Positions 1 to 64,000 of a DNA stretch of 64,000 nucleotides are shown here, one piece after another. The first letter of the stretch is position 1; each line of letters opens with the position of its first letter. The DNA lies in contig NW_026262723.1 in NCBI RefSeq assembly GCF_021869535.1, positions 34,100,001 through 34,164,000 on the forward strand, read 5' to 3'. This DNA comes from Mytilus californianus (taxonomy: Eukaryota). The translations under genes were made by a program, and so were the position numbers. The notes below the pieces were generated by a model. It was not told the DNA's origin, searched no databases, and saw only the letters and a list, made by a program, of their open reading frames with translations.

Positions 1-171
1 TTTGAAGCTTTCAATTTAATTTTTTACATTCTTAAGGAGATCGTATTTTTTTTTATTAAAGTTGTACATTATGGTAATATGTAAAACAAAAGAGGGAATA
101 AAGTGTCAACGTCATAATTTTGTATGCAAACTGTGTATTCAAATTCAATGGTTCGTGTGGTTTTTTTCTAC

Positions 172-318
172 CTATTGAGAACAAGAAAAACTACAAGTAG
201 GAATAGTTGAAATGATGGTGTGTGTCTCCCATGATATTACATATAGTTAGTTTTATACAATTGGACACGCAACATCATTTCAGCTATTCGTACTTGTAGT
301 TTTTCTTGTTCTCAATAG
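172..318. repeat. Foldback inverted repeat (~55-bp arms), MITE-like
   Basis: CTATTGAGAACAAGAAAAACTACAAGTA...GAAATGATG (from 172) is the near-exact reverse complement of CATCATTTC...TACTTGTAGTTTTTCTTGTTCTCAATAG (to 318), with a short spacer. Confidence 0.85.
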
Positions 319-1851
319 CTTAATACCCATGATTCAATAAATTTAATAGAAATTCAAAAATATGTTGGACATTACACCAACCACTAACTTTACTTAGAAA
401 GTAAAATGCTGCAGAGTCAATCTGCCTGTCTGCCTATCATCCATGGACAACAGCATGAATTTGGAATGCCGGCCAAAATGTGTAATATATCTTATCAATG
501 TACTCTCAACTTCTATTCAACCTTGATTCAACGTTAAATATATGTTGAAACTTCAAAGTTGAATGGATGATGAAATTTCAACGTAGATTCAAATTTTCGA
601 AATCAAATATAAATGACATTGTTTCAACGTAGGATCAACGCGTGATGCCTGCTGGTAACAAAACTTTGGTATATACCCTTTGATCCGAGGTCAACATATA
701 TCTTCCACGAAACAATGATGTTCTTTAACATTTTGTTTGATACTAAGATTTTCCTTTGTCATTTTTGTATTGGTAGTACAACTCCAATTCCAATTCTTCT
801 TCTTCTTTTTCTTCATTTCTCGCTTTTCATACCTAACAATGTTAAAGTAAATTTCTGTTTATCGAGTCTGGCCTGACTGATTTTGTTTGACTGTAACGAT
901 GATAAATATAAATAAGCATTATGTTTTGTTCTTACACAGTTATAGCAGGTTTTGCTCTGCCTCAAAAACGGGTATAATCCCACCAAAGTCAATATATGTT
1001 TTATCCAAAAGCGAGCGATTAATGTAATTATTTCAAATCAGGCCTTTACTTCTCTCTTTTTTATTGTATCTCATTTGCATGATTTGATTATCCAGACATT
1101 GTTCATAACTGACTACATGTGACCTTATTATGGCCTGTGAAGTGTAGTTTTTGTTTTAATATGAAATGATTTTAAGTGTTCTTCAAATTTAGGGAAATAC
1201 GATAGAGAAAATTAAGTTGATTAGCACCTGTTCGTCGAAGGATTTTTGCGCGTATTATAACGAAGGATTTATGGTAAATCTATACATGCCAATAAAAGTA
1301 CTTTCATTTTCGCAATCTCACAAGCACAGAAAGTCCTTAAAAAGGGGTACGGTTCACTGACGAAAAACACTTAGCAGAGGCTATGCATATGTTAGTAAAA
1401 GCGAGGCGAAAGATACCAAAGGGACATTCAAACGCATAAGTCGAAAAAAAAAAAAAACTGACAACGACATGGATAAAAAAGAAAAAGACCAGCACACAAA
1501 ACATGGTACACAAAACACAACATAGAAAACATTAGTAACTATAGTCATGCAATCTCATAGATCTTATATATTTGTTTGCTCTATTTGATATATAAAAATG
1601 TTTAGCTCGATAATTCTAAACAAACAAACAAAAGGCAAATACATATTTTAATTAGACAATTCTTTTGAAATGCATATGATTTAAGTGAGAGCATCCGATG
1701 TGTCCGTCCTCAATGTTTCTGCACTGATTGTAATGTGTATCTCTACAAAAAATACAATGTATACTCCAAATGGTATTGTTTGAAGAATTTTTCCTCAATT
1801 GGTTTAAACATTTGTCTTACCGTTAATCATGATATATAGTTTCAATTCAAA

Positions 1852-1956
1852 ATGAAGTATCAAGGCTTAGTCATGTTAGCATTAATTTCAATTATCTGCG
1901 TAATAAAAAAAAATTCTCAACTAAGTGAAGAGGTTTGTAATAAAAACATATGCTAG
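1852..1956 (+). pseudogene. Diverged orphan copy of receptor exon 1 (signal peptide MKYQGLVMLALISIICVIKKNSQLSEEVCNKNIC*)
   Basis: Shares AAAATGAAGTATCAA, the upstream TTCCTCAATTG motif and NSQ...C with the copy at 8603. The GGGTAAG donor seen in the other three copies is absent, and the frame runs into TAG at 1954-1956. Confidence 0.55.
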
Positions 1957-4900
1957 TATTTATAGATTTCAAGTGAAATCTTAAAATGTAATTCATCCAT
2001 AAAGTACGATAACATCTTTAAACGATGTATGTATCTATTAATACTTGGCAAATACTGGGAAAATTAGATATTGACAGGAAGTAATTGATGTTAACAGCTC
2101 AAGAGCAGAATAAAATTATCAACTGAAACATCTTTTACAAAATTTCATTTAGCAGAACAAAAAACCAAAAATATAAAGAAGAAAAAGTTAGATCTGGATC
2201 AGTTATGTTACTGGAAATGATTTTTTTTATGACAATGACGAGACAAAAAAAATCTCAATACATTATATTTTGGCTTTTACCATATTCTTTATTTGTAAAT
2301 GCAAACTGAACATTGGCACATTTATTTTCCTTGGTGTTGCATGAAAAGAGAAATCGACAGTTCATGTGTGGATTCAATTGGTATTCGAAAGAAACCTTGA
2401 ATAGTTCCATCCACAAATTAAGGAATCAAGAAATTGTTTGCATGGCCATATTGTTTAGTATACATATGTGCACACTTTTACATATATTTTATAGGACAAT
2501 GGTTAAAAGCAGAATAAAATTGTATACTGCAGTCATTTTGTTGGGTCAGGAAAATTGCGCTGACCATTTAATGCATTAAAAACTAAAGTTTTGAATTTGC
2601 ATTTGCGATGGTTCAGGGACGTCACTTACATATCAAAATATTTCTATTCCATGCAATTTGTTGCAAATTTAACATGAGCAACAATACCATCTTAATCATC
2701 ATCTTTGTTCAAGACTTCTTCAATATGTATACTACTGTTTCGTATACCTAATTGTCAACGAAATCATATCAAAAGAGGAAGAATTTAACATTTTTTGCAT
2801 TTTCGCCTTACAGGGTTTTAATATTATGATTATGTGGATAATACGATTATGAATTAGTGGTAAATGTTCAGTGGCAAATAGTTCGTGGGAATATGAAAAT
2901 GGTAATTGAATGTGGTCCACAGGAAAACATTTCATCCTACTTTGGCAGATCATTCGGACTCCGAGCCAATCAGTCTTTTATGTAACTTCTAAATGTGCAT
3001 GCTTAACGAGAAAGCAACAGAAAGAAATGTTCAATACTTAAGTTTGACCCTGTCATGATTCAAACTAAGGATCTGTCGAACTATATGTGAACAAGCTACC
3101 AAAAAAAAAAACCACAGTGCGGTGGAATGCATGCAATGAAAGCATCATATAATAATATAAAGTATTATTCAAAAATATGTAGATTCATTTCTGACTAAGT
3201 AGTCTCTTTTCCATATTCAATATGCTGAAGGACACTTTTGAAAGATTTGTACTGGTGTTCACTTATTCACTGGAGCAAAGACATTGTAATATGCGGTAAT
3301 AAACTTTAAGGCTTAGACTTCGCATTTCCGCTTGAATGGGCGATTACGTTTTCAAAGGCGGTGCTCATGTTTTTGCAGTCCAGAATTTACTTATAAACAA
3401 TCATAACAAAATATATTATATATACAAAGTGACATAATAATACGTAATGAACAAGATCTGTTTTTTTTTATTTATACAGCTTCATCATAAACCGAAACCG
3501 AAACCGAAATCAAAAACCGAAACTGAGACCAAAACTAAATTAATTTCATTTGCATGATTAAATGTAATTTTGCAAACGCTGTTTGTCATTATCACTTTTT
3601 TGTATTGCAGATATGTATTTATATATTATATAGTTTTAATAACGCTACGTAGCATATTTATTTAGAGATTGGCAATTGTGTTATATCATCCATCGAAAAT
3701 GAAGGACATATTCCTTTAACAGAACAATTGTCATGGTTATTGTTTTTTTTCTTATGCCTTAGTTTTGTCTGTTTCACTCAACGTTTTGGTTTTGATTGTA
3801 GGCTAGGTAGTTTCTTTTTCTTTAACAAATTTTACACGGAACATTTCAATATTTCAATGAAAATCACTCATGTACAGACGGGCATATGTTACATTATACT
3901 GACTTTCCCCTGACATCAGCATTGTCCGAGCGGAATAAATGTAAGTGTATAGTATTTATTTCATTTCTGAAGTAATTTATAAAACTTCACTGTGCATATG
4001 CCATCAATTGTCTTCGTAGTTATAGCAGCAAACCACAAATCTGAAATGTTAAAAAAAATATCAATTGTACACAATAGTGTGGTCATAGTAAAAACAATTT
4101 CAAACCGTTCATGAAAAATAATATATACAAAATATATTGCGTTGTATATTTTGTATTGAATGGCTCATAAGTATCTTCCTTCTCCTTTTGTATTTAGTTT
4201 AACACCCGATTTAATGTTAAAATAATTGCAAAATATGATTAAATCCATCTCCCCTATAACAACTGGAACTGGATCAGAATCAATCTATTTCAATTTTTTA
4301 TTTAATAGTTCTAGCAAATGTATACTATGAGTGATACCAATTTATATGCTGTATAACAGAACAACCTATTGCAATAAAATAAAAAAGTAAAATTAGCTTA
4401 TTTGCTTGATATCAACCTATATTATGAGCAATCTTATCCATAGTGATCTGGCGATTAGTATATCCGTTTTTTTGTGGAATATTTATATAACTTTTCTGTA
4501 GAACATACATTATCCTTTAATAGTAATGACAGTAATTGTTAATTCAGGTTTAACTTCAGAGCTATTTTTTGTTAGTTAGCTTTTATGTTTTAGTACTTCA
4601 CCAAAACGGCATACATGCAATACCTTTTGAAAAGACTATCAATATATATATCACATTCCTAATGTAATAAATAAGCTGTTATAAATAAAAATTGTAATCG
4701 ATTTGATAACATTATTACCTGATGTCTTTATTAGAAGAAAGACAACTCTTTTTCTTTACGTATTCTTATGTATAAGCAACAGTAGTACATAGATATACGT
4801 AGTTTTGAACAAAGATGAAGATGAAGATTAAGATAAAGTGGTTGCTCAAGTAAAAAAAATTGTATGGAATACCCATTGTATATGAAGTATATATTTGTTC

Positions 4901-7900
4901 ACATATAAATGAGGCCACACATCTATCATGAGAGATGTAATATTATTTTATGTATCTATTGAACTATAAAATTCTACTTGAAACTTATAAATACTTACCC
5001 TAGGTAAATTTCTCCACTGAGTTCGGAGGATTTTATTTTCCACAAATAAGTTAAATATTACTTATATTACTAAGTCTTGATTTTAAATCGAAAGGGGAAG
5101 TTTTTTCTTCATGTATATCAGGGAAACGTATGGAAACCCTCTTTTCTATATATATTCTGAAAGCATTTTATAAGAGCTATCTTCTCATATTTTATTAGAG
5201 CTATCTTCTCATATTTTATTTCAAAATTCTGTCATTTAGTTTACCGTCTTTTAACCTAATGCTACTCTTCTCTGTATAGTCAATACAAAATTATTTTTTA
5301 TATTTTTATGTGTAGCTTGAAAACAAGCTCGCTGACCTATCGTTATATTTTTTGACATTACCATGGCAAAGCATGAAAAAGTTCTATCATTATTGGTTTA
5401 TACTCCCAAACCTCCCCTTCGTTGTGTATAAAGTACGTTGCAAGTCCGCAATTCTGTAGTTTGTATTACATTTTTTAACATATATGTACAAATATAATGT
5501 AATTTCGCAGCCAAAATCATGGCCACATCCTGCATAATACACCATGCTAGTTCCACTTGCTTTGTATATGAAGGGGTAGAGGGTGTTCTACCTATGACTT
5601 GTTTCTTCTTGCAAAAAATATTGAATTGGAAACAAATCGGTAATTGAAAAATGCACTGCATGGACTATTTCCAATTTTCGAAAGTGTCGTGCAGGGTGAT
5701 TTAGACTTTAGAAAAAAACTGTTTAATTTAACTATTTAAGTGCCAGTCTTTGTAAGAATCAGGCAATTTTGAAAAAAAAATCAAAACATGGCCGAAAAAA
5801 AAACACCAACCTAACCATCCTATTTTGAAGTTACCTTCATCCTGAGTAGAAATGGTAGGTCTTTCGTTTCTACATGTCGGGTAACCCGAAATATCTCTAG
5901 ATACATTTTTGTTAGAATTATAGCAATGTACAGAGTTAGTTCCCCTTAATTGTTAATTTCTAGTGCATTTCAACCAAATCATTTCTTGAATTACCAGAAC
6001 AGGAAAAGGAAACGAATGTTTTATTCGTGCAATATTTTACATTTTGAACATAAATTAATGTCAACTTGAGTGGATTTTTGTTTTTCATGTTTTCACCGCT
6101 GCCTGATTCTTAGGCAGATTGGCATTTAATTACTTTTGTATACAACACATGTACTGTTCTTATGTTTTTATTGCAACTGTGTTCTGTCATCTGTTACGCC
6201 AATATTTTAGAGAAAATCTTTTTTGTTTCAAATTATTCAATTTTAAGTATTTCTTTTTATTGATTGAGATAAAAACACAAGAACTTCTCACAAAAGTGTT
6301 ATAGCCATACCATTAGTCAGGAATATTGCCTGTATTTATTTCCGTTTCTATATTAGCGCGTTTGTCTATTTAGGAATTTAATGCTCAGTGCAGACCTAAG
6401 TTGCTATCTGTAATGTATTGTTTCATAAATTGTTTCGAGGCAAGACTATCTCTAGTTAAACATAATAGTTATTAATATATATCTGTGGCATTAACCTTTT
6501 TTTACAACTTTCTGTATTGACACAAGTATCAAAATGCGATAAGAAAGTTTGCAGGTCACGTGACGTTAAATGTTTAAACATAAAAAATGTTAAAGCTGAT
6601 GTTTGTAAAAAAAAAAAATCTCAATTTAAACAAACAAAAACACTAATTAATTTTAGTCTTTCGCCAATTCAGACTTTGATGAACAGTTTTACTAAATGTC
6701 ATGCTGCAAAAAAATATGCACAGAAGGTTTAAGTCAGAATTTATGATCATTCAGTTCGATGTTTGAGGTATGCATGTATACACTTTACTCCAATTTCAGA
6801 TAGCCGGAAGGCGGAGCCAAGTTTCTGTAGATTCTCTGAATTTGTAATATCACAGATATGTCTATACTGAATGACCTTTTTGTTAGGTTGCCGACCAGAT
6901 GACTTGTTTCAAATATTTTTTATCTTTTAAAGATTGATTTTATGCTCACTAATTTTTTTTTTTTTTTTTTTTGGTTTTGTTTATTCATTTGAATTATGTT
7001 CTTGATGATCTGATTTTTATGGTATTTTCTTTTTCACCCATTCATGTACTTTTACACATTGTGACTTGGATGGAGAGTTGTCTCATTGGCACTCATACCA
7101 CATCTTCTTATTTCTACAGTTGATCAAAATATGATAAAGAAGTGCACACACAAATAAATTAAACCCCATCATATATGCCTGTGTCTGTATAAAATCAGGA
7201 ATCTAGTGACTGATTGTCTTTCAATATACTTTAAAACTGACTGACTTTTAGGTATTAGATGTTGATGGCTGAAGGTGTGATAGTTTCGATTAGATTTAAC
7301 CGCCATTTGTCTTGGCATAATTCACAATCACATGTTGTTCAGAGCGGCATATTCACATGTAGACATCTTTTTGTTTGTATGTTTGGTTTGTTTTTCTGTT
7401 TCTCTCATCGACGTTTTTTCAACATCTTTTTTTTTAATTTAATTTGTTAACAAGAAGAGTCTGAAGTTTGGAAAAAAATAATTTGATTGCCATTTTTATT
7501 AATCTTTTAAAAAAAAGTAAAGTAAAGATATTAATTTTATTCATTACAGACAATACTCCGTTTTTAAGGTTGCAATTCATTTTCTCCCATTCTATCTCAA
7601 ATTCGAGACCTAATTGCTTACTTGTTGAAGGTACTTTGTGATGTTACCCATTGTCTATTCAAAACATTCGACTCGATAGTTCTATTTAAAACAATCGTAT
7701 ACAAAAAAACTTTAAAAGAAGATAAATCATTTCTAATCTAAAATGGTTTGATAACGTTTTTGTTTAATACAAAATGTGTTCCATTCTCAAAATGTTATAA
7801 CTTTGTTTGTAAAGTTAAATTAATTGCCCCTTTATTCAGTAGACTGCATCTTGATACGATTTTTGTTTTGTATTGAGTGTTTTTAAACTGATATTTCATC

Positions 7901-8602
7901 AGAACAATGATTAGTATCAGTTATCAGCTTGGGTGATTTGATCTTTATGATTTCTATTCAATTGAAGCCTGTACGTCGATCAAATCCAGGTAAATACATA
8001 CATAGTTCTACCTGAGTTGTATGTGTTAAATTCAAAAGATATTACAATTATAGCATTATTGAGACGACACACAGTGGAACACCCTTTGTAAAAAAGAGGA
8101 TAATGGAGAATAAATCATGCTAACAAGTCCGTATACACTCTTAACAACAATGAAAAGCATAGGTTCAGAACTTTCATACACTGGTTGTATTCACAAAACA
8201 TTGTAAGGCCCTCACAAATACTCACACATCATTGCAGAAAATACGTCCTAAGCACCGGCTAGGGTTAATTCATTCACAGATGTCATGCAATTTTATGCAC
8301 ACTCATTTTGACGTCATTTATTATTCAAAAATATTAGCTAAAGGTCTGAAAAATAAATGGAGATTTTAATAATTTAAAAGAATAACATTTTTTGCAATGC
8401 AAGGAATGGCAGTGGCAGCGTCCGTTGTGTTAGGTCCTCAATGTGACCTCATCAATTTTTATGGGTAATAGTACATGATAAATCATGAAGTATACTTTAA
8501 ATAGCAATGTTCCAAGAATTCTTCCTCAATTGTTATATTATAAATTATAAATATTTATCGACGAACACTCCCGTATATCAATGTTTCTCATTTCGAATAA
8601 AA

Positions 8603-8691
8603 ATGAAGTATCAAGTGATCTTTTTAGTTTGTTGTGGAATAAGGAATTTCTCTCAATCAGATGCTAGTATTTGTGTTAATAAAAGAACAGG
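8603..8691 (+). CDS. Receptor gene B exon 1: signal peptide MKYQVIFLVCCGIRNFSQSDASICVNKRT(G)
   Basis: ATG, hydrophobic stretch, GG|GTAAG donor (phase 2). Length is 89 nt, identical to the paralogous exons at 41688 and 52943. Confidence 0.8.
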
Positions 8692-10524
8692 GTAAGTGTT
8701 AATGATTTTAAGGGACATTTTCATTCGACATCCACTTAGTCCTGTAAGTACAAATGTGTCTCAATACAATTACAAATATATCACTTAGTGTTTGTCAATA
8801 TCTGACAATTCAAATGGTGCAAAATGATAAAATCAAAATGAAAACCAATCATTTATAAAACTAAGAAGATATGTATGATTACAAATGAGACAACTCTCCA
8901 CAAGAGACCAAAAGACACAGAAATTAACAACTATAGGTCACCTATAAGATATGCGAACATTGTCGAAAATTCAACACATGTGGAAATAAATTGGGCAAGA
9001 TGATTAATATGGAGTGAAATGGTACTTTTCTAACATACTTTCTGGGTTTCTTTCGAAAACAAAACTGAATATTATTATTATTATCAAAACCTTGCACTTT
9101 ATATATATTTGTTTAACAGTTACTATACTATTGAGTAACGACTATCAAAATGGTATCTTTTGTCGTTGTCATTGACCCTTTATATAACAAACAATTGACA
9201 TTGTCTGGACGATATATAAGTGATTTGTAGACATATTTAAGTAGTATCACACATTATCAATATAAGCAGGACATCATGAGGAAGATTCAATTTATCCATC
9301 TCAACATTTAGTTTTATAGCAAACTGGTTAAATGCAGAACAAAATATTCTATTACAATCATTTGATTGGAGAGGACAATTTCTGTTTACCATTTACATTA
9401 TTTCGCTTGAAAGTTTGGAAATACCGTTTGTGATTTCACTGTGACATCATGAACATGTACAAAAATAGGTATTTAATATAATTGGCCATTCCATGCAGGA
9501 TTGTTTTAAAATGCAATATGTTCAACAACTTTACCTTAATCAACATTCTATAGACATCTTGAACATGTGTATGTCTGATGCTTTCAAAATAATAACCAAC
9601 GACAAAAATCACTATGAGGGTATATTTTTCAGTTTTGATAATTTCCCAATAAAAGGAAATCTTTTATATATGCAGGGAACTATTTAACGTATTAGGCAAC
9701 TTTAAAAAATATAAACTGTTACATTGATTTCTGACTGATGTCTTATATTTTCAAGTCTTATTGAAATACATAAGGTGCACGCTTCAAAACCATTTTGAAA
9801 AAAAAAATCTTAAAGGACAGTCTTTAAAGCAGTAAATATAGAAGATAGCAGTTTGACGATTTTCAAATCTCGCCAATTAACAAGAAAGAGCCAAATCAAG
9901 GTAACATACAGACACTAAGGAATTATAATAGTGCATTAACGTGAAGGGTAAATACACTAGCATTGAGTCTTTACGGGAACATTTTTTCAAACAGATTAAA
10001 CTTACCAAAACTTATATCTTTCTAAGTACATCTAACACCACGATCGCCTACCACAAAACATTTTTTGTGACATTGAATCCTATTTGTTTACGTATTAATT
10101 TATCGAACTTTGAAACAACTACCAAGTTCATTGCTTTGTATGTTGATGTGCGGGATCTACAATCTTACCTTACGCCATTAACAGTCTAATGCCTCTCTAG
10201 ATGTCCATGCAGTATATGTAACAAAGAAATAAATAAAATAAAAAAACACATAAACTTTGATATAAGTCAAAGCAATTCACACGTGAAGTTGGAAACATTC
10301 TTATTGCCACAGCTAATCTATTAATAAATTGAGGAATGGATTGTGTCTGGCTTAATCCGTTATGCAAGATAAAAAATTGTACAGAAATAGGCAACAACCC
10401 ACGATTACTATCGTATGAATTAAATTTATTAACAAAATATAGTATGCACGTTTCATTGAAATTTGGTATTGTACGTGTTGAAAATACATTTTTTGGTCTT
10501 TTATTAAAGTTTTGAATATTTCAG

Positions 10525-10577
10525 ACGTCGTGACGTATGCTGCTATAACTTTGAATATATCAACGGAAATTGCATCA
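10525..10577 (+). CDS. Gene B exon 2: (G)RRDVCCYNFEYINGNCI(K), Cys-rich N-terminal module
   Basis: TTCAG acceptor and GTAAG donor. Phases 2/1 fit exons 1 and 3. Homologous to 54202-54251. Confidence 0.8.
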
Positions 10578-13500
10578 GTAAGTTTTGTTTAAATATTTTC
10601 GCTCTAAAATCTTGCATTTACAGTGATACGGCTCGGGAAAAGGCTTCTGTTGTAAACAGCAGGTTCTTTTGAAATCAGCACATCAATATGCCCATCTAAA
10701 CTAGAAATAAAGCCAAGACTATTTCATAATTTATTGTACAAATTTTGTTTTAAAGGAAAAAGTTAGCAAGATTGTAATTAAAAACCAGAATGCTAAGACA
10801 ATCATGCAACACAAAGACTAAACGGAAATGAAAAGGACAAACAGACAGTTATGAATGCTATTGTTTTCAATTTCCCCTCATAGATGATTTACTTGAAAAA
10901 AGTAATTGCAATTGAATTATATGCGCTTACAAACATGTTTAATTTCCTAGATAACTTTGTTGTGCCTGTTCAGGACAAATGTAGTCCAAAGGTTTTGGTT
11001 TTTGGACTGTGAGTCTTATTTGTTTTCGTTCATTGTTTGTATATAGATTAGCCCGCCTGTTTCCCTTTAGATTGTGCCAAACTTGTCGAAGCTGTGCCTT
11101 TTAAAGTTTACATTATCATATGGGTTCTGCAAATTGATGTATACTGTAAGTTTACTGTTCATATCTTATTCCGTTTGTCTTGGTGGAAATTTTCTGCATT
11201 GTCAATCATACCACTTGTCGTTATCTATTTCTTTGTTACATCTTAAAACTTTTGTATATCCTTGATGACGAAGGATTGATACGGTGTATAAATTCATCAC
11301 ACAAATTACTACACGCCCATAAAACAACATCATAGGAACAGAATTTATAATTTGTTCTTTATCTAAAAGTCACATTGAGGTTCAATATGCAGCAAACACC
11401 AAAGTAACCATGGACGAATGTTATATCAATACTCACAATGTAAATTTACCGACTAAAATATTTAAAGTTATCTAATCTGCACCGAGGTTAATCTGAAAAC
11501 AAATTTTGATATGATTGCTTTGAATGATTTGAAATTGTTTAGAATACCTTACTTAGCATGCTTAGTCTTACTATTGTCTGAGGTATTTTTTAACCTAAAG
11601 ATTTAACGTGGAGAATTGAGCAAGTCTGAAATATCCCGTTTACGAACTTTCAGTTTTATGTTTCAGTATATCTATATTCCTACAAAATGTATTCGTTAGC
11701 AACTATAATTCGTGTGATAAATGTTAATTGAAAAGCAACCGCTTGTTATCTCATTGTATTTTAATGACATAAATTTTAAAATACTAGCTACAATTTACAA
11801 ATGCATAAGATAAAAATTATTTGGCCTTCAAATTGAGAGCATAATATTATTGATACTATCTCAAGGTGAGACTACTTTGGCAGTAATTGCTCTTTTGTTT
11901 AGATGTTTGAGGTCAACGTGTATATGCTTATGGACTATGATTATCTCATATAAGCAGTGAAATCAATTACTAGTGTACTCATGTCACTGCAAGGGTTATT
12001 TTGGAAAACTCATTTTATCTTAAAATTAAAAATGTTTCTATATCACAAATCTGTATGACTGTGTACTCCGGGGTTGACAATATCGTGGGAGATTTGTAAA
12101 TATTGCTCAACTAATAAATGTTTTGAGTAGATTATAGTTTTCATAAAAAATGTATGGGATATTACCATTTTCAAAGTTCCGTTTTATATCTACATGTATG
12201 TAAAAGAAATTGTTCCTACTTTATATCAAACAATGCACACTCTTCCGGAATTACTCAATGGTCGCACAACATTATAACCATTTAACTATTTTTTGTAAAT
12301 TGTTAACATGGCGTACTCTGTATTACGGAAACTTGCTTTTTTATGAACATTGAATATGCACAAAAAATCTTCATGGTGCCAACAAAATATGATTATATAA
12401 ATTGTGTTTGGTGACGTTTTCAATGTTTTAAGATAAAATATTTATAAAACGAATAGCTTTTGTTTCAGATCATTATTTACTGAATAACATGAAATTATTT
12501 AAGTTTTTTTTTGGAATGAAATAAGTGAGAATAAATAGTAGTTAAAATTAACGCAAGGTCACTTTAGCCATGATGCCATACGCATGCTTTCAAAACGATG
12601 AACATGTGTACATATAATGTAGATATGTTTAATAGATCCATAATGTTTTGAACATCTAAATCACTTGCAGTATTGCATAAACTTAAAATCGATCTGCATT
12701 GAACATTTAGTTGATAGATAATTGGTTTAAACTACCGAAAGCAAAGGTGACCCTACATAGACTTGGTAATTCATTCATTGACTAGCTCAAGATACATCTT
12801 TTGTTAAAGAGCTCCCAAATGAAGTAGTTATACAATCTTGGCTTTTCATTTATTGGGTTCCAGATGGAGGTAAATCCCGAAAAGCCCTTTGGACGAACCA
12901 AATTTTTATAGTGATATTTAACATATTTTATACAAATCTAGGTATCGTTTTCACATTGCTTTTTCATTTCAAATTTTCATATTTGGTCATACATAAATAT
13001 GCATGATTATCAAATGAATAATCAGTACTGGATATGAAAACATTTGGCAATGTATAAGAACTATACAAGAGATTTTTGAAAATACTCTAATGTGCAATGG
13101 CTCATCATACCTAATCCACATGATTAAATGGTAAACTTTTGTAACTTAAACGAAGTGGACACCCATATGAGTTCACCGCGGTGTTTAGTTGGATTCGTTT
13201 TTCTGAATATTTTTTTCTGTAGAATGTTGGGGTAGACTGTTTGTCTGTTTATCTTTCTATTTTTTACTCCGATGTCTGTTTTTTAATTCCGACGTTTTTG
13301 TTATTTTAGTTATCATTTTAGCATCGTCTATTTTCACGGCACGTATTTATTACATTTAGTAAAAATCGTATGCATGGCTTTTGGCGGTACTTATTGAAAT
13401 GGTTTATACACTGTTATAACAATATATCCAGAAGACACATAAATTCCATTATATCCAGCTTCCAGCAGAATGTATCGAAGTTTCGTACACATACCGTCAT

Positions 13501-14026
13501 AAATAGAGAAGAAGAGGACTAAGGGGCAATCAAAGACATCAAAGTCGAAGAAAAAACATTAAATTTAATAGCCAGTATATTGAAATTCAAAATGGCAAAC
13601 AACAGTCAATAAAATAACATATCTGGTCGAAGTCAAAACACAATCACATATTTGTCAAACAAACACACGTCCACAGTAAACTAAACAGAAAATTAAAAAT
13701 TGAACAGCACGAACATTTTTTGCATTTTATTTCTCTTGTCAAATTGTAGTTCTTCATATTTTTCACATCCATTTTTAAGAATTTATAGCATATACAATCT
13801 TATATCATTATTATAATAAAATTGTTATTTCATACATTTTATGTAATTTGCATGTGCTCAACTTATAACATTATATTTCAATTTCAAGCAAGTTAGGCAG
13901 ATTAGCGATACTATGTTTTCACAAATTCGTATATGTAACGATATACATTATACTTTGTGTAAACTTTGTTTTTATGGAATAATAACTCTTTAAGGGACTG
14001 AAAAAATGTCTGCTTTTTTCGATTAG

Positions 14027-14135
14027 AGTGCAAAATTGGAAAAACTACAGAAGCTGGTAGTCGATGTATGTCGTGTCAAAATGACACATATGGTGAGAGG
14101 TGTGGTAAGAAGTGTGTTTGCGAGCAGTCACACAG
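14027..14135 (+). CDS. Gene B exon 3: EGF-like Cys-rich domain CKIGKTTEAGSRCMSCQNDTYGERCGKKCVCEQSH(R)
   Basis: TTAG acceptor and GTATA donor, phases 1/2. The C..C..YG..C...C.C spacing is MEGF/laminin-EGF-like. Homologous to 56627-56738. Confidence 0.85.
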
Positions 14136-14539
14136 GTATATGTTTCTATTTAAAGTTGAAAACTAACATCGCGACTTCAATAAAATATCCAATAATTTTT
14201 AAAAATCACACTTTCTAATAAGTCACTCTTGCTTTAATTGTTAGACGGCAATTAGTATGTATTTCAGTTAACGATTGTTAAAGTACGGCAAATCCAGGTA
14301 TTGCCAAATATCCATGCAGTTAGAAACAAACTGTTTTAACCGCTTAAATAGTAGCTTATTGTTAGTTTTTTTCTTCACAAGACAGTCATGTAATAGCTGA
14401 ATCATGTAATCCTACAGAAGTGAATCTTGTATAATGCAAACTTGTTGTTTTTCATAATTCTTTTTTTTGTGACGCTTCCTTAACATAACAGTGGATGTGA
14501 AGGTTATAACAATCAAGTAATAAATTATTTATACTACAG

Positions 14540-14604
14540 GTGTGATGCTAAAGTGGGATGTATTCCAAACACAAGCATCACAACGATACATACTACATAT
14601 ACAG
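14540..14604 (+). CDS. Gene B exon 4: CDAKVGCIPNTSITTIHTTYT (end of EGF-like domain, start of Ser/Thr stalk)
   Basis: CTACAG acceptor and GTAAAC donor, phases 2/1. Homologous to 57805-57842. Confidence 0.8.
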
Positions 14605-14934
14605 GTAAACACTACCGTCATCCAGTTTTGTCTTTACTATTGGCTTATTTTCTTTTTTCCTTTTCTTTTTTGGGGAGACATCATTATCAAAAACAGTTAT
14701 CATCATCAATCATCTTTATCATATATTGATATAACTTAGGTCTAGCAAAGCCGATACGAATCTAAGGCATCTAAGAACAAAATGTATGTTATAATAATTA
14801 AATAGTTTTTTCTGTTAACTAAGATGCATTCTGAAATACCATATGTTGCTGTTTGAATTAGTTTCTTTAAAACTGCAATGTAACTTACTTATTTTTAAGG
14901 CAGTTTGCTAACATGTATTATATAGATATAAGAA

Positions 14935-15185
14935 GATGTGGTATGAGTGCCAATGAGACGACTTTCCATCCAAGTCACAATTTGTAAAAGTAAACCAATA
15001 TAGGTTAAAGTACGGCCTTCAACACGGAGCCTTGGCTCACACCGAACAGCAAGCTTTAAAGGGCCCCAAAAATTACTAGTGTAAAACCATTCAAATAGGA
15101 AAAAACCAACGGTCTAATCAATATAAAAAACGAGAAACGAGAAACACTTATGAACCTCATCAACAAACGACAACCACTGAACATC
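14935..15185 (+). repeat. Dispersed repeat (GATGTGGTATGAGTGCCAATGAGAC...GGCCTTCAAC...)
   Basis: Related copies at about 7070-7115(-), 8875-8940(+), 26985-27080(-) and 40160-40220(-). Class not determined. Confidence 0.75.
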
Positions 15186-16680
15186 GGGTTGTTTTGTTCT
15201 ACAATTGTATTATCGAACATAAAGTAAAAGACGTGGCACAAGTATATTTGATCTTTACAGAATCCTCAACCAAACGATTTTCAACAGTCAAACCTTAGTT
15301 TTTCTCTTATTAAGATAAGCCAATCAAACTAGATAAAAGAACCAAGGCCTGTGTAACGTTATACCTTTAGTGGAAAATAAACAAATTTACGGAAAATATA
15401 AGAAAGAATAACATAACAACAGTCCATAAACCACTTCTCCAAAAACAAACGAAATTGTAAGACAGTTCCCATCAAACTTGGTGTTGAAACAGGTGCTCAT
15501 GACACATTATCAGTTTATTCTAATATGACAGCCGTCGGATACTCAAACTCATCAGTCGAAAACAAATTGACAATGCCATGGCAAAAAACGAAAGACGAAG
15601 GAATGACAAATAACAGTACAAAAACACAGCATAAATGTATTTTCCATAAAAAGTAAAATTTGATCGATGTCGCATTCACTGATGTCAAAGAAGGAAAGAA
15701 AGAAAGGAGTGTAAGTATATATTACACTTACTTTCCAGTATGTTCTTTTTTGACCGGGCCTGATTTTGTGGTGTTACATATAAAATAGTTTATCCGATTC
15801 ATTTTGCAAAGAATTTCGATAAAACCGGTGCTAGGGATCGTCTTAAACTTGCAGTGAGGTGAAAGTTTTTTTTGTTTTTGGCTCCGTGTTGAAAGCCTCA
15901 TTGTGACTTTGAAATGAAGAACAGCAGTACAAGCGCTGTTCCATGCTTTTTGTGTGTTTTTTGCTGTCCATGTACTGATTTGGTGTCAAGGATAAATACC
16001 TTATATCCTTTGTTTATCTGTAGTATCAAGGATTTAACTTCAGCAAACAATTACTCAATAAGATTGTAATGGAAGGTATATTGATGTCATGTTTTTTGCT
16101 ATCTTGACCGCACATGCTAACTTACTGACAATTTGCAGTCAACATCGTCAAAACCCTTTTTTTAAACATTCGTAGTTACGCGTTCGTTACTGCAAAGATG
16201 GAACACTCAAGAACTTAATAACTCTCTTAAACTCAGTCATAACGTCTGTCCAATAAACCAATGATTGTTTTCGCTTTAAAACCAGGTTTAAGCCACCATT
16301 GTCAAATGAGAAAATGCCTGTACCAAGTCAGGAATATGACAGTTGTTTTCCATTTGTTTGATGTGTTTGAGTTTTTGATTTTGCCAATTATTAAGGGACT
16401 TTCCGAATTTTGAATTTTCTTTAGAGTTCGGTATTTTGTTGTTTTACTTTTTACAATGTTTACGTAATGTTAGTAGACAGACTTATATGGAATAATGACA
16501 GTACCGGCCAGACGTACACCTGTTTATCGATATCGGCACACACTTTGTGACAGAAAAATACAAAGTTATACCATTTTAAGTGTGCAAGTTATGATTATAT
16601 GAAATCGACTTTATCGAAAAAGTTAAATGCAAAAAAAAAAAAAAAAAAGGGTATGTAAGCATTAAATGATTTCTCTGTAG

Positions 16681-16743
16681 GAACTACTGTACAAGTATCT
16701 CCAGATGAAAGAGTCACTGCAAAATCAGCAACTCTGAAGAATG
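16681..16743 (+). CDS. Gene B stalk exon: (G)TTVQVSPDERVTAKSATLKN
   Basis: TTCTCTGTAG acceptor and GTAAG donor, symmetric phase 1/1 (63 nt). Homologous to 63785-63853. Confidence 0.75.
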
Positions 16744-17055
16744 GTAAGTAGAACCGTAAAAAAAGGTCATAGTATTTATATATTTAAAGTCTAAACTTTG
16801 CACTCCTTAAATATACACCTCCGCTTTTTTGAAAAAAAAATCAAGTTTTGCATAAGAATTGATATAAGCCATATTCATTGATAGATGATAGACGGAAAGA
16901 AAACTTCTGGGATCGTTGTATCTTTTAATGAACCAACGCTTATCCAGTGCATCTACATTATTTTTAGCGGCGCAAAACCGGTGATAGTAAAGTAAAAAAA
17001 TGCGAGCGTAAGATATGGTTATGTAGAATTTGTTTCTTAAATAATATATCTGCAA

Positions 17056-17124
17056 GACCCACTGAACCAGCTATAAATCCAACTGAAAAAGTCACTACAA
17101 ACAAATCAACAATTATAAGGAATG
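17056..17124 (+). pseudogene. Duplicated stalk exon (G)PTEPAINPTEKVTTNKSTIIRN with a mutated acceptor
   Basis: Ends AATG|GTAAG like 16743 and is 69 nt in phase 1/1, but the acceptor position reads TGCAA instead of TGCAG. Confidence 0.55.
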
Positions 17125-18404
17125 GTAAGTAAAAACACATGATTATTCATTGTTGCCTCTCGATTTTCCAAAAACTGCGATTAAACTTGCATATTATAAA
17201 CCTACGAGTATACTATTAGCTAAAAGCAAACGGTCATAATATCTTTAGATTTAAAGCTACAGTCCGCTGTATAAATGTACCTCTGTGATTTCTTGCAAAT
17301 TGAAATAAAATCAAAAGTCTTGAATGAGGAAATTTATGTAAACTTATGTCATTTTTAAATGAAACATCCTTAAATTAATAAATGATAGTTCGAACTGGAG
17401 ACTGCTTAGAAAAGTGACAAACATCTTTGGTCTTACTAGAGACGTATGACGACAAAACGTAGTGCATATAGAACAAATTGAAGTTTTGATCCTTATTTAG
17501 GATTGCAAGTTACTGTCCATACATCTTAATAGACCCATTGTCAAGCAGATAAACCATATAGCATTCGCTTCTTCGTTCCTTTCCCACCACGAGTATGTAC
17601 ATTGCTATATATGTTTGGCATTCACATGTTTTGGTTTGGTTTGAGCGTTACTGATGAAAGTTTATGCAGAGCGCTTCGGATGCACCAAATTAATAAAGTG
17701 CTATTTTCAGACTTTTCACCAACTACTACCATGTATTACAAACGAAAGTATTAGAGGTCAGACGTCAGAACAATACCGGACTGAAAAAGTGGTTGCCTTT
17801 TTTTTTTTATAACTGAATACGAACACAGTATGAGGGACTAAGCAATGGCAGATTATTGATATTATAATTGTCTAACAGCTTCAGACTGTAATTATTCAGT
17901 AAGATAATTCACACACACCGTGTGCACCCTTTATTGGAAGTCATGTCATTGAAAACTATGTAGTAGTATAGGGCAGTTTCCTGACAAAAGAGGAAATATA
18001 GAACAGCGACTCTTTTCACAAAAAATCTTACGACTAAAATTGATCGTAAGTTATACTGAAATGTGTATGACTTACGAGTATATTTACTGTTAAGATTTTT
18101 TGTGAAAATAGCCGCAGATCTTTTAACTTACAATAAAATAGAAAGATACCCGATGATAAATCAAAGAACCCATTAGTGTCTTAAGAAAAATACACGTTTC
18201 GATTTTTTTGCTGTTGACGTCTCTGTACTAACATTGTGATATAGATTGACATCGTGTCTCATATCTCAACATTATCCCGAGGTAAAAGTGATGTTAAAGA
18301 GAAAAGTAAATGTGTATGAGTTTGTATTTGCATGTGAAATATGGTACAATTTTTCTATTTTTGAATAATCATATTATTTCTTGTTTTAATACTCATTATT
18401 TCAG

Positions 18405-18554
18405 GAACTTCAAACGCTGACTGGATAATTTATACACTTTGTATTTCTAGTTGTTTCTTTCTTACTGGCTTTGGTCACTTGTTTCGTACATACAGAAAGC
18501 GACGATCACTTAAAGTAAGAATCATCAATGAAAAGGTTGTCCCAGAACCTTTAA
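18405..18554 (+). CDS. Gene B terminal exon 'a', 5' part: transmembrane segment (G)TSNADWIIYTLCISSCFFLTGFGHLFRTYRKRRSLKVRIINEKVVPEPL; interrupted by the retroelement
   Basis: TTTCAG acceptor, phase 1. A hydrophobic TM is followed by a basic stop-transfer RKRR. Aligns with 29805 onward. Read-through into the insertion reaches TAA at 18599-18601. Confidence 0.85.
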
Positions 18555-18965
18555 TTGCAATACTCATAGAAGAAGACCCTATATTAATACTGAACGAATA
18601 ACAATGAGATGAAGAACAACGATCAAGAGTTGTTGACGTATTTTCTAAACTATGTTGAAGTTCTTCCTTTAATCACAAAGTGATTACAAATTGTTCTAGA
18701 GTTGTCTCTCTTTGTCTGTTGTTAATTGTAATTCACAAATACCAAAATTAAAATACTACAGACTTTCTGTATATTATACTCATTTGTGTAGAGGTTCCAT
18801 CCTCTGTTTTTCCTTTATAACTTTTACAACTTATACAAAAACAATCATTCTAATTACACATACATTTTATTACACCAACTTGTATTTACATTTCCATGAC
18901 TAGAATATACATTTTTACTTTGTGGCATTACTTTGGCTACAGAGTATTCTATAATATTTTGTTGA

Positions 18966-19364
18966 GGCGCCAGGGTGACTACCGATTACCTATACACAAT
19001 GGCTATCAGCTGACCTATGTTGACATAGTGTCATAAAACCCCTGGTAGTTAAACACGGTTACACCACCACCTACCATGGGGAGTGACCGGGGAAAACACT
19101 CGTATTACCAATGCTCCAGTTATTAGTGCCCCACCTGTTGGCAGGTGTAGGCCTCCCCTCTATAAGATGAGGTGGATGAGGTCCCAGAGTTACCCATCTG
19201 TAGACCCCACCGTTACCACTAACCACATTTTCCAAACCTGCAAATTGTAGAACTTGTCAGGCCCAGAGCAAGGGCCGAGTGAAATAATCCCCCAATCACT
19301 ACCAGTCTCCCTGGACCGCCACATGAGAGCCCAAGTCAGCTACCAAATCTGACTTGGGTTCTCA
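18966..19364 (-). ncRNA. Candidate structured RNA domain in the 3' non-coding region of the YR retrotransposon
   Basis: GC-rich island with a long-range closing helix (18966-18980 with 19304-19320), several internal hairpins and a 16-bp hairpin at 19324-19364. Pairings were found by eye, and function is unknown. Confidence 0.55.
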
Positions 19365-19380
19365 CCTCCACAAATTTACA

Positions 19381-19977
19381 TTATTGAAGCATTGGAAAAG
19401 TTGTTGTGCGTAGGAAAGACTCAACCCCTCCTTGTATATTATTTAAGAAAACCTGATTTCCAGTTTGTGATAAATGAGTTCCATCTGTTCTGTATAAAGA
19501 CCCTTCACTTGCCCTAATGTTCTCATGTAAAATAGCTTTCCCCCCATTTTCTATTACAAAGTTTTTGACCACTGAATTCACTCTTTTTCTCTTCTGTTCG
19601 ATTATTGCACCCGCATTCAAGGGTGCAAAATGCCAGTATCTGCGCTGTAGCATTGAAGACCATATTATAATAACATTTTTAAATAAAGCCTGGTAACGTA
19701 GGATAGAACATTTTACATTTTCAATTAAACTATTCCCTGTCAATTCTAAATCTGTCAAATCATTAGCTCCACAGTGAATAATAATAAAATTAGGAGAAGG
19801 TAAAAATTTTCTTTTTGCATCCAGTACGGAGTCTAAATCTTTAATCTGTAAACCAGGTTGCCCAATCCAGTATGTTGTAACACCTTTGGACTCCCAGGTT
19901 GGTCCTTCCATATTTCTTCGCCTCTACATTGGCCCAATGAACAAGGGAACTTCCAACAATCCATAAAATCTTGGGAC
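19381..19977 (-). pseudogene. SGNH/GDSL-family hydrolase of the retroelement (frameshifted near 19890-19912)
   Basis: Block I WIVGSSL lies upstream in a different frame from the 176-aa ORF, which carries block II GQPG, block III HCGANDL and block V DGTH. Confidence 0.85.
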
Positions 19978-20011
19978 CTGTTAAAACTTGTAGCTTGTTA
20001 GCCTTTTGAAA

Positions 20012-21016
20012 CTAGAAAAATTGCAACCTAATATAGCGAGAATAAGCATGCGATTTCCATCTGCCTAATTTCATAATTACCTCCTCTGAGACCCCCTGCC
20101 TGGCTAGTTCCGTGGCTCCCTCAATTCTAAAACTATGTGACCTAAAATGACCTTTACTAATATGAAGAAAATGTGAAGCCTTTTCCAGTATACTGCTGAA
20201 TTGGTATCTAGTTAAAGGCATACCATTATAATGAATAAAGAAATCTTTATTATTACAGGTAGGTCGTACCTTTAAGTATTCGTTCGTGAGTTGTATCGGA
20301 CAGTAGTTTTTTCTGTTCTCAGGTATCAATAAAGTAACGGACTTTCCCTTTTGGTCAGTTTTTGACCACCTTACCCTTAGCTCCAGGACTTTTTTCTTAA
20401 CTAAAATATCAGAAATTGTTAAGTTGGAGCCATTTATAACAGACTTAGTTTTTGAAGTAGTGATTTCCCCTACCCTTAGCAAACCAAAGAAGGCAACTGA
20501 AAAAACTACTGAAAATAAAGCAGCTTCATATTTATTCTTACATACTTTATCTAAACAACCTATCATATCTGCTAACAATTGCACTGTAATTGGTGCTCTA
20601 ATGTCATTACGTTTCCCTCCTTGAATTCTTTTTATTCCTTCTAATGCCTTGCCAATTATAAAGAATTTTGTAGTATCCTGTATGCCTTGTATTTTATGAT
20701 GGTATGAAACTCCTGATATATAAGATGATATGGTACCCCCAGAAAGGCCTTGTACTGACAAAAAAGCTATGAAATTTAGCAAATCATTGACTGGCACTGG
20801 CCAATGCTGTTTCAATTTGTAAGATGATCTAAAATTACAAAGTTTCGACAGAGCCAAATTGTATGATTTTTGTGTATTTTTGGACACACCTTGATTGACA
20901 ATATAATCCGCCTCCTGACTTAAATGTTCCAGATCTGTGTTGGAATTTTGGTTGGCCACTGGTCTGCTTCTGGAGCTAGGCTTCTGAACTTCCCCCACTG
21001 AGAACGAGAAAGACAA
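20012..21016 (-). CDS. Tyrosine recombinase (phage-integrase family), 334 aa, frame intact
   Basis: Catalytic motifs GLLRVGE (R), SKTDQ (K), HSFR (H-x-x-R), LGRW and YSRYIR (Y). Overlaps the RNase H 3' end, as is usual in DIRS-order elements. Confidence 0.95.
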   Translation of the reverse strand: MSFSFSVGEVQKPSSRSRPVANQNSNTDLEHLSQEADYIVNQGVSKNTQKSYNLALSKLCNFRSSYKLKQHWPVPVNDLLNFIAFLSVQGLSGGTISSYISGVSYHHKIQGIQDTTKFFIIGKALEGIKRIQGGKRNDIRAPITVQLLADMIGCLDKVCKNKYEAALFSVVFSVAFFGLLRVGEITTSKTKSVINGSNLTISDILVKKKVLELRVRWSKTDQKGKSVTLLIPENRKNYCPIQLTNEYLKVRPTCNNKDFFIHYNGMPLTRYQFSSILEKASHFLHISKGHFRSHSFRIEGATELARQGVSEEVIMKLGRWKSHAYSRYIRLQFF

Positions 21017-22643
21017 TCAGCAATTTGGTTTTGTTTTGAAGGGATATAAATTGCCTTAACTAACGTATTGTTTTTTAAGTTCATTAAAACCATTTGTCTT
21101 ACTGAAGTCATAACTCTACTTGATTTGCTAGTTTTCATATTAATGATTTGAACAACCGCCTGATTATCAACATGAAAAATAACTTTTTTGTTAACAAAAT
21201 ATGATTCCCAGGACATAAGTGCTGCTACAACTGGAAACAACTCTAACAATGTCATATCTCTGGTGATTCCAGTTTCAACCCAATGTTTTGGCCATATGCC
21301 TTGGGCCCACTGACCTGCAAAATAGATCCCATACCCACCTTTGGACCCCCTGCACTATCTGTGAACAACTCTAATTTTTCATTTGAAACCCATACATTGT
21401 CGGTTATTACAGTGACACCATTGTATTGTTTTAAAAAGTCTAACCAAACTTCTAAATCTGCTTTCATCTGCTTGTTTACTCGAATTTTGTAATATGATTT
21501 TCTTACCCCGATTGTTGAATTTACGAGTCTGCGACAGAAGGTGCGGCCTGGAGCAACCACCTTACAAGCAAAATTCAGGAGCCCAAGAAGAGATTGCATA
21601 TCTTTAAGAGTTATTTTAGAACTGTCTAAGGTATCTCTGATTTTTTGTGAGAGTTTGACAAGTTTTTCATTTGGAAGCCGCATGATTAAATTCTGTGTAT
21701 CAAATTCTATACCCAAAAAAATGAGTAATGTAGTAGGCAAAGTAGTCTTGTCACTAGCAAGAGGAATACCTATTTTATCGCATACCTCTTGGAATATCTT
21801 CAAAGTATTGCCAACTTTTGATGTTTGGCTCGACTCGACAAAAAGAAAATCATCTAAATAATGGAGGATATGATCATTTCCGCTTTTTTGCTGTATTATC
21901 CAATGCAAAGCTTTTGCAAATTTCTCCCACAGGGCACAACTTATTGAGGCCCCCATTGGCATCATTTTATTAAGATAACAATCGCCCTGAAATTTTATCC
22001 CTAACAAGTCAAAATCCTGCGGGGCAATTGGCAACAAGCGAAAAGCCGCTTTTACATCACACTGACTTAAACGGGCAAATGTTTTGTGTCTATTAATCAA
22101 ACATGCTGCTTCGTCCACTGAACTGTACTGCACTGAACAATGATCTTTATCAATACAATCATTTATTGAATTATTCTCAGGATAGGATAAATGTTGAATA
22201 AGTCTAAAATCCCCATCCTTTTTTGGCACTAGCCCCATTGGTGATACCTGAAGTGTGGGAAAAGGCGGGTATCTGAAAGGACCAGCAATGCGACCAAGTT
22301 TAACTTCCTTCATTAATTTTTCTTTAAAAATGTTGGGTAGCTGTAATGCACATTTTAAATTGGAAATCTCCCTTGGTTCCCTAGAGCCAAAATATTTTAA
22401 TGAAAAACCATATTTGAAACCAGATATAATTTCATGTGCTACATTGTTATGTGGGTAAAATTCTAAATAATTTTTCAAGACCGATACTTTAACAGGAGTA
22501 TTTCCTAATGAATAAAAATTAATACTTTTTGTTACTTCTTCCTTGGGCCCGGTTATTACATTGGGCCTTTCTGTGTTTGCCACTGCATATTTCACATACA
22601 TGTTTAAACCTACAACGAGGGAAGTAGGGACAGTCATTACCAT
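20920..22643 (-). pseudogene. Reverse transcriptase + RNase H, split by a 1-nt frameshift near 21338-21342
   Basis: RT motifs PMGLVPKK, CDVKAAFR, MPMG, YLDD and FLGI. RNase H motifs FTDS, LLELFP, VDNQ and ADCLSR. The shifted frame continues GGYGIYFAGQWAQG...RDMTLLELFP into the 111-aa ORF. Confidence 0.93.
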
Positions 22644-23555
22644 TATTATAGTATTTACATGACATATTTACACTTCCACTAGTTACCTGTGATTGTTGAT
22701 GTGTTCTCGTGTTAGTGTTTGAAAGTGTAGCTGCATTTGAGTTATAATGACCACGATTTTGTGTATTTGTTCTATAACCCTGTGATTGCACTGACACATT
22801 GTTTTGTACTGTGGGAGATGTGATGTGTAATAGCCAATATTCACCGTGTATATTTCCCCAAGATAAATTTGGATTCTTTTCTATTTTTAGCCTAAATTGC
22901 TCGTCATAGGTGGCCCAGTTTTCTGACCTCGTTGCCGCTAATCTTATATCGCGCATATATTTTAACAATTCCTGTGCCCGTGTCCTGTATTTCTTAATGT
23001 AGACATTCATAAAAACCATAAATGCTGAAGTCCATTCATTTATGGACAAATAAACACCCGACGATCTTTTTTCAATGCAAATTTTCCCCCTTTTTAATTT
23101 CAAATCGCCCTCGTCAACCTCCTCAATTTCTTTTTGCGTTCTCAAAAGATAATGAAGCTCTATAAACTTTCCCTCCCAAATCTTTTCCTTAATTTTAAAA
23201 GGCACGTGTTCCCCTACTGTGTCATGAATGCTAGACTCTTGTGTCGGAGTGAAATCAATGGAAATATTTGCCATTTCAAAATTTTTGTGTGACGGGCGTG
23301 CCTAAAAAAGGGGAATGCCCGTGCATCCTCCTCCGACTCATTACCTGATGATATTTCAGCATTTTCTTCTGGTCCTTGGGTCTCGACGTGTCCCACCTCC
23401 TGTGTTTTCCTGACCATTCTTTTCCGTCCAACTCCGTCCTTCTTTTGAATGATTTCTTCGTTCCGCACTCCCTGTCCTTCTTTCCTGCTGGTCGTCCTCC
23501 TCTTCTTTCCAATGGCTCTTGATGGCGATCCCCTGGCATTTCTTTTGTTTGGCAT
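22519..23555 (-). pseudogene. Gag-like ORF1: basic N-terminus (MPNKRNARGS...), frameshift near 23270-23310, C-terminal Cys/His finger
   Basis: ORFs 23214-23555 and 22519-23274 overlap out of frame. The C-terminus CKYYNNGNDC...CRFKHVCEICSGKHRKAQC is typical of DIRS/Ngaro gag. Confidence 0.8.
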
Positions 23556-23789
23556 CTTTTCGTTTAAATAATTTAACTAATTTCTGCAGCACCTGCTTTG
23601 TTGTCGACAGCAAATTAACAAGTGCCCGATACGGGAATTCCAAAATTCAGATTCCACCTGAGAGCGCCATCTATGGCCATGCCAAATATGGCAATGAGCT
23701 AAAGGCTGCAACACCCACACACCCACACAAATATTTGATTGAATTAAACCAGATTATTGAAAATATAAAATTTTGATAATCTCTATTAA

Positions 23790-24508
23790 CGCCAAATATG
23801 GGCGACTTTAGTGAAGTAGACAAAACGCCAATAACATTTGTCATTACGGGTTCAAATGTTACACCCAAAGCATCTCATAATGAAACTATTAACTTTGTTT
23901 TTCATGAAAGACAATCTAATACAACATGTAATGAGGATGATGAAGCTGGTTATTTTGATCTGTATTTCGCGATGAACGAAGACGTCAATCACCAAGTAGA
24001 AAATCATCCATTGCGAAAGGAAAGCCTTTCAACTAGTTCTTTCAATACAAGCGTTGTTAGTCAAGATAATACAGAATTTCTTAAACCGCTTCAGGAATAC
24101 TGCCACGAAGATTCACATGCGTGTGAAGTATCCGTTACGGTTCATGAAAGACAATCTAATATAGCATGTAAGGAAGATGATAAAGATGATGAAGCTGGAT
24201 ATTTTGATCTTTATTTCGCCATGAAAGAAGACGTCAATCACCAAGTAGAAAATCATGCATTGCGAAAGGAAAGCCTTTCAACTAGTTCTTTCAACTCAAA
24301 CGTTGTTTGTCAAGATAATACAGAATTTCATAAACCGCTTCAGGGATACTGCCGAGAAGATTCACATGCGTGTGAAGTATCCGTTACGATTCATGAAAGA
24401 CAATCTAATACAGTTTATGATAAAACACTGCAGACCTCTATTCCATCGACATATCGAACTGGCAATTTACAGGATTGCACAAACAAGTATGCTGAATCGG
24501 AAAAATAA
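23790..24508 (+). CDS. Gene B terminal exon 'a', 3' part: cytoplasmic tail, separated from its TM by the insertion
   Basis: The 236-aa ORF aligns residue for residue with the tail at 29805-30760 (FSEVDKTPITF vs YDEVDENPLTF; SHNETI vs SHYETI; QDNT; EDSH) and is in frame with the left junction. Confidence 0.85.
23901..24411 (+). repeat. In-frame tandem duplication in the cytoplasmic tail (units of 240 and 249 bp)
   Basis: TTCATGAAAGACAATCTAATA recurs at 23901, 24141 and 24390. The protein unit HERQSN...EVSVT is repeated. Confidence 0.95.
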
Positions 24509-25047
24509 TTGATGCTTGTGGTTCAATTGAATTTAACAAAGTCAAATCGATTAGTGAGGAAAAGTCGAAGACACTTCAACAGGAACCAATTCAAAGATGA
24601 GTCAGTGGAAGAGCTTTTGAACATCCTTTTTTTGTTGTTTTTTTTTATCCAAAACGAGATGCTAGTAGTAATTTAAATGTCAGTGATTTTAAAAAATGTA
24701 AATAAGTTATTGTGTTTATATTTAAGACTGTCTAGTTAACGTGCAATTCGATTGTGGTTATATGTTATGAAATATTTCTATAAAATAATTTGTTGTATAT
24801 CGGATGTAGATCTTGTAATCGAGGTTGAAATTGTGACACAGACTGATTCAAAAGGACATTAAACTTATCATTCATTGTTTTTACAAATTATGTGTACAAA
24901 GTTGAAATTAGCGTTCCAGTATTCTATAAATAAAGTTAACTATAACATGCTTAATCTCTTACTTTGTTCTATCAAATATCGAGAATTCAATAGATTTAAT
25001 AGACAATTTGAAAACAAGCCAAATGTTATCACCATCATGTGTGAGGC

Positions 25048-25240
25048 TATAATTGTGGGATGCCGAGATCTTGTTGATAAATATTCCGTATCGGCTTCAC
25101 AAATTATACATGATGGTCTTGGGGTGTAGATTCTAGGTGCTGACGTTGTTTATCGTCTTGATTGTGTGTTGAGGTCCCCCTTTTTGGTCCTAGTATATTT
25201 TTAACCTTTGCTGTTTATCCGTTTTTGATTGTATACCTGT
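25048..25240 (+). mobile_element. Short 3' fragment of the Penelope-like element seen at 43270-44430
   Basis: RDLVDKYSVSASQIIHDGLGV* and the following UTR match 43880-43990. Confidence 0.8.
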
Positions 25241-27789
25241 GGCGTGGATAGGTACTTATGAATCCCGCCATTGTGTTACTGTGCTATGGTCAATTATGAG
25301 TTCTTGTCTTTCATTTTTGAATGTGTACTTTGTCTGTATGCCATTTTGTGTTTCTTTGTTGGAACAGTTGTTTGTTTTTGTAGTGATTAGGGTTGTTTTG
25401 CAATGTCGACTGTTGTGCTCCGGGTTTTGACGTTTTTACCTATTGTGTCTGTTTTTTTGTTTTTTTTTTTTTGCTCACACGTTGTTGTCAATATGGTGGA
25501 ATTCTATGCGACTGTCATACAAGTGAAAGGTTTAGCTGGCTATAAAACCAGGTTTGAGCCACCATTTTCTACATAAGGAAATGCCTGTACCAAGTCATGA
25601 ATATGTAAGGTTGTTTTCCATTCGTTGGATGTGTTTGAGCTTTTTATTTTGCCATTTCATAAAGGACTTTTCGTTTAGAATTTCCTATACAGTTCGGTAT
25701 TTTTGTTATTTTACTTTTTAAAACAATAGTGCGTTAAAATCATATTGATTCACATCGGATCTATGACCTACATGTATGGATACTTTTTTCACGTGTAACA
25801 TTTACATTCCGATTTTGTACCTTATAAAAAACACATTTATGTACACCTTTTACATAATTCAATAACCAAATAAAGTCGTTTTCTATAGGGGAATAGTCAC
25901 GTAGTTTAATGGATAGGGGGGAGGGTATTATATGGTATTCTGATTCTCATGTTTTTAAAAGAGAAATTATTGTAACATGTGTTATGCTAAGTCGAAAGAA
26001 AAAATATATCGGTTAATTTATTGAAAGTTTCGGCTTTTCTGAGGTAAAAGTGTCATGAAACGAGGGGGAAAACATAGAAAATTCTTTTATAAAGTTAATA
26101 TGAAAATTACATACCGAAGTGACTTGTATTTTTCATACACCGTAACATTTCATTTGCTTCCTGCTTGGAATTTAATACAGCAACAATTTAAATGTAACTG
26201 TACAGTGATTACTAACAATTATATCTAGATAAGTGAGCTTCATTCCACCTTAAAAGTGACCTGTTGGGCGTGGTTATATCGTACCGGAGAGATAAAGAGT
26301 CTCCCTATTTAATACAATCGGTAAACTGTGAAACAATTTCCTGCAAATCATTTAAAATATAATATTTGTTGACGTTACATAAGTCAGATAATGCATATTT
26401 CAAGGCTTTTCGTGTCGTTTAACACATCTTGAAGTGAAGTGTCATGATTGCCAAAGAAAGAACTTTTAAACACTAAAGAACACTAAATCCATTGGATGAT
26501 GGATGTGTACTGATTGATATTTTAGTCTTAGATGCATGATTTTCTTTATTAGTTGTTATTGGCTTTGAACTATCTGTCAGTAACTGCGAGTACTTTCAGA
26601 TCTGTACTTAGTGTCTTATTGTTGTGGGGATGTATAAGTACCCTGCCATGTCCACTCTGTGTTTTTGTTAGATGTATTTCTGCTTGTATCGATCTGATGA
26701 GTTAAGCCTTTTTCAACTGATTTTTATAGTTTGTAGTTCTGTTGTACTGTTACCCCACTGTCCCAGGTCAGGCGGAGGGTTGGCGAGCATTCAAACTAGT
26801 TTAACCCCGCCACATTATGTATGTGCCTGTTCCATGTCAGGAGCCTGTAATTCAGTGGTTGTCGTTGTAGATCATATTTGTTTTTCGTTCATTATTTTAT
26901 ACATACATCAGTCCTTTAGTTTGAATTGTTTTACATATGTAATTTCGGGACCTTTTATAGCTGACTATGCGGTATGCGTTTTACTCATTGTTGAAGGCCG
27001 TACGGTGCCCTATAGTTGTTAATTTCTGCGTCAATTGGTCTCTTGTGGAGAGTTGTCTCATTGGCAATCACACTACATCTTCTTATTTTTTTATATTTTG
27101 AGTGTCCGTCTTTCATTAAACCAATTCTGAAACCACTCGGTCCGTTATACGACAAGAAAGACCGTCTTACACGGAATAATGATGGGACAAACAAAAATTC
27201 AAGCCAGCATTGCATTTGTCGAACGATAGCGGCGATAGTAAAACTAAATAAATTGATTGATTAATTGTTGGTTGCTTAACGTCCAGTGGCAAATATTTCA
27301 TGCATATTCAGGACGAGAACAAATTAACAATTAATACAATAGGTAGGTTCTGTAAGAGGGACGTCCGGGATTAAGGTCGGAGTAATTTAGACTGCCACGG
27401 GAAATGAGGGTATATTGGATAGGGACAGAAATTTAGCCTTGCAACAGGTCACCTACAGACCCCTCAAAGAGTTGTTGCAGGGGTTCTTAACGTGCAAAGA
27501 GCGTGGCACTCTCTTTACACGAGGCATCGGATTTAACGTCCCCATTCTGACCGGACGTGGCTGCAAATTTGTACATACCGCACAGCCAAACGGACACCCC
27601 ACTTTAGCAAGGGTTTTACCAATTAACTTTTGGTTGCTCCATTTTTGATTATATAGTATATTACTGCATTCCAAGATGAATAAGATAAAAATACGAGAAT
27701 TTCATTGGTTAACAGGACACATTCTTAAAGTTTCTACATTAAAAAGTGTATGCATTGCGCTCTATTAATAACTTTTCGTAATATAAATT

Positions 27790-28880
27790 GAATTAGAAGT
27801 TTTACAAAAGAGGCGAAAGATACTAAGATACTAAAAGACTATTTAAGCTTATAAGTCGAAAATTAACTGACAACGACATGATAAAAAACTACAACAGGCG
27901 AAAAGACAAATAACAGTTTACAAAACACAACATAGAAAACTAGACTGAGGAACACGAACCCCAACAAAACCGAAGTGATCTTATGTGGTCCGGAAGTGTT
28001 ATCAGATCCTGATCCAAGTGGCAACCCGTTGTGTTGCTCATTTAAGTTCAAATCCGATGGTTAAGTCTAATTCGTTATTTAATATTCGAGGACGAGACTG
28101 TTGTTATGATAATTGGAACATATCCGTCGTCATCTGTGAAACAGATATTCCATAACGGCCAACCAACGGTGTCCGTAAACTCTTGGAATGATGATTTCAA
28201 CTTCATCACTTGGAACTCTTGGGTTAAAAGATTATTTGCTGGCAGCAACCCTCTATCAAGGACATTTTGATGGGAAATGGAAGCTCTGGAATATCGTATC
28301 AACTGGGATACTTCATATGCAGGCGCTGCTGGAATGGTGCTGTATAGAATAGATAATTTCCAATTTGGAAGCTGAAGTCATCTTTTGTTTTGTAAATATA
28401 TGTTTTCAACCGACCATCATTGTCAAGTTCTAGATATAAGTCAAGATATGAGGCAGACTTAACTTTATCTCTTGTATCCTTTATGTCAAGTTCAATGGAA
28501 TATATGCGTTCAACATAGTCACCAAACTATTTATTATTAAGTACAAGAACATCATTTTATAACGGAAGCTCATGTATCAATTCAGCCTCATAAGGAACAA
28601 GTCTGCAAAAAAAGAAGCACAGTTGGTTCCCACGGGAATGCTGATTGTTTGTTGAAAAATACGTCCTCCAAACGTAACAAATATGTTGTCAATCAAGAAA
28701 AAAGCATCTTGATAATATTTTGTTTGAATCAGTTTGATTTTTTCAAAGTTCGGTTTATCCCTCCCTAAGACAAGATACTTGTATCTGTGTTGGCCATTTT
28801 TCTTTTATGAAACAAAGCAGGACACATACTTTCAATTTGTCTTTTAGTTTAGAATGACGACATTCGTGAAAATAAAGAAG
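27790..28880 (-). mobile_element. Decayed Penelope-like RT 3' fragment
   Basis: MIRYSRASISHQNVLDRGLL...KLKSSF matches the RT C-terminus at 49791-50087. It also carries the shared CCACTTGGATCAGGATCTG 3' motif. Confidence 0.7.
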
Positions 28881-29804
28881 AAATTATTGTACAGATAATA
28901 GTCTGATATTGCTTTGACGCTGATGGCATTTTTTAGTAATTACTGGGACCGTTAGATGTCAGAACGCAGTACATAAATAATGCGAAAATTGTCGATCCAG
29001 ACTGAAGTTGGCCAGTTTCTGTCTTGAGATCGTGAGATATCCATTGTCAAGCAAATAACTCATATATCATTCGCTTCCTATAATAATTTTACTCCACGAA
29101 TATGTTCATTTTATTCACCGACTACCATCCTGTAGCACAGACAAACGTTTTATTCCGATACACCTTTAGTTTCTGGATCTATCCTTTCATTAATACTGCG
29201 TTATGTTATGTCATTCCTTGCACATGTATTTGCTGATGTAACTGTATCCAAAGCAGTCGTTTGTGCTAATGGGTGGTAGTCCGGGAATAAAAGTACATAT
29301 TTTTGGAGAAAAATGACTGAGATAGCGAATTATCATAAACGGTTTATCTGCTTAACCAAGAATCTTTTAAGTTATCTAGACATCTACTTGTTACTGCAAG
29401 TGTCTGGCAATTACCATGCTTTTTATGCACTGCGTTTTGACATCCAACGGTCCAAGCGATCCCTAAAAAGGCCGGCAGCTGTTTCGGACTGAAAAAAGAT
29501 ACCACTTTTTGGTCAATTGTGTTGTAAAAACTAAACGATATGGGAAGACTAGGCAATATCATTTTTTTTTAGATTGACCCTCTCTCACAATATAAAATAT
29601 AGTTTTAAACATTGTGTAATGTAATTTACCAACAGTGTTATTATTCAGTCAAACATTATCCACCAAGAGAAATGATGTGAAGGAAAATAAATTTGAAAAA
29701 AAATGTGCATAAGTGTGTTTTTGCATGTTAAATTAGGTACATCTTACTGTTTTAACTAATTATACATGTTACAACAGTTCTTGGTTTTTTTGTCATTATT
29801 GTAG

Positions 29805-30760
29805 GAACGTCAATATCGGAATGGATAATTTTGACACTATGTATAACTGGTTGTTTCATTGTGACTGGTGTTGGTTATTTGATTCGTACATACAAAAAAC
29901 GACTATCTTTTAAATTAAGAATCACAAATGAAGGAATGATGTTAGAACCCTTAGAACCTTCTCCGTATATTGGCGTCTATGATGAGGTCGATGAGAATCC
30001 ATTAACATTTAATAGGACAGGTTTAAACCTTACATTACAAGAATCTCATTACGAAACTATTGACTTGGTATCTCAAGAGAGACTATCTATTACAACCAGA
30101 TCTGAACATGGTGACACAGGAAACCTCGATCCATATTTCGCAAAAGAAGAGGATGAAAATCACCAATTACACGATCGAACATCACAAACAGAATGTAGTT
30201 CAACTAATTCGTCCAACTCAGACGCTGGGGATCAAGATAATACAGCATATAACAATCTATATCAACCACTTCAGGAGAATTGGCAAGACGATTCACATGG
30301 TTATGAAGTCCCTGTGATGGTTCATAAGTGTATAGAAAGTTCTTCAGAATTTGATGAAAATGCCACAAGTAATTCATATTATAATGTGTTTAAACCGTTG
30401 CCGAACGACTGGCATTTAAAAAGTCCAACATATGAAAACCAGAAGTCCTCAGAAACAAAAGCAGGAAATGATGAGCGATTACTGGTAGATGATTCTTCGT
30501 CTGTATTCAAAACTGGCAATATACATGATTACATTAACATGAATGCCGAATCTAATATATCAATGAACAATTGTGATGCAATGGAATCCTGCAAACCATT
30601 TGATCAAGACAAGATGAAGACAATTGAACAGAAATCGTTTCGTGGTGACTTTGATTCTAAGGAAGAATCAGTGAACACATGTTCAAACAATATATGTTGT
30701 TCTCAGGACGATAACCCTAGTAACTCTAATGCTTGTGATGACGCAAAATCATGTATTTAA
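29805..30760 (+). CDS. Terminal exon 'b': TM + tyrosine-motif-rich cytoplasmic tail, intact
   Basis: TTGTAG acceptor, phase 1; (G)TSISEWIILTLCITGCFIVTGVGYLIRTYKKR. Motifs YDEV, YETI, YNNLYQPL, YEVP, YYNV, YENQ and YINM. Joined to exons 8603-16743 it gives 1335 nt = 444 aa + stop. Confidence 0.85.
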
Positions 30761-32173
30761 ATGGTGGTTAGCTATATAGATTATATACACTTATAAACAT
30801 AAATTAACCAGTCGGTGTATAGTATTTACATGTCAACTACTTTTTAGGTTAAATTACGTTTAAGGCATACTTAAGGTATCACCATTATAAGTAATGCCTA
30901 GCATTTTGACATTTGAACATAACTGAAATAACTTATATCTTGAATTTAGAGCATTTCCGACTTCTTTTGTATATACATATTTGTATTTGTATATTTTGTC
31001 ATACAAGTAGTGTCCTTGTTCTCAACTATGAATATCGTGTAGACTAGAAACCACTCGGGAAAATCAAATCTAGAAAATGTTTGTAAATTTACTGATAGAG
31101 ATTTGAAAAAAGTGGGTACATCTCCTTGTAAACGTCTATACAACATTACACACTAGCTTTATTAAGACACAATAAAGACGGGATATAAAATTAAATAATT
31201 CATACCACAAAATATGACGTTCTCTACAAAAGCAACTGCAAAAGATAGGCGCTTTTGTCTGCTGTTCTTAATCTCAGTGCAACAGAAAGGCATTCACATT
31301 TGAACAAAAGCTCATACAGGGCAAGTTTAAGATGCCCTCAGTATTGGTTACTTATATGTTAATAATGCTAATTACAGTTGTCATGTAATATCATGTAAAT
31401 TTGTTTCAGCTCTGTTCGATATGTAAATCCACTCGATTTTAAGCAACGATATAAATAATTCAAAAGTACGATGTATAAATTAGGATATCTGGTAAAATTA
31501 CCAATGTTATAAATTTTAACTAGAAGATTAGGACAAGAATGTTTACAACTACAGGTTACCATCAGGCATTCAACAATTAGAAAACAATTACCATTCAGTA
31601 ATTTGAAATATGATCTGCATAACGACATGTTAAACAATCTAACAGAGGAAACTAAGGGCCTGAATTAAGCAAATGACATCGTTAAACTATTATGACAGAC
31701 GGCAATAAATGACAACCACTAAACCGCACCCTACTGACTTTGGATATTATTAGAACACCTGTGAAAAAATGTTGGAAAGGGCATGATTGATCAGATCAGT
31801 CTTAAACACAAAAACAACCAACAAACAGAAAAGAAACAGATCCAATAGTTCAGCTAATTAAAACGTCGAATTTATTTTTAAACAACATAAACATGTTTTC
31901 TCTATCAAACGGAAAAACACTATTTTAATACACTCACATACGAGAGTATTTGTTATATCTTTCCGTACCCTGTGTATTATTCTTTTCAAAGAAACCAATC
32001 TTTTTTTGGAAATCTAAACTGCAACGTTAGAAGATCTTTGATTACTGCCATTATCTCATAAAGGAAACATGTCACCAGCAGACGATATTTGTATACATAT
32101 AAAGCATGAGTTACTTTCATTTAACATTTTACCTTTCAACTTATGTTATCCGATATCCACTGATGAGTCTTAT

Positions 32174-32642
32174 TCCTTTCATGATTTAATTGATAGAGGG
32201 TTGCTGTTTATTAGTAAAATATTTTCACCCTAGGGTTCCACGTTGTTTCTTCGAAATTTTCACGGACGCCTTAACAGACGGGTTGGTTGACTGTTACAGA
32301 TTATGTGTGTCACAGATGACCACGGATATTTTCAAATAGTCGTAACCACATTCCTGACACCTTTTTCTCGATTGTGACATCCCCGAATGAGACTGATTTC
32401 CAAATTCTTATAAACCATGCAAACCATGAGCAACACAACTGGTGCCACATGTGAAGCAGAATCTGCTTACCCTTCCAGAGCACCCAAGATAATCCCCGGT
32501 TTTTGTGGGATTCGTGGTGCTCAGCATTTAGTTTTTTGGGTAGAGTTTTGTAGAAATGATTTTGTATTTTCGTCGTTTTTTTCTTTTTTGGCAGACTTGT
32601 GATATTCGAATATCACTGTTATCTTCTGCCTGTTTTTTTAAT
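32174..32642 (+). mobile_element. Penelope-like 3' fragment inserted into a hammerhead motif
   Basis: Contains the GGTGCCACATGTGAAGCAGAATCTGCTTACCCTTCC motif shared with 50190-50225. It is flanked by CTGATGAGTCTTAT (32160-32173) and GAACGAAACGCAAGTCTGGC (32645-32664). Confidence 0.65.
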
Positions 32643-33245
32643 GTGAACGAAACGCAAGTCTGGCATACTAAATTATAAACCTAGTATATCTAATGAGCTT
32701 TTTCAACCACATGCGGAACGTTTTGTTTCGAGGGTATCAAAGGCCAAGTAGTCAGCGATTCTCCACGTGCATGAAATATCATTGGAACGTCCTTTTTCGC
32801 AATTTTATTAATGATAAAATGTTAACAGTATGGAAAGCACTTAAGCTTTTTATTTTGGGGCCACTGAGTCCTATTTAGACGAATCGCACGTCTGGCTTTC
32901 TCCATAATATTTTGCGTATATTTGGTGAGGTTTTGGTTTTATTTGTACATTTTTACTGTTAAGCAACATGTATGATTGTGGGTTTTGATATTACGCTTAG
33001 ATGAGTCGACTGAAGCAGCATGATAACGTGTTCCTTTCCCCGAGAAAAGGGGTAAAAGTTTACATGATCAACAACCTTAATCATCAATTCCCTAGTCTAA
33101 TTGTGAGACAACAATTTACACTATGCATGTTATACACTAGGGGTCTGTTGTTCAACTTGTCGTTAGTACTAACGAGTCGTTAAAAATGCTAAAACTGTCG
33201 TTAAAATTAATCCACATCTTTTGAGGTGTATTAAATTTTAATCAT

Positions 33246-35981
33246 ATGATTAAAATATCCAAAATTGCTGCCATTGCAATGTTTCATCTGCCTAGAGTTA
33301 GGAGAGAAGGACATCGAGGTTTTAATCCATTAAATAAAGATTTTAGTGATGAGCAACTACGACAAAGGTACAGGTTCGGTAGGGAAACCATTGAATTTCT
33401 TCCAAATGAGTTGAGAGGCGATTTAGAGAGAATTAGGAGTAAAAAGACAGCTTTGACAGTTGAACAGCAAGTCTTGATTGCCCTTCGTTTTTATGGCAGT
33501 GGAAGTCAGATTCAAGTAGTCTGGGACACTATGGGTTTTGATAAATCAACTGTGCAAGAGTAGTAAGCGATGTTACTGACGCCTTGGTAGCTAGAAAAGA
33601 ACAATACATCAAATGGCCTACAGATGAACAGAAAAATGTCAACAAACATGCTTTTTATGACAAAGCTGGATTTCCAAATATAATTGGCTGTATAGATTGG
33701 ACACATGTTCATATTAAAGCACCTACCGAAGATGACCCTGCTTATGTAAACAGAAAAGGCTTCCACAGTGTCAATGTCCATGCTATTTGTGATCATCAAG
33801 GTATGTATGTTTTTTTCCCGTTCATATTCCAGGACGATAGAAAATCTGGTTCCCTCAGCTATTTTTTTTTCTTGCTCGATCGGCGAAGTACAGAGTATGA
33901 GTTATAAGAACTCAGAAGAAGCAAGACCAAATCGTGCAATCCCCTCCTCCCCCCCCCCCCTCCTTAATTCACCCACCAACTCGCCCCGCTCAATTACTGA
34001 CATGGTTTAATCAGAACATATATAATTTCTTTTGAATGGTATGTACGTTTGTATAAGCAGTTGACATTTAAAAAAATTGTACTAGGTGACCCTCCCCTTT
34101 TTATTGTAAAGTCACATATTAGGTATAAGCTACATCTACAAACTATTGATAATTACCGAAATTACTGACCTTTTTATTTACAAAAACCGCACAGTTTGAG
34201 AGAGGAAATTTTAAGAATCCGAAATCGGTAGTACCGCTAAGCTAAAATGAAAACCTGTCCATATAGACAAACAAGCAAGTTTTCTGCAATGAAAACGGCA
34301 CTGACAGATGTTTCACACTTAACTTTTAGACCATTTCATTTTTACATGCCAACTATTCAAAGTGTACAGAGACACATGATAAACATGATACACTTGTACA
34401 AATTATACCTTTAGCAGATGCGTGAAATAACCCTTTAGTACATGGCTGTAAATCGCCGCCTGTACTATCAAACCTAAACATTTGAAAATTGCTTTAGCAA
34501 CCTCACTTCCCTAACAAAAAGTAGTGAAGCCCCACTGAAACAAGATTCAGTTCGCCCTAACAAACAATACAATACAGAAAGAATATAAAATTGAGAATGG
34601 AAATGGGGAATGTGTCAAAGAGACAACACCCGACCAAGAAAAGATATACGTTGTACTGACTTTTCACACACTAGAGCTCTTCACTTAATCCTCCAAAATA
34701 ACACGCTCTTCCAAATAGCTGAAAACTCGCTCAACCTATAACTTATTCAATATATATAATTATGCAATATGCATGTTTACGTTTTTCATACGTCTTACCC
34801 ATATTTCAAAATGACATGCTTACAAGAAAATATGCAAACACATGTACACCCCTCCGGTATTTTACAATTTATGTCAAATTTTTGTATGCTTCTTTCCACT
34901 AGTCCCATCGATAATATGGTGTATTAGTTGTTTAGGATCCAATGAAAATATTTAGAATCAGTGACGACATTATAAAAAAGTAATACAGAAGTTGTGAAAC
35001 AAAAGTTACTTCTGATATCAATACATGGCGATCGACTTCAGAGAGAAAAACGTTCACAACAACTGAAATAAAGAACTTGTTAGTGCAGTACCCCATAAAA
35101 ATACCATACATTTGGTTTTTTTACCGACACTTTGTGTATTTTTTTTTAGAAATTGTTCACCTTTAACCATGTAAATGTATGTTTATAGGATTAATAGTGA
35201 ATGTTAATGCAAAAATGGACTGGATCTGCACATGATGCCAATGTTTTTAGAACATCAGCTATTAGAAAGCACCTTGAAGATAACTATCGGGACATTGAAC
35301 AAGGAATGTTGTTGGGTGATAGTGGATATCAATGTAGATCCTTCCTGCTTACACCATACAGGCAGCCAGCAAACAGAATGTAGGAACGCTTTAACAGAAG
35401 TCATTGCTCTACTAGGTCCACAGTAAAGAGAGTATTTGGAATTTGGAAGAAAAGGTTACATGTGTTAGGGTCAGGGGTAATTTATTTCTTTTGTTCTTCA
35501 ATGGCGTTTGAAATTTGTTCACAGATCAATAATATAGGTGTATGCCCAAAAATTGCCATAGTAATTTGAAAAATTTAAAGGAACACCTTCAATGCTACCA
35601 CAAGTAAACGTCAGTAAAGGGATGATGGATAAATGTATAAGATTGTATAGGATTTTGCAATCATAACATGTTAGATATGATGTTTGAAAGGAACAATAAG
35701 CTGCCATATATATTATATTTTTTTTTGTCAATTGTTTATTCTGCAGAGTTTAAAACTTATTTTTGAAATATTTGTGTCTATTACAGATAAGAATGAAACC
35801 AGGAAAGGCCTGCATGATCATCATTGTATGTGCAGTATTGCATACCATTGCAATTCTTAGAGTTGAGCCAGATGTAGACAGTGAACAGGAGGGTGACATC
35901 CAACCTGTAATACCTCCTTATGTTGGAAGACAAGATGGACAAGGGATTAGAGATCATCTTGCAATAAATTTCTTCTCCTAA
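33246..35981 (+). pseudogene. Harbinger/HARBI1-like DDE transposase, 3 exons (33246-33800, 35189-35476, 35787-35981)
   Basis: Motifs YRF, LRFY..G, FP..IGCID, NRKG.HS.NV..ICD, GSAHDA, LLGDSGY, LLTPY and VLH. Introns are GT-AG. Lesions: frameshift ~33554, TAG at 35381-35383, IDGTH->IDWTH, and the catalytic VER->VKR. Confidence 0.9.
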
Positions 35982-36972
35982 ATTATGTGTTTATGTAATA
36001 GTTGTAATGAGCTTTGAACTAGCTATCTTTAACTGCGAATACAGTCCCATATTTTGGTGATTTTTGTCTTTTTTTAAATGTTTGTTATTTTTGTGCAAGG
36101 TATCAATCTTTTAAGTCAAGCTCATTGAAACTGATTTTTATAGTTTGTTTTCATGTTGTGCTGTAACACCACTGTCCCATTTAGGTGGAGGGTTGAGGGC
36201 TCACAAACATTTAAACCCCACCACATTCTCTACTTGTTTTCTCATATCAGAAGCCTGCAGTTCAATGGTTGTCGTTAGTTCATGTCTGTCATAAAATTAT
36301 GTTTTTCGTAAAAATTTTTGTTATAGTTTAAGCCTTCAGTTTTGTCAGTTGAATTGTTTCACATTTATCATGTTCGGGCCTTAAAGAGCTGACTATACGG
36401 TATGTTTTTTTTCTCACTGTTGAAGGCCGTACGTTTGCCTATAATTGCTTACATCCACTTCATTTGAACTTTGCTGGATAGAAGACCCTCCCTTCCAAAT
36501 TATTCAATCACAGATTATACATTAAAGGAGGTGTATAAAGCATGCAGACTAATACTCGCATATGCGTTATACTGTACAATATCCCAATTTCAGATAAATA
36601 AACCAGATATAAGAGCAAAACCACTAGAATGAGAATAAAGACCATTTAACAATACATTTCTTTCATTGAATATTTCTTATCTAATGGGAACAAAAAGAAA
36701 CGAATAAATGTCGTTGGTTGCTGTCTGTCATTATTGTTTTTATACATCCGTTTTTGGGACGCATTGTGGTATACCGTTGTCCGTCTGTCGTCACATGTCG
36801 GACAATAACTCAAAAACACTTAAAGCAATTTTCATATTGAATTGTTTATATATATTGACAAAACCCAAAAGAACACAACAATGTAAAGTAAGGAATTAAA
36901 ACATACCAGTCTGATGCATATTCATGTTTGGCACAGGTGTATAAAAATAAAAATTATTTGTAATTTACTTAA

Positions 36973-37136
36973 GAAATAATTCATGGAAGCCATAGATTTG
37001 TTGGAAATTTACTCATGGCCTGGGCCGTGAAATTCGAATTTTATCCTGAGCGTTAGCGAGGGATAAAATTAACGAATATCACGGCCCAGGCCATGTGTAA
37101 ATTTACAACAAATCTATGGCTTCCATGAATTATTTC
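36973..37136. repeat. Long foldback hairpin (~75-bp arms, loop TGAGCGTTAGCGAG)
   Basis: GAAATAATTCATGGAAGCCATAGATTTGTTG...CATGGCCTGGGCCGTGA...TTTTATCC pairs with GGATAAAA...TCACGGCCCAGGCCATG...CAACAAATCTATGGCTTCCATGAATTATTTC. Confidence 0.92.
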
Positions 37137-37995
37137 GTTTCTAATAGGACAAATACGGTCATTAAAAAACTGAAGCGAGGGTGGGTATGCCGTGTGTGTC
37201 GCTATTCTTTTTTACTCCCTGTTAGATAAAGCTTAAACCTTCTAATAAATATGTAGCTTACAGCAAATATTTCGCAAATAACTGCTAGAAAAATGTGTTT
37301 AATTTTTTAACTCTCTAACCCAACATCTGCCATTTGTAATTTACATGTTTTTCTCGTAAGCAACCGTAAAATCCAAAGTTGACATTTCGTAACTAAGGAG
37401 CCGCCATGTTGACTTGCTGAAATCAGTAAATATGCGAATAATGCAATAGAATAGAAAATAAAACAAACCCTACCTCAAAAATTCATTTTAATGCAATATT
37501 ATACGAACTTCCATGGTTCACGTAACGGAAAAAACCTTCAGCTTTAGCGTTTTCTTTTGTATGACGTCATGTTTTGAAATGACTAAAATGCGCCAAAAGC
37601 ATTAACGGACTTTCGCGGAATTTTAATTTATTTTGATTCTGTAGATTTCTCCGAGCTATTGTGCATTTATTTTTTTTTGTTATGCATCCGAATAAGAATA
37701 GAAGTTCTGTGGTCTTTTTTCAATTATAATTTTTAAAACAATAAAATCGGCATAGCGTTTGCAAATAAGTTCCGATACATGTGGATTTACGTAGGAGGTA
37801 TTTTGTAACATCCATTATTATGTATATCTCTGAGTCTGCGCTAAGTATAGATATATCGAGTATTTTATCATGGTGTTGTTTACAAAGCGAAAGAAGCACG
37901 TCATATTAGAATAGTTATTAAACAACAACATTTCATTTTGATCAACAATTAACTTTAAAACATGAAGTCTTTAAACACATTTATAAATAACCATT

Positions 37996-38391
37996 TCAAG
38001 ATTCAAACCAAAGATGTAAGCAAAGCCGTCTGAGATGATGAGAGACTGTAATCTTGGCCATTGGAAACTTTTCTTAGCAACTCAATTTGCAATTGCAATT
38101 TTTGTTTGTTTAGTTTTTATTCTTCAAGTTGTCCTTTAAGCACTAGCACTTGCAGTTCCATTACGTCCTCACTTGTTGTTTTACGTTTTCTGCTTGCTGG
38201 TTTAAGAATGCCGCTAGGTTTAACGACCAGTTGTTCTGTGTTTGATATTTCTGCTGGACTGGCAAATGCACTCGAAACACAACTAGCTGATGTTCATGCT
38301 GTAGGTAATGGGCTTGGTTTTGCAGCGGTGTCAGTAGTTGGACTGGCCAATGGGGTACTGGATTAATCATCTTCACTGACATTGTGATTTC
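37996..38391 (-). pseudogene. Last exon of the putative Harbinger second gene (Myb/SANT-partner-type low-complexity + coiled-coil C-terminus), with 3 stops
   Basis: TTTTCAG acceptor on minus; translation ...KPASRKRKTTSEDVMELQVLVLKGQLEE*KLNKQKLQLQIELLRK. The assignment rests on position and composition, since no Myb domain is visible. Confidence 0.5.
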
Positions 38392-38751
38392 CTGAAAATG
38401 ATATACATATACATAAAAATGACACAAGGAATTAGACATTTCGATAGATAAAGAACGACTATGTCCATAGGAGAACGATAATGCCTCTTAATTTTTGTGT
38501 ACATGTTTAGATACACATCTTATCTTCAGAGAGAAAATGAACGAATAATTGGGTTAAGTTTCGACATACATAAATGATTAGGCATGGCTTGCACTGTTTT
38601 CTTTTAACACATCCGGCCTTTCATAGTTAATTTTACGATATCAGTTTCCTCATTGTTGATGGCCGTGTTGTGAACACATAATAAATTACAAATCAATTTG
38701 GTTTTATTAAAGACTTTTATGTGACCGAGAAAAAATACGACTAAAAATTAT

Positions 38752-38840
38752 GTACGAGTTGGCAGATATTCGTAAAAGTGCGGGTTCGTAAAAATCGGGT
38801 ACGAGTTGGTTGAGTACGAGTTGGCAAAGGTACAAGTTGA
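38752..38840. repeat. Short array of GTACGAGTTG-like motifs
   Basis: GTACGAGTTGG occurs three times, plus GTACAAGTTGA, with irregular spacers. Confidence 0.7.
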
Positions 38841-41687
38841 CAATTGACATGAATTCGATTAGTCCAAGCATCCCAGGTTACAGATTGCAGAACAACAGAA
38901 GGAGACATCGAACGCCGCACGATTGAAAGCTAAAAACAAATATGAGGAAACTGAGGATTCCTGACAAATTCACTTCACTGAAGTATGTTGGTGGCCCATT
39001 AAAAATATGCATAGTTTGTAGTCATGATAATAACGCCCAGTACAGGTTCCGCGACCATGCATGCGTTATATAGATAGAAATTTCAGATTGGGTGAAGGTC
39101 GTACATTTATAAAAATAGACACGGGGTTTTCCGATAGAAGACGTTTGCAGACGGCAAAATATCGATGTTTATTTGTTGAAAAGTTAAGCAAAAATACGAT
39201 TAAAATTCAATAATCTAGTACCAAATAAATTTATTTACAAGAAACAAAAATGTCTGTTTCGATTCCTCCTTGAGCTGTCCTTCATCATTTCTATAAGGGC
39301 CCCATATTGTGTTGGTACTGGCCTGGGTGGAGGACCCCTCTAGTTTTTGTTGACTCCCTCCTTTGATCTATATAGGCATTTTTAGCTTTCGAAACAGCAT
39401 TCCTCAATTTATCTCTAATCTCATTTGCAATTCTGTAGGCTATGCCTAGGGAGTTTATTTTTATTTCTTCTTAAATCTTTTTGCTTTTTTTGTTTGTGAC
39501 CTCAGGTTTTTTTTTAAGGAAATTCTGGTCAAAGAGTTTTTTCTAACCTTAAGCTTATTCTGTATATTATTGTTATATTTCAAAAGTTTCTACATGTTTT
39601 GTACTCGTCGTATCGTCTTGTTTTTGGGTTTATTATTCAGGATATCAATTTTAAATGATTTTTTTTTCAACTGATATCGTACATGTCTTTTTTTTTTTTT
39701 TTAATTAAAAACAAATGTCCAGCATTAAAATATAGAAAATGCAAAGTCGTATCAATCTTGAGACAAATTTTAATTAATATATCTAATATGCGATAGTATA
39801 TATAAGCATTTGTTTAGTTTTTTCTTCAACATTCATATTTAACTAATTCTAATTAAATACAGCTATCTAAATATCATTTCTTTTTTATTCAATGTAAATA
39901 ATTTTTCCTGGAAATATGATTATGTCTAAGGTCAGTTTTCCCTGTACACTTTTAATATGCAGGGTTTTTTTTCACAACGTGTGTGTATCATTATAAGATA
40001 ATAATGTTAGGTGACAGGATTGTGCTTTTGTGCTCAAGAAAATATTTGTCTTGTATTTTTGCGTTCCATCGTAGAAAAGGGTGTGTTTTTTTCCACTTAA
40101 GATGCTTCTTCATTATTGAAACTAAACAAATAACCAAAAGAGTACTTGTTAACTTCTACGTAGTTTGGTCTCTTGTTGAGAGTTGTCTGATCGGCAATCA
40201 TATCAGATCTTCCTTTTTTTATTCATACTCTTCGAGTCCATAGATTAATTCCTCACTTCACATTTATCAGGCATTTACAATCTTGAACTCACACCTATAT
40301 ATCCAATTTACCATTATTTAGAAAAAAATTAGGGAACATTTCCATGATCACTCGACGTTATTTTTATTTTTTTTTGTTTTTTTCGAAACGTCATTCTCTC
40401 ACTGGCGTATACCCATATTCTCCTTTTTTGATAAATGTTTTTTTAACGTGAAAAGTTTAAACTTTGAAAAAAATATATAATTATGATTTATATTTTTCTT
40501 TAAAGAACAAGAAAGTAAAACTATACTTTTCTGATAATATCTGAACTTCCAAATTTCGTTTTAACTCATTACTGAAAAATTGTTCGCTACAGATGTTATA
40601 AATCTATTTCTTCCGATTCTTTCCCAAATCTTAAATTAATAGCTGCTCAATTACCCAAGTTCGGTGCAATTTTTTTTGTTATCCTCCCTACTGACAACAT
40701 TCAAACTAGAAATTTTAAGTACAATTGCAAACAATGTCACATTTATAAATACGAAAACTATGTACAAACCTATAATCTTCATCATTTCTTATCTTTGAAA
40801 GGTCATGTTTAAGGCAAAATTGTTACCCTTCCCAAGATGTTAGAATATTCATTTCAAACAGTAACACCACTTTTTAACATAAATCGAGCCCTTTGTAGAT
40901 ACATTGCAGACTGAAAGGCAGTTTCGCCGAGTCTTATATATTTGACTTAGTTTTTTTCAGTAAATATGAACAATATCAATTAAAGTAATCATCATTGACC
41001 TTCAATGTGTGCGATTTCATCATTCAATTAAAGGCATTACAATATGCCAGTCATTTCAGAAGCAATCAATCATTGTTTTTGTATTTAAACATGTAACGTC
41101 AAATCTACGAAAATACATTAACAAAATATACCGGTATTTTCATGTGTACAAATCAAATTATTGACAATGTCTACAAATTTAGCAGCTTTTTAGACGATAA
41201 TAAGCGGCATACTCAAGGAATGATAGGTGGATTACATTTCACTTGAGCCACAAATCCCATTACGCGTTCTATACTGAATGCAAGACACAATTCTCTCTAA
41301 TGGTGTTGTTCATCTCATATCAAACCGAGTCCTTTACATGGAGAAAAGATTTCAATGTATGATAAATACGCCTGTACCATGGTTATGAATATTATGGTAA
41401 CAGATGCATTTTTTTTATGTTCCTAATAAATATATTAAAATATTTACTCAAGGTTTGAAACATTGAAAGGTGATTTTAATGATTTAATAATATACACTTT
41501 TTAAAATACAAGTGATGTTAAAGTGATATCATCCGTTATGTCCGGTATTCAATCTGTCTACTATACTTTTGGGTAATCCAACATAAAGTATATTTAAATT
41601 GAAATTGTTTGACGAATTCTTCCTGACTTTTTTTACAATTTTTCTTCGACCACTTCCGTAAATGGTTTGTTCAATTCTCGATTTAAA

Positions 41688-41776
41688 ATGAAGTATCAAT
41701 TAATCGTTTTACTTTACTGTGGAATAAGAAATTATTCTCAAATAAATATAGAAGGTGATTGTACAACATACAAAGG
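41688..41776 (+). CDS. Third copy of receptor exon 1: MKYQLIVLLYCGIRNYSQINIEGDCTTYK(G); no private downstream exons found
   Basis: 89 nt, intact ATG and GG|GTAAG donor, homologous to 8603 and 52943. Confidence 0.7.
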
Positions 41777-43269
41777 GTAAGTTTCAATTATCGTAATTTA
41801 AAATTTAAATTCAACGCATTCCACAATGTTCGACTACTTTTAAACGCAATAAAGATACCACTTAATAACACATTTTTATTCACAAAAATGTGTTTTTCAT
41901 GAACAATCTATGCAAATTTGGGCACTTTTGCACGACTTGTAGCTTGAAAAATAGCACAATGACCCATATTTTTTATTATATTAAAAAAACAAAACATAGT
42001 AAAATCTTCATTTTGGCAAAGTATAAGACAATTCTATCTGAGGAAATATATACCTATGATCTACTTTAAGCCGTCGATCATGTAGTTCATGACAAGTTAA
42101 AAAAAAAACAGTGTAAAGTTTTGATTTGGTGATGTATTAAACAAAGAAAACAGGAATAAGTTCATGGAAATGACAAGTGGAATGGTGGTCATTCGTGGAA
42201 CAAATATTATGTAATGCCAAACTAAAAAGAAAAAAGATTGCGTAAATTATACAAGTGTAGTAATTATTTGATTTCAAATTAATCATGAAATACCAAAATG
42301 GCCACTCTTTAGTTCCTAAATGGGTCATATGTTTTAGCAACAATGTTTAGTAAAACAAATACCTTCACAAGAATATACAATATGATCCAAAGTAAGCATC
42401 TTTTGAATAGGTTGTCAAAAAGGCCGATTTTCTGTAATTGGACCTAACAGCTAAAGAAAAACCAGGGCCTTCACCTATGATCCAAATCGTACAGTTACAA
42501 GAATGCGCAAATGATTATATTGAATCCCTCGACACAATATTTTTTTAGAAAAGGAGACACAGTTATGTATGCAAAAGCTGTTACAAATTAATAAAAATTA
42601 AACCAAGGCTGACGATACAACACAAAAACATGCATCATCCAGGGACCATTTAAAATATGACATACCTAACGGTATTTACTGTGTATTACTAGTCAAATCA
42701 CAGCTATTTTCTTATTGACATATTGACAATACTACCATAATGAGCTGACTTTAGAGCTTATACTGTACTGTAATAATGATAGTTGTTTTCTCTGGCATTG
42801 CATTAAATTCGTTTAAGAACGAGATTGTGGCCATTTGACATTTTATGACAAAGTTGAAAATTAAAGCTTTAGCTATAAAACCAGGTTTAATCCACCGTTA
42901 TCTGCTTTAACTTAGAGAAATGCCTGTACCAAGTCAGGAATATGACAGGAGTTTTTCATTCGTTTGATGTGTTTGAGCTTTTAGTTTTGCCATTTGGTAA
43001 GGGACTTTCCATTTTGAATTTTCCTTGGAGTTTGGTATTTTTGTTATTTTACTTTTTGCTAGCAGAGAATCTTATTAATTTGTCTTTTGTAGAATTTTTG
43101 CCTGGTTAAAAAAAAACATCAAAACCTGAGGCCCAATTTAACCCTAAGTGATCAATGCCTTTCAACATAAAATGGTAGCATACGCTATAAATTTATATTT
43201 TGGGATATCATAAGGCATATTTTGTTAATAGTGAAAAAAAGGTAAACCATGTTACACAGAGGAACAAGC

Positions 43270-44430
43270 GAGCAGTATGCTGGAGTTTCTTATCGACAAC
43301 ATATTTGTTGAATTTGGAGGTAGACTTTTTCAACAAATTGTCGGCATTCCTATGGGAACGAACTGTGCGCCTCTCCTTGCCGACCTCTTCTTATTTTCAT
43401 ATGAATCTGAGTTCCGTCAGACACTTGTCAAAAACAAGAAGATCAAAGAAGCCAGATTATTTAATTTCACTTTCAGATATATCGATAATGTTCTTTCCAT
43501 TAACAATCCGAACTTTTCTGATTGGGTTCTATTAATATATCCCCCAGAACTAGAAATTAAAGAAACAACAGACACGGCTTCCTCCGCCTCATGTTTAGAC
43601 TTATACCTAGAATTTGACATACACAGTCATCTCAGTACCAGAATCTTTGACAAACGAGACGATTTTAATTTTGAAATTATCAATTTCCCCCACCTTAGTA
43701 GCAATATACCAACTTCACCTTCATATGGGATATACATTTCCCAACTTATTCGATATTCAAGAAATTGCAGCTCCTACTCAGACTTTGTAAAACGTTACCA
43801 GTGTCTGAGCAGAGAGTTGATGAACCAGGGGTATGTCAAAGAACGTCTCGTCCTTTTTCTAAAAAAGTTCATCGGAAGGTACCAAGATCTTGTTGATAAA
43901 TATTCCGTATCAACTTCACAAATAATACATGATGGTCTTGATGTATAGATTCTGCGTACTGACGTTGCTTATCATCTTAATAACGTGTTATATTGTTCTT
44001 TTATTTGTCTTTGTTCTATTATTAGTATTACTTTTACTGTTTGGTCTGTTTTCTGTGATATCCATTTGACGTGGCTCGGTACTTATACATCCCGTCAATA
44101 TGTTTGTATTATCTTTCATTTTTGTTGGTGTGTTTTGTACGTGTGACTTTATGTGTTTCTTTGGTACATATGACATGGCTCTGTACTTTTAAAGATCCCA
44201 CCATTTTGTTATTGTTCTATTATAATACCATTATGTTATTGTTCTATTATAATTTTGAAAATACTTTGAACGACAACATTATTTTACTGGCGTAGTGGTA
44301 TTAACCATATGTGGATTCTTAAAAATTCTAAAGAACTTCTGGATAATTTTTAATCTCGGTCTTTTTCTGAAATTAGTCCAAACAAAAACTTTTGATTTTT
44401 CAACCCTGTATACCACCATTCCCATGTGAA
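43270..44430 (+). mobile_element. Penelope-like element, 5'-truncated RT (ORF 43277-43948) followed by a partial tandem copy of upstream RT sequence
   Basis: QQIVGIPMGTNCAPLLADLFL, RYIDNV (second catalytic D->N), FDKRDDFNF, YISQLIRYSR. Region 44290-44430 encodes HMWILKNSKELL...KTFDFSTLYTTIP. Confidence 0.88.
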
Positions 44431-44750
44431 ATTATGATTTGGAAAAAAGTTTGAAGGACAAAATTATTTTATATTTCTTCCTGTGTGACGTTTACCTTTT
44501 CTGGCGTCAAACACCCGACTCTACACTAAGAGTAGATGTAAATGCAGTCGCAGGACTTTAAATATTTCAATCCTTTATGGGTTGATTTAAAATACATATA
44601 TAAGTAAGCAATGAATGTGGTTGTTAAATTTGATAGATGCTTTTTGTGTGATGACTGCTGTACCCATATTTTGACAATGTTACCTATTATGTCTGTAAAT
44701 AGAATGGAATTTGATGCGACTGTCTTACAAGTGGGAGGCTTAGCCCTTTA

Positions 44751-44922
44751 AAACCAGGTTCAATCCACTATTTTCTACATTTGAAAATGCCTGTACCAAG
44801 TCAGGAGTATGACAGTTGTTGTCCATTCGTTTGATGTGTTTTATCATTTGATTTTGCCATTTGATTAGGGACTTTCCGTTTTGATTTTCCTCGGAGTCCA
44901 GTATTTTTGTGATTCTACTTTC
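44751..44922 (+). repeat. Dispersed ~170-bp repeat (AAAACCAGGTT...GCCTGTACCAAGTCAGGA...GGGACTTTCC...TTTTACTTT)
   Basis: Further copies at about 16278-16450, 25544-25720, 42879-43056, 53905-54030 and 56838-56965. Class not determined. Confidence 0.85.
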
Positions 44923-46959
44923 ATTTGACTAGAGTCATTATTTGCTTTCCCTTGTAGTCACATTTTATAACATGATCTATAAAGATTGACACCTGAACAG
45001 TTGGTCACCTAGAAGATATTTTATTAAGGTTATCACATCTTGTGTCTTACAAACTGATGTCGTCAGCCATGATCATCTTTATTTTGTCTTATTGCACATT
45101 ACATTATACAGTTCAAGCAATATAATATACAAAACAAACATAATACAATATGAAGGAAAAAAGAAGGGAAATCATTATTTGTATTTGTCTAAACATATTT
45201 TTGTTTGTTTTTAAAGAGTAACCATATGAAATATAAACCGTAATAACAATATCAAATAAAATATATGAATTAACATCATTATTATAAAAAAGTATATTTT
45301 TTCTATTTCCTTTTTAAGAATTAATGTGTATTCGTTGTCTGGGTATATTTCTTAAATTTTTAAGATTATATCTCTAATTTAAGATTATTTGACGCAATGT
45401 ATTATGAGAGGGGAATTTGATGAAGATTTCCGTGTTATTAAAGAAAGAATATTGTGTCTCAATTTATAATACATAAACACTACATACGAGAGGCGAAAGA
45501 TAACAGAGGGACGTTCAAAATCATACGCCAAAAAAAGAAACAGACCAAAAGACGGACAACTGTACACAAAATATAACATAAAAAAACTAAAGACTGAGCG
45601 ACACAAACCCCACCAAAAACAGGGGGTGATCTCAGATGATCTGGAAGGGTAAGCAGATCCTGCTCCGCATGTGGCACCCATCTTGTTGCTCATGTAAGTA
45701 CAAACCCGGTGATAAGTCTAATTCGGTAGAATCAACGTCGGTGACAAAGAAGACGAGATTGTTGTTACGACGATTGGAACATATCCGTCATATATATTAC
45801 AAACATATAGATACGAAACTAAACGAAACAGCACTTAACTGTTGTTCTTCGTTTTAAAGTCACACACATAGATTTTATTTATATATATACATTTATTCTT
45901 CAACCAACTATGTTTAAAGATTATTAATATTTTTATTTTCCTTGATTGAAACATGACCGAAAGTAAATTCTCATCGGAGTTTTAACTTATGTTGAGTAAA
46001 AAGCACTCGAGTGTTACCCTCGATTTGGTGGGATTCGTGATGCTCAGTTTTTAGATTTCTAGGTAATGTTTTATGATTGCTATGTGTTCTTTCGTGTCTT
46101 TTTCCATTGGTCAGTGTTGTCTTTCCTCATTGGACTTTAAAATTTTTTCGATTACCCCAATGGCATTTTCCCTGTCTTTGCTTGATTTAATATAATTTTT
46201 TATATTAAGGTTCTATGCTGTTAATTTTCTTGTTATAAGACACTGCGAAAATTGTCAATTACCTCTTAATTCATTTCATAAGCAACTTGTTTTTCAAACT
46301 ATATTTTTACATTTTTAAAATAACGCCAAGTTTGATGTGTATTTCGACGTAGAAAATATTCTGTGTAAATTTAATGGAAATTGTTCTAATGAATTGGCTT
46401 GGTGTTTTTTTTTTCATTTCAATTGAATGAAATGTTTCCTGTTTCGTCTTAAACAATGCATAAAATAATTGTGTCATTGACCAATGTCCATATAACTAAT
46501 TCCTGTACAATATATATGTTAATTGCATTATGTTCCGTTATTTTGATTATTATATGCAAATTGAATATGAGCAGAAGACCGTGAGCGTCAAAAATGTTCT
46601 AGATAAATAAAAAAGTTATGATGATTAAAAAATATATTTAAAATGTTTACTACGTTTCAATGATGAAAGAAAATAATAATAAAAAAAAATGTTTTTTATG
46701 AAGTTATAAAAAAATCCGAAACTGTGTTGAACTTGAATGGAAATTTAGAGCTCGTTCATTTTACGTTATAACATTTTTGGGAAAAAAACATGTTATCTGT
46801 TTTTAATGATTAAACAGATCATCATAAAAACGTACGCCTTTCATGGTTAATACAAAAGGTTAAAGCTCTATTTATTTATTTAATGAATTGTATAATTAAG
46901 GTCATTCAGTATTCCTTAATGAAATAAGCAATGTCCAAACCCAAATGACACAGGGAAAC

Positions 46960-48467
46960 AACAGTCCACAATATACTACACGAACAATAACTGGTCCAGT
47001 ATTTAAATCTGACTTCAAATAAATACTACGGAGGGTAACATTAATACAACCTAACTCCACACCCTGTTACAAAACAAAGGCACCAACAGAAGGGTCATCG
47101 GACAAATGCAACACCTTTTAACAACATAGTATGAGAAGCTCCAGTGTCCCGTAAAATCTTAAAGGGCTGATGAGTAGTATTATTAACAATAGAAACAAAC
47201 CCATTAGACATAAAAGGTTTATAATCCTCCTTGTAATCACAAACACTTGACTTAAAAGACTGACTCGCAGGTCACAAGGGGTGTCGTACAAACACTGGTC
47301 TTTGGTTAAATATCTTTTTCAATCTTTCTCTGGAGTCTAAAACAATTATCCATCACATGACCAAATTTCTTACAATATGCACAAGTCAGTGACTTTTTCT
47401 CAAAAGGATAAGATTTTGGACTCCACATGGTATAACTAGACTGAGTCTTATTCCGTCCAACAGGTTTACTATCAGCACGCTCAACAGCTGTATATTGCAA
47501 TGTCTCAACAGTTTTGTCATCTAAATGTGTTTTTTAATCTAAATGAACACACTGATTGAACTCTTCTAATAACATTAACTGTCTAATTTTATCAAAATTG
47601 TTATCTATTTTCTATGACCTAAGCCATTTATCAAATAGATCTTCCTTTTCCCTTCAAATTCAACATAGGTTTGCTATTCACACTTTTTATAAGACCTAAA
47701 TTTATGTCTATATGGTTCCGGCACTAGCCTATAAGCTTTCAAAACTTCCTGTTTTACAGTGTCATAATCAGAACTTTTTTTGAAGAAAGTGCTGCGTAAA
47801 TGTCAGCGGCCTTGCCAACAAAAACACTTGCAGCATTTTGGTCCCATACGGCTCTGACCATTTCATATTTTGAACAATTTTCTCAACTGTAGAAAATACT
47901 ATAAACTGTTTTATCACAAGATTTGGCAACGAAAAGTATAATTTATGCTGCCTCAAAATGTTCTGATTTTGACTCAACTTAAGTGTTGCTTTCTTATTTG
48001 ACCATTTCTATTTTTATTTTCTCCATCTCTTACCTTTTCCTTATTTCAAGCTCTGTCCGTCTCTCTTCGTTTTCCAATTGTTTTGATTTAACTTCTTTTT
48101 CCAATTGTTTTAATTTAACTTCTTTTTCCAATTGTTTTAATTTAAATTCATGTTCTTATTCCATCTGTTTTAATTTGATAGCATCAACATTTCGACCTAA
48201 AGTTCAAGAGCTTCTTCGCCCAGAATTTCTGTGTCATCTAATTTGTCATAGATACTCTAACATCTATTTTCATATGTCAAGCAAGCAACACGAAATCCTC
48301 TTTCTTTAGTTTATTCAACCCCTCCAGGTCTGGCATTGATAAGAATTTACTGCCATCAAATGCCTTTTATTTTTAAATTTTGTTGGCTAAAACTAATTCA
48401 ATAAAATCTATTTACTTTGAACATTTTAATCTTATATTAACGTTATCCAGGACCAGTCCACAATTTC
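46960..48467 (-). mobile_element. Decayed Gypsy LTR-retrotransposon internal region (gag + aspartic protease; RT/IN missing)
   Basis: Zinc knuckle CAYCKKFGHVMDNC (47306-47500 ORF), protease ILRDTGAS (47134-47157), 27-bp repeats encoding LEKEVKLKQ (48070-48140), and many stops and frameshifts. Confidence 0.88.
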
Positions 48468-49086
48468 TGTTACGGCCAGAAATCACCTTAAAATATAGCC
48501 AACAAAAGACAAAAATAGATAATCAATTTACCAAGATTTATTATACAATTTTACAAGAAATATCATACAAATAGAAATGTCAACTTAACTGTTATAATAT
48601 CTGAATGTACGATCTTATAGTCCTTTCTTTATCCAGAACTCTTCACTTTACTGTAACGGATACAACGGAATATGTATATGTCGAATAAGTTCACAAACTA
48701 ATATGACGCTGATGACATAAATAAAAGTGTCAATCCAACAACTTTAGAGATCTTCTGAGAATACGTATATCTGTCTAAATAAGTTTAATTTTGCTGTATG
48801 TGTATGTAGTTACCACGGAAACTTCTGGAACACTGTAGAAGGGAAACTTCTAGAAAACTTTCATTTTAATTACGCATCGAAGATTATATTCATTCTGAAT
48901 TATTATGCAAGTCTAGTATAAAGTTCCAACCATTCCATCAGTATATGCGACTTTTCCAGAGATTTTTAAACTGCACAATTATAACATTCGTTTGTAAGCA
49001 ACTATAAATAGATCATAATTCAATTATGTAAACATCGTATAAGGCTACACAAAACTAATAATTATGATAATTACAATCTTATAACA
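48468..49086 (-). mobile_element. Putative 5' LTR of the Gypsy remnant
   Basis: TGTTA...TAACA ends. A PBS-like TGGACTGGTCCTGGATAACG (48441-48460, minus) lies 7 nt inside, followed by the gag start region. No second LTR is present to confirm it. Confidence 0.6.
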
Positions 49087-49099
49087 ACTTCATGTTTTA

Positions 49100-50410
49100 A
49101 CAGTCAACGACGAACTTCAAAGGCATTGTGAAACTACCTACTCTAGGGACGGCTTGAATCTGATGTTGATACTTAACAATTCGAAAGATCTGTTAGAGTC
49201 CATACAATCTAAGTCTCTTTCCTCTTGCAAAAGTATTAAAACTTTTGACTTTTTACCCTTTACACAAGTATTCCCCATTCCAAGTTAAAAGACAAATTGA
49301 AAGAATTGTTCCTGCTTTGTTTCATAAAAAAAAAGAATGGTCAGCGTAGATATAATGTGTTAGGGAGGGATTTATCTTACATTTTAAAAATTCACTCTGA
49401 TTCACACACAAAAAAACCAAAGATTTCTATGAAACTTACAATATCAAGATGCTTGATTTCTTGACTGACAACACATTTGTTACGTTTGGGGGACGTGTTT
49501 TCCAACAAACAATCGGCATTCCCATTGGAATTAACTGTGCTACTCTACTTGCCGACTTGTTAGTTTACTCATACGAGACTGACTCCATACAGGAGCTTCT
49601 TAGGAAGAATGAAAAGATGGTAGCATTATCCTTTATCTTCATGTTCCGCTATATAGATGATGTCATCTTACTAATAGTTTTCAATGTTTAACGCATCTAT
49701 CCCATCAAACTTGAAATAAAGGATACAACAGCTAAACTTAAGTTTGCTTCATTTTTTGACTTACATCGAGAAATTGACGATGAAGGTCGGTTGAGAACAA
49801 AACTTTACGACAAAAGAGATGATTTCAGCTTCTCAATTGTGAATTTTCCATTTCTATGTAGAAACATTCCAACAACACCTGCATATGGTGTATATATCTC
49901 CCAGTTGATACGATATTCCAGAGCTTTCATTTCCAATCGTGATGTTCGAGAGCTGCTGCTAACAAGGAAGCTATGTAACCAAGAGTTCCAAGTGGAGAAG
50001 TTGAAATCTTCACTTCGAAAAATTTACGGACGCTATCACGAGTTGGTTGATTTTTATGGAATATCTGTTTCACAGATGACGACGTAAATTTTCCAATTAT
50101 TGTTACCACATTCCCGTCCTCTTTTCCCCGAATGTGACCTACTGAATTAGACTAATCACCGAATTTGTACTTTCGTGAGTAATACGGCGGGTGCCACATG
50201 TGAAACAGGATCCGCGTACCCTTCTGCAGCACATTATATCAACCCGGGTTTTGGTGGGGTTTGTGTTGCTCAATCCGTATTTTTTGTATGTTGTTTTTTG
50301 TGTACTGTTGTTGGTCTTTTCGTCGGTTTTCGTTTTTTACCATGGTAAGTCAGTTTGTTTTTGACTTATGGGTTTGAATATCTCTTTGGTATATTTTGCC
50401 TCTCTTTCAC
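49100..50410 (+). mobile_element. Decayed Penelope-like RT and 3' end
   Basis: KTFDFFTLYTSIPH, QQTIGIPIG, FRYIDDV, YDKRDDFSF and YISQLIRYSR, with frameshifts and deletions. Confidence 0.88.
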
Positions 50411-51463
50411 AGACAACACTCTGTTTTAGAGGTATGACTCTATTTTTTCCCATTCTTTCTCATATTTGATGGCTAATTGTTTACTTATAGGCTAGATAAT
50501 ACTTGGTCAATTAACCAATTTAGAACAAATTCACACCTTCGAGTGACATAACAAAATTTTTAATTTTTTTTTCGGGGGGGGGGGGGGGGGTCTATATATG
50601 TACCATTAAATAACATTTACTATGATGAAATCTAAACTTAAAATGCTTTTGTAGTTCTATTCTCTTGATTTCATATATAATACCGGGTAATAAGACAAAC
50701 AACCGTACTCATGATGTTTTCCTTTGCTCTTTTCCTTGGACATTGCCTTGGGGGATGTACACTCCGTTAGTGCAAATTTTAAAAGTTCACTTTCATAATT
50801 AATCTACAATGAAAATTCATTCATGTGTAGCATTTTATAGTGCATGGAAAGCCAGGTACTATGAAAAATAGATTGGAAAATACTGATTTTTCATTGGACG
50901 AGAATGGGTGAGTATGTTCTAATTGTTATTAGTACTTTGTGATGTTTCCTAATTAAATTACTTGACCTTTCTATCGGTAGCCTGTATATTAAATTAGCAC
51001 ATACCTACAACTTCTCGTCCATGTCCATGCAATCATATTGCTTAAATGTGTCTTCTAATTTTCATAGTACATACTTTTCCCGTGTACTAAGTAACTATGT
51101 ATGACTGACCACCAAGAAAACATTCCATTGTATCGTAATCAAGATATTAAAAACAAAAAGTGCCACTGGCTTTTTTGGAATAAGATTTTCTGTCCTTAAT
51201 TAAAAAAGTGTCTGTAATTAGTTTTCACATTGACTTTTATATATCCTGCTATTAAAATTTTTGGTTTTAGAAACTTATTTTAAACATACTAGTTTCTATC
51301 ATTTATTTATATAATTAATAAACAATGTGGAAATTCATCATTCATGCAATAACATTTAATTTATTATTTTTATACACAAAAATGTATGTGCTATAAAACC
51401 CTGTAAAGGGAAATTCAAGCAACTTCATGATGATGATGTTGACAATCATTATTTACGTTCTTA

Positions 51464-51512
51464 CGGATTTTTCAATTCATGATGAACGGGTTCATTATGA
51501 ATTGAAAAACCG
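51464..51512. repeat. Near-perfect palindrome (20-bp arms, 1 mismatch, 2-nt centre)
   Basis: TTTTTCAATTCATGATGAAC-GG-GTTCATTATGAATTGAAAAA. Confidence 0.9.
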
Positions 51513-52077
51513 TGATGCTTGAAGGGAATGTGCCACCAATATCTTTATTCTGATAAAGCTTTTGGTTTATACTTTAAAATATAAAAAACAAACCTGTAAT
51601 ATCATAATTGATCTATTGTTTCTTGCTCTTTTAATGCCTATCTTCTAGACTATCTTTTGGTCATATTTATCTATATTTTGTTTCAGTTTAACATACTTTA
51701 GTTTAACTTTGAAATTGAGATATGTTTGCAAAACATGTAAAACCTACACTTAATTGTGTCATTTTACCTTGTAAAAAAGTAAATATCTCTTAATATACAT
51801 ACGTACTTACACCAGCAGCTACCATCTTTTCATTCTAGATTCAAGGGCCTTTTAATATCACATATAATTTTTATAAACTCGTGATCTGGAAAATCACTTA
51901 ACAAATAGAAAAAATATGATACTAGTGAGTAAATTTTACAATACATAAAACTTAGATAATGAACTCCGTTTTACAAACACCTGTGAAGCAAGAAGTCAGC
52001 AGAATGAACTATCAATAGACCAATTAAAAGTTTACTCGAGTTGTAAATATGTGCTAAATTGGATAGTCTATGGTGAG

Positions 52078-52139
52078 GTATATACTATGAAATTAAGTGC
52101 CCGGGGAAAGCCCCTCGCTCGAAATTTCATAGTATATAC
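52078..52139. repeat. Mini foldback: 17-bp perfect inverted repeat enclosing a GGGG-AAAG-CCCC hairpin
   Basis: GTATATACTATGAAATT (52078-52094) / AATTTCATAGTATATAC (52123-52139). Confidence 0.85.
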
Positions 52140-52942
52140 ATTTCCATACGCTAACCGATACATATAGTTTTGTTTTACCGAGTCTTATTTTACTTATATT
52201 TCATTATAACAATGATTAATATTAGTAATCAGCCTTGGTCCTTCCATGTTCACCATTATATTCAATTGAAGCCATAAAGCAAGTCTCAGTCAAATTGCAA
52301 TTTGGCATGTTTGAAATGTACGTCGACCCAATCCAGAAAAATACATGCACAGTTCTACTTGGATCTTTAATTGTAAATATTCAAAGACATTAACACATTA
52401 ACAAATATAGCATTGTTCAGACTACATAAAGTAGAACACCAATTGTAAAAAGGGGATTAATAAATCATCCCAACAATTCAGTATACGCTCTTTGTGTGCT
52501 TTGTAACACTCAAAGGAAAGGAACGTAACTTTCTTGTGTTGTCCTTCGTCTCATAACCATAGAGATCCTCTAACATAGAACAAATTTTCACACATCATCG
52601 CATGATAAATATGCCCTTACCACCGTCTAAGAATATGTTATTCATAGATGTAATGAAGTTTCGTGCAAACTAATTTTGACTCTATTCAATATTAAAAAAA
52701 CTATTAGCTCGAGTCGGAAAAACATCATCATAATATTTTATAGCAAAACACTTTTGAAATGCAATAGATATAAGTGGCAACATCCCTTGTGTCCGTTCCC
52801 CAATTTGCCTGATTTTCAGTTATCCTGTGTAATTGTATATGAAGTATATTTCACATAACATTGTTTGAAAAATCCTTCCTCACTTGTTTTAAACATTTGT
52901 CTACGTGCACTCCAATAAATCGTTGTTTCTCCTATCGATGAA

Positions 52943-53031
52943 ATGAAGTTTCAAGTGATTTGTTTACTTATTTATGGAATAAGAAATTCCTCTCAAATAA
53001 ATGATAACTATTGTTATAATGGAAGTACTGG
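52943..53031 (+). CDS. Receptor gene E exon 1: MKFQVICLLIYGIRNSSQINDNYCYNGST(G)
   Basis: 89 nt, GG|GTAAG donor, homologous to 8603. Confidence 0.8.
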
Positions 53032-54201
53032 GTAAGTGTATCATGTGTATATTAATATCATGTGACATTTTTTTTAAAATTGGCAACCACTATGTTCAAA
53101 TATCTACTTATGCGATGAATGTATCACTTGGTGCTTGTCAAATATTTACAAAATTGAAATAATGAAAATTTATAAAAGATAACAGCTCGATGCACGTAGA
53201 ATAATATTCTCTTTTACATAAAACATTGTTACGCAATGTTAATTGCAATCAATCGAAACTTTAAAGGAAAATGACCATGATCATCAGAACCTACATAATG
53301 ATGTTATAAAACATTGTTTATATGACAATGAGAATAAATAGATACATAAATAAATGAAAACACCTAGCATCAAATGTCTTTCTTAACACATAATTATTAA
53401 ATGAAAAGGCATGTCACATAGTATATACAGTATGCGTACACTGTCTGTTAAATGTACACGACTAGATATTATTTCGAACATTTTTTCTAACAAATATTAA
53501 AACATTAAATGGATTTTTTTTTTAAATTATGATGTGTTTGGACAAAAATATGGTATTTTCTTAAAATAAAATCGGTAGAAGTATTCGGAACTGATAATAT
53601 CCTACACAACACAGTTTCTAAGAACGTATGTGTAAGACTCATCCTAATTTCGGTTGATATCTGGTAAATGCGTAATTGTTTCCTTTAAGATCGCCTGTCT
53701 TTTTCTACAGCAAACAAATTTGAAATCAGTACTTGCTTAGGATTGTTGTAACTATATGTGAGATGAGAAGTTGTAATCTATTGCTACTGATTCACAAATC
53801 CAGTTCAAGTTGTTGCAGATGAAATCGATTTTGATCATTTTAAGCCTTAACATCACAATAGCACAATCACGCAAGGTTGAACCCTCCGTTTCGATAAAAA
53901 AAAATGCCAGTACCAAGTAAGGAATACGACAGTTGTTTACCATTCGTTCCGTTGTTTGATATAATCGAGGATTTTGTTTTGTTAGGTTTTATGGATTTCC
54001 ACTTTTTTAAATTTACCTTTGAGTTTTTGTTAATACTTTTTGTAAATAATGTCTTATAATCCTTCAATAAACGACTTTAGATTTGTCTGTTATAGATCCA
54101 AAGGCAACGCACATTTAACTTGTTATTTTTTATAATAATTTTTATATTACTTGACTAAGATAATAATAGTGGGCCCAATTAATAGTTTTCAAACCTTTCA
54201 G

Positions 54202-54251
54202 AAATTATTTCTGCTGTTTTAATTACGAATGAATCAATGGAATGTGCAAAG
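54202..54251 (+). pseudogene. Gene E exon 2 with in-frame TGA: (G)NYFCCFNYE*INGMCK(E)
   Basis: TTTCAG/GTAAG, phases 2/1. TGA at 54230-54232 aligns to Tyr of FEYING in gene B. Confidence 0.8.
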
Positions 54252-56626
54252 GTAAGTTGCTTCATACTACTTCCGGACTGAAATAACAAATAAACATTGA
54301 TACGACTCTGACAATGCCACTATTTGTAGACAGCATGTACATGTTTGACATCTGCAAATTAATATGCGCTTTTATACTTGCTGGTCAGGAACAATTTCAA
54401 GGATACATTTTATTTGTATAAATTATTTTACAAAGGAACAAATTAGCAAGATGGCTATTAAAACTCATAACGCGAAGACAGACGTACAAAACGAAATTAG
54501 CGAAAACGAAAACCAAATACAAACGGACAAAGAACATAACTTAGAGATATAAGAATGAGCAACTTTAGTCTCATCAAAAGCGGATTTAATTAAGATGCTC
54601 CATAAACATGATAAAAGTGAGCTGTTTTTTTTCTCAGTTAATATTGAAAATCCAACTTTGCCACTAGAAAATGTTTTCTATGCATGACTGGTAAAAGCTA
54701 TCCACCAAACATACATTTCTAAATCTGTTATGATAGTTAAAAGTAAATTTGAGGTCAAAATTATCAAATCGAAAGTATGACTGCGTCACAAAAAGTAATG
54801 AGAGGTTCCCTTAATAGAGCCTTTTTCACAGTTCTGATGTGTTTTCAAGTGAATTAAATATTTCCTTCTTATCTAAATCAATGCATACTCTTCCGGAATT
54901 ATCAATGATCGTCATATTGTCTAAATACCATTTGATTGATGTTTTTTTACAATATAAATAAAAATTTATAAAAAATCTCTTCCGGAATACTATGTCAACA
55001 TTGGATATGTTTGTGCTTTATTTGAAAAAATATACTTATTGTGGCTTAAGTACATGTATTACAAAAAGATATAAAAATAGAGGCGTTGAATATTCTATCA
55101 CTTAAGCCAAATGTCTATGTATTCGTAAAATTTAAGGTCTTCCAGTATTTTTTTATAAGACAATCCAGAGGAAATGACCCGAACAAAGTTCATCCAAGGT
55201 CACTTTTGCTCCAATGCCACATAAATGTTCATACTTTCGTAACAATACACATCAAATCTTTTGATTTCAATCCTTTCTACATGAAACTTGAAATTGATCT
55301 GAATTGTTGTATTATGTTAAGTGAATAAAAGTCATATGAAACTTCAAATTTAAAATCAAAGTTGGATATTTTTTATATACTTGAAATGCTAAGTTTTACT
55401 ATAAAACAAGTGTACGTGAACTTTCTTAGAAAATCCTTTATATTATCAAAATTTTCATAAATGTACTGCAATTAAAATATTGTCTTCCCGAACACCAATT
55501 CGCCGGTATTTTCCCATATGCAGTGACCTTACCTACGAGACCTCTCGTTAGAACTTTGGCCACCGCACAGAGCAAGTGCGAGGGGAAGACCATGTTGAAA
55601 GAATATAAACAAACGTGCACTGGAAGGTAAAATATAACTGAGTCTTAAAGAACAAATTTAATACAAAAATCATTTAATTACTAATCAAGAAAACGATTAA
55701 TTAACAAATTGGAACGCATGGATAATATAAAAAGATATCCTGCTCACTTATTTGTCACATGCATCACGTGATCTGTGTTGATTGGTTATCAATGTCACGA
55801 TCCGGTAAACTTCGGCAAGACACTTGAAAATTAATTAGCTTGCGTCAATAATCACTGAATGAAATATTATTTGTCGATAATGCGTTATATATACATAATG
55901 CAATATAAAAAAATTGCATATAGGAGTTAGTTTGGTATATATGCATGCATTGGTGGAATAATTTCGATAACATTAAAATTACAAGATGCTTTAGAAAAAA
56001 AAAAAAAAAAAGGTGTCACCAAACTTGTTTTCTTGATACAAGTAAAAAATGAAAATGTCCCTATCATTCCAGTATATTTTTTTACTATAAGAGTTATCTC
56101 CCCTTAAATTGATAAGTTGACAAATTGTGTCCGAAAAACACAAATATTAGGTATTTGCTTAAACATTCAGTATAATGCAATAAATCTCTTATTTTTCTAC
56201 ATACAAATAAACTTACACATAAATTGCAAATCTGTCTCAAAATTTGCAGACTTAGGCAAAGAACTAGACCGATTGTGTACTGCTATTGTACAATCCAAAA
56301 TGGCGGTTTACAGTGAATCTAACTTAATGAATAACAAAAATTATGGAAAAACGTGTATGAACGGAACCAAAAAATGAGCGCCAATTCGGATGCATCCTGA
56401 GAAAGAAAGGAAAATAGATAAATAGTCCACAAAACAGTTTAAAGAAAAATTGAGATTGAACATCAAATCGAATAACTTCATATTCCGTACATGTATTTGA
56501 AAAATGGGTAGCATTTAATAAAATTCTGTTGACAACACCGCCTCTTAATACGCATATTGTCAATGCGATTTTGTAAACATTATGTTTAATGTTTGATAAC
56601 ATCTATTAGGAACTTCTCTCTTTTAG

Positions 56627-56738
56627 AATGCAAAATTGGAACAATAACTAGTGAAGTTGGTAGTCGATGTCTTCCATGTAAAAATAATATGTATGGTGTT
56701 ACATGTAGTGAAACATGTGACTGCAATCATGTCGAAAG
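56627..56738 (+). CDS. Gene E exon 3: EGF-like CKIGTITSEVGSRCLPCKNNMYGVTCSETCDCNHVE(R)
   Basis: TTTTAG/GTATG, phases 1/2, homologous to 14027-14135. Confidence 0.85.
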
Positions 56739-57111
56739 GTATGTCTCCATGTTGCAATCCAAAAAAAAAAAAAAAAAAATAGATAGTGTGGCCGGGGGCT
56801 CAAATTAAGGGGAATAAAATTCCATGTTATTGACAAATTGCAAGTTAGGAATATGACAGTTGTTTTCCATTCGTGTGATGTGTTTGAGCTTTTGATATTG
56901 CCATTTGATAAGGGACTTTCCGTTTTGAAGTTTCATTGGAGTTCGGTATTTTTGTTATTTTACTTATTAATAACACTTGCCGTTACCTTGATGATATTTT
57001 TGCTTAAGATAATCACGCATTTTGCACGGCTTTGGCTATTTTTTTGTCCTTTTTGGTTCATAGCTCTTCGTCTTTTAATAAGCTTTTGATTTTCAAGTAT
57101 TTTGGCCTCGA

Positions 57112-57155
57112 ACATCACTGAAGAGACATTGATTGTCGACATGCGCATATGGTGC
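57112..57155 (+). ncRNA. Type I hammerhead ribozyme motif, core mutated (GAAA->GACA)
   Basis: ACATCA-CTGAAGA-GACA ttgat TGTC-GACA-TGCGCA-TA-TGGTGC. Confidence 0.65.
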
Positions 57156-57804
57156 AGATACATTGGTACCGTTTGTGTTATTCTAATTTTTCTACGGAAA
57201 GTAGTTGGTTTACTTACTCATAATTATGGCCCTAAAAATTGGAATCTCTTAAACTGCGATAATATTGTGAGCATGCATGTTATGTCCATTTGTGTTTTGC
57301 ACATTGTATAAAATGAATATCTGCAAGTGTTTGTATAGAAATGAAAACATATGAAAACACATGTTTAAATATCCGAGTGTTCAGTTACAAAATATTTTCC
57401 CCAATTGCGTTATTAGGGAGGCATTCGTGACGTCATAAATATTGATTAATTCCGTTATAACAAGCGTTTTTGTAGACATTTTGACCATCGAAATAGTAAA
57501 ATTGTACCTTTTTTGAAATGAAAAAAATTGAGAAATAACATACGACTTATGTGATATAAGTATGAGTGTTCAAAATGTGAAATCTGTATAGAATCTTTAA
57601 TTCGTTGTTTAATATGGATCATCCAAAACGTCATCAATGAAGCATATATCAACATAAACTTGAAACATGAAACGCCCCCATTCGGATGTAGCTCGCATTC
57701 TATTTATTACTTAGATTTATTAAAAACTTGATATCAATAATGTATCTTTTAACATGTTTGATATTCTAGATATAAAGAAATAAACTTTTTTTTTCACAAA
57801 ACAG

Positions 57805-57842
57805 GTGCGATCATGAGGTGGGATGTATTTCAAAGAACACAG
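57805..57842 (+). CDS. Gene E exon 4: CDHEVGCISKNT
   Basis: ACAG/GTAATA, phases 2/1, homologous to 14540-14604. Confidence 0.8.
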
Positions 57843-58511
57843 GTAATACACCCATTATCTAATTTATTAAGACGATTATTTTTAACGTTTGAAACATAAG
57901 CAATTTGATCGTTGACCATGTAAGTTTTAATCGGTAAAAATATGTTTCAAAATATAACAGTTTTTTTATGAAAAATTCAATTTTTCAATTTACCGATTGT
58001 TGTACAAATGTATATCATTTTTTTAAGGTACAAGTAAAATCAGGCAGTTTGCCTTCTTTTTAAAATTGTTTAGTATTTTGTCACCTTTTATTAATCTCTA
58101 AATTTTAGTATTTGCTGTATAGATACAGTCATACTGTGATCTGTAGAGGTTTACAACATTGCCCTTTGGTTTCTTTGATAATTATACTGAATCCATATTC
58201 TTATGTTAAATACATACTGAGATAGCATTTGTTGCTTTATAACAGGTTCATAAGTTCAATGTACAAATGCTTATCAAACAGACATGTTGTGATGTGTTAA
58301 ATTGGTAACACAGTCTCAATTTGTTTTTGTTTTTTTGTTGCTATTAATCACTTGAATTTTAAAATAACAAGTTTTAAACTCGTTGAAAGTATATATTTAA
58401 AGTGTTGTTTACAGAAGCACATTCATTGGACATATTTATGTTGTTGCCTTATCATAGGGATACAACAGATACAGCTTGTGAACTTTTTTTTTCTGTGTAG
58501 CAACATTGCAG

Positions 58512-58547
58512 CAACGCCTGGGAATGGGTCTGGGAAAGTCCTTACAG
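58512..58547 (+). CDS. Possible small stalk exon of gene E: (A)TPGNGSGKVLT
   Basis: TTGCAG acceptor after a T tract, GTTTGA donor, symmetric phase 1/1. No paralogue is available to confirm it. Confidence 0.35.
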
Positions 58548-59224
58548 GTTTGAAATGCACCCTGATGTATCAACCAAATATGGTATGATTGATTAAATCA
58601 ATTTTAAAATGACCATGCATGTTCGCCTTTCTTTTTTCTCTTAGTGTGATTTCAATTTTTGCTGATCTAGTATACATTATTGTCTAGGGGCCAGCTGAAG
58701 CCCGATTCCGGGTGCGGGATTTTCTCACTGGGTTGAAGAACTTGTGGCCTTGGGCTGTTGTCTGCTCTTTAGTCGGGTTTTTGTCTCTTTGAAACATTCC
58801 CTGTTTCCGTTTTCATTAGTATTCTAGTATTCTTTTAAAGAAACTAGATGATTCTTGGGTTCAACTGTTTTACTGTCCATTATACATTGACAACAATCAT
58901 GATTATGTTTTATTTTATGAATCAGAAGTGACTACTTGTATACCAAACGATCAAATTTACTCAAAAGTATTTATCTTTTATTTTATTTTGCTTTTTTTAC
59001 TGGTCTTGTTTTAAATTGTATAAGAAGCATATACTCAACTCTACATTTGTCAAGACAAGACAAGACAATTTATTACAATTAAGCACACGTATGGTGCTAC
59101 AAGAGGATAACAATTATACATCAACAATAACATAGTTATACATTTGCAAGCATGACACACAATAAATAAATTAGCGATGTGTATATGTTTCTAAATGGCC
59201 TTCCAAATACCGTTTCGATTCCTA

Positions 59225-59268
59225 ACATCACTGAAGAGACATTAATTGTCGAAATCCGGATATGGTGT
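59225..59268 (+). ncRNA. Type I hammerhead ribozyme, intact core
   Basis: Stem I ACATCA/TGGTGT; CTGAAGA (59231-59237); stem II GACA/TGTC; GAAA (59251-59254); palindromic stem III ATCCGGAT; cleavage triplet AUA. Confidence 0.8.
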
Positions 59269-59763
59269 ACTAATTTTTGCACCTTTTGTTTGCGGTATAC
59301 CATCTTTTCCGCAAGTTTATTGTTTTCTGTTTGGTATTAAATTAATAGTTCAGATTCATTTTGTGACATCTAGTGATCCGTTTATTTGGCAATCGCCAAT
59401 GCCAGTCAGCAGGGTTTAAGAACATCCGTTTTTCGACCTGCTAGTCAAATGCGTTTTGTTAAAATATACTTTTTAACTTTTTTGGTCTTTTTGAAAATGT
59501 TGTTTGTGCTGTATTTAGACCCCTCTACCAAGAAATTTGTTTTGAATGCACACGTATAAAAATTGCGGTTTTTATCCAACGCAATCATAGGTTTGAACGT
59601 TGTTTTCAATTTAGACTTGTTTATATTTTTTTGTTTTGGCTTGTATTATATTTTCCTTCATGTTTATATGATCCGTTCATCCTATTTCGACTCTTCAAAA
59701 TTCAAGAGTCTATCCTAAATTGAGGTAAATTATATGGCCTTCCAAATACCGTTTCGATTCCTA

Positions 59764-59807
59764 ACATCACTGAAGAGACATTACTTGTCGAAATCCGGAT
59801 ATAGTGT
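59764..59807 (+). ncRNA. Type I hammerhead ribozyme, intact core, one stem I mismatch
   Basis: ACATCA-CTGAAGA-GACA ttact TGTC-GAAA-TCCGGA-TA-TAGTGT. Confidence 0.75.
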
Positions 59808-62800
59808 ACTAATTCTTGCACCTTTTGTTTGCGGTATACCATCTTTTCTGCAAGTTTATTGATTTCTGTTTGGTATTAAATTAATAGTTAAGACCCATTT
59901 TGTTACATCTGGTGATCCGTTTATTTTGCAATCACCAATGGCAGTCAGCAGAGTTGAAGAACATCCGTTGTTCGACCTGCTAGTCAAATGCGTTTTGTTA
60001 AAATACACTTTTTCACTTATTTGGTCTTTTGGAAAATGTTGTTTGTGCTGTATTTAGACCCCTCTACCAAGATATTTTTTTGCATGCACACGTATAAAAA
60101 ATGCGGTTTTTATCCAACGCAATCAGAGGTTTGAACGTTGTTTTCAATTTAGACTTGTTCATCTAAATGGATAAACATCTTCTTTTTCAAATAGTTTTTG
60201 TTTTTTATTCATTTGAATTTTAGAGCCATGATGATGAACAGAATTGTGATTCTTTCTTAAAATACATTTTAGATTTCTTTCAAATTCTCATACATTAGAA
60301 TAATAAAATATCATCCGCAAGTATCTAGTTATTTATAATATTCAAACAATGCATTCAATTATTTTTGTTTTGTTTTGTTTACCACGGTCTTAAGATGTTT
60401 GCTTTGGCAGTTGTTGTGTACAAACTATAAAAAAGCTAAAATAATATTCTCAATATTTCAACTTATTCTATATTTTGCTACACTATTTAGCATATCAGGC
60501 ATAGTTCTCTTTGGCCTGATTAGGTAAATAATCAGATATTCAAAGATACATGTCAACACTGTTTCATACATTTTCATTGCTAGTTCAAAGTATGTTATAA
60601 ATATCAAACTATTTAAATCAAATTATCATTTTTCACTAAATGAGCCGCATGTATGGGTCATTTTAGATATATCTAATTTTTTAAAGAAATATTATATTAT
60701 ATGTTATTCAGGTCTCAGACAGGGTATATGATGTGACATTCCCGGCTAAGAAACCTAAATTACATATATATTACGGATTACCCCTGCCTTAATGTATTTT
60801 TCAGTACCAGATATTTGTTAAACCTTCACCATGCAGTATATGTATTTTTCCATATACACAACGGATTTTGTAATTTGCTGTGAAATTGATTCTATCGTGT
60901 ATGCAATGATTAGTAATAACACTTTAAGACATTAATTAAGTATTTGATATGTAAATCGCGTGATGTTAAAGTAAAAACGTGTTATTGACGGATACACGTC
61001 ATTATTTTCCCTCTGTGAGCCTCGGACGTTCTTTAAGTGTTCTGTATAGCCTTAAGATTACGTCACATTTTAACGTTCGTTACGATGTCGTTGTTGAGGT
61101 ATTCGCCCGTCCGAGCAGTTTCCTGAATATTTACGGACATCTCGGCAAAACTCGACACATTTGTAATCCGTGTATATATATATAAAATGTCTGAATAATA
61201 GCCAACGATAAATCTTACGGGGCGATGGATCATATAACTATCATACAGTACATTACAAAATATATCTATATATAATAAGCAAGTCTAAAAGGCTACAACA
61301 TCACCAAAAAAAATAAAATCATGTACAAATGTTAAATATTTCGGATAACTAATATCCTTCATCAGTAAGATGTAAAATGACTATTATCTTTACATGTGGT
61401 AGTCAAACTGAAATTCAAATGCGTTTTGTTAAAATATACTTTTTCACTTTTTTGGTCTTTTGGAAAATGTTGGTTGTGCTGTATTTAGACCCCTATACCA
61501 AGAAATTTGTTTTGCATGCACACGTATAAAAAATTGCAATTTTTATACGTGTTCATGCAAAACAAATATCTTGTTAGAGGGGTCTATATATGTGAGTTCT
61601 AATCCCGTAGCGGAACAAAAAATTTGTCAGCATACAAATATAATTCTAACACTGTTGGGTTTAATTTTCAGACTTATATATTAAACTCATTTGTAATAAA
61701 GGTCAATATTTAAACAAGAGGACATGATTGTAAATTATTTATCTTTCTTTGTAAATATCAAAATAGGATAAACATTTTAACCAGTTGTATTATCTGTAAG
61801 TATTAAATGTACGTTTTCAACAAAAATCACCTTTTGAATTTGTACACGGTATAAATTTGTAATTCCACATGGCAAAGTTGTTTCCTGATTTAAAATTTTA
61901 AGATAGACACATTGTTTTATTTTGCAAATTTCCCCTGTTCAACTGGTGTTTTGTTAGATTAAACTATAAAAGTTACTCGACCATACGTGATTTGAAGGAG
62001 TATGTTCGGTAAGTGTCATAATTGGCTCCGAATTTTAATTCCATTGTTTCAAGATAAAAAAAAATGATAAAAAGACACGTACGAAAACGAAATGCAACTA
62101 ATTTTGCACAGAACGTTTATACGTAAATTTTACACAAATAAACAGGGCCTTATCGAAACTAATTCTTTTACTTAACAATACAAGGATAAAAGTGTTTAAA
62201 AAAATATTATCATTGCAATATACTAGTTTTACATCAATTCTTAAGTATTGTTTGGATTGGAAAAGAATTTGCATACCTACGTAACAACATGAACCACTTT
62301 ATATGTTATGCCATTTTGCTATTAGCTTTGATAAGACTTCTTTAAAATAATCGTGTTGGTTTCTTGAACTTGTATGAGGTTTCCAAAAAGGAAATTATGC
62401 TGCAAAACTGCATGATTTAAGCAGCCATTTGCATGTAAATGGCACACATTATAACGTTAATAGGACAACTCAACATATAAAAATATTGTGTAAGTGGTTT
62501 ACATTTTAAAGTATTATCCATTCTCAAATTCTCAATTTTTTTGTGCAAATTTAAGTTACAGGTGTTCAAATTTCTTTAATCGATTATTATGAAGACAAAT
62601 CCAGGTCAGAAACAAAAACTGAGGGAATCCCATAAACTCCAAAAGGAGCAAAACCAGGAAGGTCGACAGAGTAACCTCTCTGGCTATGCATGTATCCCCC
62701 CCCCCCCATTCGAATCAAGAGGTAGCCAAAATGTCACAAGCAAGAATAGGACGAAATCGGTAAAATTATAGATCAGACGACTTTTCTTGTATCTAAAGAT

Positions 62801-63784
62801 CTCAGTTTGCGAAATGAGTTGAGACACAGACAAATCGTGTCGGTCAACTTATTCGTGGTGGTGACCTTAAAATTAATGTAGTGTTGATTTCAGTCTTTCT
62901 TTCTCAATAATATATTGGGGAAGCGTTAGTGCAAGGAGCATTTCCTTACTCATAAAGTCCGTATAGCGTGAACATGCACGATACTAAAGGATGATTACAG
63001 CCATTATCTCCTTTTCAAATATTGGTTAACCTTGAGATGATGTTGAGGTTGGCATATATGTAAATGATAAAGGCATTTTTCTACTGTTTCGATCGTTTTT
63101 TTTTTACAAATCTATCATTGATTTGTTCAATAATAATATTGAATTGTCCGAAAAATTTGATATTTTGCAATAGCTTCTACTGTACATGATCCTATTTTCG
63201 CGAATGCCTTATTTCACGTTTAGCTTTTTTATCATATTTCGTAAAAAATTATACTTGCCACTCTATTACTTTGTTCAGTGTATTCATATAAGAGTATATC
63301 AACATTTGACATATTCATGACTATGTATATTCCCGCTAATTTTCTATTCGCTGATAGTTTGTTTAACAGTACGTCATGGCAGCATACAGTTATGTTATAT
63401 AATCTTTTAAAGGCAAATGCTGGCGAGTAAATGTTTATTATAAATGATGATAATTAATTGGGCTTTAAATGTGTAATATGGGCTCTAAAGACAACACAGC
63501 TTTGTGTGTTATATTAAGGTTTTCATTGATGCTTCTGTCGAAAAAATAAACGTATGATACAAATTTAACGGTAATCGACGACTGGTGTTTATGGAATTGC
63601 AACCAGTTTACCTTTGTAGGGTTGATAAATAAAGTAATTGTACTACAAACATGGATGCAATCCCCACAGGGAATTAGACCTTAAATGATTACGATTGGTC
63701 TGAAGTTTTTATTTCGTTTTTTTTCTGCAGTTTTTTTTCTCCTATATATTATCAGTCGTATTGATGTAAACTATTCTTCTGCAG

Positions 63785-63853
63785 AAAGCACAGTGTCAGT
63801 TCAATTTCCAAATGAAACAGTAACTGGAAAACAGACCACTCTTTTAAAAGATG
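63785..63853 (+). CDS. Gene E stalk exon: (E)STVSVQFPNETVTGKQTTLLKD; the gene continues past the window
   Basis: TTCTTCTGCAG/GTGAG, phase 1/1, homologous to 16681-16743. Confidence 0.75.
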
Positions 63854-64000
63854 GTGAGTAGAGATGTATATGGATTTATATATCAGACTTAGACAACCTT
63901 TACTTTCATTTTGCCGCTAATGACAAATACATTGGACATAATTTTAGAATTTCTGCATATTATTTCGCTACACAAATGATAGTTAACTTCTTAATTAGAT

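What the first reader, a model, noticed from the sequence alone, without database searches (positions are those of the whole stretch)
18551..23789. Precisely bounded YR retrotransposon with TTAA at both junctions but no detectable terminal repeats
Seen: the element interrupts a host exon, so both ends can be fixed. TTAA lies at 18551-18554 and 23786-23789, and removing the 5235 bp between them restores the frame (EPL-TPNMGDFSEVD), which aligns with the paralogous exon (EPLEPSPYIGVYDEVD). By eye I found no split direct repeats (A1..B1A2B2), no ITR/ICR and no TIR (inner ends TTGCAATAC vs TAGAGATTA). Established: Ngaro/PAT elements use split direct repeats and DIRS1 uses ITR+ICR to rebuild their ends before YR-mediated integration of a circle; Ngaro elements with an SGNH ORF are known. 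Inference: this may be a lineage that regenerates its ends differently, with TTAA as the recombination core rather than a transposase-type TSD.
Basis: partly seen in the sequence, partly recalled or inferred. Interest (0 to 1): 0.82.

Follow-up and report, generated by a model that had tools for sequence, protein, structure and literature searches.

The report
Repeat-less copy of a Ngaro-type retrotransposon
This is one copy of an ordinary Ngaro-type tyrosine-recombinase retrotransposon whose sister copies in the same genome do carry the family's usual split direct repeats, so it is not a lineage that rebuilds its ends in a new way.

Summary
A 5,235-bp element lies on the minus strand at 18551-23785 inside a host exon. 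It encodes gag-like, RT, RNase H, YR and SGNH ORFs. TTAA sits at both junctions, this copy has no terminal repeats, and removing it restores the host frame.

The genome holds about 100 copies at 92-99% identity. About a quarter continue past the same 3' end, sharing the TTAA, into a 1,341-bp module. The module is A (first 224 bp of the element), X (346 unique bp) and B (last 766 bp). That gives A1-int-B1-A2-X-B2, the Ngaro/PAT/VIPER split-direct-repeat layout, with up to five modules in tandem.

Genome-wide, an A that follows a B end is followed by X 25 times and by coding sequence 0 times. None of 22 full-length 5' ends has a B upstream.

Repeat-less copies like this one are the majority. They are scattered in the copy tree, so they look like recurrent by-products of B1/B2 collapse.

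The 3' TTAA belongs to the element. The 5' tetranucleotide comes from the target and is ATAA far more often than TTAA. TAA is near-invariant, matching the known 3-bp junction core of DIRS-like elements. One empty-site paralog shows insertion without a duplication.

Verdict: a new member of a known kind, of low to moderate interest.

The parts
23786..23789 (.). Host target tetranucleotide (TTAA here) directly 5' of the element. Only TAA is shared with the element's own end.
   Evidence: In 28 independent insertions position -4 is A in 20, T in 6, C in 1 and G in 1, and TAA fills -3 to -1 in 24 of 28. The empty-site paralog shows that this side comes from the target.
23562..23785 (-). Repeat A (224 bp; 5' UTR or promoter region, starting TAGAGATTATC). 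It is the A1 of the family's split direct repeats.
   Evidence: In other copies the same 224 bp recur directly after the B end (A2). The A/X boundary also appears as a loose end at 23563 in laid contigs.
23214..23555 (-). Short basic ORF (113 aa) that begins 6 nt after the end of A and overlaps the gag-like ORF in another frame.
   Evidence: ORF list. A length difference at 23296 in part of the other copies lies inside the overlap (table 4).
22519..23274 (-). gag-like ORF1 (251 aa) with a Cys/His knuckle-like motif. It has no Pfam match.
21252..22643 (-). Reverse transcriptase ORF (463 aa).
   Evidence: Pfam RVT_1, E = 1.6e-13.
20920..21255 (-). RNase H segment, read in a different frame from RT in this copy. 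The frames part at a G-run near 21345, which is 5 G here and 6 or 7 G in three other copies.
   Evidence: Pfam RVT_3, E = 9.5e-06. Alignment to three copies. Contigs of three runs show one more base at 21345 (table 4). An assembly error in the homopolymer cannot be excluded.
20012..21016 (-). Tyrosine recombinase ORF (334 aa). It overlaps the RNase H ORF, which leaves no room for a methyltransferase domain.
   Evidence: Pfam Phage_integrase, E = 4.3e-09, plus Phage_int_SAM_1 below its cut-off. The nearest Atlas clusters are eukaryotic Phage_integrase proteins, with Mollusca the commonest phylum.
19381..19911 (-). SGNH/GDSL hydrolase-like ORF (176 aa) downstream of the YR.
   Evidence: Weak Pfam Lipase_GDSL_2 and DUF459 matches below their cut-offs. 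The nearest Atlas clusters are GDSL-like proteins of Mollusca and Chordata.
18555..19320 (-). Repeat B (766 bp; 3' UTR, ending GTATTGCAA). It is the B1 of the family's split direct repeats. In this copy nothing follows it.
   Evidence: In other copies the same 766 bp recur after A2-X (B2). The whole genome holds 150 B ends, 35 of them followed by A.
18551..18554 (-). Element-borne terminal TTAA (the sense-strand 3' end is ...GTATTGCAATTAA). Its TAA is the junction core.
   Evidence: It is TTAA at every outer 3' end examined and at almost every internal B-A junction.

Best explanation
The insertion is one copy of a young, multi-copy Ngaro-type tyrosine-recombinase retrotransposon, probably in a mollusc genome. 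It reads gag-like, RT, RNase H, YR, SGNH. The family's full architecture is A1-coding-B1-A2-X-B2. A is 224 bp, B is 766 bp and X is a 346-bp spacer found only between A2 and B2. The internal B1-TTAA-A2 joint is a stored replica of the joint made when the element's two ends meet, which is the job of split direct repeats in Ngaro, PAT and VIPER. The window copy is the form with no A2-X-B2 module (A-coding-B). It arose when the two 766-bp B repeats collapsed into one. That could happen by template switching during reverse transcription, by resolution of a two-junction circle, or by recombination after insertion. All three routes give the same product. The copy therefore keeps the family's exact ends but lacks the internal end-joint. 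It also has its RT/RNase H frame split, so it is most likely a dead-end copy. Integration uses a 3-nt core: the element ends in ...CAATTAA and lands just after a target TAA, in an AAATAA-like context, without duplicating the target. The TTAA on both sides here is the shared TAA plus a fourth base that matches by chance. Shown: architecture, counts, junction statistics and one empty site. Inferred: the route of module loss, the circular intermediate and the role of the YR.
For: The domains were identified by Pfam. Other copies carry B1-TTAA-A2-X-B2. Layouts were mapped in three long loci and 26 independent 3' ends: 13 have A2-X-B2, 2 have A2 only, and 11 are repeat-less. Whole-genome pattern counts are 98 coding-B1 joints, 150 B ends and 35 B-TTAA-A joints. 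B-A followed by X occurs 25 times and B-A followed by coding sequence 0 times. Of 22 A-coding starts none is preceded by B; of 30 A-X, 25 are preceded by B. Fisher p = 3e-10. About 24 of the 98 coding-B1 joints have a B-A joint about 760 nt downstream, paired by hand from the coordinates. In a tree of 22 copies over 2.3 kb the repeat-less copies are scattered: 8 changes are needed against a shuffled mean of 7.0. An empty-site paralog (L048:2486-2610) shows that the flanks of a complete A1...B2 copy are contiguous, with no duplication or loss. For the junctions, the 3' end is always ...GCAATTAA, and the 5' flank has TAA in 24 of 28 and AA in 27 of 28 sites, with A enriched at -4 to -6. Literature: a 3-bp junction core without TSD in DIRS1-like elements (PMC3266345); Ngaro SDRs plus an SGNH ORF, and a Ngaro family without SDRs, in Xenopus (PMC9210276); solo AB repeats in Cafeteria Ngaros (PMC8547959); VIPER's SIRE equals A2 + about 30 bp of exclusive sequence + B2, and only 7 of 15 analysed VIPER copies have SDRs (PMC6681497).
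Against: Repeat-less copies are the majority, about three quarters of coding-B1 joints. That is a high share if they are only by-products. The tree is nearly a star (11 of 19 inner branches unresolved), so a repeat-less sub-lineage cannot be firmly excluded. B1 and B2 of one copy differ about as much as B repeats of different copies (5-17 against a mean of 16.5 substitutions), so no dating or directionality could be drawn. No transcript ends, circle junctions or empty alleles were recovered: only 29 RNA reads were laid and the DNA contigs were too short. RT/YR phylogeny against reference DIRS1, PAT, Ngaro and VIPER sequences was not done.
Confidence: 0.8

Rival explanations
1. One reading: the repeat-less A-coding-B unit is the functional element of a lineage that regenerates its ends without split repeats or an ICR, using TTAA as the recombination core.
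For: About three quarters of copies with a coding-B1 joint have no A2 after B. All have exactly the same ends. Repeat-less copies are as young as repeat-bearing ones, with terminal branches of 0.006-0.018.
Against: Repeat-bearing copies of the same family exist at 92-99% identity and are interleaved with the repeat-less ones in the tree. The 5' tetranucleotide is TTAA in only 6 of 28 sites. No mechanism is known by which a transcript from a unit-length copy could restore its own promoter-proximal and terminator-distal ends.
Confidence: 0.07
2. A-X-B is a separate non-autonomous element, SIRE-like. It integrates next to resident copies because the resident 3' end (CAATTAA) resembles the preferred target (AAATAA). 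The composite copies are then accidental tandems and the unit-length copy is the autonomous element.
For: About 5 of 30 A-X units are not preceded by a B end, so they may be solo units. Arrays of up to five units exist. The target consensus resembles the element's own 3' end.
Against: If B ends were targets for incoming circles, full-length units should land there too, since they outnumber X units at ordinary sites. Yet B-A-coding occurs 0 times against B-A-X 25 times, and no full-length 5' end has a unit upstream (p = 6e-13 and 3e-10). Solo A-X-B units and arrays are equally expected from A1/A2 recombination and unequal exchange.
Confidence: 0.1
3. The retroelement is nested inside a TTAA-targeting DNA transposon (piggyBac-like), whose ends are 18555-18960 and 23700-23785.
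For: TTAA lies at both junctions in this one copy.
Against: The ends are not inverted repeats. The 5' flank is TTAA in only 6 of 28 insertions. One empty site shows no duplication. A and B are always contiguous with the coding part or with X, never with an unrelated interior.
Confidence: 0.01

Closest known systems
Ngaro-like retrotransposons (for example Xenopus DIRS-53_XT; originally zebrafish DrNgaro)
   Same: The ORF order is gag-like, RT/RH, YR, then an extra SGNH-hydrolase ORF. There is no methyltransferase. The split direct repeats have A1 at the 5' end and B1-A2-B2 at the 3' end. Overlapping ORFs occur in both (PMC9210276).
   Different: B is much longer here (766 bp against 152 bp in DIRS-53_XT). 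A 346-bp unique spacer X separates A2 from B2. Extra A-X-B modules can be tandemly repeated, up to 5 times. The host is probably a mollusc. Most copies, including the window's, lack the 3' module. Precedent for that exists: DIRS-54_XT has no SDRs.
VIPER and its short derivative SIRE in Trypanosoma cruzi
   Same: SIRE is the first 185 bp of VIPER, about 30 bp of exclusive sequence, and the last 220 bp, and it corresponds to the A2-B2 region of VIPER's split direct repeats. Only 7 of 15 analysed VIPER copies carried the SDRs (PMC6681497). This is the same layout as A-X-B here, including solo units.
   Different: The spacer here is about ten times longer. The hosts are unrelated (kinetoplastid against animal). 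VIPER has no SGNH ORF.
DIRS1-like elements: integration through a 3-bp junction core
   Same: A trinucleotide at the circle junction matches an identical trinucleotide in the target, so the element is flanked by it on both sides and no target-site duplication is made (PMC3266345, PMC7192593). Here the trinucleotide is TAA.
   Different: DIRS1-like elements have inverted terminal repeats plus an ICR and a methyltransferase domain, and their trinucleotide is usually NTT. Here one insertion used TAT and three used CAA or GAA, so identity to the core is not strict.
Solo AB repeats of Cafeteria burkhardae Ngaros and solo LTRs
   Same: These are products of recombination between the element's own direct repeats (PMC8547959). 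Solo A-X-B units and the repeat-less A-coding-B copies here are the two expected outcomes.
   Different: Here the commoner product keeps the whole coding region (B1/B2 collapse) rather than losing it.

Membership tests
Ngaro superfamily (order DIRS) | Encodes RT/RNase H together with a tyrosine recombinase in the same orientation | tested here: met
   RVT_1, RVT_3 and Phage_integrase matches on consecutive minus-strand ORFs.
Ngaro superfamily (order DIRS) | No methyltransferase domain between RT/RH and YR | tested here: met
   No MT match was found in any ORF. The RNase H and YR ORFs overlap (20920-21255 and 20012-21016), which leaves no room for one.
Ngaro superfamily (order DIRS) | Split direct repeats, A1 at the 5' end and B1-A2-B2 downstream of the YR | tested here: met
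   Not present in the window copy. Present in sister copies as A1-int-B1-A2-X-B2, with a 346-bp spacer between A2 and B2.
Ngaro superfamily (order DIRS) | RT and YR group with reference Ngaro sequences in a phylogeny | not tested
The Atlas neighbours are unnamed eukaryotic YR clusters.
Ngaro superfamily (order DIRS) | Optional SGNH hydrolase ORF after the YR, as in amphibian and fish Ngaros | tested here: inconclusive
   The 176-aa ORF matches Lipase_GDSL_2 and DUF459 only below the Pfam cut-offs. Its nearest Atlas clusters are GDSL-like.
DIRS1-like | Inverted terminal repeats plus an internal complementary region | tested here: not met
   No terminal inverted repeats were found in the window copy. 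The repeats of sister copies are direct.
piggyBac-type TTAA-targeting DNA transposon | TTAA duplication on both sides and terminal inverted repeats | tested here: not met
   The 5' flank is TTAA in only 6 of 28 sites. One empty site shows no duplication. There are no TIRs.

The most novel reading that the evidence does not exclude
The repeat-less unit-length copies, the majority class, are not passive deletion products. They would be made on purpose, or move again, by the element's own recombinase. One route is resolution of a circle that carries two identical B-TTAA-A junctions into an A-coding-B circle and an A-X-B circle, each of which integrates separately. Another is DNA-level excision and reintegration of unit-length copies, Crypton-style, through their TAA cores.
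Probability: 0.1. Interest if true: 0.6.

Novelty: new member of a known kind. Interest (0 to 1): 0.28.

Why it matters
The finding was flagged as a possible new way for a YR retrotransposon to rebuild its ends. It is not that. The family uses the standard split-direct-repeat design, and this copy has simply lost the 3' module.

What remains useful is a clean, young, high-copy Ngaro family, with about 100 coding copies at 92-99% identity, in which all three structural classes coexist with exact junctions: full A1...B2 copies, repeat-less A-coding-B copies, and solo or arrayed A-X-B units. It also has a measurable target motif (AAATAA) and a no-duplication insertion signature.

That makes it a reasonable natural system for asking how SDR elements are copied and how often the repeats collapse. 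It does not change the current picture. For genome annotation, this copy disrupts one of two alternative TM-and-tail exons of a host receptor-like gene.

Tried and rejected
1. Reads. Contigs from three other individuals and one RNA run were laid on 18250-24150. No contig joined 18554 to 23790, so no empty allele was seen. The contigs were only 130-440 nt long and stopped before the junction, so this says nothing either way. Only 29 RNA reads were laid, which is too few to place transcript ends or a B-A joint.

2. Rfam at E <= 1 and tRNA scans of 18400-23900 found nothing. There is no known ribozyme or primer-tRNA gene in A or B.

3. I looked for fixed differences between B1 and B2 copies, to see whether both are inherited through the RNA. 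There are none beyond the boundary base.

4. B1/B2 divergence within a copy against divergence between copies was uninformative in a star-like family.

Later searches returned coordinates only. The class counts therefore rest on exact or near-exact pattern searches, and the pairing of coding-B1 joints with B-A joints was done by hand from those coordinates.

6. Flank-against-flank searching among the 66 loci held gave only one usable empty site.

7. Goodwin & Poulter 2004 (the Ngaro description) is not held in the library. Whether an A2-B2 spacer was reported there could not be checked.

8. The large protein searches, structure prediction and complex prediction were not used, because Pfam and the genomic copies settled the question.
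Full report
**Observation**

The window sequence has TTAA at 18551-18554 and at 23786-23789. Between them, on the minus strand, lie these ORFs:
- a short basic ORF (23555..23214)
- a gag-like ORF (23274..22519)
- RT (22643..21252)
- RNase H (21255..20920)
- a tyrosine recombinase (21016..20012)
- an SGNH/GDSL-like ORF (19911..19381)

Pfam gives RVT_1 (1.6e-13), RVT_3 (9.5e-06) and Phage_integrase (4.3e-09) with its SAM-like N-domain. The GDSL matches are weak and below the cut-offs. There is no methyltransferase, and the RNase H and YR ORFs overlap, so there is no room for one.

Joining 18554 to 23790 gives an open host frame (EKVVPEPLTPNMGDFSEVDKTP). The joined flanks align without a break to the paralogous exon at 29701-30325, at 69% identity over 629 bp, with only a 3-nt gap at the junction. 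A self-comparison of 18300-24100 at seed 8 found no terminal direct, split or inverted repeats.

**Other copies carry split direct repeats**

The window is C143:34100001-34164000 of a 1.65-Gb assembly. Searching that genome with the element's 3' 826 bp and its 5' 686 bp returned dozens of copies at 92-99% identity.

In three long loci a full copy is followed directly by more element sequence, with the TTAA shared. The order is:
- the first 224-228 bp of the element (A)
- 346 bp that occur nowhere in the window copy (X)
- the last 766-770 bp of the element (B)

This 1,341-bp A-X-B module occurs once at C101, twice in a variant form at C132, and five times in tandem at C79. Among 26 independent 3' ends, 13 have A2-X-B2, 2 have A2 followed by only 7-8 nt of X, and 11 end like the window copy. 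The structure A1-coding-B1-A2-X-B2 is the split-direct-repeat layout that defines Ngaro, PAT and VIPER elements (PMC4157794, PMC9210276). The only difference is the spacer between A2 and B2.

**Whole-genome counts**

Exact or near-exact pattern searches gave these counts:

| Pattern | Count |
|---|---|
| coding-to-B1 joints | 98 |
| B 3' ends | 150 |
| B-TTAA-A joints | 35 |
| B-TTAA-A followed by X | 25 |
| B-TTAA-A followed by the coding start | 0 |
| A followed by the coding start | 22, none preceded by a B end |
| A followed by X | 30, 25 preceded by a B end |

The contrast of 0 of 22 against 25 of 30 has Fisher p = 3e-10. Pairing the coordinates by hand, about 24 of the 98 coding-B1 joints have a B-A joint about 760 nt downstream. 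Among the joints that match the pattern perfectly the share is 16 of 49.

Three conclusions follow:
- The module always lies 3' of the coding unit and never 5' of it, and a coding unit never follows another unit. The composite is therefore an architecture, not an accidental tandem of two independent elements.
- Repeat-less copies like the window's are the majority class.
- A few A-X-B units (about 5) stand without an upstream B. These are solo units like the solo AB repeats reported for Cafeteria Ngaros (PMC8547959).

**How the repeat-less copies relate to the others**

A maximum-likelihood tree of 22 copies over 2.3 kb is close to a star. The repeat-less copies are scattered among the repeat-bearing ones: 8 changes of state are needed, against a shuffled mean of 7.0. 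The window copy sits in the youngest group together with repeat-bearing copies. Four rows with truncated or rearranged interiors (L007, L012, L025, L026) were left out.

B1 and B2 have no fixed differences. Within a copy they differ about as much as B repeats of different copies do, 5-17 substitutions against a mean of 16.5 (one older copy has 40). That is what a burst from a homogeneous source gives, and it does not discriminate between mechanisms. The five extra units at C79 differ by only 0-5 substitutions, so they are a recent local expansion.

I read the repeat-less copies as recurrent products of collapse of the two 766-bp B repeats. Three routes would give the same sequence, and none can be told apart here:
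- template switching during reverse transcription, which is frequent between long direct repeats in retroviral vectors (my own knowledge, not tested here)
- recombinase resolution of a circle that carries two identical junctions
- homologous recombination or unequal exchange after insertion, which would also produce the multi-unit arrays as reciprocal products

**Junctions and target**

Every outer 3' end reads ...GTATTGCAATTAA followed by unrelated sequence. Almost every internal joint reads GCAA-TTAA-TAGAG. At 28 independent insertions the four bases 5' of TAGAGATT behave as follows:

| Position | Result |
|---|---|
| -4 | A in 20 sites, T in 6, C in 1, G in 1 |
| -3 | T in 25 sites, C in 2, G in 1 |
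| -2 | A in 28 sites |
| -1 | A in 27 sites, T in 1 |

ATAA is by far the commonest tetranucleotide and TTAA occurs at 6 sites. The exceptions to TAA are ACAA (2), AGAA (1) and ATAT (1). TAA is thus present in 24 of 28 sites and AA in 27 of 28. A is also enriched at -5 and -6, so the target consensus is AAATAA against the element's own CAATTAA. The 3' flank shows no clear preference.

A paralogous, unoccupied copy of the sequence that flanks the C101 element was found by chance in locus L048. There the 5' and 3' flanks of the complete A1...B2 copy are contiguous (...AAATAT|TTGACAT...). The insertion is exactly TAGA...GCAATTAA, with no duplication and no loss. In that case the target trinucleotide was TAT.

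So the 3' TTAA belongs to the element, and the 5' tetranucleotide belongs to the target. The shared core is TAA, and the fourth matching base in the window copy is chance (T at -4 in 6 of 28 sites, no more than background). This is the pattern described for DIRS1-like elements: a 3-bp junction sequence recombining with an identical genomic trinucleotide, without a target-site duplication (PMC3266345; discussed in PMC7192593).

**State of the window copy**

At a G-run near 21345 the window copy has 5 G, where three other copies have 6 or 7. Contigs from three other individuals mostly show one more base there. As a result RT and RNase H are read in different frames in this copy. A homopolymer assembly error cannot be excluded. 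A second length difference, at 23296, is present in part of the copies and lies in the overlap of the first two ORFs. Together with the missing B1-A2 joint, this makes the window copy most likely a dead end. I built no consensus and did not single out any intact copy.

**Comparison with known systems**

- Xenopus Ngaro family DIRS-53_XT has the same four-ORF plan, including SGNH, with A of 236 bp and B of 152 bp. DIRS-54_XT has no detectable SDRs (PMC9210276).
- In Trypanosoma cruzi, SIRE is the first 185 bp of VIPER, about 30 bp of exclusive sequence, and the last 220 bp. It corresponds to VIPER's A2-B2 region, and only 7 of 15 analysed VIPER copies carried SDRs (PMC6681497). This is a direct precedent for A-X-B, for a spacer, and for many copies lacking the 3' module.

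The differences here are quantitative: a long B, a 346-bp spacer, and arrays of up to five modules. The nearest Atlas clusters of the YR and SGNH ORFs, and the labels of weakly matching RNA runs, point to a mollusc host. That is a lead, not a determination.

**What failed or could not be done**

- Laid contigs were too short to show an empty allele, and RNA coverage was 29 reads.
- Rfam and tRNA scans were blank.
- Further whole copies could not be fetched.
- The original Ngaro paper is not held.
- RT/YR phylogeny against reference families was not done.

**Verdict**

This is a repeat-less copy of a Ngaro-type family that does have split direct repeats, integrated through a TAA core as in other DIRS-order elements. 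It is a new member of a known kind, of low to moderate interest.

Noticed in passing
L007 (C99:81453548-81457370) and L020 (C104:364694-368515), just after A2: In two independent copies A2 is followed by only the first 7-8 nt of X (CCCGCC...) and then by unrelated, mutually different sequence. This may be a recurrent alternative 3' end of the inserted DNA, or a hotspot for later insertions.
   Followed up: partly
L054 (C132:71995732-71999411), 5' junction: The 5' flank reads ...GAGTATTGCAAGAA|TAGAG. About 12 nt identical to the very end of B sit upstream of A1 with GAA in place of TTAA, as if a short piece of the end-joint had been carried in.
   Followed up: no
L040/L033 (C101 copy) 5' end against L048:2546-2556: This copy starts TAGACATT instead of TAGAGATT. 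The odd C matches the base at the corresponding position of the target's right side (TTGACAT). That could be a trace of a mismatched overlap region wider than 3 nt, or chance.
   Followed up: partly
G000:C79:4964668-4976650 (L031/L032): One full copy is followed by five tandem A-X-B modules that differ by only 0-5 substitutions, so this is a recent local expansion.
   Followed up: yes
G000:C132:61195972-61204200 (L035/L036): A variant module has the second half of X replaced by the last ~180 bp of the coding-side 3' region before B, repeated twice. A1 of the same copy carries a ~170-bp insertion.
   Followed up: partly
G000:C132:86613802-86635470: This is a cluster with one full copy plus at least five further B ends and two X units within 22 kb. 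It is a local pile-up of the family.
   Followed up: no
L055/L060 (C2:50.63 and 51.06 Mb), L051/L052 (C132:7.56 and 8.08 Mb), L062/L063 (C2:38.6 and 38.9 Mb): These pairs of copies share 96-99% identical flanks. They are segmental duplications that post-date the insertions.
   Followed up: partly
window 18966-19364: The GC-rich (about 50% against about 33%) part of the 3' UTR noted by another reader is the 5' half of repeat B. It is therefore present twice or more in repeat-bearing copies. It has no Rfam match.
   Followed up: partly
window 18405-18554 + 23790-24508 and 29701-30325: The interrupted host exon and its paralog, 69% identical at the DNA level, look like alternative TM-and-tail exons. 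The insertion disables one of them on this haplotype.
   Followed up: partly

Follow-up and report, generated by a model that had tools for sequence, protein, structure and literature searches.

Retrotransposons of the SGNH-bearing Ngaro-like group carry gag, RT/RNase H, tyrosine recombinase (YR) and SGNH genes in that order (PMC9210276). Those with split direct repeats are described as having an A repeat at the 5′ end and a B1-A2-B2 arrangement at the 3′ end (Goodwin and Poulter 2004, via PMC9210276 and PMC7192593). No primer has been determined for the cDNA synthesis of tyrosine-recombinase retrotransposons; for DIRS-1, a hairpin close to the mRNA's 3′ end has been proposed to act as one (PMC7192593).

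We analysed a window of 64,000 nt from the genome of Mytilus californianus (contig NW_026262723.1, positions 34,100,001–34,164,000), to which all plain coordinates below refer. It contains, on its minus strand, an element whose family shares the gene order, the 5′ A repeat and the 3′ B1-A2-B2 arrangement of these retrotransposons, and in which a structured RNA domain sits within repeat B. Unlike the described Ngaro elements, the family bears a spacer of ~300–350 nt, X, between A2 and B2, which is unrelated to the rest of the element and is also present in the related loci L047, L082 and L083, and about half of the Mytilus copies have only the A-int-B form. Relatives were collected by protein searches and contig look-ups from marine metagenomes, sequencing runs and the clam Tegillarca granosa.

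The host element and its split direct repeats

The element copy extends over 18551–23789 (minus strand, 5239 nt) in the A-int-B form and is flanked by TTAA. Its limits follow from junction reads and from homology with 30 other genomic copies, which among the compared loci always ends at 23789 and 18551. The coding part, all on the minus strand, comprises the ORFs for RT (21252–22643), RNase H (20920–21255) and YR (20012–21016), supported by matches above the cut-offs to RVT_1 (E 1.6e-13), RVT_3 (E 9.5e-06) and Phage_integrase (E 4.3e-09), and a last ORF (19381–19911) for a putative SGNH/GDSL-like hydrolase. The Pfam similarity of the latter is weak, with DUF459 (20.7 bits, cut-off 27.2) and Lipase_GDSL_2 (19.4 bits, cut-off 32.9) both below cut-off; in its homologues either PF13472 is present or the source name is SGNH esterase. 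The stop codon of this ORF, TAA at 19383–19381, is found 15 nt ahead of a hairpin that we call hp1. The nearest named protein relatives are from Mytilus galloprovincialis and M. edulis. The host is a Ngaro-like retrotransposon, probably of the SGNH type, and an ordinary member of a known group.

Other repeats and elements lie around it and elsewhere in the genome. Two copies of a ~215-nt repeat, 72–86% identical, bracket the retrotransposon region at 16243–16456 and 25509–25723 (plus strand), 9267 nt apart, and tandem repeats of ~240–249 nt (copies 93% identical) are located at 23901–24437 (plus strand), just past the 5′ end of the element, where they overlap a plus-strand ORF at 23798–24508. 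Further tyrosine-recombinase families of the same genome, apparently intact and 36–47% identical to P0022, are found, for example, at C99:68728022, C121:100350629, C1:116009525 and C35:37375715.

Repeat A (23563–23789, minus strand, 227 nt) occupies the 5′UTR and ends 7 nt ahead of the gag ATG, and repeat B (18551–19320, minus strand, 770 nt) forms the 3′ end. In about half of the copies (14 of 30 loci), B1 is followed by A2, a second copy of 23789–23563 placed directly after 18551, by the 346-nt spacer X, which is not found in the full element, and by B2, a second copy of 19320–18551. The family thus bears split direct repeats of the Ngaro type, A1-int-B1-A2-X-B2, and the copy in the window, without A2-X-B2, is its A-int-B form. 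The first base of repeat B, 19320, is also the first base of the helix that closes the structured domain, with hp1 just outside the repeat. Since the domain is the 5′ part of B, it is present twice in complete copies; at least 190 copies of it, with 91–98% identity, were counted in the genome. The initial annotation had suggested that the domain might substitute for missing terminal repeats; it makes up the first 355 nt of B and lies inside a split repeat, so it is not a stand-in for repeats that are missing.

The domain is also retained in non-coding A-X-B units of 1341 nt, which may be non-autonomous partners of the element or products of recombination between the repeats. On one contig, at least five such units follow directly behind a full element in a tandem array (L031:6944-9854, C79:4969943 onward; also L035–L039), and solo units are found in L040 and L041. 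We rejected the solo units as evidence proving A and B sufficient in cis, because recombination between A1 and A2 yields the same product; more generally, recombination between repeats could account for both the solo A-X-B and the A-int-B forms, and neither form is proof that mobility requires no more than A and B. B1 and B2 of the same element show 3, 13 and 14 differences, against 5–23 between elements; such counts, which a burst would lead one to expect, carry no information on co-replication.

The layout of A2, a ~300–350-nt spacer and B2 recurs in distant Ngaro families with recombinases 41–62% identical (L047:2886-3716, L082:9133-10629 and L083:11023-11835), and the similarity between the Mytilus and L047 spacers is limited to the first ~60 nt. 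The X spacer seems to be a constant, undescribed part of the split repeats. At the other end of the element, the first ~35 nt of repeat A (23755–23789, minus strand) form an AT-rich imperfect palindrome with arms AGATTATCAAAAT and ATTTTCAATAATCT, and the first 56–73 nt of the repeat are 85–88% conserved in L047 and L048. TTAA is found at the element junctions, a single TTAA being common to both sides of the B|A junction; the palindromic start of A together with the TTAA junctions makes a candidate site for the recombinase. Over long range, repeat A is no more complementary to the 3′UTR than a shuffled A is (−110.8 vs −104 ± 9).

Fold and transcript context of the domain

The region behind the SGNH gene had been noted as a GC-rich island, and its G+C content is indeed 0.487 at 19000–19399, against about 0.30–0.35 on either side. 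Folded as sense RNA, the 399 nt from 19364 to 18966 reach −176.2 kcal/mol, compared with −135.8 ± 6.6 for dinucleotide-shuffled sequences (z −6.1), and none of 100 shuffles was as good. Control windows of 399 nt from the same element gave z values of +0.52 (18551–18949, the rest of repeat B), −0.14 (recombinase), +0.36 (RT) and +1.03 (5′ end); as these are near zero, the domain is a true folding outlier.

The structure comprises two parts. The first is hp1 (19323–19365, minus strand), a hairpin which in the minimum-energy fold has a stem of 15–17 bp and a 9-nt loop, and whose flanks, UUUGUGGAGGUG and CAUGUGGCGG, are conserved. It had been annotated as a 16-bp hairpin with one mismatch at 19324–19364; the hairpin and its mismatch are confirmed, and the stem in the fold has 15 bp. 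The second, starting at the first base of B, is a multi-branched domain of 355 nt (18966–19320, minus strand; z −5.8 without hp1), supported by a consensus fold and pair counts. The closing helix proposed between 19320–19304 and 18980–18966 appears in the minimum-energy fold with 14 bp, as do the helices CCUG-CAAGU/AUUUG-CAGG, GGUGGGGUC/GACCUCAUC, GCCU-CACCUG/CAGGUG-GGGC and UGAC-CUAUGU/ACAUAG-GUCA. Two local hairpins of the initial annotation, GGCCC/GGGCC and GAGUG/CACUC, are replaced by long-range pairs in both the minimum-energy and the consensus folds, and two changes in L052 favor the long-range version (C-G to U-A at alignment columns 110:271 and G-U to A-U at 103:278). With z −6.7, the antisense strand likewise stands out, although its fold is 30 kcal/mol weaker than that of the sense strand. 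The argument that G-U pairs favor the sense strand holds in the alignment, whose predicted pairs contain 98 G-U against 11 A-C cells, and the sense fold is better than the antisense one in six of six homologues, by 20–44 kcal/mol. Both the better sense folds and the G-U excess indicate that the structure belongs to the sense RNA.

Behind the closing helix follows a conserved single-stranded tail (18872–18965, minus strand; CCUCAACAAAA ... CUGnnGCCAA-N7-9-CCACA), which aligns in L047, L048, L051 and L052 and whose motif CUGnnGCCAA-N7-9-CCACA is retained in L082 and in the Tegillarca locus L083. It is followed by AATAAA, a likely polyadenylation signal (18866–18871, minus strand), at position 450 of B, 453 in L047 and 449 in L082, which places it ~95–120 nt past the closing helix. 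The remaining 3′ part of repeat B (~300–415 nt) is AT-rich, unstructured and not conserved between families, the homology with L047 stopping at 18835. Given the conserved AATAAA just downstream, hp1, the domain and the tail are essentially the 3′UTR of the mRNA. The RNA data, 52 reads from ~6% of one run whose library strandedness protocol is unspecified, are all in one orientation over the domain, with the first mate always on the minus strand; depth, from few reads, peaks over the domain at 3.5–4.5 and drops to 0.1 just past AATAAA. This fits, weakly, a sense transcript ending shortly past AATAAA. Three reads join L031:6400 to 6589 with 16 other letters between them and ends GT..TG; they probably derive from a transcribed copy with a deletion inside the domain and not from splicing. 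A tRNA primer-binding site was also considered at UGGCGCC, the 3′ end of the closing helix, and rejected, as the motif is not kept elsewhere (UGGGCC; CAGACC in L082).

An Rfam search at E ≤ 1 returned no match in 17500–25500 of the window nor in L047, L048, L052, L082, L083 and L031, save an unrelated sub-threshold SECIS; this SECIS_1 match is in the element flank on C79 (L031:1097-1161, minus strand; 33 bits against a gathering score of 35, E 0.0089). The absence of a recognised ribozyme core, remarked upon before, agrees with this result for the window and its relatives: as no Rfam family matches, none of the known ribozymes is recognised. Other retrotransposons do carry ribozymes, HDV-like ones in R2 and hammerheads in Penelope-like elements. 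A self-cleaving ribozyme, which the initial annotation had considered, or an exonuclease-resistant RNA, could set an RNA end at the start of B. We consider such a role very improbable: the RNA is large, highly conserved, tightly folded and starts exactly at a repeat boundary, but the window and five related loci match no Rfam model, and in L082 and L083 the boundary of B does not keep its place with respect to the structure. From the upstream sequence to the domain the RNA depth increases, but this rise fits an ordinary 3′ bias, and no pile-up of RNA starts or ends was seen among the 52 reads, which are too few to count as absence.

Conservation and compensatory changes in related elements

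The domain is more similar between families than the genes next to it. L047 is 87% identical to the window in the domain, compared with 70.5% in the SGNH and 71.2% in the YR coding DNA; L048 is 82% identical, compared with 64.0% and 66.2%; and in L051 and L052, for which the comparison is with SGNH only, the values are 87% against 70.6% and 87% against 71.9%. Judged by these identities, the domain is shown to be under stronger constraint than the proteins of the element itself. In three further relatives with 64–65% coding identity, L056, L049 and L079, hp1 and then the conserved start are still visible before the contigs end within the first 40–90 nt of the domain; evidently, assemblies break at the domain repeat. 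Scanning metagenomes for an invariant 18–22-mer pattern returned one contig, of the same family and cut at the domain (L050), and scanning bacterial genomes gave one match, in a Kosmotogaceae MAG contig, which was taken for chance; viral contigs gave no match by this pattern scan nor by a protein-profile scan. In the Mytilus genome, queries with the domain as it stands in L048 and L051 retrieved nothing but the same family, and the L082 and L079 versions gave no match.

Folded independently, L047 (z −6.3) and L048 (z −6.15) adopt the same architecture as the window. The structure is found in part in more distant relatives. L082, with a recombinase 49% identical at the protein level, has A1/A2, B1/B2 and a ~300-nt spacer, and the 3′ half of the domain is recognisable at the start of each B, with a fold stability of only z −2.0. 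Neither the 5′ half nor the long closing helix is present in L082, and hence not all families have the full architecture. L083 from Tegillarca granosa, with a recombinase 41% identical, has the layout A1-int-B1-A2-X-B2, and its SGNH stop is followed by a perfect 10-bp hairpin, then by AUGUGG and then by a structured region with z −4.7.

Compensatory changes are present well above the level of the controls. In an alignment of six sequences (A3), the consensus fold has 123 pairs, with 97.1% of the cells paired, and 10 pairs have changed on both sides with the pair kept, compared with 0–1 when the 3′ partners are slid by 1–3 columns; none of 500 column shuffles reaches the observed pairing, double-change count or covariation score. 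With L082 added (A4), double changes are seen in 14 of 68 pairs, compared with 0–3 in the slid controls, in a small sample of ~7 independent lineages that are all random genomic or metagenomic copies. Most of the clear covariation comes from hp1 and from four or five hairpins. Among 10 sequences hp1 has six unrelated stem sequences of 8–20 bp, and seven of its alignment pairs have changed on both sides. Other clear cases are the hairpin 19152–19128, the CUAUGU/ACAUAG hairpin, the GCUGAUAGCC/GGUAAUCGG helix, the hairpin CCCAUGGUAGG/CUACCAGGG, which has a variable loop length and is replaced by a different hairpin in L082, and one long-range pair that changes from C-G to U-A in L052. Most helices of the domain are invariant and are therefore neither supported nor contradicted by covariation.

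Within the Mytilus family (43 distinct copies, 95–99% alike), covariation was uninformative, with only six common variants. Paired and unpaired sites have decayed equally there (1.2% vs 0.9%), as expected for dead copies, which is also what would be seen if the region were non-functional, be it a patch that is GC-rich by chance, the remains of an ORF or an unrelated insertion. This explanation is extremely improbable: stops in all six frames rule out coding potential, the domain is found at the same place in every related element found, it is more conserved than the coding DNA, and it carries the compensatory changes described above.

The complementary 8-mers of the pseudoknot or switch proposed in the initial annotation, CUGGUAGU (19305–19298) and ACUACCAG (19049–19042), do exist, but their pairing lacks covariation support and competes with two predicted helices. 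At these positions, L048 has one wobble, compatible both with the pseudoknot and with the competing local hairpin, L052 has two uncompensated mismatches, and the distant L082 has an unrelated local hairpin in place of the ACUACCAG partner. On the aligned copies, the pairing of 19305–19298 with 19049–19042 is unsupported.

The very high conservation of the primary sequence, unpaired segments included, would also fit a role at the DNA level or an exchange of modules between families. As DNA, the region could have promoter or enhancer activity, or it could be bound by the tyrosine recombinase where B meets A in circles and tandem copies; B is upstream of A in these forms, and both strands are folding outliers. 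We judge this improbable, given that the compensatory double changes and the G-U pairs, which would be A-C mismatches on the other strand, indicate the sense RNA, and that 415 nt separate the region from the crossover site, the TTAA of the B|A junction.

The position of the domain relative to repeat B bears on another alternative, in which B provides homology for a template switch and the fold and hp1 pause the RT, similarly to the retroviral R/TAR, with no specific recognition by a protein. In the Mytilus family and in L047 the first base of the domain coincides with that of B, with hp1 4 nt upstream of the B boundary, and in L082 and L083 the start of B is again near this hairpin (~33 nt upstream and ~20 nt downstream, respectively). 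These shifts of the boundary relative to the structure in other families nevertheless speak against such a device, homology alone requires neither a conservation of 85–90% between families nor a kept architecture, and the non-conserved 3′ part of B indicates that membership in the repeat does not by itself impose conservation. A strand-transfer device of this kind is a distinctly unlikely explanation.

The invariance of loops and single-stranded segments from family to family suggests that proteins bind there. Such proteins could be host factors, recruited by the 3′UTR for the export, stability or translation of the unspliced multi-ORF RNA and not for replication. Elements of the export and stability type include the CTE of simple retroviruses, the RTE of IAP elements and the hepadnaviral PRE. 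The place in the 3′UTR just ahead of the conserved AATAAA, the structure on the sense strand and the maximum of RNA depth over the domain agree with a post-transcriptional element, but none of these features is specific to it; there is no Rfam match to a known export or stability element and there are no U-rich ENE-like loops, and the retention of the domain in A-X-B units and its duplication in the split repeats fit replication at least as well. We therefore regard a post-transcriptional role as fairly unlikely.

Possible roles and known RNA systems

The region is very probably a functional cis-acting RNA structure. Of the initial proposal of a cis-acting RNA, the part concerning a conserved sense-strand structure is supported by its stability, by conservation above that of the coding DNA and by compensatory changes. 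For its role, the reading that we prefer, and to which we would give a nearly even chance, is that of a cis signal for the selection of the RNA by RT and/or Gag and for the start of cDNA near the 3′ end, in analogy with the 3′UTR RNAs of R2 and “stringent” LINEs or with hepadnaviral epsilon. The domain would act in cis as a handle by which the RT and/or Gag of the element itself pick the sense RNA, first-strand cDNA synthesis would begin near the 3′ end of the RNA by means of the domain, and the repeated domain, in B1 and B2, may supply the homology for a template switch that restores the ends. The hairpin hp1 is missing ahead of B2 and from the A-X-B units, so whatever B alone provides does not include it. 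Two considerations lead us to a signal for replication. The RTs of other poly(A) retroelements recognise structured 3′UTRs. In addition, the priming of tyrosine-recombinase retrotransposons is unsolved (PMC7192593).

A more ambitious version, which we see as unlikely, would make the domain the initiation platform for the reverse transcription of YR retrotransposons, a large, conserved RNA machine that either places the primer or serves as its own, perhaps once a new catalytic or nuclease-resistant fold has processed it, with the B1/B2 duplication driving the end-restoring template switch. The interest of the domain would rise sharply if it proved to be the initiation site. Because the start of reverse transcription and the rebuilding of the ends are unsolved in DIRS and Ngaro elements, the domain offers a concrete, mutable target. 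In bivalve genomes, whose assemblies typically break exactly at this repeat, it further provides a sensitive signature by which Ngaro elements and their non-coding A-X-B derivatives can be annotated. In a literature search of incomplete coverage, no paper was found that links Ngaro with a ribozyme or stem-loop element, and the Ngaro structure papers give only repeats and ORFs; the conserved 3′UTR RNA inside repeat B and the constant spacer of A2-X-B2 thus appear to be undescribed.

The DIRS-1 hairpin (Poulter and Goodwin, via PMC7192593) belongs to an element of the same order, is likewise found towards the 3′ end of the sense RNA and concerns the question of priming. It is ~14 nt long and placed at the end of the RNA, whereas the Mytilus structure consists of a 43-nt hairpin and a 355-nt domain, followed by ~95–120 nt and a poly(A) signal. 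With such a long stretch and a poly(A) signal behind the domain, simple fold-back priming is unlikely.

The 3′UTR RNAs of R2 and of the “stringent” LINEs are recognised by the RT, adjoin the 3′ end of the RNA, are kept by non-autonomous partners and are required in cis for the initiation of cDNA. A structured 3′UTR near the RNA 3′ end is common to them and to the Mytilus element, and the mechanism that we propose for the domain is the same. These elements, unlike the one in Mytilus, replicate by target-primed reverse transcription and lack both a recombinase and split repeats; moreover, R2 3′UTRs conserve structure with little sequence, whereas the Mytilus domain conserves both, and there is no relationship between them in sequence or Rfam. 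With the self-cleaving ribozymes of retrotransposons (HDV-like, hammerhead and twister), the domain has in common a compact, conserved RNA fold at an element boundary, but it matches no Rfam model and differs from them in size and architecture. Finally, the hepadnaviral epsilon and PRE and the retroviral CTE and psi are likewise cis-acting structured RNAs of reverse-transcribing elements. Epsilon sits in the terminal redundancy and hence is found twice in the genomic RNA; the Mytilus domain, although much larger and unrelated in sequence, is similarly present twice, in B1 and B2.
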